A DNA stretch of 57,730 nucleotides, taken from positions 1 through 57,730 of IMG/VR virus record IMGVR_UViG_3300032328_001114; one strand, written 5' to 3'. The position numbers were made by a program, and so were the translations under genes. This document shows positions 1-57,730 of this stretch, in pieces. How positions within the stretch are numbered: the first letter of the stretch is position 1; each line of letters begins with the position of its first letter. This DNA comes from a virus (lineage: Duplodnaviria > Caudoviricetes). Below the pieces are notes generated by a model. The model did not search any database, was not told where the DNA came from, and saw only the letters and a list, made by a program, of their open reading frames with translations.

Positions 1-123
1 CCTCGCGACACGGAATTCATCCAACAAAAAACATAATAATGAGCTTCTTAAAAATACTTGGAAGAGCGCATCCTACCAACCAAGCTATATATACATTGTT
101 CAAAAAAATCGCTTTAAAAAAGC
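1..123. repeat. Terminal direct repeat, copy 1 (identical to 57608-57730); circular-contig overlap
   Basis: Exact 123-nt match between the first and last bases of the window. Confidence 0.97.
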
Positions 124-203
124 GGCGAAGTTTCCAACGCCGCCGTCGTAGTCAAGCGGGGCAAGTTTTTCAGGCGAACCCCTCAAAGGTATTTATGAAT
201 TGA
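39..203 (+). CDS. Possible small basic protein (54 aa, MSFLKILGRAHP...); not in ORF track
   Basis: ATG at 39 after A-rich leader caacaaaaaacataata; open to TGA 201-203; no family recognised. Confidence 0.25.
   Translation: MSFLKILGRAHPTNQAIYTLFKKIALKKRRSFQRRRRSQAGQVFQANPSKVFMN
115..145 (-). terminator. Intrinsic terminator for leftward transcripts
   Basis: Minus strand GCGGCG-ttggaaactt-CGCCGC followed by T6. Confidence 0.6.
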
Positions 204-245
204 AACATTGACAAGCGCACAACAACAGCGCCAATTTGAAAAGAA

Positions 246-434
246 CTATGTATTTATTGCCGGACTCGGCTTAAAAGCATCCCTAAGAATGATATTAACC
301 TCGTCCGGATGTTTTAGAGCATTTGCTAGCTTCAAGACAAGCTCAACCGTGTGTGACTTGTTAGTCAAACCATTCCATGCGCCCTCTAGTTCTGGGTCAA
401 TGACGATTGTTTTTGTAATCTTTCTCTTAGCCAT
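246..434 (-). CDS. Small ribbon-helix-helix-like DNA-binding protein, probably leaderless
   Basis: 62 aa; basic N-terminus and alternating strand KTIVIDPEL followed by helices; TAGCTTTG box 4 nt upstream of the ATG. Confidence 0.55.
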   Translation of the reverse strand: MAKRKITKTIVIDPELEGAWNGLTNKSHTVELVLKLANALKHPDEVNIILRDAFKPSPAINT

Positions 435-438
435 GATA

Positions 439-498
439 CAAAGCTACATAGCTTTTTTTAAAGTTGCAAGTATTTACAAGTAAATATTTATAAATACT
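439..498 (-). promoter_or_regulatory. Bacteroidota sigma70-type promoter with an adjacent TATTTAC(A/T)AGTAAATA box
   Basis: Minus strand TTG (469-467), N20, TAGCTTTG (446-439); near-palindrome TATTTACAAGTAAATA at 471-486. Confidence 0.7.
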
Positions 499-510
499 CA
501 CAACTTTTTT

Positions 511-2073
511 TTACATGAATTTTTCGAGGTCGTTGCTCTCACCTTGGTAGTTGTCAATCTCCGCAGCATGTTTGCCCAATAGCTCGGCTATTTTCTGAGA
601 TATATTGCCTGCTCCATCGTGCACTAAAGACAATCCACCGCTCAATTCAGATACGGAGAAGCCGCGACTAATAAGAAAACGAACATCTGAAAGCGCCTTT
701 ACCATATTGAGCAAACGAGAATCTTCTGTCTTGCTTGTATATGCTCTCTCAAATCTTGTCCTAGCACGCTTGCATATACCTTGGAAGTCTTTGAACAGCA
801 CAACCCTTTCGGGCTGTTCATTGGTTTCTCCGCCCCTATCATTGCCACCACCGCCAAAATTATTATTCTTATCAGGCGGTACATTTACTCCACGCGTGCG
901 GATTACCTTTGGCGTTTTGAAGTCTGGTATAATTACTGGGATTGGACCACCATTTCCGTTTCCATTGCCGGAACTACCACCCCCTTGTGTTACGGTAGAA
1001 TCATCTTCAGCTGCCCCCTTGAAGTAAAGCGATAACATGAGCGTGAGAACTACCACCATGACATTGAAGATGATGTTTCTCCAACGAAACACAGAACCTG
1101 CCATCTTCACATCATTTTCTAGCGCTGTGCCTTTATCCTCGAACTTCTTTTCGAGCTTGGCCATACTTGCGCCGTGTAAGTTCATGATTGAATCCTTCTT
1201 TGCGCCCAGTGCTTGCGACCTTATCAACATCTGTTTGTTGAATGTTTCCCATACCGCAGACTCTTTTGTCTTGATTGTTTCATTCAGTGCGATGATACTA
1301 ACACCAAGCTTGTTGACTTGGAGCTCTATCCACTTCTTTTCGCCCCAATTTTTCGCCTTTCTGCCCTTCATTTCGGCAATATTAGCCTCAATTGCAGCGA
1401 TGTTTATGCGCTCGGCTTTGGTTTTAGACTGTGCTGCACTCATGGCCTCGCTGTAGGCAAAGGAACTATCACGGGCAAAGTCAGCCTCCAAAGATGCTAT
1501 CTGCCCACTGAAAGCTCTGTTTTTTGCTGTTTCATCCTGTTTTTTCTCCGAAGAAACAGCAGAAACAACCTTTTGACTGCGGTTTTTAACTGCCTTGTCG
1601 CTGTGGTTGGATAGCTGCATTGTCGATATGAAGCAAGCAGCAAAGAAAATACCGTTCAGTGTGAGCTGAATGCGGTGGTCCACATAGTTTTTATGTGTGC
1701 TATGCCACTTGTGGTAAGCAAGGATTGAGGTTATATTGCTTGTTGTGATGTATAGCCCCACGCCTATTGCTATCGCTGTGATGATTGCCATCTGGAACGA
1801 CCATGTTTCATTGCCGGACGACAAGGCAAACAAGCCATAAAGCACATCAAAGTCGGCGTTTATACCTGCGTATGACATAATAAATACCAAGCCCACAACA
1901 AAAATGTAAGTAAGTGAGTAAGCAGAGCCAAAGTCGGTGAATCCGCTTGTCATGCGGCTGAGATGGCTCATCATTTCGCGAGCAAAGCTCACGAATAGCG
2001 TTGGGACAAACAGCACAATAACCACTAGGGTTTTCATGCTGAAAAATGCTGTCAGATTTGATTTAATAGACAT
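511..2073 (-). CDS. Multi-pass membrane protein with a long coiled coil (DUF4407-like architecture)
   Basis: 520 aa; several N-terminal hydrophobic helices, ~170-aa helical region, another TM helix, Gly/Asn linker and C-terminal domain. Confidence 0.7.
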   Translation of the reverse strand: MSIKSNLTAFFSMKTLVVIVLFVPTLFVSFAREMMSHLSRMTSGFTDFGSAYSLTYIFVVGLVFIMSYAGINADFDVLYGLFALSSGNETWSFQMAIITAIAIGVGLYITTSNITSILAYHKWHSTHKNYVDHRIQLTLNGIFFAACFISTMQLSNHSDKAVKNRSQKVVSAVSSEKKQDETAKNRAFSGQIASLEADFARDSSFAYSEAMSAAQSKTKAERINIAAIEANIAEMKGRKAKNWGEKKWIELQVNKLGVSIIALNETIKTKESAVWETFNKQMLIRSQALGAKKDSIMNLHGASMAKLEKKFEDKGTALENDVKMAGSVFRWRNIIFNVMVVVLTLMLSLYFKGAAEDDSTVTQGGGSSGNGNGNGGPIPVIIPDFKTPKVIRTRGVNVPPDKNNNFGGGGNDRGGETNEQPERVVLFKDFQGICKRARTRFERAYTSKTEDSRLLNMVKALSDVRFLISRGFSVSELSGGLSLVHDGAGNISQKIAELLGKHAAEIDNYQGESNDLEKFM

Positions 2074-2377
2074 CTGTTGTTGTTTTTGTCTGTGTTATGT
2101 ATTCAATTGCCGTCGTACCGTCCGAAAAATGGGTTACAATGTACGTGTAGCCGTTGCATTGCTTATCGGTTCGCCTTACTACAGTTGCCCCTGTTTCTTC
2201 TCCTGCCTTGGCGATGACAGGAACTTCCTGTTTTTCGAGCGTTGGAAGAATCGCTTCTGTGTGTTGCCTTGATTTCGTTTCAAGTTCTGCGGTTCGTTTT
2301 GCTTCCTTGGAAATATGTCTCCAAATAAACGCGAACAACAGTATAAGAAACAAAAGGCTGTAGTGTGCAAAAACCAT
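2063..2377 (-). CDS. Membrane-anchored hypothetical protein
   Basis: 104 aa with N-terminal TM helix; overlaps the start of 511..2073. Confidence 0.65.
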   Translation of the reverse strand: MVFAHYSLLFLILLFAFIWRHISKEAKRTAELETKSRQHTEAILPTLEKQEVPVIAKAGEETGATVVRRTDKQCNGYTYIVTHFSDGTTAIEYITQTKTTTDVY

Positions 2378-2405
2378 TGTGCCACGTGTGTTTTGTGATT
2401 TGAAA

Positions 2406-2453
2406 CAAAGATATTTATATTTGATAGTATTTACAAGTATTTACTAGTAAATA
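2406..2453 (-). promoter_or_regulatory. Leftward promoter overlapped by 10-bp AGTATTTA repeats and the palindrome TATTTACTAGTAAATA
   Basis: TATCTTTG at 2413-2406; TTG at 2436-2434; perfect palindrome 2438-2453. Confidence 0.7.
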
Positions 2454-2488
2454 GTTTCAATTGAAACAGAAAATAATTATTGTTTCTC

Positions 2489-2519
2489 TTGCATATTAAA
2501 ATTTTAATACATAGCTTTG
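2489..2519 (+). promoter_or_regulatory. Early promoter with operator palindrome TATTAAAATTTTAATA (2494-2509)
   Basis: TTG-N20-TAGCTTTG with the palindrome in the spacer. Confidence 0.85.
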
Positions 2520-2552
2520 CAGTATTGAAACATTTTTAAAAACAACAACGAT

Positions 2553-2954
2553 ATGGATATTTACAAGATTCTGAAAAGGGCAACGCCCAAGCAGCTCAAA
2601 GAAATTCGGGAGTTTATTGATTCGCTTGATAGCAAAAGTTGGGAACGTCCTTTTACTAGGGCAGATAAAGCTGTAGAGCAGCTTCCACCTAGAGATATTC
2701 GCCATCAGACAGGTGATTTGGGAGCTAAAGACAATTACCTTCAAGATAACACACGCCCAATTAATAGCCTCGAAGCATTAAACAGTACTCTTTGTTATAA
2801 TGATTTACGAACTGATGCTAAAAAGATTATTTTTAGCAAGCGGGCTCGTAATGAAGCAGAAATATTTGCAAAGTTCTGCGGGCTTAAATTTGCCTACGAA
2901 TTAAAAAAGCTCAAAGGAATCGATTCTCCAAGCTCAAACTTTCCTTTTTTTTAA
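2553..2954 (+). CDS. Hypothetical protein (N-terminus similar to 2967..3398)
   Basis: 133 aa; A-rich leader downstream of the promoter. Confidence 0.7.
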   Translation: MDIYKILKRATPKQLKEIREFIDSLDSKSWERPFTRADKAVEQLPPRDIRHQTGDLGAKDNYLQDNTRPINSLEALNSTLCYNDLRTDAKKIIFSKRARNEAEIFAKFCGLKFAYELKKLKGIDSPSSNFPFF

Positions 2955-2966
2955 AACTATCGGCAC

Positions 2967-3398
2967 ATGAATATCAGAAAAGCTTTAGAAATGCTAAGGG
3001 ATGCTTCTCGTCAGCAGTTAATCGAATTTAGGGGACATATAGATTTATTGCTTGAAAATAAAAAAATCCCATACAGTAGATTAGATTACCTTAGCATTGG
3101 AGTTATAAAAAGACGCGGACACGAGTTCGGGCAGCTAGGATTAAGCCATATTTTTTTTATTTCAGAAAGTCCAAAGCTTGCTAACCACGCAATTGATTTT
3201 TTAATCCACATTGAATACATACATTTAGCGGGTCAAGAGCCAGCACTAAATTTTTCTTTAAAATTTGTATATCAATATGAATTTAAAAGAGAGGACTTCG
3301 GTACTTCGGAATGGGGGAATATAATCAAAATTCACAATCAATCTGAAATAGCTGAAATTTACGTCGGACAAATATTCTTAAGAAATCTCCATAAGTAA
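2967..3398 (+). CDS. Hypothetical protein
   Basis: 143 aa; N-terminus LRDASRQQLIEFRGHID resembles LKRATPKQLKEIREFID of the upstream gene. Confidence 0.7.
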   Translation: MNIRKALEMLRDASRQQLIEFRGHIDLLLENKKIPYSRLDYLSIGVIKRRGHEFGQLGLSHIFFISESPKLANHAIDFLIHIEYIHLAGQEPALNFSLKFVYQYEFKREDFGTSEWGNIIKIHNQSEIAEIYVGQIFLRNLHK

Positions 3399-3524
3399 TT
3401 TTCCTTTTTTTTAAAATTAATATTATAACTTATATATACTTATCTTATATATAGTATCGTGTTCGGAAAATTGAACACCCCCGTTCAACTTTCCGAACAC
3501 CCCCAGTTCAAAAAATTGTACACC
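3398..3524. repeat. Iteron-like array A: AT-rich tract plus three GTTC-N8-GAAC palindromes
   Basis: Cores at 3461-3476, 3483-3498 and 3506-3521 (GTAC variant); inverted near-copy of 47391-47496. Confidence 0.85.
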
Positions 3525-3540
3525 TACCAAAAAAAACATT

Positions 3541-3972
3541 ATGGGATTAGATAGAAGAATTTTCCTAGAGCCGTTCATTAAAATTCCTGTTCAATATGAA
3601 GATTTTTTAAATGAAATCAGGACATGCGGCGAGCATGAAAATCACAGAGGCGATAATTTTTGTCCGATTTGCGGAAAGCCTGTTGCATTGCAGAAGGTAC
3701 CTGCAAAGTCAATGCTTTGGAGTGAGGAGCTAATAGGAAGCGAAAACTTTACGCACTATGTCGAAGATGAACAAATGTATTTATTCTCAAATAGTTACAG
3801 TCAAACCGACATTGATACAGACGAAAATGTAATTACAACAATTACTCCCGAAAGAATGGCCGAGATGATTGCCGAATTTTCAAAGAAGCACAAAGAGGAT
3901 ATCAAGTTATTGGAGAAGAAAATAAAATCCAAAGTGAAAGTAGAGTTTGGCTTTTTATATCACGTTTACTAG
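3541..3972 (+). CDS. Hypothetical protein with a zinc ribbon
   Basis: CxxH...CPICG motif; 143 aa. Confidence 0.7.
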   Translation: MGLDRRIFLEPFIKIPVQYEDFLNEIRTCGEHENHRGDNFCPICGKPVALQKVPAKSMLWSEELIGSENFTHYVEDEQMYLFSNSYSQTDIDTDENVITTITPERMAEMIAEFSKKHKEDIKLLEKKIKSKVKVEFGFLYHVY

Positions 3973-3982
3973 CCCATAGCCC

Positions 3983-5020
3983 ATGCGACAACTAACTATA
4001 TTCGACAAAATAGAGGAATCACCTCCGCAATCGCAGCCAAAGCAAACACAACTAAGCTACTTTGATGAACTATCAACAGGACTTGACGAGCTAAACCGTA
4101 TGAGTGATGACTTCAATAAAATGCTTCAGGGAATGCTCGACAAGGTGCAAGCCAATTGGAGCGAGGAGGAGAAGCTTAAAATAAATAACCCGAAGAAGTG
4201 GGAGGAATTATATTCACAACAACAAACTAAAATTGAAACAACAGAAATGGCAACAAAGATTGACGACCGCGCATTACAGGTCTTAAAACAATGCAAAGTA
4301 GATGGACTTAATGTAAGTCTCCCTGAAGGACAGTTGGAAAGAACTGTCTATACCGATGTAAAGAAAGCACTTGAATTGATTGGTGGCAAATGGAAAGGAG
4401 GCAAGACTCAGGCATTTGTTTTTCAAAGTGATCCTACAGATATGTTGGCCGAGATTGCCGCTGGTGAAAATCGAAACTTGAAGAAAGAGTTTCAATTCTT
4501 TGCTACTCCAAAGGAGCTAGCTAGGCGTTTGGTGCAATTGGCAGAGATAAGTGGCGGAGATACAATATTAGAGCCGTCGGCAGGACAGGGCGCTATCATC
4601 GAGGCTATTCAGGAGGAGCTTTGGAGTCTCGACCTCAAAACAGTGGTCAGCTGTTATGAACTCATGCCAGTTAATCGTGTAGTGCTTAAAAAAATGGAAG
4701 GCATTGAGCTGCTGGGTGAAGATTTCTTGGATGCAAAAGAAACTAAGAAGTATGATATCATCATTGCCAACCCCCCATTCGCAAAGAACCAGGACATTGA
4801 GCACCTTTATAAAATGTGGGCCATGCTCGCACCGGGTGGGCGCGTGGTGTGCGTGATGTCCAATCACTGGCTTAATAGCAGCACAAAGGCCTGCTGTGAC
4901 TTCAAGGCGTGGATTAGCTTACTCAATGCTAAGATGCACGACATAGAACCAGGTACTTTCAAAGAGTCGGGGACCATGGTCGGCGCTAAAATTGTCGTCA
5001 TCGACAAATACGGCCATTAA
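3983..5020 (+). CDS. DNA N6-adenine methyltransferase with an N-terminal extension
   Basis: QFFATP, motif I LEPSAGQG, motif IV IIANPPF, C-terminal FKESGT. Confidence 0.9.
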   Translation: MRQLTIFDKIEESPPQSQPKQTQLSYFDELSTGLDELNRMSDDFNKMLQGMLDKVQANWSEEEKLKINNPKKWEELYSQQQTKIETTEMATKIDDRALQVLKQCKVDGLNVSLPEGQLERTVYTDVKKALELIGGKWKGGKTQAFVFQSDPTDMLAEIAAGENRNLKKEFQFFATPKELARRLVQLAEISGGDTILEPSAGQGAIIEAIQEELWSLDLKTVVSCYELMPVNRVVLKKMEGIELLGEDFLDAKETKKYDIIIANPPFAKNQDIEHLYKMWAMLAPGGRVVCVMSNHWLNSSTKACCDFKAWISLLNAKMHDIEPGTFKESGTMVGAKIVVIDKYGH

Positions 5021-5023
5021 GAT

Positions 5024-5062
5024 ATAGGGCTGCATGTAAAAAGTGCAGCCCTATTTTTATTT
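5024..5062 (+). terminator. Intrinsic terminator
   Basis: ATAGGGCTGCA-N9-TGCAGCCCTAT then a T-rich run, directly after the MTase stop. Confidence 0.85.
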
Positions 5063-5083
5063 AAAAAAAACTTTGCAAAAGTC

Positions 5084-5114
5084 TTGCATATTAAAATTTT
5101 AATATGTACTTTTG
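5084..5114 (+). promoter_or_regulatory. Early promoter with operator palindrome (5089-5104)
   Basis: TTG-N20-TACTTTTG. Confidence 0.85.
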
Positions 5115-5152
5115 TATAAGGAATTGAAATTGACAACAAAACAACAACAACT

Positions 5153-5320
5153 ATGAATGAATTTTGGTACCGCGATAATTGGAGCGGAGAAAAGAAAACC
5201 TTTGCGACGTTGGCCCAAGCAAAAAGAGCAGCAAAGAAAGAAACTGGCGATAGTATCGCAATATTTGACAGCAACAACAACATTGTAAACGCCGCCGCTA
5301 GCGGACATACTCCAAAATAA
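5153..5320 (+). CDS. Small hypothetical protein (55 aa, MNEFWYRDNWSG...); not in ORF track
   Basis: ATG after acaacaacaact leader below the promoter; TAA 1 nt before the next ATG. Confidence 0.75.
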   Translation: MNEFWYRDNWSGEKKTFATLAQAKRAAKKETGDSIAIFDSNNNIVNAAASGHTPK

Positions 5321-5321
5321 C

Positions 5322-5831
5322 ATGGCACGCAAAAAACTAAAGCCATACGAGGCTTATCCCTTTGATATGTTTTTTGGCAAGCCCATCGCCAAAATGAACG
5401 ACGAGCGCAGACTATTCGGCATAATTGGCCATCACCTTTGCCCTATCCGCATGCAGGCCATTGCTCGCCGCCGCTTGATTGAATTGGGCCACATTGTAAG
5501 ATATGCAGGAAAGTGGATAGCTAAACGCGAGCTGCGCAATATCGAGAGGGACAAAGTAAAGGAGCGAGGCAACGCTCACTATTTCGAGGAGGGACAGCGC
5601 GTAAAAGTACACGTCGTTAAAGAACTTCTCTATCAAGGCCAAGGCCAATACGGTACGTTCTTTATTTACCGATTTGTGGACCAAGATACAGGCGATGTGT
5701 ACCACTACAAAGGCGGAGAGCCAATGCGATTCGAGCAAGCGATTATATTAGGCACAGTTAGCCATGAGGAATATAAGGGTAACAAGCAAACCAACCTCAA
5801 ACGCATAACTGTTAAACTCATGCGCAGATGA
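5322..5831 (+). CDS. Hypothetical protein with an OB-fold-like C-terminal domain
   Basis: YGTFFIYRFVD...YHYKG...GTVSHEEYKGNKQTNLKR pattern. Confidence 0.7.
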   Translation: MARKKLKPYEAYPFDMFFGKPIAKMNDERRLFGIIGHHLCPIRMQAIARRRLIELGHIVRYAGKWIAKRELRNIERDKVKERGNAHYFEEGQRVKVHVVKELLYQGQGQYGTFFIYRFVDQDTGDVYHYKGGEPMRFEQAIILGTVSHEEYKGNKQTNLKRITVKLMRR

Positions 5832-6042
5832 TGTACTACAACGGACTGATATTTGCCAACGGCAAAACACACGTCGAAGGCCACGACGACAAAGAAACCG
5901 CCCTAGAACTTTATCCGCGTGACGCACTGGAAGCGCGGATAATGGCAAGGGAGTAAGGAACAACCGTTATCGCATCCGAGATAGCGTATTACTCAAAAAG
6001 GGACGAGTGTATTGCTCGTCTCAAAGAAAAGAAATCCAAAAA

Positions 6043-6261
6043 ATGAAAATGTACATAACTCTATCTATGTCCAAAGGCGGCATAGAAATAAGACTCTCGG
6101 TATTAGCCAAGGATGAAGCCGAAGCAATAGCGATGGCTGAGAAGGAAGCCGACACAATGCTCGTGTATGGTGATGAACTTTTCCATACATTCATACTGGC
6201 AAAGGATATTAAAATTCATTTAGTTTCAAGAACCGAAAAGGTACAAAGAGTAGCACAATAG
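6043..6261 (+). CDS. Small hypothetical protein
   Basis: ATG start; VLAKDEAEAIAMA pattern common in small phage proteins. Confidence 0.6.
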   Translation: MKMYITLSMSKGGIEIRLSVLAKDEAEAIAMAEKEADTMLVYGDELFHTFILAKDIKIHLVSRTEKVQRVAQ

Positions 6262-6262
6262 C

Positions 6263-6445
6263 ATGGCACAACATACAGACCCATTTGATGATGGGCAAAA
6301 CGATAAGCCTTCTTCCGCAACATCGGCGGCTGAATGGGTATGCTCATGGTGCGGAAGAAAGTTAAGGCTTTGCCAAGTGTGCATATTCATAGGGGATGCT
6401 CAGCGATGCGAACTTTATTTGCAAAAAGAAGCTCAAAAAACGTAA
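6263..6445 (+). CDS. Small Cys-rich hypothetical protein
   Basis: CSWC...CQVC...C; 1 nt after the previous stop. Confidence 0.5.
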   Translation: MAQHTDPFDDGQNDKPSSATSAAEWVCSWCGRKLRLCQVCIFIGDAQRCELYLQKEAQKT

Positions 6446-6533
6446 TCCAAATGACACTCACAGACTATTTACTAAGCCCCGAAAGGCATAACGCAGCACT
6501 GGGGCTACAGATGGCCATGATAGAACCTTAAAG

Positions 6534-6716
6534 ATGATTGTGTATTGCTTGTTGTCACCTCCCACATCAAACAAATACGACCATAGGACTATGGTGAAAA
6601 TTGGCTATGCTTTCGAGCAAAACGGAATAATAGAGCATGAGTCTGTTTTAAACTTTTCAGAACTTATTCCTGGCACCAACTTTTTCAAGGTTATGCACAA
6701 ATGTTTTTGCCTCTAG
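6534..6716 (+). CDS. Small hypothetical protein
   Basis: 60-aa ORF in operon orientation. Confidence 0.4.
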   Translation: MIVYCLLSPPTSNKYDHRTMVKIGYAFEQNGIIEHESVLNFSELIPGTNFFKVMHKCFCL

Positions 6717-6748
6717 CTATTTTATTTAAAAAATATCTTAACAAGATA

Positions 6749-6779
6749 TTGCATATTAAAAATTTAATACATATCTTTG
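6749..6779 (+). promoter_or_regulatory. Early promoter with operator palindrome (6754-6769, one mismatch)
   Basis: TTG-N20-TATCTTTG. Confidence 0.85.
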
Positions 6780-6814
6780 ATATTATTATTGAAACATAAA
6801 ACAACAACAACGTT

Positions 6815-7393
6815 ATGAAGCTAAGAATTATGCGCGCCGTAATCATCGGCGATAAGAAGATTGCGATTGAGCTACATCGCATCATTGGAGAATCATCCGC
6901 ACTGGGCGCGAAGACTGTAAAGGTGTCCGAAACACCTACATACAAGTTCAACGTTTGCGAGTTGGACTTTACTGACTTCGTAGAGAATGACGACGCGAGC
7001 GAGGCGCACTACTCCAAACTCCTTATGTCGTACCTTAGCCCTGCCTTCAATCTACTGGATGAACAGCCAATTATCTATGACCGCAGAGGCGACTACATTC
7101 CCCAAGTAGAAACCAAATACAGCGCAGAAACATTGGCCATGATGCGCGCCTATGACCTGCATTGTTTAGTCCAGGCATCACCAACTCAGCCAATGCCAAC
7201 AAAGACCAATGAAGATTGGTTTTGTAGCAGAAAAGTGCTACAAATTCCAAAGCGAACAGCGGTATCGGCACCGCGCCAAGTAGCGCCGCTAACCGAGGGC
7301 ATCAGCCGATTCAAGAGTAAAATACTTTTAAACATAATTTCAAATCAACAGCATGAAAATCAATACCAATATCAAGTTAGTGAACTTTGGTAA
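6815..7393 (+). CDS. Hypothetical protein
   Basis: 192 aa after a (CAA)n leader. Confidence 0.7.
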   Translation: MKLRIMRAVIIGDKKIAIELHRIIGESSALGAKTVKVSETPTYKFNVCELDFTDFVENDDASEAHYSKLLMSYLSPAFNLLDEQPIIYDRRGDYIPQVETKYSAETLAMMRAYDLHCLVQASPTQPMPTKTNEDWFCSRKVLQIPKRTAVSAPRQVAPLTEGISRFKSKILLNIISNQQHENQYQYQVSELW

Positions 7394-7874
7394 AAACTTT
7401 TTCGTGAGTGCGGCGCTCCTCAAAAAGGAGCTGTCGCGCATCGTAAAAGATTACGGCGGCACTGCGATGGCAGTTAAAGCCATTCCCCCAGAGAACGAAA
7501 CCCCGGAGCCATTCCAAAAGCCAAAAGAGCCAACACCAACAGGAATATCATTTGTGCCGGTCATGAACCATGACAAGATTCAAAGAATGTACAAGCGCAT
7601 AAATTGTTTGGGCGCTTTGCCCGAAGAAGGAGAAGCTTTAGACCTGAAAACTGGCATCAAAGAGGGCAAGAATCTCGTGCGATTCATTATCATGAAGTAC
7701 AATAATCGCTATGCGCTTATCAAAACAATGTTTGAGCCTAAAAACAAGGCTGAGTATGAAAAGCAATATTTTCAATTCATAGCCAACGAAGCCGCTCGAA
7801 TGATTCTCTCACTTGCCAAACCCAAGGCTAAAGCCGAAGGTGAGGCGCAAACAGAAGACAATGCCAACAGTTGA
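7353..7874 (+). CDS. Hypothetical protein
   Basis: 173-aa ORF overlapping its neighbours in the operon. Confidence 0.65.
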   Translation: MKINTNIKLVNFGKNFFVSAALLKKELSRIVKDYGGTAMAVKAIPPENETPEPFQKPKEPTPTGISFVPVMNHDKIQRMYKRINCLGALPEEGEALDLKTGIKEGKNLVRFIIMKYNNRYALIKTMFEPKNKAEYEKQYFQFIANEAARMILSLAKPKAKAEGEAQTEDNANS

Positions 7875-8145
7875 GGAACAATATCAGCTTTATCTTAAAC
7901 TCTGCGAGCTAAAAGAAGAAAACTTTGGACCAGTCCAGCGCACAGAAATGCGCCGCGTATTCTTCGGGGCTTATGGGATGGCCTTTGATGCGATAATTGA
8001 GATGATGGCCACAAAAACCAAGCGAGATATGGATATAGAAATAAATCGAATAACCCTTCAGGTAGGCGCTTTCTGGGCTAAGGAAAATTTAGAGACACCT
8101 GAAAAAACAAAAGACAACGATACAGGCTTCAAAATTATTCATTAG
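7861..8145 (+). CDS. Hypothetical protein
   Basis: ATG at 7861 (MPTVEEQY); QRTEMRRVFFGAYG pattern. Confidence 0.65.
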   Translation: MPTVEEQYQLYLKLCELKEENFGPVQRTEMRRVFFGAYGMAFDAIIEMMATKTKRDMDIEINRITLQVGAFWAKENLETPEKTKDNDTGFKIIH

Positions 8146-9301
8146 TACTGGTGACCTGAGCAATATGCTTCAGGTTCTCAATACCATCATCCCCGCCAAT
8201 CCAATCATACCGAGCTTGGAGAATGTCTTAGTAGATGTGGAAGGTGAAACCATCAGTATGACGGCAAGTGATGGGGAGATATTTGCCACGATAAAAAACA
8301 ATGAGTTGGTAAAAGAAGGGGAGGATTTTAACGTACTGTTGCCTGCTAAGCTGCTTGGCGAACTATCCAAGGGGCTGCCGCTGCAACCTGTTACCATTGA
8401 ACTGACTCCTTACGATAGCCACGCAGGCGACAATGAGGAGGTAATGATTAGTTCGTCGTCCGGTTCTTATGTAATTCAGATTGCAGATGTCACAGAGTAC
8501 GTGTCAATCCTTGAATTTGAGGATGACGACAATTCAATCGACCTCTTTACCTCGCACATCATCACTGGCATTGAAGATGTACTGTTCGCCGCTGCTAATG
8601 ATGACCTCAGACCCGCAATGTCGGGTATAAACATCTACATAGATACCTTTCTGGTCAAAATGGTAGCAACCGATGGCTATATACTCGCAGAGAAGAAGTT
8701 TGTAACCAATGAGAAGATGTTACCCGCAGGCAATTTTAAAGACTTCACCATTTCTCAAAAGGCAGCCAAGTGTTTGCTCAAAATGCTGAAGCTACACGCA
8801 GGAGAAATGGTTAGCGTGCTTGTTACTGAAACGCATGTGCAAATATCTTCCGATACAATGACCTTTGCTTGTCGCCTTATCTCGGATAAGTACCCAGATT
8901 ACCGCGCAATCATGCCCGAAAGCTTCTCCCATGAGTGCAAATTCGTTAGATTAGACCTATTTGCATCGCTCAAAAGGGTTGCATTGTTTGCCGAAAAGCA
9001 GAAAACAGGAGCCGTAGCTATCGAATTTAAAGGTCATGACTCCGAAGAAATGACCGTATCCGCAAGCAAAGAGGACTTTAGTCTTTACGCAAACGAAGCA
9101 ATTCCGTGCTTTTTTAGAGGAAACCCTCTGCGCATTTCCTTCTTGGCTAATAAAATGGCGGCCATTCTCGATAATATGTCCCATTATGATGTGATTATGC
9201 GGTTGACTTCTCCTAAATCTGCTATCGGGCTTTATGGACAGTGGCAAGATGAAGACAAAACATTGACCTATATCATCATGCCAGTAGTGGACAATGACTA
9301 A
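8120..9301 (+). CDS. dnaN: DNA polymerase III beta sliding clamp; homology begins upstream of the first ATG (8165)
   Basis: DDLRPAMSGI, MVATDGY, RLISDKYPDYRAI and terminal IIMPV motifs. Confidence 0.92.
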   Translation: MQASKLFISTGDLSNMLQVLNTIIPANPIIPSLENVLVDVEGETISMTASDGEIFATIKNNELVKEGEDFNVLLPAKLLGELSKGLPLQPVTIELTPYDSHAGDNEEVMISSSSGSYVIQIADVTEYVSILEFEDDDNSIDLFTSHIITGIEDVLFAAANDDLRPAMSGINIYIDTFLVKMVATDGYILAEKKFVTNEKMLPAGNFKDFTISQKAAKCLLKMLKLHAGEMVSVLVTETHVQISSDTMTFACRLISDKYPDYRAIMPESFSHECKFVRLDLFASLKRVALFAEKQKTGAVAIEFKGHDSEEMTVSASKEDFSLYANEAIPCFFRGNPLRISFLANKMAAILDNMSHYDVIMRLTSPKSAIGLYGQWQDEDKTLTYIIMPVVDND

Positions 9302-9492
9302 TGGATCAGAAACAAATTAAAAAACGAATCGAAAAGCTTGAACGCGAGCTGGAGAAGGTGAGAGGTAGAGAATACGAACTACCTTTTGGTTCTGCAGCTC
9401 GTGCTAGGGTGTCCCGCAAGTGGGATGCGCTGAGCCGTGAAAAGTTCGAGCTACAAAAACAACTAATATCTGACGACAATGACAGCGATTGA
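9301..9492 (+). CDS. Small coiled-coil protein
   Basis: 63 aa, TAATG-coupled to dnaN. Confidence 0.6.
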   Translation: MDQKQIKKRIEKLERELEKVRGREYELPFGSAARARVSRKWDALSREKFELQKQLISDDNDSD

Positions 9493-10042
9493 AAAACTAA
9501 TTAGTAACCTGCAATTTTCTAGGGACCACACACAAGAGATTATTAATAAGTTGCAGGATGAAATCCACCGCTCCAACAAAGAAAGCGATTCCTACGCAAG
9601 AAAGAAGGGACAGCTCAAAGTGAACAGAGAACTCCTGAATGACTATAACAAGCAGCTCGAAGTAATTGCCGAGTTACAAACGGCACGCGAGACAGCAGCA
9701 GGGGCATGGGAGGCATACGATGCGAGTAAGAATTACGATGAAGGTTCTTACCTCATCTGGACCAAACGCGGCTTTGTGTTGGCGGCTTCCTACTTCGGCA
9801 AGAAGTCAAAACTTTGGGATGATGTGATGGATGATAAGTATGAATCCTACAAGCACGAAATAGGAATCTACTGTAAAAAAGAGGATGATTATTTTGTCCC
9901 TCATGGATTCTATGAAAATAAGAATGATGAGGTCGGCGAATTCCTACCGCCTGATGAAATAATGAGAGTAGCGAAAGTCAACCATAGCTATATTTTTAAA
10001 TCAGAGTTCGAAGCTCAGCCCGCTTATGAGAAAGCGAACTAA
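9479..10042 (+). CDS. Hypothetical protein
   Basis: 187 aa, coupled overlaps. Confidence 0.65.
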   Translation: MTAIEKLISNLQFSRDHTQEIINKLQDEIHRSNKESDSYARKKGQLKVNRELLNDYNKQLEVIAELQTARETAAGAWEAYDASKNYDEGSYLIWTKRGFVLAASYFGKKSKLWDDVMDDKYESYKHEIGIYCKKEDDYFVPHGFYENKNDEVGEFLPPDEIMRVAKVNHSYIFKSEFEAQPAYEKAN

Positions 10043-10340
10043 CAAATCAAAAATCTATTTCATAGAAAACGATACCGCCCGACTGTACCAAACTAATCAC
10101 ACAAGGGCTGAGTACTGGATGGGCGGTTGTTTTTATCATTCATTTTATTTTCGCTTATCTGAGCAAGGTCATCTCGTTAGATGCGCGATTAGCATAATTG
10201 ATAGAGATTTGTCAGATTTGACAAAAAAGGTATTCGCTCGGCTTCTATACGAACTTAAAAACAGAAAACACATTCCAAAAAAGAGCCCAACGCACTATGT
10301 TGAATCCGGGTGCGCTTGGGCTGCAATAAAAAGACCATGA
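10026..10340 (+). CDS. Hypothetical protein
   Basis: 104 aa, coupled overlaps. Confidence 0.55.
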   Translation: MRKRTNKSKIYFIENDTARLYQTNHTRAEYWMGGCFYHSFYFRLSEQGHLVRCAISIIDRDLSDLTKKVFARLLYELKNRKHIPKKSPTHYVESGCAWAAIKRP

Positions 10341-10552
10341 AAGGATTATTAGGAACAATAACAATTTTGCTATTTAGTGTAGTGCTGGGCAAAATATGCC
10401 ACAATGAAGGCTACAAAGCTGGGCGCTCTGATGCTGGAGACTACCAAGAAGGTTACAAGGTCGGATATAAGAACTGCGAGCTGATGCAGAAGATTGATGC
10501 AGACCTGAAGGAGTATAACGATTCAATAAAAGCAGCTGAGCATGGACGGTGA
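10337..10552 (+). CDS. Small membrane protein with GxxxG repeats
   Basis: N-terminal TM helix then EGYKAG...YQEGYKVGY. Confidence 0.6.
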   Translation: MKGLLGTITILLFSVVLGKICHNEGYKAGRSDAGDYQEGYKVGYKNCELMQKIDADLKEYNDSIKAAEHGR

Positions 10553-10877
10553 TATAGAGCATGGAAGCCTAACCGAACACATGAAAAGGTTAGTTATGGG
10601 TAAAATTTCCCTGAATTCAATTGAGTTCATGCGCCTCCGATTGCTTTGTCATGAGAGATACAGAGCGCCCAAGCATCAGGCGCACGTTAATCGAACTCCT
10701 TCGGCATTTGCCAACCTGATAGCAGAAGGAATGTTCATAACGATTAAAGGAATACTTGAAGAAGACTATTTTAAGCCTGAGCAGATAACTAGGGCTGAGA
10801 AATACTCCGCCCAAATGTATTACGAACTAATTAAACACCCAAACCCATGGCCCATAGGACCGCGAAAAACAAACTAG
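10542..10877 (+). CDS. Hypothetical protein
   Basis: 111 aa, coupled. Confidence 0.55.
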   Translation: MDGDIEHGSLTEHMKRLVMGKISLNSIEFMRLRLLCHERYRAPKHQAHVNRTPSAFANLIAEGMFITIKGILEEDYFKPEQITRAEKYSAQMYYELIKHPNPWPIGPRKTN

Positions 10878-11068
10878 TCACTATTAAGGCAAGTGTATTG
10901 GAGATTAACCTCATATTTAATGCAATTGCCTTTTTGGAAGCCATGCAAGGGCAAGACAGTGAAGATTCTACATTCACCGAAGATGTAGATAATATCAAGG
11001 TCAATTGGAACAAGATGGCAGAGAGAAACAAATTTGTTAAAGATTTTAAATTCAAGACAACGCAATGA
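10847..11068 (+). CDS. Hypothetical protein
   Basis: 73 aa, ATGA overlap with the next gene. Confidence 0.55.
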   Translation: MAHRTAKNKLVTIKASVLEINLIFNAIAFLEAMQGQDSEDSTFTEDVDNIKVNWNKMAERNKFVKDFKFKTTQ

Positions 11069-11289
11069 AGAATCCAAGGAATTTTGTAATAATGTTTGTA
11101 CTGGCATTCCTGTGCTATCTCGGTGGTGTTTACAGTGGCTACGAAGTAGGAAGCTTACAAGGCCGCAGAGAGGGCAGAGAGAAAGGCGAGGAGGTAGGCT
11201 TTGAACGCGGTTATAATAACGGCGTTTACTACATGCAGATTGATAGCAATTGGGCAAAGAAACAATGCACCAACAAGTCATGGAACTAA
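11065..11289 (+). CDS. Small membrane protein with GxxxG repeats
   Basis: TM helix then GYEVGSLQGRREGREKGEEVGFERGYNNG. Confidence 0.6.
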   Translation: MKNPRNFVIMFVLAFLCYLGGVYSGYEVGSLQGRREGREKGEEVGFERGYNNGVYYMQIDSNWAKKQCTNKSWN

Positions 11290-11633
11290 TTGAACTACTG
11301 ACAATCCCCGACCCTGCTAATCATAAGCTCGCTGTTCAATTATCATTCACCAATGCTGAATGGCTGCAAGCAATGAAGGACATAATTGATATAATCGAAA
11401 ATGAGCGCATGGAATGGGTTAAGCACTTCAGCAAGATATTCAAAATGCTTAACCATTATTGGTACGTGCAGGACAAAATAAAGAGATACGACTTGGAGTA
11501 TAGCACTAGAAAGTATTTTATCTACAATTCAACTGAGATATGCTTACTGCGCGACAACGATAGCCGGATTAAGTACATGGGCAAAGAAAACGTTTTAAAA
11601 TCAATCAAAAAACTAAAACATGCAATTGGATAG
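11250..11633 (+). CDS. Hypothetical protein
   Basis: 127 aa. Confidence 0.6.
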   Translation: MGKETMHQQVMELIELLTIPDPANHKLAVQLSFTNAEWLQAMKDIIDIIENERMEWVKHFSKIFKMLNHYWYVQDKIKRYDLEYSTRKYFIYNSTEICLLRDNDSRIKYMGKENVLKSIKKLKHAIG

Positions 11634-12291
11634 CATTAAACTCATTCTCGCAGAGCGCGAGCGCCAAAACTTCAAGTTTGGCGAACAAAACCATTCCCCT
11701 GAAAAATGGGCGGTGATACTTGGGGAGGAATACGGCGAGGTGTGCCGTGCCATTCTCGATGCAGGATTCGCCCAGGGCGAAATAGGAGGGCTGCAAGATT
11801 ACAAACTCAACCTGCAAAAGCTGAAAAATGAACTCGTAGAGGTCGCAGCGGTTGCGATCGCCGCGCTGGAGAGCTTGGAGCGCAACGAAATGCAGGAGGA
11901 AAATATGCCGCCTGATATATTTGGGGACAAAAAAGAACCTGAACCAAAGTTCAAATTGGAGAAAAGACAGGCCTCAATACTTGGGCTTATTGATGACAGC
12001 AATCAGGATTTAGTAAGTAAAACCGTTAAACAGCTTGTCGAAGAAATTTGCAATCAAAAGGACAATTTAATAAGAGAGAAGCTAGAGGAAAAGGGTATAG
12101 TTCATTTGCTCGAAGATAGAGACGACAAGGGAATATTTAAAAACATCTCCATATTACGCGAGGGTTGGAATGAACACTGGATTGCATACAGAGGCACACC
12201 CGAAGAAGTTAGAATAATCACATTTGTCAACAAGCAAAAAGAACTTGACTACAAAGATTTGAGCATTTCATTAGAAATCGAATACTACTAA
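11620..12291 (+). CDS. MazG-like nucleotide pyrophosphohydrolase domain fused to an unknown C-terminal domain
   Basis: ERERQ..KFGEQNH...ILGEEYGEV...ELVEVAAVA all-alpha NTP-PPase pattern. Confidence 0.75.
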   Translation: MQLDSIKLILAERERQNFKFGEQNHSPEKWAVILGEEYGEVCRAILDAGFAQGEIGGLQDYKLNLQKLKNELVEVAAVAIAALESLERNEMQEENMPPDIFGDKKEPEPKFKLEKRQASILGLIDDSNQDLVSKTVKQLVEEICNQKDNLIREKLEEKGIVHLLEDRDDKGIFKNISILREGWNEHWIAYRGTPEEVRIITFVNKQKELDYKDLSISLEIEYY

Positions 12292-12293
12292 CT

Positions 12294-12497
12294 ATGGCTA
12301 GAGAACTAATCGACGAGGTTAAAAACCTTAGCTTTGAAAATGCAAGCTTTGGAAGATACTACCATTCGCTAAAATTGGGCTACTCAAAAAAAGAGTGGGA
12401 TAAACTAATAAAAAATAGAGAACAAGTACTTAGGGAATTATACGACGATTTTAAAACACTTCAAGAAGCAAAAGAAGTATTCGATAAGTTTATATAA
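12294..12497 (+). CDS. Hypothetical protein
   Basis: 67 aa in operon. Confidence 0.55.
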   Translation: MARELIDEVKNLSFENASFGRYYHSLKLGYSKKEWDKLIKNREQVLRELYDDFKTLQEAKEVFDKFI

Positions 12498-12509
12498 AAT
12501 ACTACAGCC

Positions 12510-12854
12510 ATGAAAATGCGCAGAGACTTCCATCATAAAACGATGGTGCCAGTGACAATCAAAAACATCATTTACTATATACTGTACTGGTATGTTTATT
12601 GGCAGATAGGGCGCGGGTTATATCAGAACACACACTTTAAAACCTGTGACATTGTTACATATAATTGGAAGGCTAGGGTTGTACTGGGTTCAATTTATCG
12701 GCACAATAAAGGAAAGCTCAAGGAGGTCACAATGATGATGCAATGCAAGGATGGCTCTGCTTACTGTAATTACTTTGATTTGGAAGATGAAACAGAGGGC
12801 GGGTGCGATGCCTTCTGGTTGCGTAAGGTTCGATGGTGGGAGAAGAAGAAATAA
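12510..12854 (+). CDS. Hypothetical protein
   Basis: 114 aa, last gene before the terminator. Confidence 0.6.
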   Translation: MKMRRDFHHKTMVPVTIKNIIYYILYWYVYWQIGRGLYQNTHFKTCDIVTYNWKARVVLGSIYRHNKGKLKEVTMMMQCKDGSAYCNYFDLEDETEGGCDAFWLRKVRWWEKKK

Positions 12855-12888
12855 AAAAAGCCCCTGAGTGATTCAGGGGCTTTTTTTT
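12853..12888. terminator. Bidirectional intrinsic terminator between convergent operons
   Basis: A7-GCCCCTGA-gtgat-TCAGGGGC-T8. Confidence 0.92.
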
Positions 12889-13228
12889 ATGTGCCTACTC
12901 TCATATTTCCCGCGCAGTCATCCAGCGATACAGATTTAGCCTCTAATCCACAGACCAAAATACTAACTCTTATATCCCTGTTGATGTGAACGTGGAATGT
13001 TTCAATCGTAAATTCCATGCTGTAGAACTCGATTATCCTATCCCGCCATTTCTCCATGGATGTCCATGCTTCGGCATAGTCCAAGTACTGCGCATCAATA
13101 ACAACCTTTATGCCTAGTATCTTGCCTCTGCGCTTTCGATATTTACAATCGAAAAAGCTAAGTGGTATTTTATACTTTGCTGTCATCTTTTCGACAGCTT
13201 GCTTTAGCAGTTCAAAGCTGTAATTCAT
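12887..13228 (-). CDS. Hypothetical protein
   Basis: 113 aa. Confidence 0.6.
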   Translation of the reverse strand: MNYSFELLKQAVEKMTAKYKIPLSFFDCKYRKRRGKILGIKVVIDAQYLDYAEAWTSMEKWRDRIIEFYSMEFTIETFHVHINRDIRVSILVCGLEAKSVSLDDCAGNMRVGT

Positions 13229-13245
13229 AATCAGATGGTTATTTA

Positions 13246-13485
13246 TTAAGCAAATATTACGTTTTCGCTTCTTATGGTTCTCAAGGTCAGTATTCCTATG
13301 GCTTTAGCGGCTGCGCTGTTGCCATCGCCTATTTTGTCCTCCTGTACATGGTCAAGGATAAAAAATATATCGTGCAGCTCCTTCCAAGTAAGTTGCTCTA
13401 GCTTTGTTTCAAGGGGTATTCCAAACCTTTGCAGTCGCTTTATCTCACCTGCTGACAAGGTATTTTCTAGGGTTGCGCTATTCAT
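13246..13485 (-). CDS. Hypothetical protein
   Basis: 79 aa. Confidence 0.55.
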   Translation of the reverse strand: MNSATLENTLSAGEIKRLQRFGIPLETKLEQLTWKELHDIFFILDHVQEDKIGDGNSAAAKAIGILTLRTIRSENVIFA

Positions 13486-13490
13486 TTGCT

Positions 13491-13715
13491 TTATTTTATT
13501 GGTTTGAAAAATTCGGCAGGCTCACAGCCGAATATATCAGCGAATTGTAGAAGCCTCGAAACACTTATCTCTCCTCGCTTGCCGTTCTCTAAGTTGCAGA
13601 TGTAAGCCCTTTTGCCTGGTCCTACTTTGTCTGCCAACTCCTGCTGTGTGAGTTTGTTTTCCTTGCGTAGCCTGCGTATGTTCAGGAATACTGTGTTAAG
13701 ATTGTGCTTTGCCAT
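13491..13715 (-). CDS. XRE/Cro-family HTH transcriptional regulator
   Basis: NIRRLRKENKLTQQELADKV...YICNLENG. Confidence 0.9.
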   Translation of the reverse strand: MAKHNLNTVFLNIRRLRKENKLTQQELADKVGPGKRAYICNLENGKRGEISVSRLLQFADIFGCEPAEFFKPIK

Positions 13716-14085
13716 TTTTAAGTTTTTCTTTTAGTTCGTAATACTGCTCTTTGGAAATCAATACATAATCTTCATCGCCGCATTTTTGGCATTTCATTAT
13801 TTTGAAATATCTCCATTCGGTTTCGGGCAAATCCAACCATACCTTTCCTTTAAACTGCCTATCTCTTAAATGCAAATCCACCATTTTATAATCGTGCTCT
13901 GCTTTCATTCGCTCGCAGCTTATTTTTGATGTAGAGTAAGTAACCTCGATATTTACATCTACATTGAACTCAACCCCGCAATTATAGCACTCTCTAGTGC
14001 CGTTGTCTGTGCCAAATTCCCAACTATCGCTATGCTCATGGTTGCAATGTGGGCAGGTTATTTCTTGTTGATATTTGTGTGCCAT
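13696..14085 (-). CDS. Zinc-ribbon protein
   Basis: CPHC...CYNC and CQKC. Confidence 0.7.
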   Translation of the reverse strand: MAHKYQQEITCPHCNHEHSDSWEFGTDNGTRECYNCGVEFNVDVNIEVTYSTSKISCERMKAEHDYKMVDLHLRDRQFKGKVWLDLPETEWRYFKIMKCQKCGDEDYVLISKEQYYELKEKLKNGKAQS

Positions 14086-14089
14086 TTCG

Positions 14090-14479
14090 TTAGTCTTGTT
14101 TAGATGTTGTTATAAATTTTACGTGCTTATGCTCATTTTCAACTTTCGCCTTATACTTTTCAATCAATCTATCCAGCTCTGCCTGCATAGTTTTCAGACT
14201 GTCGTGGTATTTGTAAAGTTCATTGGCATAAGCGGTAAGACCCTCAAAGGAGTGGGAGAAAACCCGCTTTTCGTTGTCCTCAAGCAATGCTTGGGGATGG
14301 ACTTCTAGCGCAGATGCTATATCAAACAAAAGTCCAATAGGTATTTGTACCTTGCCAGCCTCTATCATGCTGATATAACTTTTGACAACTCCGCATTTCT
14401 CGGCGATGTACTTTTGTTTTATCCGCTTATTTTTGCGGATGGCAGATATATTTTTAAATACATAGTCGTATGTGCCCAT
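14090..14479 (-). CDS. XRE-family HTH regulator with a C-terminal coiled coil
   Basis: NISAIRKNKRIKQKYIAEKCGVVKSYISMIEAG. Confidence 0.88.
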   Translation of the reverse strand: MGTYDYVFKNISAIRKNKRIKQKYIAEKCGVVKSYISMIEAGKVQIPIGLLFDIASALEVHPQALLEDNEKRVFSHSFEGLTAYANELYKYHDSLKTMQAELDRLIEKYKAKVENEHKHVKFITTSKQD

Positions 14480-14534
14480 GATGTTGATGCTTTGAAAAGC
14501 AGGCAGCCGATTTTAAGCGGCCCGCATGGATGAT

Positions 14535-14681
14535 TTATTCCTCGTCTTGTTCATTGTTGAGCCAGCAGTTCTTTGCTTGCTCCTGCGTTTTGCACTCCTG
14601 CCCGACCTCTAAGTATGTGCCATCCTTGACAAGCATACCGCAAAATGGGCAGGTGTATTCGGTGTTAGACCCCTCTGGCAT
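14535..14681 (-). CDS. Small Cys-containing protein (48 aa, MPEGSNTEYTCPFCG...); not in ORF track
   Basis: TAATG coupling to the upstream gene; CPFC motif. Confidence 0.6.
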   Translation of the reverse strand: MPEGSNTEYTCPFCGMLVKDGTYLEVGQECKTQEQAKNCWLNNEQDEE

Positions 14682-14977
14682 TATAACCAGCTGAAATCAA
14701 AGTTCTCAACTGTATCAATAGTCTCGTCGAATGGGCGTTGCTCGTCCCAAACGCCATACATGATAGCATTATCAACAATCGCGCAATGGTTTGACGGAAC
14801 GCTATTGTGTTTCAAAGCGTATGTATTACCGTCAGTGTCCATTAGGTAGTCGTAACGGTCATTGTAGGTTGGAACTACAACTGTTACGATTTGTTCTGGG
14901 GTTAATGTGCAAGAGCTTTGAGTTTGAGCATTCAAAACTGTGTAGCTGCCATCTTGATTTTTAGTTACTGAGTACAT
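14681..14977 (-). CDS. Hypothetical protein
   Basis: 98 aa, first gene after the 15028-15058 promoter. Confidence 0.7.
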   Translation of the reverse strand: MYSVTKNQDGSYTVLNAQTQSSCTLTPEQIVTVVVPTYNDRYDYLMDTDGNTYALKHNSVPSNHCAIVDNAIMYGVWDEQRPFDETIDTVENFDFSWL

Positions 14978-15027
14978 AATCCTGTTTTTTTTGTTGTTTT
15001 AAAAAATGTTTCAATCTTAATACCTTA

Positions 15028-15058
15028 CAAAGGTACATATTAAAATTTTAATATGCAA
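15028..15058 (-). promoter_or_regulatory. Early promoter with operator palindrome (15038-15053)
   Basis: Minus strand TTG-N20-TACCTTTG. Confidence 0.85.
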
Positions 15059-15107
15059 GCTTTGCAAGTAATTATTTTCATAAAGATTGAAATTATTTTT
15101 TTGGGAC

Positions 15108-16577
15108 CTAGTATGAGCTTATTGAAGCCTTGTGTTTAGGTGCGAGCTCGAATATCATGCGCATCATTATCATGTCGGCAAAGTCGGGGCTTCTACCGAT
15201 AAGAATCTTCATTTCATCCTTGCTGATAATCTTAATTTTGCCCTCTCCATCAAAGGGTTTCTTTTTGATGCACTCTAATTCCTGCGCGATAAGGTCATTG
15301 TACATATTAGTTTCAATAAACATTCTGCGTTCATTGATATACTCCGAAAGCTTGTAGTAGCACTCAGTTTTAAGATTGACAAACTTGTCATCAACAAGGG
15401 GCTTGCTACCATTGACGAATGGACGTGCACCAGACAAGAATCCTTTTAGGAAGCTGCCTAGACCGTCGTGGTCGTATGTGATATGAGAGTTTGGCACATT
15501 GAACCTGCGTGCTAAGTCCTTTATAGTATCTAGCACGAGCTTTGAGTCGCTCTTATCTATTGAGACGACATGAATAAGCCTCCAGCCATCCCACACACCA
15601 ACAACGAACCTATCAGAGCCCTCGAAGGCGATGTCCGCAGTAATATATTTTTTGCCACCGCCTATAAAGTCGTTGGTGAACAGGTCTTTGATGGCCGCGT
15701 ACTGGTATAGTCTGTTACTGTCTTCGATATGCTTCCATGAGCCAGTGAGCAGGCGAGATTTCTCCACGCTGTCCTGAGAAAGCAGGTTACCCAAGTAGTT
15801 CGGGTCACTTTTAAGCAGCATTTTGTTTCCGTAGATGTCACCAAATACGAAAGTAGCAGACTTAACCATGCTTTCAGGGCTAATCTTTTGCTCTAAAAGT
15901 GTGTTTAGAAACTTCTTATTGAGGAATATATGAGGGCATTTATTGATAACTTCAGCTCTCGTATCGCCCCAAACATAGTTCTTACCGTCTCTAATGAAGT
16001 ATCGAACGACGCTATCCCTTTCCGGTATGGGCATACCCTGCAAGGATTCTATGTAGTAATCGTCTGGGTATATCCACCAAGATATAAATTTCTTAACCCA
16101 ACTGTTTGAATCAGGGTTGCAAGTGGCACGGATATAAGAAGGCACACCTGAAGGCGAACGGTTACGCGAGAGCATGTAAAAGAACTGCTCCTCGGAAAAG
16201 TGCGTAAGCTCATCAAATCCGATGAAAGGGATTTGTGAGCCTTGATAGCTGTACTTGTCGCTTTCGTGCTGCAAGTGTGAGAACTTTAGCTTACCACCGT
16301 TCTTAAACTTCCAAGTGAGATACACCTCTAATGCCTTTGGTGGTTCGGGTAACTTCCTGAATAGCTCCTGCGACGTGTCCCACAAGCCGCCTTGATTGCG
16401 TATTTGTGGCATGGTCCGCCTAAAGATTACACCACCGTAATTTTTCTTATCGGAAAACCTAATAGCTTCCATTAGCAGGCCGTAGGTCTTACCACCGCCC
16501 GCACTTCCGCCGCCGATCGTAATCTGTGCTGGGGATGATAAGAACTTTGTTTGGAATCCTGCTTGTGGTATAATCAT
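15108..16577 (-). CDS. terL: Terminase large subunit
   Basis: Walker A GGSAGGGKT, Walker B IGFDE, RATCNP, nuclease ADIA...D and RSPDFAD. Confidence 0.95.
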   Translation of the reverse strand: MIIPQAGFQTKFLSSPAQITIGGGSAGGGKTYGLLMEAIRFSDKKNYGGVIFRRTMPQIRNQGGLWDTSQELFRKLPEPPKALEVYLTWKFKNGGKLKFSHLQHESDKYSYQGSQIPFIGFDELTHFSEEQFFYMLSRNRSPSGVPSYIRATCNPDSNSWVKKFISWWIYPDDYYIESLQGMPIPERDSVVRYFIRDGKNYVWGDTRAEVINKCPHIFLNKKFLNTLLEQKISPESMVKSATFVFGDIYGNKMLLKSDPNYLGNLLSQDSVEKSRLLTGSWKHIEDSNRLYQYAAIKDLFTNDFIGGGKKYITADIAFEGSDRFVVGVWDGWRLIHVVSIDKSDSKLVLDTIKDLARRFNVPNSHITYDHDGLGSFLKGFLSGARPFVNGSKPLVDDKFVNLKTECYYKLSEYINERRMFIETNMYNDLIAQELECIKKKPFDGEGKIKIISKDEMKILIGRSPDFADMIMMRMIFELAPKHKASISSY

Positions 16578-17242
16578 TGGTCTGAAGCTCCTTCTCCCTT
16601 CTCCGTGGCTGCAATCATAGCCATTATCTTTGCCTCGTCAAATTCGGGAATGTCATTGTCGATACCATTGCCCGGCAAGACAATAATATTATTATTTTTA
16701 ATCTCTTTGCCTCCACTTGTAAGGTCGATGTGATTGGTGAGCAGTCCCAACAGCTTGCACCGCGTTTCGATGCACTTGAGTATTCCGTCCAGGCATTTCA
16801 AGTTACCTTCGAGCGAGGTCTTTGTGCTATGCTCAACAAGGATTTTTTGAGGCGCGTCTCCTGCTTCTTTGTCGTCGTCCGATTGTTCGCGGTAGCCCGA
16901 TGTCTTCTTGGTGATTTGTGGACCTAGTGACTTCTCATAGGCATCATGGTACATGCGCTCTAAGTTGTCTATTTTGGCAATCTCCTCGCCCATGCGTTGG
17001 TTGAAGTCAAGTATAGACGATTCCTCCCACCTTTTGCGGATTTCTTTTAAATCCTCATGCACTGTTTTTAGTGCTATGTGGTATAATGGGGGATTGCAGT
17101 CGCGTTCATTGAGCGCATCTGCAATTTTTTGAAGTGTAAAACCCTTGCAGTAAAGCTCTGCAACCTTTGCGTAGTCTTTTTCTAGCTGCTGCTCTGTCCT
17201 TTTAGGCATGCGCTTGTCCTTTGTCAGATTATCTTTAGCCAT
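16574..17242 (-). CDS. terS: Terminase small subunit
   Basis: HTH-like N-terminus (GFTLQKIADAL), IDLTSGGKEI C-terminal motif, ATGA overlap with terL. Confidence 0.8.
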   Translation of the reverse strand: MAKDNLTKDKRMPKRTEQQLEKDYAKVAELYCKGFTLQKIADALNERDCNPPLYHIALKTVHEDLKEIRKRWEESSILDFNQRMGEEIAKIDNLERMYHDAYEKSLGPQITKKTSGYREQSDDDKEAGDAPQKILVEHSTKTSLEGNLKCLDGILKCIETRCKLLGLLTNHIDLTSGGKEIKNNNIIVLPGNGIDNDIPEFDEAKIMAMIAATEKGEGASDQ

Positions 17243-17245
17243 GCG

Positions 17246-17275
17246 AGTATTTGATAGTATTTATAAGTATTTATT
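17246..17275. repeat. Three 10-bp AGTATTT(G/A) direct repeats immediately upstream of terS
   Basis: agtatttgat agtatttata agtatttatt; 17248-17273 matches 2418-2443 at 25/26. Confidence 0.7.
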
Positions 17276-17313
17276 TGCAAATACGTTTCTGCTATAAACA
17301 AAAACCTTTGCAG

Positions 17314-17973
17314 TTAGAACTGTAAGTCAATTGCGCCAATTTTAGTGCCAGTTGAAGCCTCCAAATGAGTTGAACCCGTAAAGTTTTCGCTACAGAAGTA
17401 ATAAGCGTTTCCAATCTTTTTATAGTACATGTCGCCTCCGATACAAACGATACCAGCATTCCCTGCGTTGTTGTACTCCATAAAACAAGGCATATCGAAT
17501 ACGTTTTGCGGATTGGAAAAAGTAGGAACTTGTGGTATGCCTGTCTGCAATGTGAATTTTGGCACGGACCTATCGTATTCGTATCGCATGCCCAAGACAA
17601 TGCCAGGAAGTAGTACATCTTCGATAGGTGGATATACTTCTACAAAAACAGTGCAAGGATAGCCGAGATATGGCATATCTCCATCAAAGAAAAATGTTGC
17701 GCGCTGTTGATTTGACCTGTGCCAATTGGGATTTGGTGATGAGGCTACTTCTTTTACCAGTACACCAACAAAGCCCTTGCCGCCCATCGTAAGCGGAACA
17801 AGGGGTATAATGTCGTTTGTGGCAGAGAAGGCGGAACACTGCACAATGTCGCCTTGATTGTTGGCAACCTGTATAGTATTGCCAACAGCCCAAAACTCGT
17901 TCATAATCGTATTGATTTGAGCAAGGCTTATTCCATCAACCACATCCGATATTGCGCCTACGATGAATTCCAT
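17314..17973 (-). CDS. Hypothetical protein
   Basis: 219 aa, beta-rich; TAATG-coupled. Confidence 0.7.
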   Translation of the reverse strand: MEFIVGAISDVVDGISLAQINTIMNEFWAVGNTIQVANNQGDIVQCSAFSATNDIIPLVPLTMGGKGFVGVLVKEVASSPNPNWHRSNQQRATFFFDGDMPYLGYPCTVFVEVYPPIEDVLLPGIVLGMRYEYDRSVPKFTLQTGIPQVPTFSNPQNVFDMPCFMEYNNAGNAGIVCIGGDMYYKKIGNAYYFCSENFTGSTHLEASTGTKIGAIDLQF

Positions 17974-18197
17974 TACTTTGTTGGGGTTTTGTCTTTCTTA
18001 GTTGGCTCTAACAAGATACTAAGCACAGCAGGCACCCATGAGAACATGATAGATGCAGTGCCAAGTCCCATGTAGAAATTTTGGGCAAACATGAATTTAA
18101 TCATTTCCATGGAGAAAAGGCCGAAGCCTACACATATCATCAAGATACAAAGGATGCGCAAAAAACGCGAGATTCTTTTTTTCATTTGGTTATTCAT
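17973..18197 (-). CDS. Small two-TM membrane protein
   Basis: Likely start MNNQMKKR overlapping the stop of the upstream gene; two hydrophobic helices. Confidence 0.6.
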   Translation of the reverse strand: MNNQMKKRISRFLRILCILMICVGFGLFSMEMIKFMFAQNFYMGLGTASIMFSWVPAVLSILLEPTKKDKTPTK

Positions 18198-18753
18198 TTT
18201 TTGGAGTCCACGATTTAGAGAATTCACCGCTTTTGATGATTGTGGACTGGGGAATGCCTTTAGTAGATGCGAGTCTGAATACTTCTTCTTCGTCCATTCC
18301 CATGTGTGCCATAATTTCGCCAAGCGATACGCCTCTCTCAATAAGCGTTTTGATAATCGAACTCATGTCGATAACATTGTGGTTGCCCTTGGCTCGGTTC
18401 ATCATCACTGTTATCATTTCTACATTATCTTGCGGTATGATAACAATGGGTACATGTCCGTTTGTTAGATTAAATACCTTTTCTCGGCCTGATGTCATCC
18501 AACGGTGGAATCCGTCGATGATGGGCATAGGTTTGGTATTATTTATAACATTTGCTCCGCCGTGAGCGACAATAATCTCTGGCTTTTCGATTTGCATCAC
18601 TAAGATAGGGAAAACCCAGCCAATTTTCAAAATTGAGAACTCTAAAAGTTCTAATTCTGGCGGTGCTACATTGTTGGGATTGTAGTTGTTAGGGCAAAGG
18701 TTTTTGCGATGCGTCCAAAAAACGCGGCTTACAGGCTGTTTTGTGAGATTCAT
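18190..18753 (-). CDS. ibrB: IbrB-like ParB/Srx-fold protein
   Basis: QPVSRVFW, PNNYNPNNVAPPELELL..SI...GW..P, IIDGFHRW, NRAKG.H; likely start at ATG 18753. Confidence 0.85.
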   Translation of the reverse strand: MNLTKQPVSRVFWTHRKNLCPNNYNPNNVAPPELELLEFSILKIGWVFPILVMQIEKPEIIVAHGGANVINNTKPMPIIDGFHRWMTSGREKVFNLTNGHVPIVIIPQDNVEMITVMMNRAKGNHNVIDMSSIIKTLIERGVSLGEIMAHMGMDEEEVFRLASTKGIPQSTIIKSGEFSKSWTPKNE

Positions 18754-18757
18754 ATTT

Positions 18758-19999
18758 TTATTGATTGAAAAATTCTGGGTATTTTTCTTTACAAATTCTT
18801 TGGTATTTTTTTGTACCAAACTTCATAACTGCCTCGGCGAATGTAAGTCCGAGGTTCTTTTGTGTTTTTTCAGAATTGCTGGATGCTGTGCCGGCTATTC
18901 GTTGTTTAAAGTCTCCCTTTATAGCAATCTTACAAAGGAACTTCCAAGATACGCCCGAAATAACATCGGGTGTGTCTTCTGTTATATCTAGGGTTGACTT
19001 TTTATAGTGCATATCAATCAGGTCATCAATATTTTTCTTCACTATCTTGTACTCGGCATCGTTGTAGTTTTCGAGTGCGAGCTCTGTGTATTGATACCAC
19101 GTTAAACCTTCGGGTGGTTTTTTCATGCCAACAGAATAGATTGGAGTATTGGCATAGCGAACGGCAGCGCCTACACCTTTCACGCGAGTACAAAGCTTTG
19201 CCCAGTAGGCAGGGAAACATTCTTTGTAAATCCAAAGTCCGCGTATTGGTTCCTCTCCGAAGGGCGCGCAGATGCGTTGGGCAGACAGGCGGTTGTTCAT
19301 GGTAGTTTTATTGAACATGTCATAGCTCACATTATAGTCCCAACCGAATTTTGATACAGCTATCCAAACATCTTCAGCACTCCAATCGTAAATTGGATGC
19401 GCGTTTGTAAGGTTTTTCAATTTCCCTCCTCCGGGAGCGGTGATATAGTTGTCGTTTTCCCTTGTGGCCATTATCCTGTATCGACGCAGGGATTCAGACG
19501 AGCGTATTCCTGTCACAATTACGACCTTTCCGAGTTCTTTGTCTTGAAATAAGCATTTGAACGCGTAGGGTATTCCTGTTTTTTCATCCTGTTCAATACC
19601 GTTGAACCCTTTTATCTTGGTTATGGCATGGGCAGGCATTGGGCGAACCCACAAATCCTTTTTTGTCGGGTCCCATGACCACCAAAACGGTTCTAGGTTG
19701 GAACAGGCGTTGCGATGCTTGATATTTACGCAGTACCAATACATTTCTACCTCGGGCCGTTGCATGGTGCGCTCTGCAAACTCGATTGTTTCAAAGTTTA
19801 TACACTCCTCGTCAAAGAATACGGTTTTTACTGGCAGCTTGCCCATTTCTCGTGCAACTTCGATAGTTACGTTGAGCGCAGCTGTAGAATCTTTGCCGCC
19901 AGAAAATGCAACGACAACAGTATCGAACTGCATGTATAGCTGTCTAATGCGCTCCTTTGAAGCCTCATAGACGTTTACATTATTGTATTTCTTTTTCAT
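18758..19999 (-). CDS. ibrA: IbrA-like PAPS-reductase-fold PP-loop protein (DUF3440-type)
   Basis: NVYEASKERI, AFSGGKDS, GIRSSESLRR, HPIYDWSAEDVW, QRICAPFG. Confidence 0.88.
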   Translation of the reverse strand: MKKKYNNVNVYEASKERIRQLYMQFDTVVVAFSGGKDSTAALNVTIEVAREMGKLPVKTVFFDEECINFETIEFAERTMQRPEVEMYWYCVNIKHRNACSNLEPFWWSWDPTKKDLWVRPMPAHAITKIKGFNGIEQDEKTGIPYAFKCLFQDKELGKVVIVTGIRSSESLRRYRIMATRENDNYITAPGGGKLKNLTNAHPIYDWSAEDVWIAVSKFGWDYNVSYDMFNKTTMNNRLSAQRICAPFGEEPIRGLWIYKECFPAYWAKLCTRVKGVGAAVRYANTPIYSVGMKKPPEGLTWYQYTELALENYNDAEYKIVKKNIDDLIDMHYKKSTLDITEDTPDVISGVSWKFLCKIAIKGDFKQRIAGTASSNSEKTQKNLGLTFAEAVMKFGTKKYQRICKEKYPEFFNQ

Positions 20000-20520
20000 T
20001 TTGTTATTTCACCTGTTAGTAATTCAGAACCTGCAAAGGGTTTCGAGCAATAGTATAGTGCGCTTTCTCCACCGCTCACATACAACTCCATGCCTTTTGC
20101 AAATAAATTGAAACGTTTTGTTTTAAGTGAGTAAAAAGCGACTGCAAAGGTAGATATAGCGCATAGTTCAGCGGCTTTTTGTATGCCATGCCTTGATATT
20201 TGTCTGCAAAAGTATTCAGTATCTGAGCGCCCATCGTGGGCAGTGAGCGCACCATTGAAAGTAAAGACAAGATTATTTAAAACAATTGGTTGCAAAAATT
20301 CTATGTCCTTTGATGTTCCGATTATGGTGTGCAGTCGGGCATGGCCGATGATGATGTTCGATGTGTATTTTTGTTCCTGGTACTTACCGAGATAGCGGCT
20401 TATTTTCTGCCCATCGAAATAACCAAAGCCATCTGGGCCACGTTTGCAGGCAAGTCGCGCGAGTTGGTTTAGTAGTTTATTGTCCGGCTGTTCGCCAATG
20501 AATCCGAAAAGTCCGCACAT
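19996..20520 (-). CDS. Class II (Ntn) glutamine amidotransferase
   Basis: N-terminal MCGLFGF (nucleophile Cys2), RGPDGFG, GHARL, QPI, NG, SDTE. Confidence 0.88.
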   Translation of the reverse strand: MCGLFGFIGEQPDNKLLNQLARLACKRGPDGFGYFDGQKISRYLGKYQEQKYTSNIIIGHARLHTIIGTSKDIEFLQPIVLNNLVFTFNGALTAHDGRSDTEYFCRQISRHGIQKAAELCAISTFAVAFYSLKTKRFNLFAKGMELYVSGGESALYYCSKPFAGSELLTGEITK

Positions 20521-20521
20521 G

Positions 20522-21289
20522 TTACAAGGTTTTTAAAAATGCTTCTGCAGATGGAATATAGTTGGCGGCAAATTGTAGGATGGTTGGGTCTATTTGGTAG
20601 ATTTCCGCCCAGGCATGTTCGTGTGATTCGCACCACTGGCGAGCTGCCCATGGATGGGTGCCGCATCGGTAACCGCGAGGCCATGAGTAAAAAGGCGGAA
20701 TTGGCAGCTTTGAGTAGTGAATGACCGCAAAAACATCTTCGTGTGTCCAGTCAGCTAGGGGAGAATAGCGCAGTAGGTTTTGATAGGTGTAGTGCTTCAT
20801 GCCTGCACGGCCAACAAAATTACCATCCTCGCGCCTGCGGCCAAGGATAATAGTATCGAGTTTGTTCTCTGCATAATACTTGCGCTGTGCCCTGTGCTGT
20901 ACTTTTCTAAACCAATTGCCTGCTATCTCTGAATTGGCAGGGAAAAGCATTTCAGGATTTTTTAAGAGCCAAGCCATATCAAGCCCTGTGTTGATGACTG
21001 TCAGCCCTTGGGGCATGTTCTCAGTTACCCATCGCAGGAATGCAGGATATTCCAAATCAGATATGCCCAACATGCACTCATGTACGCCTGCTAACTCGCA
21101 AACGTACTGTAGTGCAATGCTATCTTTACCACCCGACCAAGAAAATGCCGCATGAGGGTGTTTACAGATAAAGGATCGTATTTCAGAAACGGCGCTGTAT
21201 ATAAGCTCCTCGGTTTTGTGCCGAGGTCTTTGTTCTGCTTTCTCCTTTATTAACAAAAAATCCTCATGCGTCAAGCTCTGTTTTTTCAT
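20522..21289 (-). CDS. Second PAPS-reductase-fold PP-loop protein
   Basis: SWSGGKDS, LGRRREDGN, SPLADWTHEDV. Confidence 0.88.
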   Translation of the reverse strand: MKKQSLTHEDFLLIKEKAEQRPRHKTEELIYSAVSEIRSFICKHPHAAFSWSGGKDSIALQYVCELAGVHECMLGISDLEYPAFLRWVTENMPQGLTVINTGLDMAWLLKNPEMLFPANSEIAGNWFRKVQHRAQRKYYAENKLDTIILGRRREDGNFVGRAGMKHYTYQNLLRYSPLADWTHEDVFAVIHYSKLPIPPFYSWPRGYRCGTHPWAARQWCESHEHAWAEIYQIDPTILQFAANYIPSAEAFLKTL

Positions 21290-22059
21290 TAATCGGTGGT
21301 TTTAGTTCGGATGTTGGATATTTCACGCGCAGAAATGCCGTTCACGATAGTGCGGTTCACCATTGGGTGATCGTCATGCTCGGGGCCAAAGTCGCTATCT
21401 GGATGGAATGCCACAATTTTCATAAACTGGCCGCTTCGGTCGGTTCTGAATTTGTGTGCTTGCTCGGTTGCCAAATAGAAGATGTCGCCCTTTGCAAGTT
21501 CTAACTCCTCCAAAGGTGTAACCGCTTGCCCTGTGCCACTAAAAATACAACCCATTCGGCATGATGGGTGTGTGTGCATGGTTTGGTTGATGCCTTGGGG
21601 CATATAGAGCGCATTTAGGCAAGGCTCACCGATGAGAGTAGGGGAGATAAGCAAGGTATCAGTGCAGCCGTCGATGTATCGCAGCCTTCCGCCTGATGGC
21701 TCGACTTTGATAATGCAGTGCATTGATTTGTTTTCTTCCTGCTTGATGACAAAAAACTTAGTGTTTTTGCCAATAGTGAAAACAAATTCGCCCGGCACAG
21801 AGAATGCCTCCCCTCGCCCAATCCTTTTACCCTTACGGCCTGTTTTTAGGTGCAAGTGTCCTTGTATTACATATCCGTAATAACTACCGCCGTATAGCTC
21901 TATTTTTTCGCCTGCTCGGCTTGGGTGCGCTTGTGTATCGTAGCCGAATAGCGTCGAATTGCCTTCTTTAGCCAAGCAACCAAAGTATTTCGAGAATATG
22001 AAGCAATTTTCCGAGATACTTTTGACGTAAGCGCAGGATGAAAATACAGTCTTATCCAT
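21289..22059 (-). CDS. Bicupin-type protein
   Basis: GRLRYIDGCTD, QTMHTHPS.R.G and H.FRT...FHPDSDFGP; metal-binding His cupin motifs. Confidence 0.8.
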   Translation of the reverse strand: MDKTVFSSCAYVKSISENCFIFSKYFGCLAKEGNSTLFGYDTQAHPSRAGEKIELYGGSYYGYVIQGHLHLKTGRKGKRIGRGEAFSVPGEFVFTIGKNTKFFVIKQEENKSMHCIIKVEPSGGRLRYIDGCTDTLLISPTLIGEPCLNALYMPQGINQTMHTHPSCRMGCIFSGTGQAVTPLEELELAKGDIFYLATEQAHKFRTDRSGQFMKIVAFHPDSDFGPEHDDHPMVNRTIVNGISAREISNIRTKTTD

Positions 22060-22918
22060 TTTCTGCCGTTAATTTTTCGTATTCCTTAACAATATGAATC
22101 AAAGCATCGGCATTAGTTCTAAGTCCTAGCTTTGTTTTTACTGCAAAAATTACTTCAGTTAAAAATTTCTTTTGGCTGTACTCCATCACTTCATTGTAGG
22201 ACACAAAGTCATATTTGGCGAGCTTTGTCTGTTCGACTACTGGTTGCGTTTCTTTTCTGCCCTCCGCTTTAGTCTCATACGCTTCTTGTACCTCATCCTC
22301 CGCGTCGAAGTCTTCATCTTGAGACTCCTCATATTGCACAGTCTTATGCTCAACTTTGGGAGTTTCGTTATCCCGATTCTCAGTTTCATTGGTTGGAGTT
22401 GGTTTGGAATTGCTTAGTGGCTCGCGCTTGAATGACATGTTCATGTTTTCCATTTCTTTAGATAGTCCCTGGGCGGACTTCATAAAGTCGAGGTTATCAA
22501 ATTCGAGGAATGAAACTGTTTCTAGGGAGAAAGAAACATCTTCCATGTCGGACATAAAGTTTTTGAGTCCGCTCTCGGTGATTTTACCGTAATGCGAATT
22601 CAAAAGCAGGAGCTTTTCTTTAGCATCCTGCTTATTTTTCGCATCTATGAGTAGAAAATCAATTTTGTAGCTGCCTCCGAATTTTACGCCATGCTTTTTG
22701 TAGATTTCGAGGCGTCGATGACCGTCCAAGGAGTAGTATTCTCCATCTTCTGAGTCACGAAATACAAATTCGGGGACAAATTTACCCTTACTTTTGAGAG
22801 AGTTGAGGAGCTTGCGCTCATCGTCGGGGTTCATTTTTTCTTTCAGGTCTCCCTGAAATGGCTTTACCATGCGATAGTCCAGCTTTACTAAGCTGTACTC
22901 GCTCGTTTCGATGTTCAT
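22052..22918 (-). CDS. ParB/Srx-like N-terminal domain with an acidic linker and small C-terminal helical domain
   Basis: FQGDLK, KLLNSLKSKG, LDGHRRL, NSHYG. Confidence 0.8.
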   Translation of the reverse strand: MNIETSEYSLVKLDYRMVKPFQGDLKEKMNPDDERKLLNSLKSKGKFVPEFVFRDSEDGEYYSLDGHRRLEIYKKHGVKFGGSYKIDFLLIDAKNKQDAKEKLLLLNSHYGKITESGLKNFMSDMEDVSFSLETVSFLEFDNLDFMKSAQGLSKEMENMNMSFKREPLSNSKPTPTNETENRDNETPKVEHKTVQYEESQDEDFDAEDEVQEAYETKAEGRKETQPVVEQTKLAKYDFVSYNEVMEYSQKKFLTEVIFAVKTKLGLRTNADALIHIVKEYEKLTAENG

Positions 22919-22948
22919 TTGCTTGCTTATTTGGTGTTAAATAAAGCC

Positions 22949-22980
22949 CAAATATATAGCATTAATCGGGTTTACTGCAA
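22949..22980 (-). promoter_or_regulatory. Promoter of the ParB-cupin-PP-loop operon
   Basis: Minus strand TTG (22980-22978)-N21-TATATTTG (22956-22949), 30 nt above the ATG. Confidence 0.7.
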
Positions 22981-23658
22981 GTTTTCAGCGGCTTTTTTTG
23001 CTAAGATTTTCGCCATCTCCACACGGAAATTTCTAATCATTAACAAATCAGCGTTTTGCGGATTGTCAAAAAATCCGAGTTCAAATAAAATACAGGGCAT
23101 TTTAGTCCATGTAGTCATATCAAGGCTATTGTCATGCACCAACTGCGAGCGTAATTTGCTGCCTTTGGCCTTGAATAACTCATGCACCGGTCTAATCATT
23201 GTATCGGCAAGCTTGGCAGTTTCGCTACCTAGTTTATACACCATTGCGCAGGGTCCACCTGCGGCAGTTTGGGGCGTGGTGCCTTTTGTATTGCTATTGG
23301 CATGGAAACTTAAACACAAAGCATTGGGGCGGCCCATCATTTCCCAGATTGTATTGGCGAGGTTACAGCGAGAACCTTCCTGTACAGGTTTGCCGGGTTG
23401 GCTGTAGTCGTTGTATCTCCAAGTATCGGACAATGGCCGATAGACAGGAATACAGATAAACCCTTCTTTCATGGCTTCTTCTATAAATTCATCGGCAAAG
23501 ATTCTATTGAAGTGCCCTTCATAGAACCAAGATTCGTCGTGGTAGTCTTTACCGTTGTTGTGAAGCGTGAGCTTTCCATCGGTTGGAAACGTTTGATAGC
23601 CAGTTTCGTTGGTGTAGCCACCATGACCTGCGTCAATGAATAGAACTGTCTTTTTCAT
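22972..23658 (-). CDS. Endolysin, N-acetylmuramoyl-L-alanine amidase (Amidase_3)
   Basis: IDAGHGG, E, SFHANS, ILFELGFFDN zinc-amidase motifs. Confidence 0.92.
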   Translation of the reverse strand: MKKTVLFIDAGHGGYTNETGYQTFPTDGKLTLHNNGKDYHDESWFYEGHFNRIFADEFIEEAMKEGFICIPVYRPLSDTWRYNDYSQPGKPVQEGSRCNLANTIWEMMGRPNALCLSFHANSNTKGTTPQTAAGGPCAMVYKLGSETAKLADTMIRPVHELFKAKGSKLRSQLVHDNSLDMTTWTKMPCILFELGFFDNPQNADLLMIRNFRVEMAKILAKKAAENLQ

Positions 23659-23863
23659 CGTAAAGGAATTTTTTAGTTATTGAATAGATAAGGATTGGAA
23701 GCCAAAAACAGGCACACCAAGCCGAGAAAAATACAAGCAGTAAGATTCTGAAAGCGGATTCAGTATTACTTTCGCTGTCAGCAGCTCGCGCCGGGTACTC
23801 GATTGTGAGAATATATGCTGCATATATGAGGCCGATTCCTGTGTAAAAAATTGCTATTATCAT
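23633..23863 (-). CDS. Small two-TM membrane protein
   Basis: 76 aa with two hydrophobic segments, just upstream of the endolysin. Confidence 0.55.
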   Translation of the reverse strand: MIIAIFYTGIGLIYAAYILTIEYPARAADSESNTESAFRILLLVFFSAWCACFWLPILIYSITKKFLYDEKDSSIH

Positions 23864-24489
23864 AATATTTGATTTATGTTGTAATTTTTCTTAGCGATAC
23901 TCATTAGTGCCTCAACGCTTTTATTCCACACAAGGGTTGCCGCATCGCGCTCATGCTCGTTTGTTGTGCCGCTGTAACCTGTCAAGCGTTTGAATTCCGC
24001 CTCGTTTGTTTTGGTAGGCATCCGCATAAGTTCTACTGCGCCCGCGGTTATCGTCATGCCGTTTCTAAACTTGCTTTTGTCTGCTCTGTCTCGGCTCGAT
24101 GGAGAAACGCGCAGGTGTGGCATTTCTCGCATCTTAATCTCTGATATAAAAAGCTTACAAATGTATTTGTTTTTGCCCACTGCCTGCGCCATTTGCAGAC
24201 ACTTATCAAAGGCCGCCTTAACAGATTGTATAGAACCTATTCCTTTCTTAAAATAGGCTGAGATAACAGATAGGAACGGCTCCCATTGGTTAAACACACC
24301 ACGCTCCAGTGTATTATCTTCTACCACTACACACATGCGAGAGTCCGTTTTCCTGTCCCAATATACCAATATTTCTAAAACTTCAAAAACCGTCCCTGAA
24401 AAAATATCAAGGAAGGTTTTTGATTTTGTTTCATAGACCGCAATTGCCGAGTTATACCCGCCTCCTATGTCAATGCCTATGAGAATCAT
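23860..24489 (-). CDS. RuvC-like Holliday junction resolvase
   Basis: MILIGIDIG, VVVED, NEHERDAA. Confidence 0.8.
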   Translation of the reverse strand: MILIGIDIGGGYNSAIAVYETKSKTFLDIFSGTVFEVLEILVYWDRKTDSRMCVVVEDNTLERGVFNQWEPFLSVISAYFKKGIGSIQSVKAAFDKCLQMAQAVGKNKYICKLFISEIKMREMPHLRVSPSSRDRADKSKFRNGMTITAGAVELMRMPTKTNEAEFKRLTGYSGTTNEHERDAATLVWNKSVEALMSIAKKNYNINQIL

Positions 24490-24692
24490 TTTTTGCGAAA
24501 GTTGATTTGTCGGCTTTGGATTTCGATGCGCGTTTTATTATTTACGCTTTGTTCTTTGCCAGCTATCAATCCATCAAGCCAATTAGATGCCGATTCGGTA
24601 GATACGCCTTTGTATGGATTATCTGTTGCGAATTTTCCGTTTAGCCCTGCTTCGTAGCCGTATTTCCATGCGGCACTGTCTTTTCCATTCAT
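24486..24692 (-). CDS. Ribosome-modulation-factor-like small protein
   Basis: AWKYGYEAGLNG...NPY...WLDG pattern. Confidence 0.6.
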   Translation of the reverse strand: MNGKDSAAWKYGYEAGLNGKFATDNPYKGVSTESASNWLDGLIAGKEQSVNNKTRIEIQSRQINFRKK

Positions 24693-25593
24693 TGTTTTGT
24701 TCGATTTGGTCTTTGTATCGGAGAAACAATTCAGCTTGCAATTCCTCGCGAATCTTGTTGAACTCCTCTGGTGTTTTTGGAATGAATTTTCTCTTATTAA
24801 ACGTTTGCTTTTCTTTTGCTTTTACGGATTTAAAAATCTCCTTGATTTTCTCTAGGTTTTCCTCGTCCCACTCCGAAGCTTTAAGCATATCGGTTTTATG
24901 GTAAAGATTTTCCTTAGTTCTTATTGTCTCGATATGCGCATCTCTTTGGGAAAGATACTTTCTAATCCATGCAAAAATATCGTTGGGCCCAAGTGCATTA
25001 AAAAGACCTTCCTCATTGTAATCGCCATTCTTGCCCTTGCGCATAATGAATGTGATTTCAGATATAGAAAGAAAATAGAACTCAGGGTGATGTACTATAT
25101 CCAAAGCGCAGGAGGCAATTTGTTCTTTCGTCATATTGCGCTTGACGTTTATAGAGAGAATTGTCTCAATCATTATCGCCTCTACCAAATCAACTACCAT
25201 GCCCTCAGGTGTATATTTCTTCATAGCTGCTATGGTTGGCACAGTTGGGTTCATGGCTTGCTCTATGGTAACGATGTGTGCCGATGGCAGCTTTGCCCAA
25301 GATTGGTTGCAGATAAGCGCGCGCTCTGGGTCGAAAAGCTTTGGCGCTTCTTTGTACACTTGTACCAGTCTGCTTTGTTTTTCTTCTGCAAGGTTACGGA
25401 AGATTTCTATAACTGCATTCTTTGTTGAATCATAAGTAACAAGCTCTTGGCCTGTTGGTTCGCTATGAATGCGCTCATGCAGCTTCTCTGCGTATTTTTC
25501 AAAGACGGTCTCTAAGCTCTGAATATCTTGCTTTGAGACTGTCTTTTGTTGCATCTTGTTGGTGGGCTGTTGAATTATTTGAAGTAAGTTCAT
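24619..25593 (-). CDS. Replication accessory / helicase-loader-like protein
   Basis: Follows the initiator; FYFLSISEI...GDY...IFAWIRKY pattern. Confidence 0.55.
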   Translation of the reverse strand: MNLLQIIQQPTNKMQQKTVSKQDIQSLETVFEKYAEKLHERIHSEPTGQELVTYDSTKNAVIEIFRNLAEEKQSRLVQVYKEAPKLFDPERALICNQSWAKLPSAHIVTIEQAMNPTVPTIAAMKKYTPEGMVVDLVEAIMIETILSINVKRNMTKEQIASCALDIVHHPEFYFLSISEITFIMRKGKNGDYNEEGLFNALGPNDIFAWIRKYLSQRDAHIETIRTKENLYHKTDMLKASEWDEENLEKIKEIFKSVKAKEKQTFNKRKFIPKTPEEFNKIREELQAELFLRYKDQIEQNNEWKRQCRMEIRLRSRAKRKIRNR

Positions 25594-26515
25594 TGTTTAT
25601 TTTTAGTTGGATTTTATTATAAAAGTCTGAGAAGTTACGAAGCAAGTTATCTGGAGTAAAAGAGTTCCAATAAAAAACTTGCTTATTTTTGGCAAGTTCT
25701 ATATAGAGAGAAAGTATATCGCGGAATGCGTTAATCTTATCATCCTTCGTTGGCTCTAACATCTTTGCATCAACAATTGAGCAAATAGTATCAACTAGTT
25801 CTTTTAGTTTCTTTTCCTGCGCCATTGTGATGACACAATCTATTTTGCTTTGGGAATTGTGCACCTGTTTATTGAATTCGTCGTTTTGCTCTAGGTAAAC
25901 AGTCCTGCAAAGTTGGTATAGTGGCATTTCGTCTGTCTCATGTCGCGGTGGTTTCTCTTTGGCTGTCTTGGGCTCGTTGCGCAGTTCAATGATTGTTCTT
26001 TCCTGGGCGTTGATGGTATCGTACAGGATTTTAATCTGTTCATCCTTGCCCTGCAAAATAGATGTGAGTTTCTTTAGTTCCGCCTGTAGTGCTTCGATTG
26101 TTTTTACATGGCCATTGACCGCCTCGGCATGGTGCGCTGAATTCTCGGCGCTGCCTTTTACTTTCCCTAAGCATGGCAGAGCCTTACAAAGGTCGGTAAA
26201 TGCGAAATAGCCCTGAAAAGAACGCCCTTGGGGATGCCGAGCAATGAGTTTCAAATCCACTAACTTTGCGAGCTTTGCAAAGCAGGTTGTGCGCCCGATA
26301 TTCCAGTCGGGGAACTGCTGTTGTACCAGTGCGGGAGAAAACCAGTAATAAGTGACCGATTCGTCCGTAAATGCCTTTGCATTGCCTGCAAAAGCAAATT
26401 GGTACAGCATTTCGAGAAGCTGATAGTCTTGGTCTTTCAGCTTCAAAGAGCCTTCAGTGTGTTTATCATTGAAGGTCCTTATATCAATATGCGATACTGT
26501 TGTTGTGTACTTCAT
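25499..26515 (-). CDS. Putative replication initiator (N-terminal winged HTH, coiled coil, C-terminal helical domain)
   Basis: YYWFS...QQFP..IGRTTCFAKLAKLVDLKLI wHTH pattern; C-terminal FTPDNLLRNF; gene position. Confidence 0.65.
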   Translation of the reverse strand: MKYTTTVSHIDIRTFNDKHTEGSLKLKDQDYQLLEMLYQFAFAGNAKAFTDESVTYYWFSPALVQQQFPDWNIGRTTCFAKLAKLVDLKLIARHPQGRSFQGYFAFTDLCKALPCLGKVKGSAENSAHHAEAVNGHVKTIEALQAELKKLTSILQGKDEQIKILYDTINAQERTIIELRNEPKTAKEKPPRHETDEMPLYQLCRTVYLEQNDEFNKQVHNSQSKIDCVITMAQEKKLKELVDTICSIVDAKMLEPTKDDKINAFRDILSLYIELAKNKQVFYWNSFTPDNLLRNFSDFYNKIQLKINNELTSNNSTAHQQDATKDSLKARYSELRDRL

Positions 26516-26552
26516 GTTTCAATTATTACCTTTTACATCATTCTTATTACCA

Positions 26553-26894
26553 TCAAAACCCCAAAGCCTTCCTTACTTTTTGCTCTGCTATTTTCTTTAC
26601 AAAATTGCCATCTGAAAGTATCTCTTTTGTTTTTTCAGCAACAAGTTCTTTAAAGTCTAGTTCAATTAACGCTTTTTCAACTCCCTCTCTAAATGTTCGC
26701 TCAATTGCCCAATCTAAAGAACTTTCAAATTGACTCATTTTTTTTTCAAAAATTGACTTTTTGAAATATTCTTTCATAGACTCCTCGACCTGCTTCTCAT
26801 TAGCAGAAATAGATTTTTTAACTGATGATACAATTGTTTCTTTTACAATTGTAGCTATTTCATCAACTGATAATTCAAATTTCATATTTTCCAT
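26553..26894 (-). CDS. Hypothetical helical protein
   Basis: Likely start MENMKFEL after an A-rich leader. Confidence 0.65.
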   Translation of the reverse strand: MENMKFELSVDEIATIVKETIVSSVKKSISANEKQVEESMKEYFKKSIFEKKMSQFESSLDWAIERTFREGVEKALIELDFKELVAEKTKEILSDGNFVKKIAEQKVRKALGF

Positions 26895-26926
26895 ACCTTT
26901 GTTGTTTTTTAAAATACTACGATTAA

Positions 26927-26957
26927 CAAATGTAATAAATATATTTGAGGTGTTCAA
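26927..26957 (-). promoter_or_regulatory. Promoter of the replication operon; its -33 box lies inside an iteron-like palindrome
   Basis: Minus strand TTG (26957-26955)-N20-TACATTTG (26934-26927). Confidence 0.7.
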
Positions 26958-27013
26958 CTTTTTGAACTGACTATTTACAAATAAATACACAGTTCGGAAA
27001 ACTGAACACCTCA
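26946..27013. repeat. Iteron-like array B: two GTTC-N8-GAAC palindromes
   Basis: Cores at 26952-26967 and 26992-27007; outer arms TGAGGTGTTCA / TGAACACCTCA are inverted. Confidence 0.85.
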
Positions 27014-27135
27014 GATTCAATAATTGTCATTTATTGAACTGATGATGTCATCCAAATGCTTGGGCTTTTTCATAATTACCCAACCCAATTTGTTTATTTC
27101 AGCATCAGTGAGAGGCTGTTTTGCTTTAAATTCGT

Positions 27136-27507
27136 TTAGTACAGGCCTATAATCTGCGTCAAGCCAAACTTTATATTTTTTTCTCCCTTCTTTCGCCAGT
27201 CCACAAGTTCGTTAATATAACTTTGGTTGCCACCTGAACCGCTATTATAACAGCTATACATCGAGTATTTAATACTGTAGCTGAAATGAAACGTTTCAAA
27301 CACTACATAATCTCTGCCCTTCTTATAAAGGCCGCGCTCAGGTCGGTAAAGCTCGCCACTATTGACAAGGCGAGATAAGCAATCTTGCACGTGCTTTCTA
27401 CCGTTGTAGTAGTAAAACTTAGCAAATAGGCTATTCGCAGTCGCTGTGCTTATCTCGCCGTGCTCATGCACATGGTTTAATATTGCTTGTCTTGTTTGTT
27501 TACTCAT
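27136..27507 (-). CDS. wHTH-containing hypothetical protein (possible -1 extension to 27017)
   Basis: QAILNHVHEHGEIST...LSRLVNSGELYRPERGLY. Confidence 0.65.
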   Translation of the reverse strand: MSKQTRQAILNHVHEHGEISTATANSLFAKFYYYNGRKHVQDCLSRLVNSGELYRPERGLYKKGRDYVVFETFHFSYSIKYSMYSCYNSGSGGNQSYINELVDWRKKGEKNIKFGLTQIIGLY

Positions 27508-27836
27508 TTTAAGTCGCGTTTTGCTTCGTATTCCTCCTTGGTAATTCGGATTAAGTCAACACACTTTGCTCTAATCAATTCAGGAACACCATACTGGATA
27601 ATATAAACCATTTCGCCTAAAGTATCATCAGGGTAAATGCCGGACGAAGCAACACTATAAACCTTATTGCCAAACTTTTCAGGGTCTCGGTACTTTACGG
27701 GCCCAAAATGCGGGTCATCCTGCACTCGTTTCTTGTAGTCTTCAAATTTAAGATTTACTACACACGACAATGAGAGCTCTCCTCTCTTGGATACCGCTGT
27801 TACTTCTGTATCAAATATTTCGGTTTCGTCGTCCAT
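27504..27836 (-). CDS. Hypothetical protein
   Basis: 110 aa, ATGA coupling. Confidence 0.6.
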   Translation of the reverse strand: MDDETEIFDTEVTAVSKRGELSLSCVVNLKFEDYKKRVQDDPHFGPVKYRDPEKFGNKVYSVASSGIYPDDTLGEMVYIIQYGVPELIRAKCVDLIRITKEEYEAKRDLK

Positions 27837-28357
27837 TGGTTATAGCTTTCAGATGTTTTTGAAAATAAGTTGCACCATTCCATATAATCTGAGTAATCAA
27901 GTTCGTCCGATAGCCTTTTGGCCTCTGCGAAATCTCGGCTTATCTCATAGAATTGCTTGTAATTGTAATTGCTAAAATCAATAGGGCTTAAACTATGCCC
28001 AGGCACTATAAATTTAGTTTCTGCAAGCCCATTGTAATAGCCGTGTGGCTCAACTTCTACAATATATTCATCCTTTTTGCTTTCGCCAATCACCCGCACC
28101 CAGTCCGCGTTTAGCATAGATACTGGGTGTGAGTAATGCGATTTTTCAGCTGGGCGCTCCAAAATTTGATACACACCACATTCGATATTTAGCAGCATGC
28201 CTACTTTTATTGGTAGTAAATGAGAAAGCTCTTTAAAATCCCATTTGAAATAAAAGAACCACCATTGCTGCATATCCAAAACCGAATGCTGTAGTAGTCT
28301 TGGGTCCACATTATCGGGCTGCGCTGCCAATTCGAATATAGATAGTTGATGTCCCAT
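27800..28357 (-). CDS. Hypothetical protein
   Basis: 185 aa; N-terminal QLSIF resembles a beta-clamp-binding motif. Confidence 0.65.
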   Translation of the reverse strand: MGHQLSIFELAAQPDNVDPRLLQHSVLDMQQWWFFYFKWDFKELSHLLPIKVGMLLNIECGVYQILERPAEKSHYSHPVSMLNADWVRVIGESKKDEYIVEVEPHGYYNGLAETKFIVPGHSLSPIDFSNYNYKQFYEISRDFAEAKRLSDELDYSDYMEWCNLFSKTSESYNQWTTKPKYLIQK

Positions 28358-28358
28358 G

Positions 28359-29117
28359 CTATTTATCTTCAGTTATAAAGAAGATTGCATTTTTCAGCAA
28401 CTCATTAGGGACGTAAAAATATGCGCCCTTGACCGTATAACCCTCAAAGGCATCGCCTGTGCGCTCAGTATAAACAATAACGTCGGTCATTTCTTTTGCT
28501 TTAGAGCCAAGCAATGTTGAACCTATGAAATTTTCAAAAACAACATCAATGCTGATTGTAAACTTCATTGTTGGGTTTTCAATCTTTACCACCCCAGTTG
28601 CAGGTTTTACAGCCGCTTCTTTCTTCATTTCCTGATAAGTGAGCTCTATGCTTTGCTCTTTGTACTCCTTCCACAAATCGCCTTCTACAAATCTCATGTA
28701 GGCAGCCTGTAAGCTGATATCCTTTTCATCAGCAAAATCCATCAGGATATTACCAACAATCGTGCAGCGTTCTTCAGATGCAAAATTGGCAATTTTTGAA
28801 AATTTATCATTGTCGAGCTCTGGGAACCCATTTAGATAAGTTTTAAAACAACACTCCTCATTATCATACAGCAGTACATATCTCATTTTACCGCGAGCAT
28901 CAGATGTAAGGTGCCCTTTTTTGTGAAAATTACTCGCGCTCATGAATTCGGGTTTCAATTCCTCCTGAAAATTCACAGCTCCAAAAGCATCATCAAGAAT
29001 TTCAATCAGGTAAAAATCATCGTTAGAGCGAATTGGGCTTTTATAAACCTCGGACAAATTGACAATATGAATCATCAAGTTTTTAATGTCATATAATACA
29101 CAATATTTATCTTTCAT
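28359..29117 (-). CDS. Hypothetical protein
   Basis: 252 aa, coupled. Confidence 0.7.
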   Translation of the reverse strand: MKDKYCVLYDIKNLMIHIVNLSEVYKSPIRSNDDFYLIEILDDAFGAVNFQEELKPEFMSASNFHKKGHLTSDARGKMRYVLLYDNEECCFKTYLNGFPELDNDKFSKIANFASEERCTIVGNILMDFADEKDISLQAAYMRFVEGDLWKEYKEQSIELTYQEMKKEAAVKPATGVVKIENPTMKFTISIDVVFENFIGSTLLGSKAKEMTDVIVYTERTGDAFEGYTVKGAYFYVPNELLKNAIFFITEDK

Positions 29118-29806
29118 GGTACTTGTGGAGTTTTAAGGGTAATGTATTTTATTAAATTGTGCTTGATACAAAAGTCTATCAATTGCGATATCCAATATCT
29201 AAGGTCATGTTCAAGTCCTGCGTATCGCTCGAAACTGTATTCCTGGTAGAACACACCACCTGATTTTTTGATGTAAAATACATCGTAGTGGCATGATGTA
29301 GCGTCGTCGAGCATGTAAAGATAGCAGCGCCACTGCATAGAGCTCATATATCGCTCAATATCGGGTTGAGTGCCTGTTGTCTTGCACTCGCGTACTTGTA
29401 ATCCTAGTAAGCCATCAGCGCGGCCATTGAGTAGCACCTTATGCCCATTGACAACAATCTCCTTTTGAATTGGCACCTCATGCACCAAGTTTTTAAGGCG
29501 ATGTCGGTATTCAATAGCCGGTAATACTTCTTCTTTGTGAAATTCGAAAGCAATAAATTGTTTTTCTTCTTTCACAAAGATTCTGCAAATGTCGGTCAAT
29601 GAACCGTTCTTATCGAACTTCTTCGATACAAACGGCTCATGTCCGAACTCAATAATTTGATGATAAGCCGTTCCGCGTCCCATGCTTTTGTTGAATTTAC
29701 GCTTACCCTCGATGTGGGTAATCATGTCCTGCTCGGACATTTCACCATACACATCGAGCATGAAGATGCGGAACTGCTCTATCAAAGAGGGGGATATCCT
29801 AAGCAT
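29114..29806 (-). CDS. PD-(D/E)XK exonuclease (recombination module)
   Basis: RISPS, GTAYH, GRADG, ECKTT, QWRCY. Confidence 0.85.
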   Translation of the reverse strand: MLRISPSLIEQFRIFMLDVYGEMSEQDMITHIEGKRKFNKSMGRGTAYHQIIEFGHEPFVSKKFDKNGSLTDICRIFVKEEKQFIAFEFHKEEVLPAIEYRHRLKNLVHEVPIQKEIVVNGHKVLLNGRADGLLGLQVRECKTTGTQPDIERYMSSMQWRCYLYMLDDATSCHYDVFYIKKSGGVFYQEYSFERYAGLEHDLRYWISQLIDFCIKHNLIKYITLKTPQVP

Positions 29807-30962
29807 CCGCGTTTTCTTCTACTTTCGGTTGCTCAAAACATTTGTCAACCTTGTTGTAAGATAATCCGTTGGCGGTTGCAGCCTCAGCTACTGCCTTCCA
29901 CGTTTCGAGCTTGATTAAATCAGGCAGAGTTGAAATAATCGGTATAATGCCGTTGGCTAGGTCGCAGTCATGGAGCGAATCTTGGCACTCATCCAAAAAC
30001 AATTGTGCGAATTTCTTGCGGATTTCGCTGTTGATTGTTGCGCGACCAGTGGCACCAAGTATTTGACTTGTTGCTACCTTTTCAATAGTGAGAATCAAGT
30101 CGCTTGTACTTTTTGCGAATGTCACATCAGCCAAAAATGATTCTGTTGCTTCAATGGCTGCCTTTTGCTCTTGAGTCATTGCAGACATGCGTTTTTTGGC
30201 TTTGGCAATAACATCGGCCAAGAAAGTGACGTACTTGTCAGCTTCACGCTCGAAGTGCGGAACTTTCAGCGGTGCAAATCCGCCCGCATTCTTTCCAAAA
30301 TGAGAGTCTGTCGGGTTAAAGTCAAGAATGATATCATTACCACTCATATACAAGTAACCCATGAGGTCGGACTTCTCCATAAGAATCTCCAAAGAGCCAC
30401 CGGTCATTTTTGGACGAACACCTTTCTCGTCCTTTTCTTTCGCGTGACAGATAAAGATAATATCCAACTTTAGGCGGCGCAAGATACCAAGGAAAGAAGT
30501 AAATTCACTTTTAAGTGCACCGAAGCCCTGAAGATTCAGGCCGCCAGTAGCATTTTTTAACTTTGAGTTTCTATGCGTGATGTAAGGAGCCATCATGTCA
30601 TCAAGCAAAGTTCCGCCCGTGTCGATGACAATAGTTTTGCCACCTGAAGCTTTAAAGCTTTCGAGCATGCCCTTATTGACAGCCTCCATACATACCTCAT
30701 AGCCTGTTTTCATCAGCAAAGGTGCACCGCTTTCGCTTTCCTGGTACACATTCTCGAATGCTAGCGTAAGTTTGCGATTAACCGATCGTTGCACACCTCC
30801 GTCGAAGTCGAAAAGCAAAGGCTTATCAGCTGTGAAACTGAGAGAGGTCTTTCCTGCGCCTGGGTCTCCGTAGATACATACTACTACGTTTTCTACTTCT
30901 ACAGAGTCGGTTGGTTGGATGGCCTTCATGCCATCGCTCATGAATTCATTTAAGTCGAACAT
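29799..30962 (-). CDS. Sak4/AAA_24-like ATPase (single-strand annealing recombinase)
   Basis: IYGDPGAGKTSL, LLFDFDGG, IVIDT, FICH. Confidence 0.88.
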   Translation of the reverse strand: MFDLNEFMSDGMKAIQPTDSVEVENVVVCIYGDPGAGKTSLSFTADKPLLFDFDGGVQRSVNRKLTLAFENVYQESESGAPLLMKTGYEVCMEAVNKGMLESFKASGGKTIVIDTGGTLLDDMMAPYITHRNSKLKNATGGLNLQGFGALKSEFTSFLGILRRLKLDIIFICHAKEKDEKGVRPKMTGGSLEILMEKSDLMGYLYMSGNDIILDFNPTDSHFGKNAGGFAPLKVPHFEREADKYVTFLADVIAKAKKRMSAMTQEQKAAIEATESFLADVTFAKSTSDLILTIEKVATSQILGATGRATINSEIRKKFAQLFLDECQDSLHDCDLANGIIPIISTLPDLIKLETWKAVAEAATANGLSYNKVDKCFEQPKVEENADA

Positions 30963-30996
30963 TGTTGTTGTTGTTTTAATGTTTCAAAAATATATA

Positions 30997-31353
30997 CTAG
31001 ACTGTTGTTTGCATTGACTTTATTCCCTCCATCATCAGTGCGATAATCAAATCGCTTTTGCGCTCAGCTGATGTCCATTCTTGGATATCCAATATTTCAT
31101 CGTGCAGCTCGTTGGGAATCTTCAGCGGCTCAGGCACAATGTCTGCCTTTTCATAGCGCATGGGCAATGCCTTTTTATTGGACTTGAATTCTGCTATGCC
31201 AGCTCTAAGAAGCATAAGCAAACCTTCTACGCGCTTTACTCGGCGATTCTTGCCATCTTTAACTGTAGTTTGCAACCCTAGGAAGGATTTTATTTCCTTC
31301 TTTACGTAGAGTAGAATAAATGTGCCATCTGACACGGTTTTTTTAAATGCCAT
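30997..31353 (-). CDS. Possible tandem ribbon-helix-helix regulator
   Basis: LKIPNELHDEI...KSDLIIALMMEGI plus a similar N-terminal unit. Confidence 0.5.
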   Translation of the reverse strand: MAFKKTVSDGTFILLYVKKEIKSFLGLQTTVKDGKNRRVKRVEGLLMLLRAGIAEFKSNKKALPMRYEKADIVPEPLKIPNELHDEILDIQEWTSAERKSDLIIALMMEGIKSMQTTV

Positions 31354-31355
31354 TG

Positions 31356-31562
31356 TTATAAATCGGTTATGCCCCCATAATACAGGCGATGGGCTTCGGC
31401 GATGTCGCCTGCAAATCGCTTTTTAGCAATATCCAACGTCGTTTCTTCATCGGTTGAACTAATGAGGGCCGTAGACTCTGTTAAGTCCGAATTAAGTTGC
31501 AGCACGTAGGTATTTTTCTTAGTCTTTATGGTGACCTGTTTAGTATTAAGTTCTAATCTCAT
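31356..31562 (-). CDS. Hypothetical protein
   Basis: 68 aa. Confidence 0.6.
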   Translation of the reverse strand: MRLELNTKQVTIKTKKNTYVLQLNSDLTESTALISSTDEETTLDIAKKRFAGDIAEAHRLYYGGITDL

Positions 31563-31563
31563 G

Positions 31564-31594
31564 TAAAAGTACGTATTAAAATTTTAATATGCAA
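31564..31594 (-). promoter_or_regulatory. Early promoter with operator palindrome (31574-31589)
   Basis: TTG-N20-TACTTTTA (one mismatch to consensus); extra half-site at ~31598. Confidence 0.75.
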
Positions 31595-31613
31595 GTATAT
31601 TAAAATTTATTTT

Positions 31614-31650
31614 AAAAAAAGTTTGCCCGCCGCATCACCAGCGGGCAAAA
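31614..31650 (-). terminator. Intrinsic terminator
   Basis: TTTGCCCGC stem with a T7 run on the minus strand. Confidence 0.75.
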
Positions 31651-31653
31651 TAA

Positions 31654-32730
31654 TTACTTAGTCGCTTTTACGATTAAAATGTACTGAGTGATATTATACA
31701 CGCGAGCGGTGCAAACTGTGCCACCTTGAAAGTTTACAAAAACCGAGTCGGGATGGTGCTCAATATTTTCAACTTTGGTTTCCTTGCTGTCTTTGCAAAG
31801 GAAGATACTTTTAACAGTTTTGAGATACTCAGCAAGTTCCTCCAATGTTTCTACTTTTGGCACGTCCTCGAAGTGCTTCCAAAGCTCATTTACATCATAC
31901 TTTTTGCCTTCAATGATGACGCGGTCTTTGAAAAATCCCAACTCTTTGCTCAGGAATGTTTTTCCTTTCCCTGCGAAATAAAGTTCACCACTTTCAAAGC
32001 GTTGCGCCAAGGGTAGGAGTGCAGCTTGTAGCTCTTCAATTGTTTTGTATCCTTCAATCGCTGCGTTTTCCTCTTGACAGGCTTGAACCGTAAATTTTTG
32101 TTCACCCAGTAATCCAACTTGAAAAGGAATTTTGTAAACTTTCACACCTTTTTCCTTTTCAACCTTTGCCTTTGGTTCTGCCTTTGGCTTTTCGGTTTCA
32201 ATTTTAGGCGTTTCTAGAGGAATGATAGTTGCTTTCTCCTTTTTAGCCTTTGGTTCTTTAGCAACCTTTTCCTTTTCAGCTTTAGGGGCTTTTTCGGTTT
32301 TCTCTTTTACCACTTTGGCAGGTTTCTCCTTCTTTGGCTTGTCTTCCACGATTTGCATTGGTTCGGCATCAAAATTAGCCGATTTAATAAGTTGTTCAAT
32401 AACCAGTCCCGAACTAACAGCCGATTTGTCCGCCATTGCTTTAATGGCATCCCCAAGGGCAATAGTTGCAAGGCAAGCTTGCTCTAAGATGTGTAAGTTT
32501 GTTTGAAAGCCTACGCAATCGCCTGCAATATCGGCAAAAGTTTTTTCTAATGCCTTGCCTGCGTGCATTTTTTCTACCTGAATTTGATAGTCAAAATGCG
32601 CGCGGATTGAGTTAAGGAATTCAACCTGTGCAGGGCTGAATTTTCCAACTTTAGCAAATACAACTTGAGCGTTAGCTTCTAAAGTTTCTGTTGCGCTGTA
32701 AGCAGCCGCGAATGTGATTTCGTTTTTCAT
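31654..32730 (-). CDS. Hypothetical protein with a K/E/P/A-rich linker; monocistronic early gene
   Basis: 358 aa between its own promoter and terminator. Confidence 0.8.
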   Translation of the reverse strand: MKNEITFAAAYSATETLEANAQVVFAKVGKFSPAQVEFLNSIRAHFDYQIQVEKMHAGKALEKTFADIAGDCVGFQTNLHILEQACLATIALGDAIKAMADKSAVSSGLVIEQLIKSANFDAEPMQIVEDKPKKEKPAKVVKEKTEKAPKAEKEKVAKEPKAKKEKATIIPLETPKIETEKPKAEPKAKVEKEKGVKVYKIPFQVGLLGEQKFTVQACQEENAAIEGYKTIEELQAALLPLAQRFESGELYFAGKGKTFLSKELGFFKDRVIIEGKKYDVNELWKHFEDVPKVETLEELAEYLKTVKSIFLCKDSKETKVENIEHHPDSVFVNFQGGTVCTARVYNITQYILIVKATK

Positions 32731-32780
32731 AAAATGTTTTGTTGTTGTGTTTTAAAAAATGTTTCAATCTTAATTCCTTA

Positions 32781-32811
32781 CAAAGATACATATTAAAATT
32801 TTAATATGCAA
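32781..32811 (-). promoter_or_regulatory. Early promoter with operator palindrome (32791-32806)
   Basis: TTG-N20-TATCTTTG; 32750-32812 matches 14997-15059 at 61/63. Confidence 0.88.
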
Positions 32812-32844
32812 GGGGTTTAAAAAATATATTAAAATTATTTTTTG

Positions 32845-33474
32845 CTATAAATATCCCTCATCACCAAACGATAAATAGTTGTTTCCGCCAATAATAATAT
32901 GGTCCAAAACTTTCAAGTCTAGCAGTAGGGCAGCTTCAACAATTTTCTTTGTGAGCGCCAAATCTGATTCGGAGGGTGTAAGGTTGCCCGATGGGTGATT
33001 GTGGCAAAGCACAATAGCCGATACAGGCAAGTTATTAGACATGAGGCCCAACACCCGGCTAAATAAAACCTTTGTATCTACAACTGTTCCCGTTGTGCCT
33101 CCCTCGCTTATCAGGAGCGTTTTTAAGACCTCATTCTTTCTATCTAGTACAATGACGTGGAATTGTTCTACTTGAAGCCCACAGAGCGCAGGCAGGAGTA
33201 TCTGGGCGGCATCTCGCGAGCATCTAATAGGTTTCTTTTCTCGCTCTACAAAGTGGCAGGAAAAACAAAAGGCTGCCTGAAGTGCGGCAGCCTCTTTTCG
33301 AGATAGTTTTTTACGACCAGTTTTTGAAACGTTGCAGATGATGTCGGTTGTCATCTTGGAAGCGCATCTAATGTCAAAAGCGCAAGCCTGCAATATTTTT
33401 TCGGCGAATTCCTCAGCCGTTTTTATGTCCCTTCTGAATAATATTGAAATAATAATATTTTTTAAACTTAACAT
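32845..33474 (-). CDS. radC: RadC-like JAB domain protein
   Basis: E.F.V..LD..N, GGTTGTVVD, HNHPSGNLTPSESD, VLDHIIIG. Confidence 0.92.
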   Translation of the reverse strand: MLSLKNIIISILFRRDIKTAEEFAEKILQACAFDIRCASKMTTDIICNVSKTGRKKLSRKEAAALQAAFCFSCHFVEREKKPIRCSRDAAQILLPALCGLQVEQFHVIVLDRKNEVLKTLLISEGGTTGTVVDTKVLFSRVLGLMSNNLPVSAIVLCHNHPSGNLTPSESDLALTKKIVEAALLLDLKVLDHIIIGGNNYLSFGDEGYL

Positions 33475-33513
33475 AACTAATTGATTTTTATATTATTGTG
33501 TTAATTGATACCT

Positions 33514-33593
33514 CTAAGATAGATATTAAAATTTTAATATGCTAAACATTTATTGTTTTTTATTTGCTATATTAAAATTTTAATATACCTTTG
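33514..33593. promoter_or_regulatory. Divergent promoter pair, each with the operator palindrome (33524-33539 and 33570-33585)
   Basis: Leftward TATCTTAG variant; rightward TTG-N19-TACCTTTG with an ATG 4 nt downstream. Confidence 0.8.
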
Positions 33594-33597
33594 TATT

Positions 33598-33855
33598 ATG
33601 AAGCTAATTATAGTATCAAATATGGACGAATTGTTGCAGCCCTTGGAAGATGAGGGAGTAGAGCACAAACACTTGTACGCACTTAGGTTCGTGTGCAAGC
33701 TCGAAGCTTTCTGCAAAAAGATAAAGCAGGAAATAAAATACTATCCTGTTTTGGTCGAAATTCGCGTAGGTGATATTACAGCAAAGTTTCTAAATGTAGT
33801 AACCGACAACTACAAAGTTGTTTATCAATTCACAAGCGTAATCAAAAAGGTATGA
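33598..33855 (+). CDS. Hypothetical protein, probably leaderless
   Basis: ATG at 33598, 4 nt after TACCTTTG. Confidence 0.6.
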   Translation: MKLIIVSNMDELLQPLEDEGVEHKHLYALRFVCKLEAFCKKIKQEIKYYPVLVEIRVGDITAKFLNVVTDNYKVVYQFTSVIKKV

Positions 33856-34268
33856 AAAACATTTTAATCGAAGCGCTTCTGCTGCTTTCCATTGGAGCAA
33901 TGGCACAATGCGGCGACATGACCGCACAAAGAACTTATTTAACTGGCAGCTCTATTTCTTCAATCGAAGAAACTAGGGCGCTACCTGCTGACTTAAACCA
34001 TTATTTCAGCTTTTGCGGCGGAAAAATGGTAATCACTATCACCTTTACGGGTGAAGTGTACCGACGCGAGTACAGCCTGTACAAAATTGATAGCAGAACT
34101 GAGGGCTACAATTGTCTGAAGCTAGAAATTGTACGCTATGGGTGCAGAGAGTTCCCGGATATGTTTTTTGAAGTAGGGTTCGACCAATACGGTCAAATCC
34201 ATACAGTTTTGCAGTGGAATACAGTAGCAAAAGCAGCAAACCTTTATTTCTCAAATCGAAACGCCTAA
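33852..34268 (+). CDS. Secreted/periplasmic protein
   Basis: Signal peptide ending AMA-Q, typical of Bacteroidota. Confidence 0.7.
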   Translation: MKNILIEALLLLSIGAMAQCGDMTAQRTYLTGSSISSIEETRALPADLNHYFSFCGGKMVITITFTGEVYRREYSLYKIDSRTEGYNCLKLEIVRYGCREFPDMFFEVGFDQYGQIHTVLQWNTVAKAANLYFSNRNA

Positions 34269-34273
34269 CAACT

Positions 34274-34468
34274 ATGAAAAATAAGAAATTTCTCCTCCTT
34301 TGTTTCCTGGCATCGGTGATGATTGTTGCAGGTGGACTTTGGCAGATAGCAGATGAAAAGCTCAACCCAAAAACTAAAACCACTCGCCCCGCCTTTTGGC
34401 TTTCGCTGTCGGGTGTTGTGGTGCTTGGAGGGGCAATGTTTTCAAGCATTATATATAAGCTAAGATAA
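34274..34468 (+). CDS. Small two-TM membrane protein
   Basis: Start MKNKKF; two hydrophobic helices. Confidence 0.65.
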   Translation: MKNKKFLLLCFLASVMIVAGGLWQIADEKLNPKTKTTRPAFWLSLSGVVVLGGAMFSSIIYKLR

Positions 34469-34476
34469 TGCCCAAT

Positions 34477-34509
34477 AAAAAAGGCGCACCGTGGTTGGTG
34501 CGCCTTTTT
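34477..34509. terminator. Bidirectional terminator between early and late convergent units
   Basis: A6-GGCGCACC-gtggtt-GGTGCGCC-T5. Confidence 0.9.
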
Positions 34510-34516
34510 ATTTTTA

Positions 34517-35116
34517 TTAAGACTGCGGTTTTTCATCGCCTTCATCTTTGTTTTTTCTCTGCTCTCCTATAGCCTCAACCTGTGAGTTTATTATGTTCTT
34601 ATGCACATCTATAAACTTCTCTATAAATTTTGCAATCTGCCCAGGTATTAGGCCCATTAGTGACATGTGCTTTAGTGCACTTATAAAGTTTATTGCAAAG
34701 CATAAGAAGAAAACGAATTTTGCGAGGTAATTAAAAGCAATAGGGTTAAGTATTTCACCTACTCCGAGCGCTTCTATCATCTTACCAAGGCTATTCAGTA
34801 TAGCAAATAGTATAAGATAAGCAGCAAGGACAAAAATAAACCTAGTGGCTTTTTCTGTTACAAATCCTGTTTTTTTTCCTTTCTTTTTTGCACCTCTGTT
34901 GGATGCGGCAATCGCTGTAATAAAGTCGAGGGTGACCACAGCTCCAAAAAAAATGAGAGTCCACGACGGAGACCAAATCCATTTTTCTACAAATGGAACA
35001 AAAAATAAAAACATTGTCATCATAAGCGCTAGGTATATAGTGTTTGGTTTGACTTGATTTGATTTGAACATCTGCAAAAACAAATCTTCAAAGCGGTTGA
35101 ATCCTACGATATTCAT
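34517..35116 (-). CDS. Holin (phage holin 4-like)
   Basis: 3-4 TM helices, LDFITAIAAS and ISALKHM..MG patterns, charged C-terminus. Confidence 0.75.
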   Translation of the reverse strand: MNIVGFNRFEDLFLQMFKSNQVKPNTIYLALMMTMFLFFVPFVEKWIWSPSWTLIFFGAVVTLDFITAIAASNRGAKKKGKKTGFVTEKATRFIFVLAAYLILFAILNSLGKMIEALGVGEILNPIAFNYLAKFVFFLCFAINFISALKHMSLMGLIPGQIAKFIEKFIDVHKNIINSQVEAIGEQRKNKDEGDEKPQS

Positions 35117-35142
35117 TGTTAGATTGATTTTATGATTGTGAA

Positions 35143-35424
35143 CTAAAGTCTTTTTGAAAATCCCATCGTCATATAGTACTCTAAGCTTTCAGCCGCAGAA
35201 AGTTCTACAGATTCATGGACAAAGATAATTGAGCCTGCTAATATATGAGTTTTAAGCTCAGCACAACTAAAAATGCGGGGCATATTATTATAAGTAGCCA
35301 AATTTACGGATTCTCCAGCCGCAATTATTGGAATACCATCAAGATTTTCAGATACAACTGTGCAAGTGTAGTATTCAATATCATCGGCAGTGATATTCTT
35401 TATAATGTGATCTGGATTATACAT
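35143..35424 (-). CDS. Hypothetical protein (virion region)
   Basis: 93 aa. Confidence 0.6.
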   Translation of the reverse strand: MYNPDHIIKNITADDIEYYTCTVVSENLDGIPIIAAGESVNLATYNNMPRIFSCAELKTHILAGSIIFVHESVELSAAESLEYYMTMGFSKRL

Positions 35425-35425
35425 A

Positions 35426-36361
35426 TCAGTAAACTTTTCTAAAATATATTACGCAAAAAACATTTGAAGCTGTTCCTGAAGTTTTCTGTACGCTCAGATT
35501 TTCGCCCTGGACAACTTCAATAACAGTTGCAGGAATAATTACCTGCTTGAGTGCAGAAGTAAAAGCAACGTTTGCTATGATAGCAGCATTAGAATAAAGC
35601 CTAATATTTCCTGCCGAAGTAGCACCTATCAAAGTTATTTTTGAAATCTTTAATTTGTGCGGTGCCAATGGACCAAGCGTTGTAGTGGTTTTATGGTTTC
35701 CAAAGTCCAAAAACTCATTATTACCCCAATTACCCGAGTCGCTGTACTGAAAATCATCCTGCGCAGTAGTCACCCAATCAACACCATCGTAAAAATAAGT
35801 AAGTCCATCGTTATCATTGCGCCAAAGCACATCGGTATAAACGGGTGGAAATTCGGAACAAATTACGCAGCCATCGCCAGATGGTGGACTAGAAACTCCT
35901 TCGGGCTCGACGCTACCACAATTACAAAGCGATTCGCTGCCATCCTCAACGCGGTTCATGTCGATGTCCGCAGCATCGGTAAATATTTTATTGATAACTG
36001 CCTCACAATTCAATATCTTAAGCTCGAAAGTATCGTCATCATAACAGCATATCTCTATACTGTCGCCCGAATATCCCAATATGAAAAAAGAAAGCCTGAT
36101 TTGGGCAATTATGGCTTTTAGGTCAGCATCTGTACTTATCGAAATAGGCGCAGGGAAAGTGCGTGATATGCCGTTTATGGCTATGCCCGTAATTTCCGAA
36201 ATCGTTGGAATGGGGTCATCCAAAACCACATCGCTCCTAAAGTTCGCTACATAGTCCTTCTCGCAGGTCGAAGTACAGCAACCACTAGCCCCGCCGCCAG
36301 AGAAAAATATCCTCTTTTTGCTAAAGGAAATAGGTAATATCTTTCTTAATAAAGTTGCCAT
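35426..36361 (-). CDS. Putative virion fibre/appendage protein
   Basis: Cys-rich N-terminus, LWRNDNDGLTYFYDGVDWV fibre-type motif, beta-rich C-terminal domain. Confidence 0.6.
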   Translation of the reverse strand: MATLLRKILPISFSKKRIFFSGGGASGCCTSTCEKDYVANFRSDVVLDDPIPTISEITGIAINGISRTFPAPISISTDADLKAIIAQIRLSFFILGYSGDSIEICCYDDDTFELKILNCEAVINKIFTDAADIDMNRVEDGSESLCNCGSVEPEGVSSPPSGDGCVICSEFPPVYTDVLWRNDNDGLTYFYDGVDWVTTAQDDFQYSDSGNWGNNEFLDFGNHKTTTTLGPLAPHKLKISKITLIGATSAGNIRLYSNAAIIANVAFTSALKQVIIPATVIEVVQGENLSVQKTSGTASNVFCVIYFRKVY

Positions 36362-36373
36362 ATTCGGATTTAT

Positions 36374-36408
36374 AAAAAAGCCTCCTCTTTTTAAAGTAGG
36401 AGGCTTTT
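36374..36408 (-). terminator. Intrinsic terminator
   Basis: AAAAGCCTCCT-loop-AGGAGGCTTTT with T6 on the minus strand. Confidence 0.75.
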
Positions 36409-36433
36409 AAGTGCAGGTATAATTCAGATAAAA

Positions 36434-36880
36434 TTAGTCGATAACGACCAATTCAATGTTTGCCGTAATCATTCCGCAGCTTGTTTCAATCTGAATAGAA
36501 GGAAGGAAAGTACCCTCGGTAATATCAGCCAAATCAAGCGTTGCGATAAGCGTTTGAGCAGTAGTTGCAGTGGTCAAAGGCAAAGCAACAATAGTCCAAT
36601 CGCCTGAGAAATCTCCAGCTACAATCGCATCAGTAGTGATAATTTCACCACTGACTGACTTGGTATAGATTTCAATTGTTTGATCAGCAACCAATGTGGT
36701 TTCAATTTCAATCTTACCAGTTTTATTGATTGTTCCTGTTTCTGATGGGGTGCCATCTTGCAGCAAGCGCCAGAAAAGTGCAACCTCGCAAGTATCTCCA
36801 TCGCACTCGCAAAAAATGTTATCAGTGTACACTTTAAGTGCATTGTCCGGGTTAGCGTCCGGATTAAGTCGTTGTGCCAT
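36434..36880 (-). CDS. Virion protein with the shared NPD..P.NALK..TD.I.CEC N-terminus and an Ig-like domain
   Basis: Start MAQRLNPDANPDNALKVYTDNIFCECD at 36880. Confidence 0.75.
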   Translation of the reverse strand: MAQRLNPDANPDNALKVYTDNIFCECDGDTCEVALFWRLLQDGTPSETGTINKTGKIEIETTLVADQTIEIYTKSVSGEIITTDAIVAGDFSGDWTIVALPLTTATTAQTLIATLDLADITEGTFLPSIQIETSCGMITANIELVVID

Positions 36881-36953
36881 GATTTTTTTTAATTTTATGG
36901 CGCAGCGTTGTATGGCAGCACCGATTTTATTCAATAATTTTATCAATCCAATT

Positions 36954-37967
36954 TTAAGCCGAAGGAGTAAGTGATGAAGTAAAAGCTACAGCCGTAACTG
37001 TATTTTTCAACTTTACGTTACGAGCAGCCAAACCTGTGTTAGTGTAAGTATCGTATGCGTTTGCATAGATAGTTGATGCTACACCAGTAATAACATAACC
37101 AGTGCCAACAGCTATATCATAGCGGTTGTGAGTAGAAGATACAGAAGCTCCAGCTATAGTTAGGTTTACCGCGCTCCCATTGGTTGCTGCATTGATAACG
37201 TTATTGTGGCTCAAAAACAAAATGCCTGTAACTTTAAACAATGAACCCGATGTAGTTCCTCTCAAGGTTGAATATCCAAATGAAGCTACAGCAGCTCCAG
37301 CGCCTGTTGCTTGCTCCAAAATAGCCGTAACATCGTAGTCATCACCAGTTCCGCTATAAACCAAACTTGCATTTGTTTGTCTGATAGCAAAAGGGCCTGT
37401 TGCTCCCGAACCGCGATACCAATTGCCAAGACTATAGTAGCGTGCATTTGCGTTTGTAATTTGCACCATGCCGTAGGTATTAGTGTTGCTATTGTCTTGG
37501 AAAAAGCAACCTATTGTGTTGACTTGACATACTTGAGTAGTACCGGCTATTGTCAAGATTGGCGTATCTGTAAGCGCTACCAACAAACAGTTTTGGATGC
37601 TGATTCGGTTGTTTACCGCATTCAAAGAAGTTGGTGTAAATGTGTGAGCCCCAATAATTTTCGTGGTAGTAGTATCTTTAAAGTTACCGCTACCTTGAAG
37701 CATTACGCTTTGCTTGAGCGTAAGATTCTCTGTATAAGAGCCGGGAGGTATAACTACTACACCTACATTGTTTGAATTTGCGCCGACTGCGGCAAGGTCA
37801 ATACATTCTTGTATCGTTGTGCCGTCTATTCCTACAATAAAAGTTCTTGTCATAAAATTAGGATTTGGTGGAACAGGAATTACATCTTCACACTCACATT
37901 TTATAATGTCAGTGGTCATTTTAAGAGCATTATTTGGACTTGCATCCGGATTGATTCGCTTTGCCAT
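36954..37967 (-). CDS. Virion protein with the shared N-terminus and a beta-helix-like (pectin-lyase-type) domain
   Basis: MAKRINPDASPNNALKMTTDIIKCECE; TIQECID...VVIPPGSYTENLTLK is a beta-helix cap motif. Confidence 0.75.
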   Translation of the reverse strand: MAKRINPDASPNNALKMTTDIIKCECEDVIPVPPNPNFMTRTFIVGIDGTTIQECIDLAAVGANSNNVGVVVIPPGSYTENLTLKQSVMLQGSGNFKDTTTTKIIGAHTFTPTSLNAVNNRISIQNCLLVALTDTPILTIAGTTQVCQVNTIGCFFQDNSNTNTYGMVQITNANARYYSLGNWYRGSGATGPFAIRQTNASLVYSGTGDDYDVTAILEQATGAGAAVASFGYSTLRGTTSGSLFKVTGILFLSHNNVINAATNGSAVNLTIAGASVSSTHNRYDIAVGTGYVITGVASTIYANAYDTYTNTGLAARNVKLKNTVTAVAFTSSLTPSA

Positions 37968-37982
37968 ACTTTTGTTTTTATT

Positions 37983-38906
37983 TTAAGACACCACGTATGG
38001 AAGTACTAATGTTACTTCGTAAATAGGATTTGATGGTTCAATTGCAAGCGTTACAGATGAATCCGTATGAGAACCTGGGTCACCATTATCCAAAAGGAAT
38101 GCACCCAAGAATTGCTCTGTAAATTGGTTAATAGTTACAGGGAATGCAGGGTCTGGAATAGTATTGAGTGCAATTTGTACAAGGTCAGTTGCTGCACTTG
38201 CATCTGGTTGTGCCATGTCAATATCCAAAGCATTATTAGCAATGGCATAAACTAGAAAAGCAAACAAACCAGTGGTAGAAACAGGCACAGGAGAGCTAAG
38301 GGAATAAGACTCTGGACCACTTCCATCTTGGAAGAAGTTAAGAATCTGACTTGGAGAGCCTACGATGTCATAAACGCCTGGCGTTACTTCTTCAACTTCT
38401 GCAATATAAATACGCGCCTCATAACCTAATTCGATTGCAAGGATATTATAGTTCATTGTCACTACAACAGTTCCGCAGCTTGTTTCAAATGTAAATACAC
38501 TTGTGTGTGCTCCGCTTGGCTCATCCGCAGCAAATGTAAGCTTGAAAAACACTATTGGAACGGCAGGAGTATCAAATGTATAAGGAATTGGACTTTCATC
38601 GCCCCAATCAGCTGCAAAATCACCCGATGGAGTAGCAGAAAGAATCTGCAAAGCGCCAGTAAGCAATGCAAAGCCGATTACAAACTCTCCGCCAGCTTCA
38701 AATGTTCCAAAATCTACCGTGATTTCAGAAGCCAATGGCACTTCACCATCGTTTACTGTTTCAGGTATTACTCCAGCCGTAAAATCCCAAAAGAAAAGCG
38801 AATCGCAAGATTGGTCTATGCTAGGTTCGCACTCACACTTGATATTATCAGTGTACATTTTGAGCGCGTTGTTCGGGTTCGCATCTGGGTTGATTCTCTT
38901 AGCCAT
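37983..38906 (-). CDS. Acidic virion protein with the shared N-terminus and two Ig-like domains
   Basis: Start MAKRINPDANPNNALKMYTDNIKCECE at 38906, 1 nt after the upstream stop. Confidence 0.75.
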   Translation of the reverse strand: MAKRINPDANPNNALKMYTDNIKCECEPSIDQSCDSLFFWDFTAGVIPETVNDGEVPLASEITVDFGTFEAGGEFVIGFALLTGALQILSATPSGDFAADWGDESPIPYTFDTPAVPIVFFKLTFAADEPSGAHTSVFTFETSCGTVVVTMNYNILAIELGYEARIYIAEVEEVTPGVYDIVGSPSQILNFFQDGSGPESYSLSSPVPVSTTGLFAFLVYAIANNALDIDMAQPDASAATDLVQIALNTIPDPAFPVTINQFTEQFLGAFLLDNGDPGSHTDSSVTLAIEPSNPIYEVTLVLPYVVS

Positions 38907-38907
38907 T

Positions 38908-39165
38908 TTACCAAAGTTTTTTAGGGCAGGTAGCAACTACCTTATCCGCGTTTTGTAAGCTTAAAACAGGGTCATACACAAGCGCAGCTTTAGCATCTAC
39001 AAAGCATTTGCAGATTCCGCACTGTCTTGTCGCTTTTAAGAACTCGGGGCAATTTTCGCAAATTGACAGCCGTAATTCCTTTTCTTTCTCGTCCACTCTC
39101 GAAACATCGACGCCTTTGTCCACAAAGAACTCAATTGTTTCGAAGATTTTTTTAAGTCCAAACAT
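38908..39165 (-). CDS. Small Cys-rich protein (DUF6171-like)
   Basis: RLSICENC...QCGICKCFVDAK...CPKKLW. Confidence 0.7.
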   Translation of the reverse strand: MFGLKKIFETIEFFVDKGVDVSRVDEKEKELRLSICENCPEFLKATRQCGICKCFVDAKAALVYDPVLSLQNADKVVATCPKKLW

Positions 39166-39177
39166 ACTTGTCAGATT

Positions 39178-39891
39178 TTATAGTTCGTCCGCATTGGGCT
39201 TCTCCGCATATTTTGAACCGTTGACATTGAATCCAAAATTAGGATAGCGATTCCTGCCTTTTGGGCCGCATGTGTTATTGATAAGCGGCTTATAAAGCGG
39301 ATATTTAGCCGCGTTTCTTTGAATAAAGAGGTCCATATTATAACACACATCGTCAATGTCTGTTTTCATGCCCTCTTTATAGGTTTGCAGCTCCTTTATT
39401 GAAACAGAATCAAACGTTTCATCCTTGCTCTTTGTGACCCCCTTAGCGGTCACTTTGATTGCGCTGTAAAGCACAGAGGTATAAAGAACATTGAATGCAA
39501 GAATCGTTCTCAAATATCGCTCCCAAAGAAAATTATAGTCGTCATTCGCAAACTTCTTGGCTCTCGTCCAATTAACCTTGCTGGTAGGCGCTACGCCTGT
39601 CGAGTTGGCAACAATGAGCGTAAAAAGCTCATCCGTAAACTGCACAGTTTGACCGATTATATAGGCGGTTGTATTGGAGTAATCCCCAACGTAGTTCGGT
39701 AGGGTTTCATAGTCGATTTTATCAGCGACAAGCGCCTCGTAGAACTCCCACCCAAAGTACAAATTGAAAAGCTTTTCCTCTTTGTTCTGAATAAAATTTT
39801 CTCTAAGCGCAGTGCTATCGTGAGCATCTGCAGGTGAAAACTTACGAACCTCGTTAGGGGTTATAAGGGATATTCGAGAATTAAGAAACAT
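39178..39891 (-). CDS. Head-tail adaptor-like protein
   Basis: Directly after the portal; LIT..EV, G.EFYEAL, KVTAKGV patterns. Confidence 0.6.
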   Translation of the reverse strand: MFLNSRISLITPNEVRKFSPADAHDSTALRENFIQNKEEKLFNLYFGWEFYEALVADKIDYETLPNYVGDYSNTTAYIIGQTVQFTDELFTLIVANSTGVAPTSKVNWTRAKKFANDDYNFLWERYLRTILAFNVLYTSVLYSAIKVTAKGVTKSKDETFDSVSIKELQTYKEGMKTDIDDVCYNMDLFIQRNAAKYPLYKPLINNTCGPKGRNRYPNFGFNVNGSKYAEKPNADEL

Positions 39892-39901
39892 AGCAGCTTT
39901 T

Positions 39902-41215
39902 TTATATTATAGCCGGACCACTAGGTTCAGGGGCGGCGGTATCTTTCAACATTTGTTCGTACAGGTCTTTTAGGCCTATCGTGAGATTGTTAGGGTTGTC
40001 ATACCCTACCCAATCTTCAATCATTTTCAAGGCCGAGCGGAAAGGCTCTAAAATCATCTCCTGTTCGGGCTTAATTTTAGAAGCGTACTTTTGTTTGTAC
40101 ACTTCCATATATTCAGTTCCACCGCCAAGACTGCCCGATATTCTTACGCCCAGGAGCAAGTGATTCCAGTTGTGAGCTTTCAGGATTTGCGTTTCTGCAA
40201 TATCCGCCATGCTTGTATGGAAATTCTCGTCCGTATTGGGGGCGAATTCATGAATAAAGGTTTCTTTGCTGTCGGCAGGGCTATTCCTGTGCATCACAGA
40301 CTTGCGATTCTTGCCGCGCTGTGTGAAGGTGTCGATGATACTCTGGTCAAATGTCTCAATCCAATTACCATCCGCATTGTCCTCCGCATCTCCAAAGGTT
40401 TCAAAGAATACCTTAGCAATCCATCGGTTTAAGTAACCTTCAGTGGTATAATTGCCAAGCTGATACTCTAAAAACTGAAAGAAGATACAACCAATCGAAT
40501 CAGGCTCACCGTAGTAAGCTCTCGAAACTGTTGGGTTTTTCAGGTGAATGATCGTTCTTTTTGTGCCATCGGCAAATTCCCCAACTTCTGGGTAAACAGG
40601 TATAACGGAAGGCGGATGTCTATCGAGATAGTTCATATTCCACTCCGCAGACACGCCAATCATCAACCTGCCATTCACAAAAGAAGGAATCAAGTATCTG
40701 CATCTGTCCGCATCGTGAATGTGAATCTTTGCAAATCGCTGTCCTGCTACTTCTGTAAAGACAATCTCCATGAAGGCATTACCCCATGTCTTATAGCCAT
40801 CATAGAAGCGTTCAATCTGTTCCCACAAAACCCCTGGGTCTGTGAAAGACTGAATAAACTCTATGTACTCATTCCATTCCTCTTGTGTTACCTCTGTCAC
40901 AGTATCAGAAAAAGCTGCAAAGCCGTTGGTTTGCTTCTTTTCTACTGTCATCTTACCGCCTGTTACAAAGGTGATAAGGTCATTGATAATGCCCGAATGA
41001 GTAGGCGATAGACGGCGCATTTTGGCGTAAAACGCTAGGGTTGCGTCGGCACCCTCAAAAAATGGTATAAAGGGATAGCGTGAATAGAGCGTTGAAACGT
41101 CGTCCAAATCTCTAATTTCATATCCGATAGGGTCGTCAATGTTGACGAGCGCTGTCGATGTTTTCTTGCCCGAAGACAAGCGCATTATTTCTTTCGGAGT
41201 TAATTCACCACTCAT
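39902..41215 (-). CDS. Portal protein
   Basis: 437 aa; SPTHSGII, WGNAFMEI, YYGEP, QILKAH, IKPEQ. Confidence 0.85.
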   Translation of the reverse strand: MSGELTPKEIMRLSSGKKTSTALVNIDDPIGYEIRDLDDVSTLYSRYPFIPFFEGADATLAFYAKMRRLSPTHSGIINDLITFVTGGKMTVEKKQTNGFAAFSDTVTEVTQEEWNEYIEFIQSFTDPGVLWEQIERFYDGYKTWGNAFMEIVFTEVAGQRFAKIHIHDADRCRYLIPSFVNGRLMIGVSAEWNMNYLDRHPPSVIPVYPEVGEFADGTKRTIIHLKNPTVSRAYYGEPDSIGCIFFQFLEYQLGNYTTEGYLNRWIAKVFFETFGDAEDNADGNWIETFDQSIIDTFTQRGKNRKSVMHRNSPADSKETFIHEFAPNTDENFHTSMADIAETQILKAHNWNHLLLGVRISGSLGGGTEYMEVYKQKYASKIKPEQEMILEPFRSALKMIEDWVGYDNPNNLTIGLKDLYEQMLKDTAAPEPSGPAII

Positions 41216-41241
41216 ATAGCTATCCCTTTATTCATTTCTTT

Positions 41242-41520
41242 TTATACCATCCAAGGAGCGCCTTCATAATCATCCGGAGGACTGATATAGTCGGCAAAAG
41301 CTGCATTGGAATCAAAAATAAGTTTCAGCTGAGCCTCGGTAGGTACTGGTATAACCACCACCTCTGAAGTGCCATCAGTTTTGTATCGCGTTACGTTAAT
41401 CGGAGCGCCCGACCAACTGAACTCGCCAAATTGCGTGACCATATAAGGCGATGCAATGGTTTCTCCGCTTTCGTTTTTGAAAACAAGCGATTCGGGAATT
41501 TTCCAAGCTGTTCCAGCCAT
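41242..41520 (-). CDS. Small structural-region protein
   Basis: 92 aa between tail tube and portal. Confidence 0.6.
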   Translation of the reverse strand: MAGTAWKIPESLVFKNESGETIASPYMVTQFGEFSWSGAPINVTRYKTDGTSEVVVIPVPTEAQLKLIFDSNAAFADYISPPDDYEGAPWMV

Positions 41521-41584
41521 TTTATTTATGGTTTAAAAGTAGTTTAAAAATTTGATACTTGCAAATAAACCGACTACTAGACTA

Positions 41585-42136
41585 CTAGGTCGGAATAGTG
41601 CTTTCGGCAAGGCCGTAAAATGGCGCATAGAAAATAGTGTCAGCCACAAGGCTTTCAGTATATTCATTGCTGTCCGAAGTAGGGTCAGCTCCGGTATTAC
41701 CAGAACCTTCACCAGTGCGCATGTCTTCGGATGCCCAAGTATCGCTGTCTTTGAAGTAAGAAATACCTGCATAGTGAAGCTTTCCGTTGTTATCTTTTAC
41801 GATAGCATGGTAGCAACAGCAAGTATTCAAGTCCTCAAGCAAACGAGCTGTGAGAGGATTAAGACCAGGCTCAATGAACGTCAATGTCTGGGTGACATTA
41901 GTTCCGTTTTTGATTTTGGTCTTAGCCTGCTCGAAATTAGCTGTCTTCTTTTCGAACTCGATTGCCACGAATCGACCCGCACCGGGCGATCCATTCATCA
42001 CTAACGCTGCAATTGTTCTGGTAGTTGTGTCAAACACAATATCCACAACATTTTCGCAGGCCGTGACCCAGGCCTTATTTATACCTGCACGACCCTGAGG
42101 GCAGTTTTCGGTAGTTATGGGCTGAAATAAACACAT
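41585..42136 (-). CDS. Major tail tube-like protein
   Basis: Likely start MCLFQP; C...GRAGI N-terminus, AIVKDNNG, NTGADPTSDSNEYT; follows the capsid gene. Confidence 0.65.
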   Translation of the reverse strand: MCLFQPITTENCPQGRAGINKAWVTACENVVDIVFDTTTRTIAALVMNGSPGAGRFVAIEFEKKTANFEQAKTKIKNGTNVTQTLTFIEPGLNPLTARLLEDLNTCCCYHAIVKDNNGKLHYAGISYFKDSDTWASEDMRTGEGSGNTGADPTSDSNEYTESLVADTIFYAPFYGLAESTIPT

Positions 42137-42163
42137 GTTTATTAGATTTTTGGTCTGTGAATT

Positions 42164-42202
42164 AAAAAAGGTGGCGGACAATCTGACAAGTCCGCCGACC
42201 TT
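42164..42202 (-). terminator. Intrinsic terminator after the major capsid gene
   Basis: Minus strand AAGGTCGGCGGAC-loop-GTCCGCCACCTT-T run. Confidence 0.8.
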
Positions 42203-42217
42203 ATATGGTGGACAGTG

Positions 42218-43393
42218 CTATACGTAAGTGTTAGAGCTATTGTAGCCCACGGTAAGAAGTTTCGCGTGCGCGTATTTGAAGCCGAATCTGAAATTCGCCA
42301 ACATCCAAATTTTGCCTTTGTCTTTCAACAATGGTGATTTTTGAACTTGCAAAGCGCTGTTGGTGCCTTGGAAAGGAACAACATCGGTAGCCATAACGAG
42401 ATTTTCTTGCGCGATGAACAAAGCGCGTTGGTTCATGCTGAATCCTGCGTAAGGACCAGTCAATTGGATTGCACCAGTTTCAGTGTCGAACATGTCCCAT
42501 TCGGGAATTTCAATCACTGGGAATCCCTCCCAAGTCAATACACCAGGAACAGGCGCACCGTTGATGTACAAACCAGTTGCATTCAATTCACCAAGTGATT
42601 GAAGGTACTGGATATACGCGCGGTAGATACCTGATTGAACCATGAAAATAGGCCAATCACCATTGGGGCGGTTGCGATTCCAGTAGCGGAGTTCCATAGA
42701 GCTGTTAATCAGCATGGTTTGGAAAAATCCGATAACATTGGCTGGGTTTATTGCGTTTCCGCTACCAGTTCCGTCGTTGGTGTCAACGTATTTTACTTTT
42801 CCATCTTGCGCCGCGGTCACGATGTCATACCACCAGCCGTTGCAATGGCGCATCATGTTGACAAACTTTTCGCGTTCCGTTACCGAATAAGCGCTAAGGT
42901 CGATGTCAAAACCATAGTCCACAGTATCGAAAGTGGTGTCACCAAACCAAGCAATCTTGTAGATGTCATCCGCCAAGCCTTGACGCAACAACAAGACTTG
43001 CGCCATGAGGATTGCATTGAGTGCAGGAGAGGCCTCCATGTCATTGACAAGGTTACCAGCCGCTTGCAGGTTACGGGCACAGCCCTTGTCCCATTCATCG
43101 GCACATTGTTCGCCGTTGACCTCATAGTCACATACCTCTACGGTACGAGTTTCGAGACCAAAGGAAACGGTTGGGTTCCAGGTATTACAATTTGTTTTGC
43201 CCTGAAGAGAGTTCTTAGGTTTGATAAGATGCGTCATGCGCATTTTATCCTTGACCCCCTCTTCAATTCTGTACACACCCAGCAGGTTCTGCGCTACGTT
43301 TTCGTAGTTGAGCGCAGGCTGCAAAAGGAGCTTATTAACATTGTGCGTGTCCAAATCCAAAAGGATTGTATCCGCGTTAGTTGAATATGCCAT
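42218..43393 (-). CDS. Major capsid protein
   Basis: 391 aa directly after the prohead protease; IAWFGDT and GFPVIEIPEW patterns; followed by a terminator. Confidence 0.85.
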   Translation of the reverse strand: MAYSTNADTILLDLDTHNVNKLLLQPALNYENVAQNLLGVYRIEEGVKDKMRMTHLIKPKNSLQGKTNCNTWNPTVSFGLETRTVEVCDYEVNGEQCADEWDKGCARNLQAAGNLVNDMEASPALNAILMAQVLLLRQGLADDIYKIAWFGDTTFDTVDYGFDIDLSAYSVTEREKFVNMMRHCNGWWYDIVTAAQDGKVKYVDTNDGTGSGNAINPANVIGFFQTMLINSSMELRYWNRNRPNGDWPIFMVQSGIYRAYIQYLQSLGELNATGLYINGAPVPGVLTWEGFPVIEIPEWDMFDTETGAIQLTGPYAGFSMNQRALFIAQENLVMATDVVPFQGTNSALQVQKSPLLKDKGKIWMLANFRFGFKYAHAKLLTVGYNSSNTYV

Positions 43394-43459
43394 TGGTTAA
43401 TAGATTTTTTTTAGAAGAAAAAAATATGAAATTACTGCCTCCTTTTTGTATGGGCGGTA

Positions 43460-44641
43460 CTACTTTTTGGTTACTTTGAGCAAATTGCTTTTTTGGACGT
43501 TGAAAACATCCTGCGTAATTGCTCCGCTTTGAAGCATGCTTTTGAGCTGTTTGAATTGAGGATTGTTTTCCAAAGCATCCTCCGGAGAGTCGCCACCAGT
43601 GCCACCACCGATGCCTGCGCCGCCATTATTACCAGCAGTTCCACCGCTCGCACCTGATTTGAGGTCTGCCAATTCTTTGACAACCTTGTCCAAGTCAGAT
43701 TTAGGAACAAAGCCTTTTTCAGCAATCAAAGCATTGATATCGTCTTTGCTAAGACCAGGAGTAGCTTTTACGATTGCCTCGGCCAAGGATTCACCCAAAG
43801 CTTTGAGTTTCTTTTCAACTTCTGCAATCTGCGGATCAACAACCTCTTTGATTGCTTCTTCAGTAACTGCAAGTTCAACGGCTTCGATGTCTTCAGGTTT
43901 GATGTCTTCGGGTGTTAAGTCCGTACCATCAGCTTTTTTCATTGTTGCGCCACTGCCTTTAAGTACTGTAAAAATACTTGCAATGATGCGCTGTCCGATA
44001 GATTTTTTCATGATGTCTTCTTCTTTTGGTTTTTGAAAACTTTTTGTTTTGTTCGTCGGCAGTTTTGGCGCTGAGAACGATTTGTATAAATAGCTATCTG
44101 TAGATACGGATGCTCTTTTTTCGCCTGCTTTTGATTCCTCGATGGCTTCTGTCTTTACAGCGCCGCCAAGGTTTTTAATAACTGTTGCAGAACGATTTGA
44201 AGGAATATCGACAATCGAAATCTCATAAAGCTCCCACTTCGTAAAAGTGTAGCCCCATTGACCGTCTAATCTATCTTCTGGTGCATCAGACCACGCAAGG
44301 GCGCGGAATCCGATACTAGCACAGTTGATAAATCCTCCTTTCACCTTGTTATAAATTTTCACGGACATTTCATCCTCTGGGTCAAATACTGCATCAGCAA
44401 GCATGACCTTTTGAAACATACCGTTTACCTCCATTGTAACGGCGCGCAGGTTTTCCCAACGCACAATAGGAGTTATTTTTGTGGAATCAGCGTCACCACT
44501 CCAAGCATCCATCGAGCGATGGTGATTGTAATAACCCACAGGATTTTGCATAAAACTTTTTGCATCTAAACCATCGATGATGACGCGCTCGCTATGTCTG
44601 TCTAACTCCTCGGTGGTGATGATAAATGTAATTGGTTCCAT
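43460..44641 (-). CDS. HK97-type prohead protease with a C-terminal scaffold
   Basis: LDRHSE, YNH, ASIGF, ELYEISIVDIPSN. Confidence 0.92.
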   Translation of the reverse strand: MEPITFIITTEELDRHSERVIIDGLDAKSFMQNPVGYYNHHRSMDAWSGDADSTKITPIVRWENLRAVTMEVNGMFQKVMLADAVFDPEDEMSVKIYNKVKGGFINCASIGFRALAWSDAPEDRLDGQWGYTFTKWELYEISIVDIPSNRSATVIKNLGGAVKTEAIEESKAGEKRASVSTDSYLYKSFSAPKLPTNKTKSFQKPKEEDIMKKSIGQRIIASIFTVLKGSGATMKKADGTDLTPEDIKPEDIEAVELAVTEEAIKEVVDPQIAEVEKKLKALGESLAEAIVKATPGLSKDDINALIAEKGFVPKSDLDKVVKELADLKSGASGGTAGNNGGAGIGGGTGGDSPEDALENNPQFKQLKSMLQSGAITQDVFNVQKSNLLKVTKK

Positions 44642-44809
44642 GCAGAAAATTTATTGAAAATATTAAACAAAGTTTTGTCTAAAAGCATTTTTTAAAACGA
44701 TTTGTAGCATTTTAAAAGTTATTTTGTTAACTTTGAACCGCTTGTTTGCAAGCATATTGCAAACGGATTTGTACAAATCTTTATTAAATTTAGTAAATTT
44801 ATTTCAAAA
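44642..44809. promoter_or_regulatory. Divergent head/tail control region
   Basis: AT-rich gap between divergent structural operons; TAACTTTG at 44728-44735; inverted repeat TTTGCAA-gcata-TTGCAAA near 44745-44763. Confidence 0.5.
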
Positions 44810-45499
44810 ATGGAAGCGAACGAACTAAAGGCCTACTGCGTAGAAGCCCTGAAGGAAATTTTTGGCTTACTTGAAAACGCGGGAGACCCTAAACTCACAG
44901 TGGCAAAAAGCCATGTGCGTAATGCCATCGGGGCAATTAGCCCCAAGGAAACCGTTGGACTGCGCGGCTTGAATGCCAACGTAAACAATATTCCTAAAAC
45001 TACATTCGGAACTACGCCCCCAAAGCGAAAGGGCAGCGGAGGACAAAACACTCAGACGGGAGCCCCTGCTGCGGAGGATAAGGAAATCGTTTTGAATGAA
45101 AATACCACATTCAAGGTTGGAACTCCCGCCAACAAAAAGAAGGGTAAAGCTTTCGTAGAAGCATCTCAAGAGAAAACAGCCGAAGAAATTGCGGCAGAGG
45201 AAGCGCTCAAGCAGGCTTTGGCAGCAGCTGAGGAGGAAGAAACCGAGGAGGAAGTTAAAAAGATTACTTTCAGCATCGAGCAAATGAGCAAGATTGCTGC
45301 ACATCCGAATGGAGGCATCATGAAGAAGCTCGTTGATTCTACAGCTGAAGAAATCTTGGAACTGTATTCATTTGAACAGCTCAAGGCTATTGCCGTTCAG
45401 ATTGGTGCCGATATTCATCCAGCGATGAGACGCGCAGACTCTGTGTTGGCTAAAATCTTGGACCGTATCAATTTCATTACAACTGCTGAATTTAAGTAA
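44810..45499 (+). CDS. Hypothetical protein (C-terminal HeH/Rho-N-like helices)
   Basis: 229 aa, low-complexity middle, YSFEQLKAIAVQIG. Confidence 0.7.
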   Translation: MEANELKAYCVEALKEIFGLLENAGDPKLTVAKSHVRNAIGAISPKETVGLRGLNANVNNIPKTTFGTTPPKRKGSGGQNTQTGAPAAEDKEIVLNENTTFKVGTPANKKKGKAFVEASQEKTAEEIAAEEALKQALAAAEEEETEEEVKKITFSIEQMSKIAAHPNGGIMKKLVDSTAEEILELYSFEQLKAIAVQIGADIHPAMRRADSVLAKILDRINFITTAEFK

Positions 45500-45502
45500 T
45501 AG

Positions 45503-46387
45503 ATGCTTATATTCGAGCTAGAGCGCGAATATGTGGGTAAAGATGGTGCAAGGAAAGAAACTTGCACCATTTACGCCCCAGAAACCGCCGAAGAAATCAC
45601 CTTGAAAGACTTCGTAGATTATAATCTGACCATGCAATCCGAAGCCCCAGAAGCACTAAAAGAAGCTATTAGTGCAGAAACTGAGGAAGAAAAGAATGAA
45701 CTCATAGCTAATTGGACGGCCATCGACTGGCAGGATTACTATATTTTTATTGGGAAAGTTGTATCTACAGTTATTTACATGCAAAAGGGCGACAAAAAAG
45801 TAAAGGGCGACATGTTGACATTGCTCAGCATGAAAAAAGGCAGCCCAATGCCAGACGTAGAGAGTGAAGCGGACAGCCTGTTTGCGCTTTACTCGATGAT
45901 AAACCAGATAATTGCTAGCTACGAGCCGAAAGAAACCGAGTTCTTTATTCACAAGGGCAAGCGTTTCAAGATGCCCGACAAGTTTATAGATAACTATGAG
46001 CGCACTATGTACGCGCCGAATATATCAACGATTGAAGCGATTGAAGCCCTACAAATTGAGCATGTATTCAGCGCTAAGAGCAAAGAAGGCGAGTTTTTTT
46101 ATAAAGACCGATACTATCACACAGACCTCGGAGTGATGGCAGCGATATGCAGAGAAGTAAACGAGGCAGGAGAAGTAATAGAGCAGCTCCCACTTGACAT
46201 GCACCAAAGAAACAAATTCATTCAGAATAGGATGAAGTTTTTTGAAGATATATCTATGAGCGTCGGTCGGGATGTAGATTTTTTTTTGCAAACTTCAAAG
46301 AAAACTTTACTGCGCACCCATCAGCTGGGGCAGCGTTTAAGAACTTTAACAGTAATATTCGAGGCTCGAAGGGCGCTAAGGAAGTAA
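45503..46387 (+). CDS. Tail assembly chaperone (short form)
   Basis: EEITLKDF N-terminal motif; DFF slippery T9 at 46279-46287. Confidence 0.7.
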   Translation: MLIFELEREYVGKDGARKETCTIYAPETAEEITLKDFVDYNLTMQSEAPEALKEAISAETEEEKNELIANWTAIDWQDYYIFIGKVVSTVIYMQKGDKKVKGDMLTLLSMKKGSPMPDVESEADSLFALYSMINQIIASYEPKETEFFIHKGKRFKMPDKFIDNYERTMYAPNISTIEAIEALQIEHVFSAKSKEGEFFYKDRYYHTDLGVMAAICREVNEAGEVIEQLPLDMHQRNKFIQNRMKFFEDISMSVGRDVDFFLQTSKKTLLRTHQLGQRLRTLTVIFEARRALRK

Positions 46388-46560
46388 ATGAATTTTGGGG
46401 ATGGTACGCACTGCTTGTTCAAATAGCAGAAAGTAAACAGTTTCACATGCCCGACCATACACCGATGCAGTCAGCCATGCTATGCAACTTTTGGGAGGCA
46501 CTTGTTTATATCGGATTTTTAAATCACAGCTCGGGAGTGGCAAATAATCAAAACAAATAA
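45503..46560 (+). CDS. Tail assembly chaperone, -1 frameshift (long) form
   Basis: The -1 frame after T9 is open for 90 codons (…EFWGWYALL…) and ends at a TAA overlapping the next ATG. Confidence 0.75.
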
Positions 46561-47336
46561 TGGCAAAGCTCAGCACATTGGATTTTTTTAAAATCCTATA
46601 CACCATCACTAGGAACTACCCGCAAACTTTCTACTCAGAAAGCGCAAACATTCAAAAGGAATTGACCCACAAGCGAACCAACACCTTTGCTGTGGTCTAT
46701 AAGCAGTCGCAAATCAATGCGGACAATATCGAGAAAGACACCCGATACAAGGACAAAGACCTATTCTATTCTCGCCATTGGGAGGAACTACAGCAGCATC
46801 CGAGCGAAATAAAGTTCTACTACCCTGCGCTATTGGTTGCAGAGGGCGCTACCACCTTCGAGAAAGCTTTCGACCAAGGATACGATGAGCGCATAGTTTT
46901 TAATTTGATGCTGTTTGACAAGATGCCAGACAAGCAGGTTGACATGTCCAATGAATACCCGGGCAAAATGAGGACCTTTGAGGAGATTGGAGAAGATTTG
47001 AAGGAGATAATGCAAAACATTATGTTTCAGTTAGCCGATTATTCCTATTTTACCATAACAGATAACCTTAGCAATACTTTTGAAGGTTGGTATCCTACAA
47101 GTTGGGTAGAGGCCAAAAAAGCTAGCGGAGACTTTGTTTCTTATAACACTTTGGGCAATCTAATAGACCATCTTGGGGATGGGGTAAGCGCGAGTAAGAT
47201 ATTCTCCGCCTTTTCGGATGACCTTGTAGGTTATTTTGCGAATGTGAACGTTACGATGTTGTCTTGCGATAAAAAAGAGTTCACATATCCAAATTTGACC
47301 ACTGGTATAAATTCGGTACCTGATAGTTCGGTTTAG
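46560..47336 (+). CDS. Tail terminator/completion-like protein
   Basis: YPALLV...FNLMLFD pattern; gene position. Confidence 0.55.
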   Translation: MAKLSTLDFFKILYTITRNYPQTFYSESANIQKELTHKRTNTFAVVYKQSQINADNIEKDTRYKDKDLFYSRHWEELQQHPSEIKFYYPALLVAEGATTFEKAFDQGYDERIVFNLMLFDKMPDKQVDMSNEYPGKMRTFEEIGEDLKEIMQNIMFQLADYSYFTITDNLSNTFEGWYPTSWVEAKKASGDFVSYNTLGNLIDHLGDGVSASKIFSAFSDDLVGYFANVNVTMLSCDKKEFTYPNLTTGINSVPDSSV

Positions 47337-47616
47337 GGGTGTTCAGTTTCCTGAACTGTATAAATAGGGTGTTCACTTTTCTGAACTGTGGGTGTTCGGA
47401 ATATTGAACGGGGGTGTTCGGAAAGTTGAACACGATAAGTATATATAAGATAAGTATAGATAAGTTATACTTATTAATTTTTAAAAAGGGAAATTTTGGT
47501 TAGGTGTTCAGAAAAGCGAACACCCTATTTATAAATATTTGAGGTGTTCAACTTTCCGAACACCTAAGCGAACACTAAGCTCAAAATATTGGGGGTGTTC
47601 TGAAAAGTGAACACCT
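47336..47616. repeat. Iteron-like array C: seven GTTC-N8-GAAC palindromes around an AT-rich tract
   Basis: Cores start at 47341, 47371, 47394, 47416, 47506, 47546 and 47597; AT-rich 47435-47497. Confidence 0.9.
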
Positions 47617-47620
47617 GAAC

Positions 47621-48157
47621 ATGGAAGATTTTGAAAAGCTACTCGATGAACTCTCAGAGAAATTTAAAGGAAAACTAATCGACAGATTAGAAACCGATGG
47701 ACGACGTGCATCGGGTGACCTCATACGATCGGTTAGCCATGTGGTTACTAAAATCTTCTTCGGTGTGCAATCCGAAATACTTTGGTTGCAGTATGGGGGA
47801 GTTTTTGAAACAGGAGTACCGGCTGCCAATATTCCATTCGCAGGAACGAACCGAAACAGTGGAGGCGGTGGAATATCGAAATACATTCAGGGCTTAGTAA
47901 ATTGGATAAACATAAAGGGCTTTTTGACAGGCTTAGATAAAAATCCCTTATCAATTGCTTTCGCCATAGCACACAAACATAAGGAACGCGGCATGCCATT
48001 GGACGGAAACATCAACGTCATGACTGATACAATCAACGAATTTATTCCTTACCTTGAGCAACAAATAGACCAGGAAACAGAGCGCATTATCTATGCGCAA
48101 ATAGATAGCCTGATTGCAGACATGTCAAAAACATTTTCAAACATAGAAGAATTATGA
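47621..48157 (+). CDS. Neck/tail completion protein (HK97 gp10-like)
   Basis: ASGDLIRSV, YG.V.E.G, L..WI..KG, AFAIAHK...G. Confidence 0.7.
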   Translation: MEDFEKLLDELSEKFKGKLIDRLETDGRRASGDLIRSVSHVVTKIFFGVQSEILWLQYGGVFETGVPAANIPFAGTNRNSGGGGISKYIQGLVNWINIKGFLTGLDKNPLSIAFAIAHKHKERGMPLDGNINVMTDTINEFIPYLEQQIDQETERIIYAQIDSLIADMSKTFSNIEEL

Positions 48158-48375
48158 CGAGAGAACAGATTGAAGAATTAGCCGCCGCCGCATTGGTAGC
48201 AGCTGAAGCATACAAAGAAGCTATTGAGGCGCTGATTGCGGGCTATCCCGAAACAGCGGGCAAGATTGTTGTAGAGATTGTGCCTATAAGCTTTACTGCT
48301 GTCCTTGCACCCGCTGAGGGCTTTGAGGAAGTGTACCCTTCATTGATACAAACTTTCGGATTTCAAAACGGCTAA
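48154..48375 (+). CDS. Small hypothetical protein
   Basis: 73 aa, ATGA coupling. Confidence 0.6.
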   Translation: MTREQIEELAAAALVAAEAYKEAIEALIAGYPETAGKIVVEIVPISFTAVLAPAEGFEEVYPSLIQTFGFQNG

Positions 48376-48378
48376 CCA

Positions 48379-49737
48379 ATGGCAAATATTCAGTACATTT
48401 TTACTCCCGATGTTATGCCTCCTGGGTTATTTGCCTTGGGCAAGGCTTATAACAGGCAAGTGATGGAGTTTGGAGTGGTTGCGCAGACATTGCCCGACAT
48501 TTCGCTCGTTATTGCGGAGCCTTATCCGCCAATTATCGAAGTGCGTAGGTACCGCGTGGACCTACCAGCAACGCTTGTGGAGATATTGCCGCGCCTTTTT
48601 GTTCGGCATACCTTTGTCGAAGCAAGCGCGCTACCCTACTCACAGCGCTTTGTCTTTAGAATAAATACTGAAGACATTCAGATTAAGAACTTTGATAACG
48701 ACGATGTATTTGGCGATTTGGGACAAGATATTGCCGAACGTGGGCCATCGGCACACTTTCGTTATGAATTTATCTTGTGGGACTCGTCAAACATCTTAGC
48801 GCGTCCAAATCCTAATAAGTTACTTGCAGCTAGAACAGACCTCACGCCTACTGGGCTTGTAAATGTGTTTTCTGTCAATGCGCGCTTTCAACTTTCCTAC
48901 GACATCACATTGCAGGACTTTGTCAGTTACTCAACCGCTCGCAGAGCTTTGACTAATAAGCCTAAAAACCGCGTTGTGTGCTTAGAAGATTCTGAATTCC
49001 TAACTATGTGCATGCTGTTCGGCTTTAATGCTGTGCGGGTCAATGTGTACAACTCTATCGGTATATTGGTAGATAGGGGCATTATGGATATTACAGCTAT
49101 GGGCGGAGCAATACAAGAAACGACGCGCGTAGGAGTAGGTCCGGCTAACATCAATTCTATGACCATTGGTAATTGGTTCCCTGATACGGTTGGCGTTCCT
49201 TGGACGACCACTCCAAGCATTTCACAAGGTCAGTTCTATGATATTACTTTTGGAGTGTTCAATCCATCCACTTTTGACCTGCTCAATGTGCCTGGTCTGC
49301 GCCCTAGCGAAACCTACAGATTCCACACAAAGAAATGTAGTTGCAAAGTGAAGTACCGAATCCATTTCTTGAATGAGTTTGGTTGTGACGATGCAATAAC
49401 ATTTGAAGAAAACGAAGTAATTCGATACAACACTTCAGACGAATTCTTTGAGCGCAACTTGCCCGCGATTTTCACACCGCAAGACAGAAGTAGAATTCAG
49501 CTTTTAAAGCAAGCTGACGAGATTATCACGCTTGAAAAGAACAACCTTACCAAGGCGCAAGTGCTTTGGCTTAAAGAGCTGCTATTATCTCCCAACATTT
49601 TTGTAGAAGTCGGCAATCGATTGTTCGCTTACTACATAGATTCTGGCGATACAACAATCATCGACACTGAAGGAACGAACAATAGCATAGAGATAACGCT
49701 CTATGCATCCACACAAGAAATGTCACAAAGAAATTAG
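48379..49737 (+). CDS. Tail (distal tail-like) structural protein
   Basis: FLNEFGCDDAITF and WLKELLLSP motifs of Bacteroidota-phage tail proteins. Confidence 0.7.
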   Translation: MANIQYIFTPDVMPPGLFALGKAYNRQVMEFGVVAQTLPDISLVIAEPYPPIIEVRRYRVDLPATLVEILPRLFVRHTFVEASALPYSQRFVFRINTEDIQIKNFDNDDVFGDLGQDIAERGPSAHFRYEFILWDSSNILARPNPNKLLAARTDLTPTGLVNVFSVNARFQLSYDITLQDFVSYSTARRALTNKPKNRVVCLEDSEFLTMCMLFGFNAVRVNVYNSIGILVDRGIMDITAMGGAIQETTRVGVGPANINSMTIGNWFPDTVGVPWTTTPSISQGQFYDITFGVFNPSTFDLLNVPGLRPSETYRFHTKKCSCKVKYRIHFLNEFGCDDAITFEENEVIRYNTSDEFFERNLPAIFTPQDRSRIQLLKQADEIITLEKNNLTKAQVLWLKELLLSPNIFVEVGNRLFAYYIDSGDTTIIDTEGTNNSIEITLYASTQEMSQRN

Positions 49738-49740
49738 GTC

Positions 49741-52038
49741 ATGGCAATAGTATCAGCGCAAATATTCATAGATGGTCAAGAAACGGACTATGAGAACATC
49801 ACATCACTGCCTTTGCAATTCAACAAGCAGGTGGATGATGTTCTGAATGTGGTCGGAGCAATTGGTTTGGAGATAAACCAAATTGCTTCAAGCCTTGTGT
49901 TTCCTGCTACAAAGCGCAATGAGGCTATATTCAACCAAATAAACAGCTGGCAAACGCTCAATAACTCCATTCTCGGACTGGTTGGTGTGAGTATTCAGGT
50001 GGATGGGCAAGTGGCATACACGGGCAGCGGGTATATATCACTCATAACTGCGAGCGGCAGAAGCCCAAAAAAGTACAGTCTTACCATACTTTCGGACGTA
50101 AATGATATATTTCCACTGCTTGAAGACACCCTTTTAACCGACTTACCGCTGCTCAATCAGCCAACAAACTATGCAGCAATCGTCCAAAGTTGGACTTTGC
50201 CCAATGCTATTTGTGTTATGCCGCCAATTTTCTACGGTTCTATTGGTCCCGACAGAAGATACCCTAATGGCTATGATGGGGGCAGGGATATAGATTCGCC
50301 TTTCTCTAATTTTTACGTCCAAGACTTACGCCCACATGTAAAAATTTGGTGGATTATTAAGCGCCTGTTTGAGAATTATCTAGGATTTACAATCTCATCC
50401 GAGATTTACGAGTCGGACTATTTCCGCCAGTGGTGCTACATGTTTGGCGTTGGCAACGATTGGAAGCGAACGGACAACATATCAAATATGAGACTCAGTG
50501 TGTACGGGGGCGGAACTACCCTAACAAGGATAGCCGGCACACCTGAGTTTATGGATATACTCATGCCAGCGATACCATTTGATGGTAATTTGCCATTTTC
50601 GCAATGGGGTTGGAATACTACATTCTATCCATCACTTTCCGATGGATGGCACTACTTTGAATTTTTGGTTACTTCACCGCAAACGGATTTTAGTATTCGC
50701 ATTACAATAATAATAACCGACCCAACAAATTTAACTACCATAGAAGAAGAATATGGGACATTCAATGTAAACGAGGTTTATACTACTGACCCAATATATT
50801 TTAATAGACAGAATGGCATCACGCAATTAAAGCTACAAGTTGAACTGCCTACTGTTGGAGATTCTTTTTATTACATCTATGCAGGTTTAAAATCTTACAT
50901 GATGGACATAGGTAGCATGGGCTCTCCTATCTCAATAGCCTCATGCCTGCATGGCAACAAAGTATCAGATTTTTTACTAGGAGTATTGCACCCAATTTCA
51001 GGTGTGCTATCGGTGGATATGGTGACGAGAACGGTATATATGGAGAATAGATTCCAGGGCCCACAGCTCACACCGCAATCTGGTTATCCAGTTGGCAACG
51101 CTTGGTATAAATTCCCTGTTGAGGATTCTAATAACTTATTCCTGTCAGAGCTAGGGGCAAATCAAGATGCTATTACTGAGCGCCACTCCTACGACTTTGG
51201 CGATGACCTTACGCTAGGATATAAAAGCAGCTCCGATCCATTACTCAAAGCTTATGAAGATGCAAATACATCTGGGCTGAAATTTGGCGATGCAAAGTTT
51301 TCATTTGAGCGAACTACGAAGCCCGGAAAGGTAGTTAGAAATCCTTACTTTGAGGAAATGGTAAATTACGGAGAGGCATATCCAGCAGCATCTAATTCAA
51401 GTTTAATAATCGGCTCAATATTGGCGGAGGAACCATCCGATAACGGCCAAGAAATTTATAAGCTGCCCGAAAGAACTTTCACTTCTGACCCAAAGCTAGC
51501 GTATTACCATGGCATTTTAAGTGTGCCTAATGCTACGTCTATCTTTTGGTGGAAGTTTGCGCTATCATTGGGTGCGCCTTATTTGGTATCTGTTCCATTG
51601 ATGTACACTAGATTCCCAAATATTACATTGGCATCACCGGGTGACCCTGCTATTTTGCCTAATGGATTCCCTAGGCCTAACCTTTGCTACTGCGATTTGA
51701 CCTATTCGGGCGTGGTAAATTACGGCTTTTTGCGCCGATTTTATCTTGAATACCTTGCAATTATGAACGAAGGGCGAAAGGTAGAAGTTGAAACATTGGT
51801 TAATTACGACGAATTTAAGGCCGAAAACTTTAGAAATATCCGCAGAGTTAGTAAATTTAGAGAGAGTATGCAGGTTCTTATCTTCGAGTATAGCAACTTT
51901 GAACCTCTTAAATCTCGAAAACTCAGTGCAACTGGGCTAGTTGTGAAGATGCCGACACAAAAAGATTTGGATGCAATATCACAAAACAGTACTAATTTCA
52001 CTTATATCAGAACGCTAAGAAACACCCTACCATTCTAA
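49741..52038 (+). CDS. Tail tip / baseplate hub-like protein
   Basis: 765 aa; SLVFPATKRNEAIF and DLRPHVKI..II patterns. Confidence 0.7.
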   Translation: MAIVSAQIFIDGQETDYENITSLPLQFNKQVDDVLNVVGAIGLEINQIASSLVFPATKRNEAIFNQINSWQTLNNSILGLVGVSIQVDGQVAYTGSGYISLITASGRSPKKYSLTILSDVNDIFPLLEDTLLTDLPLLNQPTNYAAIVQSWTLPNAICVMPPIFYGSIGPDRRYPNGYDGGRDIDSPFSNFYVQDLRPHVKIWWIIKRLFENYLGFTISSEIYESDYFRQWCYMFGVGNDWKRTDNISNMRLSVYGGGTTLTRIAGTPEFMDILMPAIPFDGNLPFSQWGWNTTFYPSLSDGWHYFEFLVTSPQTDFSIRITIIITDPTNLTTIEEEYGTFNVNEVYTTDPIYFNRQNGITQLKLQVELPTVGDSFYYIYAGLKSYMMDIGSMGSPISIASCLHGNKVSDFLLGVLHPISGVLSVDMVTRTVYMENRFQGPQLTPQSGYPVGNAWYKFPVEDSNNLFLSELGANQDAITERHSYDFGDDLTLGYKSSSDPLLKAYEDANTSGLKFGDAKFSFERTTKPGKVVRNPYFEEMVNYGEAYPAASNSSLIIGSILAEEPSDNGQEIYKLPERTFTSDPKLAYYHGILSVPNATSIFWWKFALSLGAPYLVSVPLMYTRFPNITLASPGDPAILPNGFPRPNLCYCDLTYSGVVNYGFLRRFYLEYLAIMNEGRKVEVETLVNYDEFKAENFRNIRRVSKFRESMQVLIFEYSNFEPLKSRKLSATGLVVKMPTQKDLDAISQNSTNFTYIRTLRNTLPF

Positions 52039-52039
52039 C

Positions 52040-55000
52040 ATGGCTGAAAAAGTAGTTGGGTTTAAGATAACCCTATCCGGAACAGAAAAAACCTTTGAAA
52101 ATATTTCCTCTCTAAAGGATGAAATCAAGAAGGTGAACGATGAATTGAGCAAAGCTACCAAAGGCAGCGAGGAGTACGATAAGTTATCTCAGGAGGCTGC
52201 CGTGCTGAAAACGGAACTAAACGGCGTAAACAAAGAGCTGAAAGACCAACAAAAAGCTTTCGAGGCTACCAAGTTTGCGGCTGGAAGTTACAAAGCGCTG
52301 AATGCTGAACTCGGCCAACTCAAAAATGCTTACAAGGAATTGTCATCAGAGGAAATTAAGAACGGCAAAATCACGGACGAGAACGTAAAAAAGTACGGCC
52401 TTGCTTCTAACTCTGTTGAATCCCTGCAAAAGAAGATAAACGGCTTATCAAATGAGCTGAAAGCCCAAGACAAAGGCTTGGGCGACAGTCAGCGAAATGT
52501 CGGTAACTATGCCAGCGCCTTTGAGGGCTTTGGCGGTGCCATCGGCAAAGTTGCGGGCAGCCTTGGCGGTGGCTTTGCTATCTTTGCAGGTGTTGAGGCC
52601 ATCGGTGCCATTGCCCAAGAGATTAAGGCAACCACCGACGAGATTTTTAAGCTTCAGGGACAAATCCAATCACTGAATCCCAACCTACCAACCGCAGAGG
52701 TGGACGAGTTTGCCGCGCGCATCACTGCCATATCATCAACTTTCGAGAAAGAAAACACAGAAGTATTACAAGCTGCTAACTCCTTCAGTAAACAGTTTGG
52801 AGTTTCACTTACTGAAGCTACGGACCTTATCGAAAAAGGATTGGTTGGAGGCTTAGATGCCAATGGTGATTTCTTGGATATCCTCAAAGAGTACCCCGTT
52901 CAGTTCAAGCAAGCAGGCTTTAGTGCGGATGCTTTCCTATCTGTGATTAACAAAACGATTGACCAAGGCGTTTTCTCGGACAAGGGTATAGATTTGGTAA
53001 AAGAGTTCTCACTTCGCATACAGGAAGGCTCACAGGGCGCTAAGGATTCTCTTAGTAATGCCTTTGGACCACAATTCACTGATAAGCTTTTTAAGGGCAT
53101 AAACGATGGTAGTATTACCGTTCAAGATGCGCTCGCCCAAGTATCAACCAAGCTCAACGATACACAACTACCTGCAAGCGAATTGCAGTCGGTTATAAGT
53201 AACGTTTTCGGAGCACAGGGTGAAGATGTGGGCATCGACTTTATCAAGTCACTAAAGGATATCAACTCTACGACAGGCGAGCTTATTGATACAGACAACA
53301 GGTATCAACAACAACAGCTCGCGATACTTGAAGCCAACAAAGGATTGGCGCAGTCACAGGTGGAGCTTACGAATCTTGTTTCGGGTGGTAGTTCAAAGTT
53401 TCAAGAGCTTGGAATCATCCTACAAAAATTCGTCTATGACTTGATAATAAGAATCATAGAGATTTTCACGCCATTGGTTACTGCCTTTCAGAACGCAGGC
53501 CGTGCCGTTGGTGAGCTTATCGGGTCACTTGGCATATTCAACAACGAAGGCGGCGAGTCATTCAGCGTAATAGACCTTATCACGGGCAGTATGAAAGTGT
53601 TTGCCGATGTGCTTACATTTGTGGTTGATGGGATTACATGGCTAATCGATGGGCTTGTATGGCTCGGCAAAGAAGTGCCGGCAGTCGGGGCAGCTTTTGA
53701 GTTCATTGGCGATGTCATCGGGGGTATATTTGAATTCTTTACCAATCTGCCTTCTGTTTTTGCAGGGGTTGTATCAGCTATCAAGCAACTGGGTACAAAC
53801 TTCTCCAATTTCTTTCAAGACTTGTACCTGCAAGCTAAGATATTCGGTCAAAACGTAAAAGGTGCATTCGGTGCCGATGTAGAAGCCGCTATCAATGATT
53901 TGAAAGCTCAGAGGGCAGCCCTGAAGGATGCAAGTAAAAGCATTGGCCAAGCTTATAGTGATGGGTACAGCGAATCAATCAAGCAAATAGAAGCAGTCCG
54001 CAAGGCTGACAAGGAAGCGCAGAAGAAAGCAAACAAGGAATCGGTAAAAGATACCAAGGATGCAGAGAGCGAGCGCACCAAGATATTGCAAAAGTCGGCA
54101 GAGGATAGAAAGAAACTAGCCGAGGATGCCAAGAAAGCGGCCGAGAACATCGAGCAGCTGAAGCTAGAGCTTATCGACAATGAGTTTGACAGAGAGATTG
54201 CCAAGCTTACCAAGGCATCGGTCGATAAGATAAAAGCTTTGGCAGGTTCTGCAGAACAGGTCAAGCAGCAAACGGCGCTTATCAATACGCTGTTGGATCA
54301 ACAAATTGCAGGGGTCGAAAAGAAAAGACAAGAGTCAATCGACAAGCAAAAGGAACAGGTTGCCAAGGCATCGCAGGAAGTTGCCAAGCTTATTGCGGAC
54401 CAACAACTTAAAACCAATGACGCACTGTTTAAAGCAGACCAGGGCGAGGGGCAGCGCCTTGTTCAACGCATCGACTTTGAGATTCAGATAAATGAGCAGC
54501 AGCTTCAGCTCGACATAGCACAGCAAAAACAATTGTTGCTTGAGCAGTTGAACTCAAGAGAAATCTCTGTCCGGGAATATAACCAAAAAACAGAGGAGTT
54601 GGAAGCCGAAGCCTCAGAGCGCACACTCGAAATCTTAAAACAAAGACTAGAGCAGGAGAAGATGTCAACAATTGTGGCGAACTCCAACAAGATTGCGCAG
54701 CTTCAGTTCAATATCTCTCAGCAAAAGTCTATACTTGAGCAACAGGCCATCGAACAGGATGCAAAGTTAAAAGCTCAACTCGATAATGGACTCATTACAG
54801 AGGAGCAGTACGAAGCCGCGAGGGTTGCCATCCGCCAAAATGCTAACGCACAAATTGCCCTACTCGACCAACAGTTTACCGACGAGCAGTCGATAATGAT
54901 GGAGGAAACGGCGATAAGTAGCATTGAAGCACAACAGCGATTGGCTGACCAACAAATAGCTATTGATGCTCAAAAGAATGAAACACTAAGAGCGCAAAAC

Positions 55001-55909
55001 GCGCAGACTTCAAAGTTCATCGGCGATACGATTGGGCTTTCGTTGGACTTTATTGGGACGTTGGTATCAGGAACTAAGGAGTTGTTGGAACAGGATGAAG
55101 AAAACCGCGAGAAAAACCAAAAGAGGATTAAGAACCTAGCACTTGCGGAGGTAGCTATCAACTTGGCTAAGGAGCTTGCGCTCATCGCGATTAGTGCACA
55201 GCAGGCAGGTTTGGCAACGGGACCAGCTGCACCAATTACGGCAGGTATTGTCTATGGGATACAGGCAGGTATAGCTATTGCCCGCGCTGCTTTTGCTATC
55301 GCTAAGATTAAAAACGAAAGCAAAGCAGAGGAAGGTATCGCGATCGGCGCCAATGGAGTTGATTCATCGGGCAGCTTTGGCAATGCCAATATTCCTGTCA
55401 ATGGATTTATTTCGGGCAACCTGCACAGCCAAGGCGGTGAGCGTGGTGTGTTCAATGGGATGCCAATTGAAGCAGAGCGAGGCGAGTACGTGATGAGAAA
55501 CGGCAAAGAGTTTTATATCATCAATCGTAAATCTTCGGCTAAATTTGGCGCAACGCTCAGAAAGAATAGCGTTAGAAGTCACAAGTTTAGCCCAGAGAAA
55601 CGAGCCATGGCTAGTGCGGTCAATTCATATCGTGACTGGGGCGTGAAGTTTGCAGCAGGGGGCGCTCTGTCAACCTCTCCCCTCGCAGCGCCTACAATTT
55701 CGAGCGTGACTAGAGAAACACAGCCACTATTAGACAAGTTCGACCGTATCACTGCGCTGCTTACTACGAGCATCCTAAGCACGCAGGAAAACATTGCAGC
55801 GGTGCAGGAGAATGTAAATACTTTGGTCGTTGTGAATGACCCTGAAGAAACAGCAGACCAAGCAACTAAAATTAAGTCAACCAAAAGAGTAAACAATTTA
55901 ACTTTATAA
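52040..55909 (+). CDS. Tape measure protein
   Basis: 1289 aa; AGSY..L, QRNVGNYASA, LKEYPVQF..., DLVKEF, long coiled coils, C-terminal GNLHSQGG..EAERGEYV. Confidence 0.93.
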   Translation: MAEKVVGFKITLSGTEKTFENISSLKDEIKKVNDELSKATKGSEEYDKLSQEAAVLKTELNGVNKELKDQQKAFEATKFAAGSYKALNAELGQLKNAYKELSSEEIKNGKITDENVKKYGLASNSVESLQKKINGLSNELKAQDKGLGDSQRNVGNYASAFEGFGGAIGKVAGSLGGGFAIFAGVEAIGAIAQEIKATTDEIFKLQGQIQSLNPNLPTAEVDEFAARITAISSTFEKENTEVLQAANSFSKQFGVSLTEATDLIEKGLVGGLDANGDFLDILKEYPVQFKQAGFSADAFLSVINKTIDQGVFSDKGIDLVKEFSLRIQEGSQGAKDSLSNAFGPQFTDKLFKGINDGSITVQDALAQVSTKLNDTQLPASELQSVISNVFGAQGEDVGIDFIKSLKDINSTTGELIDTDNRYQQQQLAILEANKGLAQSQVELTNLVSGGSSKFQELGIILQKFVYDLIIRIIEIFTPLVTAFQNAGRAVGELIGSLGIFNNEGGESFSVIDLITGSMKVFADVLTFVVDGITWLIDGLVWLGKEVPAVGAAFEFIGDVIGGIFEFFTNLPSVFAGVVSAIKQLGTNFSNFFQDLYLQAKIFGQNVKGAFGADVEAAINDLKAQRAALKDASKSIGQAYSDGYSESIKQIEAVRKADKEAQKKANKESVKDTKDAESERTKILQKSAEDRKKLAEDAKKAAENIEQLKLELIDNEFDREIAKLTKASVDKIKALAGSAEQVKQQTALINTLLDQQIAGVEKKRQESIDKQKEQVAKASQEVAKLIADQQLKTNDALFKADQGEGQRLVQRIDFEIQINEQQLQLDIAQQKQLLLEQLNSREISVREYNQKTEELEAEASERTLEILKQRLEQEKMSTIVANSNKIAQLQFNISQQKSILEQQAIEQDAKLKAQLDNGLITEEQYEAARVAIRQNANAQIALLDQQFTDEQSIMMEETAISSIEAQQRLADQQIAIDAQKNETLRAQNAQTSKFIGDTIGLSLDFIGTLVSGTKELLEQDEENREKNQKRIKNLALAEVAINLAKELALIAISAQQAGLATGPAAPITAGIVYGIQAGIAIARAAFAIAKIKNESKAEEGIAIGANGVDSSGSFGNANIPVNGFISGNLHSQGGERGVFNGMPIEAERGEYVMRNGKEFYIINRKSSAKFGATLRKNSVRSHKFSPEKRAMASAVNSYRDWGVKFAAGGALSTSPLAAPTISSVTRETQPLLDKFDRITALLTTSILSTQENIAAVQENVNTLVVVNDPEETADQATKIKSTKRVNNLTL

Positions 55910-55912
55910 AAA

Positions 55913-56335
55913 ATGAAAGACGAAACCGAAAAAATAAAACTGACCAATACCGCAGAGGTGCAACTTTGGAAGATTCCACGCAGCCGATGGGCAGAAATCA
56001 AAAGACTATTCCTGGCAAATGATTATTTGAGCCTCATCACCATTTGGAACAACTGCGGAGTGTCACCTGAGCGCATCTGTCCGGGCTGTCCTTGGGGTAT
56101 TACGCGCGTCCATCCTCATATCGAAATCTTGGTTAAAAAGTACGATGCAGAGGATGAGGCTACCGAAGAAACAGCACGTAGAGGAATTGAAGCGGCCGTA
56201 ATTGTGGAAGAAGTTATTATTGAAAGCAAAAAAAAGAAGAAAGGTGGCAAGAACGAATCTGGACAAAACGGACAAAACGCCTCGGGTGGAGAAAGTCAAG
56301 GACCTGACGATATGGGAGCTGAGAACATTGTATAA
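55913..56335 (+). CDS. Hypothetical protein
   Basis: 140 aa, CPGC motif. Confidence 0.6.
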   Translation: MKDETEKIKLTNTAEVQLWKIPRSRWAEIKRLFLANDYLSLITIWNNCGVSPERICPGCPWGITRVHPHIEILVKKYDAEDEATEETARRGIEAAVIVEEVIIESKKKKKGGKNESGQNGQNASGGESQGPDDMGAENIV

Positions 56336-56576
56336 AAACAATGTTTGCAACATCATAAGCGATGAGGCACTAAATATTTTCAAATCATCCGAGCTGAAGC
56401 GACACGTCGGAATAGTTTTGTACAAACGTGCTATATTTCCTACAGATAACAACAGAGTGAGTGTGCTTTCAAGTATTTCTAACCTTCTTTTCGTGCATGT
56501 AAACACCGTAAAAAAGTGGTGTCCTGCACGCAAAAAGAGAAAAAAAACAAAGATTAAAAATGAAATTCCTAAGTAA
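56244..56576 (+). CDS. HTH-containing protein (candidate late regulator)
   Basis: Likely GTG start after an A-rich run; LSSISNLLFVHVNTVKKW HTH-like C-terminus. Confidence 0.5.
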   Translation: MARTNLDKTDKTPRVEKVKDLTIWELRTLYKNNVCNIISDEALNIFKSSELKRHVGIVLYKRAIFPTDNNRVSVLSSISNLLFVHVNTVKKWCPARKKRKKTKIKNEIPK

Positions 56577-56919
56577 AGTTCCGGGAATAGTGTGGTTCGT
56601 GGTATTCTTTATCGCCCAGGTGTTGGTGATTGACTACTACAGCCCCAAAAAATCTGACAAAAGCAACACAATCCAGTTGCAAAATGAAAGCGGAGAGAAG
56701 CTGAGAGAAGCTTTCACGCACGAAATCAAGACAGTTTCGAGCAAGTTAGACAGCATTAAGGTTGTTTCTGACTCAATCAATAGCGCATCAAAGGCCTTGG
56801 ACAAATCCTTTTTAAAACAATACAATAAAATCTATCAATTAGCCAATGAGATTAATGAGAATGTTAAAAACTATGGGGATAGTAGTAGCTCTGCTCTGCT
56901 TTCTCGCCTGCGAAAGTAG
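56560..56919 (+). CDS. i-spanin-like protein
   Basis: N-terminal TM helix plus periplasmic coiled coil; overlaps the next gene. Confidence 0.55.
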   Translation: MKFLSKVPGIVWFVVFFIAQVLVIDYYSPKKSDKSNTIQLQNESGEKLREAFTHEIKTVSSKLDSIKVVSDSINSASKALDKSFLKQYNKIYQLANEINENVKNYGDSSSSALLSRLRK

Positions 56920-57349
56920 TTCGCAAGTCCCTGGGCGCATTGACATGGTCGTGACGCAGCCGGGTGATACCATCTTCATGATGGACAAACGCTATGCGGA
57001 GTATGTTGCCGCAAAGTTTGACAGCTTAGATGTGTTCAGAAACATATCAAAGTACTGCATTTACGCACTCGACACAGCACACACGAGCCTTGAAACAAAA
57101 AATAAGCTCATTGCATCGCTCAAAGAAGAAAGTGGCGCAAATCAGGAAAAGAATAAGCTGCTTGATTTAAAATACATGTCGCTCGAAGGGGACTATATAG
57201 AAACGCGCAAGATAAATATGAAGCTTGACAACATGCTATCCGAAAGCGAGCACAAACGACGAAGGGCAAAAGCTTGGAATTACGGGCTCGGAGGAGTGGC
57301 GCTGTCCGCCATCGTGACGAGTGTAGTCATAGCAATAGTTAGAAAATAG
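56846..57349 (+). CDS. Spanin-like protein with signal/lipobox and a C-terminal TM helix
   Basis: IVVALLCFLAC-ESSSQ N-terminus, coiled coil, terminal hydrophobic helix; exact start uncertain (56846-56873). Confidence 0.55.
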   Translation: MRLMRMLKTMGIVVALLCFLACESSSQVPGRIDMVVTQPGDTIFMMDKRYAEYVAAKFDSLDVFRNISKYCIYALDTAHTSLETKNKLIASLKEESGANQEKNKLLDLKYMSLEGDYIETRKINMKLDNMLSESEHKRRRAKAWNYGLGGVALSAIVTSVVIAIVRK

Positions 57350-57384
57350 AAAAAGGCCACACTGTTTATGCTCAGTGTGGCCTT
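57350..57384. terminator. Hairpin terminator after the tail/lysis operon
   Basis: AAGGCCACACTG-tttatgct-CAGTGTGGCCTT. Confidence 0.7.
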
Positions 57385-57607
57385 ATACATTAAACCCTAA
57401 CTAACTAAAATAATTCAAAATAAATTTAATTGTATTTTTACGGTTGCCCGATTTTATTCTTTAAAAAATAGCAGCCTTAGCTAAGAGAAAATTGATAACG
57501 TTCCTCAAGAGGGAAACTAAGTACTGCTATTAAAATTAAACATGAGAAGTATTGCGCGCAGTAGAGCTGCGTTCTTGCCTTTTAAAATGAGGATAGTAGT
57601 TAGCTAT

Positions 57608-57730
57608 CCTCGCGACACGGAATTCATCCAACAAAAAACATAATAATGAGCTTCTTAAAAATACTTGGAAGAGCGCATCCTACCAACCAAGCTATATATA
57701 CATTGTTCAAAAAAATCGCTTTAAAAAAGC
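57608..57730. repeat. Terminal direct repeat, copy 2
   Basis: Identical to 1-123. Confidence 0.97.

Follow-up and report, generated by a model that had tools for sequence, protein, structure and literature searches.

The window, a 57,730-bp stretch that is the complete genome of an aquatic virus with direct terminal repeats at its ends, carries a modular phage cassette in its rare, most complete form of six genes; as a family, the cassette is very widespread among phages. The core common to related loci consists of a ParB-like protein, IbrA and IbrB, to which the window adds a bicupin, a second PP-loop enzyme (PP255) and a glutaminase (GATase). We tentatively propose, at slightly less than an even chance, that the cassette is expressed late and modifies DNA, with PP255 and the glutaminase carrying out an ATP-dependent amination or amidation; judged from gene context and domain fusions, phage DNA would most likely be its target. 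The six genes, from ParB1 to IbrB, are:

22052..22918, minus strand: ParB1, a ParB/Srx-type protein (phrog_723 'ParB-like partition protein', 1.6e-9)
21289..22059, minus strand: bicupin (Cupin_2, 34 bits against a cut-off of 27.2)
20522..21289, minus strand: PP255, second PP-loop (SGGKDS) ATP-pyrophosphatase-type enzyme (PAPS_reduct 7.6e-9; phrog_424 2.4e-24)
19996..20520, minus strand: stand-alone class II (Ntn) glutaminase, 174 aa, starting Met-Cys (N-terminal part of TIGR01536 (AsnB), 1.6e-7)
18758..19999, minus strand: IbrA-type PP-loop enzyme (PAPS_reduct and DUF3440; phrog_2302 2.4e-86)
18190..18753, minus strand: IbrB-type ParB-like protein with NxYNPN and DGxHR motifs (phrog_2159 1.3e-50)

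These minus-strand open reading frames lie where the sequence-only reading had placed them, and the family it named for each agrees with the profile matches. The successive junctions (ParB1, cupin, PP255, GATase, IbrA, IbrB) measure -8, -1, +1, -4 and +4 nt, so the earlier statement that all overlaps and gaps are 4 nt or less fails at ParB1/cupin, which overlap by 8 nt. For IbrB, the start would most likely be the ATG at 18753 (187 aa) rather than the TTG at 18819, because the family profile (1.2e-70; motif conservation assessed in 162 sequences) aligns from residue 22. The cluster had also been credited with its own promoter (22949-22980), which reduces to a motif:

22949..22956, minus strand: TATATTTG, a TAnnTTTG match, candidate promoter element, 31 nt ahead of the ParB1 start codon (ATG)

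TAnnTTTG is the Bacteroidota -7 promoter consensus, and the window contains 84 copies against 61.5 ± 8.5 in shuffles. A sigma-70 scan made no promoter call at this motif, and no terminator-like site was found between the cluster and the upstream amidase gene.

We compared 202 related loci from two independent surveys, one seeded with PP255 (122 loci) and one with the cupin (80 loci). Among the loci found from PP255, 43 of the 45 viral ones that belong to the true family and 79 of the 80 from genomes also encode IbrA and/or IbrB; the cupin is accompanied by IbrB in 80/80 loci and by IbrA in 79/80. ParBc3 was detected in 195 of the 202 loci, with a profile that for both surveys was built with the window ParB1 among its members. 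The genes co-occur in many genomes and in permuted orders, as a conserved neighbourhood would have it; they do not, however, form the one fixed six-gene pathway first envisaged, since only ParB, IbrA and IbrB make up the core, whereas the other three genes are optional, with bicupin and/or PP255 occupying a variable slot. Dereplication on IbrA left 103 loci, among them 39 with core plus PP255, 34 with core plus cupin, 13 with PP255 and GATase, and 8 with PP255 and cupin; the full six-part set occurs in four, with two more in which no ParB was detected (4–6/103). In another study, a single contig of 3,871 nt holds a ~93%-identical relative that runs from IbrB into the cupin gene.

Cupin and PP255 are mostly found in separate loci, and any joint chemistry of the two in the window phage is therefore a guess.

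On the other side of IbrB lie two context genes and the packaging genes:

17973..18197, minus strand: small hydrophobic ORF of ~74 aa, overlapping the IbrB stop
17314..17973, minus strand: 219-aa ORF between the cassette and the packaging genes
16574..17242, minus strand: putative small terminase subunit (terS), named by position alone, overlapping terL by 4 nt
15108..16577, minus strand: large terminase subunit, terL (Terminase_6N 4.1e-21; phrog_979 2.9e-95)

Neither context ORF had a family match in profile searches. Of the terminase pair reported earlier, terL is upheld by its matches, but terS is not, its sole PHROG match being phrog_645, labelled 'RNase E' (2.4e-11). The reported linkage to packaging genes proved general: terminase/portal Pfam matches lie at most 4.5 kb downstream of IbrB in 40/58 dereplicated loci, and the neighbouring TerL proteins span four unrelated families. 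That the cassette heads packaging genes so often would also suit a core acting as a regulator or packaging accessory, with ParB-like proteins that bind or slide near pac/cos or a late promoter and are switched by a nucleotide-derived cofactor, which IbrA and the accessory enzymes would make or consume. ParB-fold proteins are indeed described as NTP-dependent switches (PMC12704722). Such a role would not lead one to expect recruits as varied as a bicupin, a second PP-loop enzyme, a glutaminase and a symporter, nor the conserved catalytic residues of the PP-loop enzymes and glutaminase, and we regard it as unlikely.

ParB1 opens with a ParB-like domain (DGHRR), which an acidic linker joins to a small helical domain at the C-terminus. 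It has no Pfam match (ParB_N matches neither ParB1 nor IbrB) and reaches only 0.0015 with TIGR00180; relatives number 1648 at E<=1e-3. While an HMM built from the c3 ParB alone failed to detect ParB1, a profile-profile comparison (98.1% probability, E 7.8e-14, 208 columns) places it in the ParB family that related cassettes encode. Among 25 longer ParB1-domain relatives scanned, 20 carry an N6_N4 DNA methylase fusion and one a PAPS_reduct domain, and the methylase fusions therefore suggest DNA as the target. They speak against a protein target, whereby the PP-loop enzymes would adenylate a side-chain or C-terminal carboxylate and the glutaminase would amidate it, for instance on a host protein, a ParB-like carrier or a protein of the virion or the packaging machinery. 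Modification of a protein would accord with the adjoining terminase and portal genes and with the ParB/Srx fold, which includes sulfiredoxin and serine kinases acting on proteins or amino acids (PMC12704722). It also draws on a PP255 fold match to 9nto (Cap9-CdnD, a QueC-like PP-loop protein bound to modified protein), although the Z of 9.6 is weak against matches of Z 15-16, and across the 202 loci the module showed no conserved protein that could be a candidate target; we consider it improbable.

PP255 is placed in a PAPS-reductase-like clade, with 674 relatives, and its AF2 model (pLDDT 96.6) gives fold matches that tie at Z 15-16 among FAD synthase, PAPS/APS reductases and CysD. These tied matches span enzymes of very different chemistry. 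PP-loop motifs are kept in both the PP255 and IbrA family alignments, and in 55 aligned PP255 sequences no column of cysteines is invariant or reaches 90% conservation. The glutaminase, which scores 24.9 bits with GATase_6 (Pfam), below the 27-bit cut-off, conserves C2, R27, R62, N89, G90 and D100 in at least 95% of 29 relatives. It adjoins PP255 in every surveyed locus where both were detected, consistent with the PP-loop and GATase pairing suggested earlier. The partner of PP255 is either this glutaminase or a sodium:solute symporter: within the 122 PP255-seeded loci, a protein of at least six TM segments lies in or beside the module in 91, GATase in 27, both in 5 and neither in 7, with two further loci pairing PP255 with cupin alone. 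All eight ~460-aa membrane proteins tested are SSF symporters. In a quick, midpoint-rooted PP255 tree from an unfinished search, the symporter forms make up one 60-row clade (SH-aLRT 98), and forms with symporter and GATase are basal to it.

PP-loop and glutaminase pairs classically use small-molecule substrates. The enzymes could accordingly take free nucleotides or some other small molecule as substrate, yielding a dNTP modified before replication or an auxiliary metabolite, including through viral 'cysH' sulfur assimilation; GMP synthase, NAD synthetase and asparagine synthetase are also among the PP255 fold matches, and the symporter linkage suggests small-molecule input. Viral cysH, including a DUF3440 clade, is classed as a sulfur AMG in a preprint (10.1101/2021.01.05.425418). 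Matches to curated PAPS-reductase models nevertheless fall far short of the cut-offs (21.9 bits where 254.2 are required, 26.1 where 154 are), PP255 has no invariant cysteine, obligate pairing with two ParB-like proteins and terminase neighbours fits metabolism poorly, and the surveyed loci link the module to neither a polymerase gene nor a dNTP-processing gene, so we hold this to be quite unlikely.

IbrA conserves SGGKDS and a single cysteine, C90, across 177 unique relatives. Its weak, partial likeness to DndC models (TIGR03183 3.5e-9, 36 bits against a 290-bit cut-off; PADLOC DndC 2e-12) might suggest a DndC/SspD-like enzyme for DNA backbone phosphorothioation, and the window shares with DndC/DndB and type 4 BREX BrxP the pairing of a PAPS-reductase-like PP-loop gene with one for a ParB-superfamily protein. 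Those systems act on DNA (PMC10853773, PMC12839542), and DndC has a three-cysteine 4Fe-4S site and a cysteine dyad (PMC10853773). IbrA, with one conserved cysteine, and PP255 lack both features; DndD/E-like partners were not seen in the surveyed loci, and a genome-wide profile search found no Aminotran_5 (cysteine desulfurase) and no TGT/DpdA, the lone QueC match being a sub-threshold 11.9 bits on the IbrA PP-loop. The sequence-only reading, which had noted no cysteine desulfurase and a fit to neither Dnd/Ssp nor 7-deazaguanine systems, is thereby supported: the missing DndC/CysH cysteines, desulfurase and TGT/DpdA rule out Dnd/Ssp, sulfate assimilation and 7-deazaguanine chemistry. Backbone sulfur chemistry by the cassette is unlikely, and phosphorothioation by IbrA highly improbable.

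By family profiles and descriptions, the window pair resembles E. coli IbrA/IbrB (K-12 paralogues YbdN/YbdM), IbrA through PAPS_reduct, DUF3440 and phrog_2302 and IbrB through phrog_2159; YbdN is described as a PAPS reductase/DUF3440 protein and YbdM as a ParB-like nuclease-domain protein (PMC9068703). Unlike the E. coli pair, the window adds a ParB-like protein, the bicupin, PP255 and the glutaminase. IbrA/IbrB biochemistry had been called unsettled, and our literature search likewise turned up no biochemical study, so the likeness supplies a name but no mechanism.

A parallel for ParB-like proteins acting on DNA is the 5mYOX system, in which phage ParB proteins activate a subclass of DNA thymine dioxygenases, in clusters that also contain GATases (PMC13229309). 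Within the sources available, this is the sole case found of an experimentally shown ParB role in a DNA-modifying enzyme. Both systems set a phage ParB-like protein (N-terminal NTP-binding-type domain, linker, C-terminal domain), without an obvious DNA-binding domain, beside a beta-barrel metalloenzyme. The window's PP-loop enzymes have no counterpart there, and its barrel is instead a His-rich bicupin, modelled as two barrels (pLDDT 93.2) with H162, H164, H202, H219 and H231 invariant in 51 sequences and the metal site placed in the C-terminal barrel. Its best fold matches are DR1152 (1sfn, Z 20.3), ureidoglycine aminohydrolase (4e2q, Z 19.0) and YlbA (1rc6, Z 18.6), and no TET/JBP enzymes appear in its match lists. 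The earlier 'His-cupin' stands as a cupin, but an oxygenase role is not implied by the ureidoglycine-aminohydrolase-type fold. The likeness to (S)-ureidoglycine aminohydrolase/DUF861 bicupins extends over the whole chain (198-207 residues aligned) at only 8-14% sequence identity, and the His-rich set is peculiar to the cassette cupin family; on these models, the fold fixes no function for the bicupin.

The chemistry that we propose has precedents in other PP-loop enzymes. In AsnB, NAD+ synthetase, GMP synthetase and GAT-QueC, an ATP-pyrophosphatase domain that works with an Ntn or other type of glutaminase adenylates an oxygen that ammonia then replaces, and in TilS, ThiI, MnmA and TtuA/NcsA a base carbonyl in a polynucleotide is adenylated and replaced by an N or S nucleophile. 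The window likewise pairs a glutaminase, matching the AsnB N-terminal domain, with an ATP-pyrophosphatase, and PP255 shares the fold of glutamine-dependent PP-loop amidotransferases (Z 8-14) and of TilS and other nucleic-acid-directed enzymes (Z 12.8-14.5). Unlike the AsnB type, however, it splits the two activities into separate small proteins, and the PP255 branch is PAPS-reductase-like, not AsnB, NadE, GuaA or QueC; nor does PP255 belong at sequence level to the TilS/ThiI/MnmA/TtuA group, and in the window the enzymes would work together with ParB-like proteins on a DNA target. Lysidine-like bases in DNA were reportedly proposed by Iyer et al. 2013.

In the proposed DNA modification, the cassette would be expressed with the packaging genes, and its ParB-like proteins, by analogy with those of phage thymine dioxygenases, would load or activate the enzymes on DNA. 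IbrA would adenylate an oxygen on the target (ATP giving an AMP-adduct and PPi), PP255 would adenylate a second time, and ammonia released from glutamine by the glutaminase would displace AMP, whereas symporter versions may use an imported nucleophile or substrate in place of ammonia. A metal-dependent tailoring reaction, either hydrolysis or oxidation, may fall to the bicupin. Bases of the phage DNA would come to carry an amino or carboxamide group prior to packaging.

The window genome is complete (57,730 bp, with direct terminal repeats), and its PHROG matches, which include terminase, capsid/protease, tape measure, endolysin, recombination and replication genes, identify it as a tailed phage. 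Between positions 22918 and 18190 lie six minus-strand ORFs with junctions of -8, -1, +1, -4 and +4 nt, and HMM and PHROG searches recovered both the ORFs and the protein families that the sequence-only reading had named for this six-gene cluster. Its genes, in order of transcription, and the putative small terminase further along the strand are as follows.

ParB1: first gene, minus strand, ParB-like protein (phrog_723, 1.6e-9)
Cupin: second gene, minus strand, Cupin_2 (34 bits against a cut-off of 27.2)
PP255: 20522-21289, third gene, minus strand, PP-loop enzyme of the PAPS-reductase family with an SGGKDS motif (phrog_424, 2.4e-24)
GATase: fourth gene, minus strand, 174 aa, N-terminus Met-Cys, asparagine synthetase glutaminase domain (TIGR01536, 1.6e-7)
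IbrA: 18758-19999, fifth gene, minus strand, PAPS_reduct plus DUF3440 (phrog_2302, 2.4e-86)
IbrB: sixth gene, minus strand, ParB-like protein (phrog_2159, 1.3e-50)
Putative small terminase: 16574-17242, minus strand, assigned from position alone

The most likely start of IbrB is the ATG at 18753, and this gene is followed on the same strand by a small hydrophobic ORF, a 219-aa ORF, the putative small terminase and the large terminase. The 219-aa ORF, which separates the cassette from the packaging genes, had no relatives in the libraries searched; the sole match of the putative small terminase is a PHROG labelled 'RNase E' (2.4e-11), with no Pfam or NCBIfam match. The cluster had also been credited with a promoter of its own, of which a candidate survives as a match to TAnnTTTG at 22949-22956 and nothing more, but a sigma-70 scan found no site there, and no terminator was found ahead of the cluster. 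TAnnTTTG, which we take to be the Bacteroidota-type promoter consensus, occurs 84 times in the whole window compared with 61.5 +/- 8.5 in shuffled sequences, none of 100 shuffles reaching 84, and this excess fits a promoter motif and host of Bacteroidota type. Far from the cassette, a 345-aa ORF (3983-5020, plus strand) matches several DNA methyltransferase PHROGs (phrog_9133, 4e-58; phrog_15406, 1.2e-36), so the phage also has a conventional DNA methylase candidate.

One sequencing run contains the whole region and may be its source. A microbial mat, a freshwater sediment and a freshwater metagenome have yielded contigs with relatives about 90-95% identical; on one contig, 3,871 nt long, the match runs from IbrB into the cupin gene and differs at 262 letters, with 6 gaps. 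GenBank phages gave no DNA match to the region and no protein match to the GATase or cupin, while PP255 matched one entry there, an unannotated metagenomic record. The indexed protein collection held only two close GATase relatives, and more broadly we counted 674 relatives of PP255, 1080 of the cupin and 1648 of ParB1 (the last by exhaustive search); the ESM Atlas returned cupin clusters and nothing beyond. Neither the GATase nor the cupin found anything when used alone to scan viral contigs, but alignment-based scans did give matches, among them two high-GC prophage contigs on which PP255, GATase, IbrA and IbrB (26-41% identity) follow one another as they do in the window.

A PP255 alignment used as seed yielded 49 viral loci and 80 loci from species-representative genomes; most of these genomes are from gut Clostridia, a few from Bacteroidales and one from an Acidobacteriota. 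Four of the viral loci (L057-L060) were removed before counting, being distant PAPS-reductase-like proteins with 23-27% identity to PP255 and no cassette neighbours; L004-L011 contain distant GATase relatives, and the cassette genes are absent from them. With six component profile HMMs built from the first loci, the ParB profile taking in ParB1 of the window, IbrA and/or IbrB lay beside PP255 in 43 of the 45 viral loci that remained and in 79 of the 80 genome loci. Two of the exceptions end just past PP255, and in L028, with ~6 kb downstream, the core genes are absent. An independent survey started from 51 aligned cupin sequences and returned 80 viral loci; IbrB is present in all 80, IbrA in 79 and ParB in 75, and the order is most commonly ParB-cupin-IbrA-IbrB (58 loci). 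Across both surveys the IbrA and IbrB pair is retained in 201/202 loci; the association of the cassette genes in other genomes, by which the sequence-only reading was to be judged, is thereby borne out.

Gene order is shuffled between loci. The locus whose PP255 is nearest to that of the window (L012, 59% identity) reads ParB-IbrA-IbrB-PP255-GATase-cupin, and others read PP255-GATase-ParB-IbrA-IbrB. Dereplication on IbrA left 103 loci, in which 39 have the core plus PP255 and 34 the core plus the cupin; 13 have a GATase with PP255, 8 have both PP255 and the cupin, and the complete six-part set occurs in 4, with 2 more lacking only a detected ParB. These counts define a core of a ParB-like protein, IbrA and IbrB, to which the cupin, PP255 and GATase are add-ons. 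The earlier view of the operon as a modification pathway was therefore right in kind, but the system is modular, with add-ons that are optional across loci, rather than one fixed pathway. In one further arrangement (L025:8418-12375), IbrA is present as three paralogues in tandem between GATase and IbrB, with 45-47% identity to the IbrA of L002.

Where the module has a GATase, it always adjoins PP255. In three loci (L016:7722-8375, L024:7717-8382 and L093:7695-8477) the GATase is encoded on the other strand, flanked by PP255 and IbrA genes that share a direction, and its N-terminus is Met-Cys-Gly in L016 and L024. The gene preceding PP255 encodes a protein with at least 6 predicted membrane segments in no fewer than 75 loci; all eight of the ~460-aa membrane proteins tested are sodium:solute symporters (PF00474), and two shorter ones (~333-341 aa) had no convincing match. 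Among the 122 PP255-seeded loci, 91 have a membrane protein and 27 a GATase, with only 5 common to both; 7 have no membrane protein, GATase or cupin, 2 have PP255 with the cupin only, and none combines the cupin with a membrane protein. In a quick, midpoint-rooted tree of PP255 (82 dereplicated rows), the symporter forms make up a single 60-row clade (SH-aLRT 98). At the base of this clade are the forms with both symporter and GATase, together with one GATase form from Bacteroidaceae; the other GATase forms, with or without the cupin, fall outside it. The partner counts and this midpoint-rooted tree fit the glutaminase and the importer being alternative suppliers for the same enzyme, PP255.

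Both PP255 and IbrA carry SGGKDS, conserved in both families. The PP255 model (pLDDT 96.6) has fold matches tied at Z 15-16 with FAD synthase, PAPS/APS reductases and CysD, followed by NcsA, GMP synthase, TilS and LarE, PP-loop enzymes overall lying at Z 12-16. Searched by sequence against solved structures, PP255 gave only weak PAPS-reductase and TtuA matches and IbrA nothing. Across 55 aligned PP255 sequences the PP-loop residues never vary, nor do R152, N157, H183, Y201 and W214, and every cysteine column falls short of 90% conservation, the window PP255 itself having cysteines at partly conserved positions. We reject PP255 as a CysH PAPS reductase, since it scores 21.9 bits against 254.2 for TIGR02057 and 26.1 against 154 for NF002537, and the 55 sequences share no conserved catalytic cysteine.

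IbrA joins PAPS_reduct (PF01507, 2.9e-12) and then DUF3440 (PF11922, 4.6e-13) in one protein, both above cut-off, and has an adjoining ParB-like partner in IbrB, which begins 4 nt past its stop. DndC is described as binding a 4Fe-4S cluster through three cysteines and as having an additional cysteine dyad (PMC10853773). Across 177 unique IbrA sequences SGGKDS is kept and C90 is the single conserved cysteine, so IbrA has neither the three-cysteine Fe-S site nor the dyad. Identity with DndC is rejected, as TIGR03183 scores 36.1 bits against a cut-off of 290.4 and the DndC cysteines are absent from both IbrA and PP255; PADLOC gave weak DndC and BrxP matches only. A cysteine desulfurase (PF00266) was not found in the complete genome, with a control search positive in 14/14 genomes; a host enzyme could substitute for it. 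A 7-deazaguanine pathway is rejected as well, since the genome has no TGT/DpdA (PF01702) and no true QueC, the QueC profile reaching 11.9 bits on the IbrA PP-loop, below cut-off. The assignment of the cassette to neither Dnd/Ssp nor 7-deazaguanine systems, made from the sequence, thus holds.

The GATase is of the class II (Ntn) type, as indicated by the Cys directly after Met and the conserved Arg, Asn-Gly and Asp. C2, R27, R62, N89-G90 and D100 do not vary among 16 sequences and are at least 95% conserved in 29, with individual roles presumably as in AsnB. The window protein scores 24.9 bits against the GATase_6 gathering cut-off of 27, and its relatives in L002 and L003 score 40.4. The cupin is modelled as a bicupin with a beta-barrel fold (pLDDT 93.2), and its family has five invariant histidines (H162, H164, H202, H219 and H231) and three cysteines that are at least 90% conserved. 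Its fold lists are headed by bicupins, the best whole-chain matches being DR1152, (S)-ureidoglycine aminohydrolase and YlbA (Z 18.6-20.3), with BacB and ring-cleaving dioxygenases next; by sequence, solved structures gave generic cupins. Tet_JBP (PF12851) had no match in the window genome, in a search whose control was likewise silent in every genome.

Neither ParB1 nor IbrB of the window has a Pfam match, ParB_N included, and ParB_N matches 5 of 7 cassette ParB relatives at 1.2e-7 to 6.6e-4, mostly under cut-off. An HMM of only the ParB family of related cassettes (c3), and single-sequence hhalign, did not link ParB1 to that family. Profile-profile comparison of 25 ParB1 relatives with 11 cassette ParB proteins matched them at 98.1% probability (E 7.8e-14), and the 208 aligned columns take in the N-terminal ParB-like domain as well as the small C-terminal one; judged from these profiles, ParB1 is a member of the cassette ParB family. 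When 25 longer proteins related through the ParB1 N-domain were scanned, an N6_N4 DNA methylase domain turned up in 20, a PAPS_reduct domain in one and nothing recognisable in 4. These fusions, as sequence evidence, are our best indication that the module may work on DNA and that proteins of the ParB1 type may work physically with PP-loop enzymes. The PAPS_reduct fusion (P0381, 455 aa) has a PP-loop of FSGGKDS, and its PP-loop part is near neither PP255 nor IbrA. The closest experimental parallel is a ParB-dependent subclass of phage thymine dioxygenases, described in a paper that credits Iyer et al. 2013 with the hypothesis that ParB directs modification enzymes (PMC13229309).

Additionally, we examined the position of the cassette in 66 dereplicated loci where the sequence continues for at least 4 kb past IbrB, 58 of which have an ORF of at least 1000 nt there. 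By hand count, a Pfam terminase or portal match lies downstream of IbrB in 40/58 loci, with four terminase families represented (TerL_ATPase/nuclease, GpA, Terminase_6 and Terminase_3), indicating that the cassette heads the packaging genes in unrelated phage lineages. The remaining 18 loci have no terminase or portal match, 14 of them no match whatever, often on 470-560-aa ORFs. Three downstream Phage_portal_3 portals (L065:12512-14365, L075:12554-14467 and L097:12565-14733) have a C-terminal NUDIX domain, an unusual fusion for a portal protein. Elsewhere past the cassette lie an aldehyde dehydrogenase (L021:10279-11760; PF00171, 4.7e-137) and a C5 cytosine DNA methylase (L157:11149-12885).

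From the gene linkage, motif conservation and exclusions observed here, we infer a substrate and a chemistry. The best-supported explanation, which we hold at a little short of even confidence, is a late-expressed DNA modification with ParB, IbrA and IbrB as its base, in which PP255 with the glutaminase would put glutamine-derived nitrogen on the target by ATP-dependent amination or amidation, and the bicupin would tailor the product. A rather improbable extension makes the cassette a DNA-level counterpart of lysidine or GMP-synthase chemistry, producing new amino or amido bases before packaging. After replication, the ParB-like proteins would put the two PP-loop enzymes on phage DNA, where a base oxygen, or a carboxyl made on the base, would be adenylated and then replaced or amidated by nitrogen; the nitrogen source would be modular, the glutaminase in the window phage and a symporter-imported compound in gut prophages. 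If true, this would be a family of amino or amido bases undescribed in any DNA, installed just ahead of packaging. Lysidine-like DNA bases made by PP-loop enzymes were reportedly predicted by Iyer et al. in 2013, so part of the DNA-base reading may already be in print.

Full-text searches returned no biochemical study of IbrA/IbrB, DUF3440, YbdN/YbdM or PP-loop/ParB/phage combinations. YbdN/YbdM are treated as uncharacterised genes under YbdO repression (PMC9068703), and a preprint classes viral cysH, a DUF3440 clade included, as sulfur AMGs (10.1101/2021.01.05.425418). Among phage and prophage enzyme genes that still await an explanation, IbrA/IbrB-type pairs rank with the most frequent; they are usually labelled as sulfur metabolism or 'co-activators'. 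The fixed core with exchangeable add-ons, the constant position ahead of packaging and the absence of sulfur-handling residues turn this vague annotation into a testable proposal. The glutaminase version offers a way into it by experiment, since nitrogen from labelled glutamine is expected in the product. If that product is a new DNA base, the cassette would be one more phage route to restriction evasion and a possible source of new DNA-labelling enzymes.
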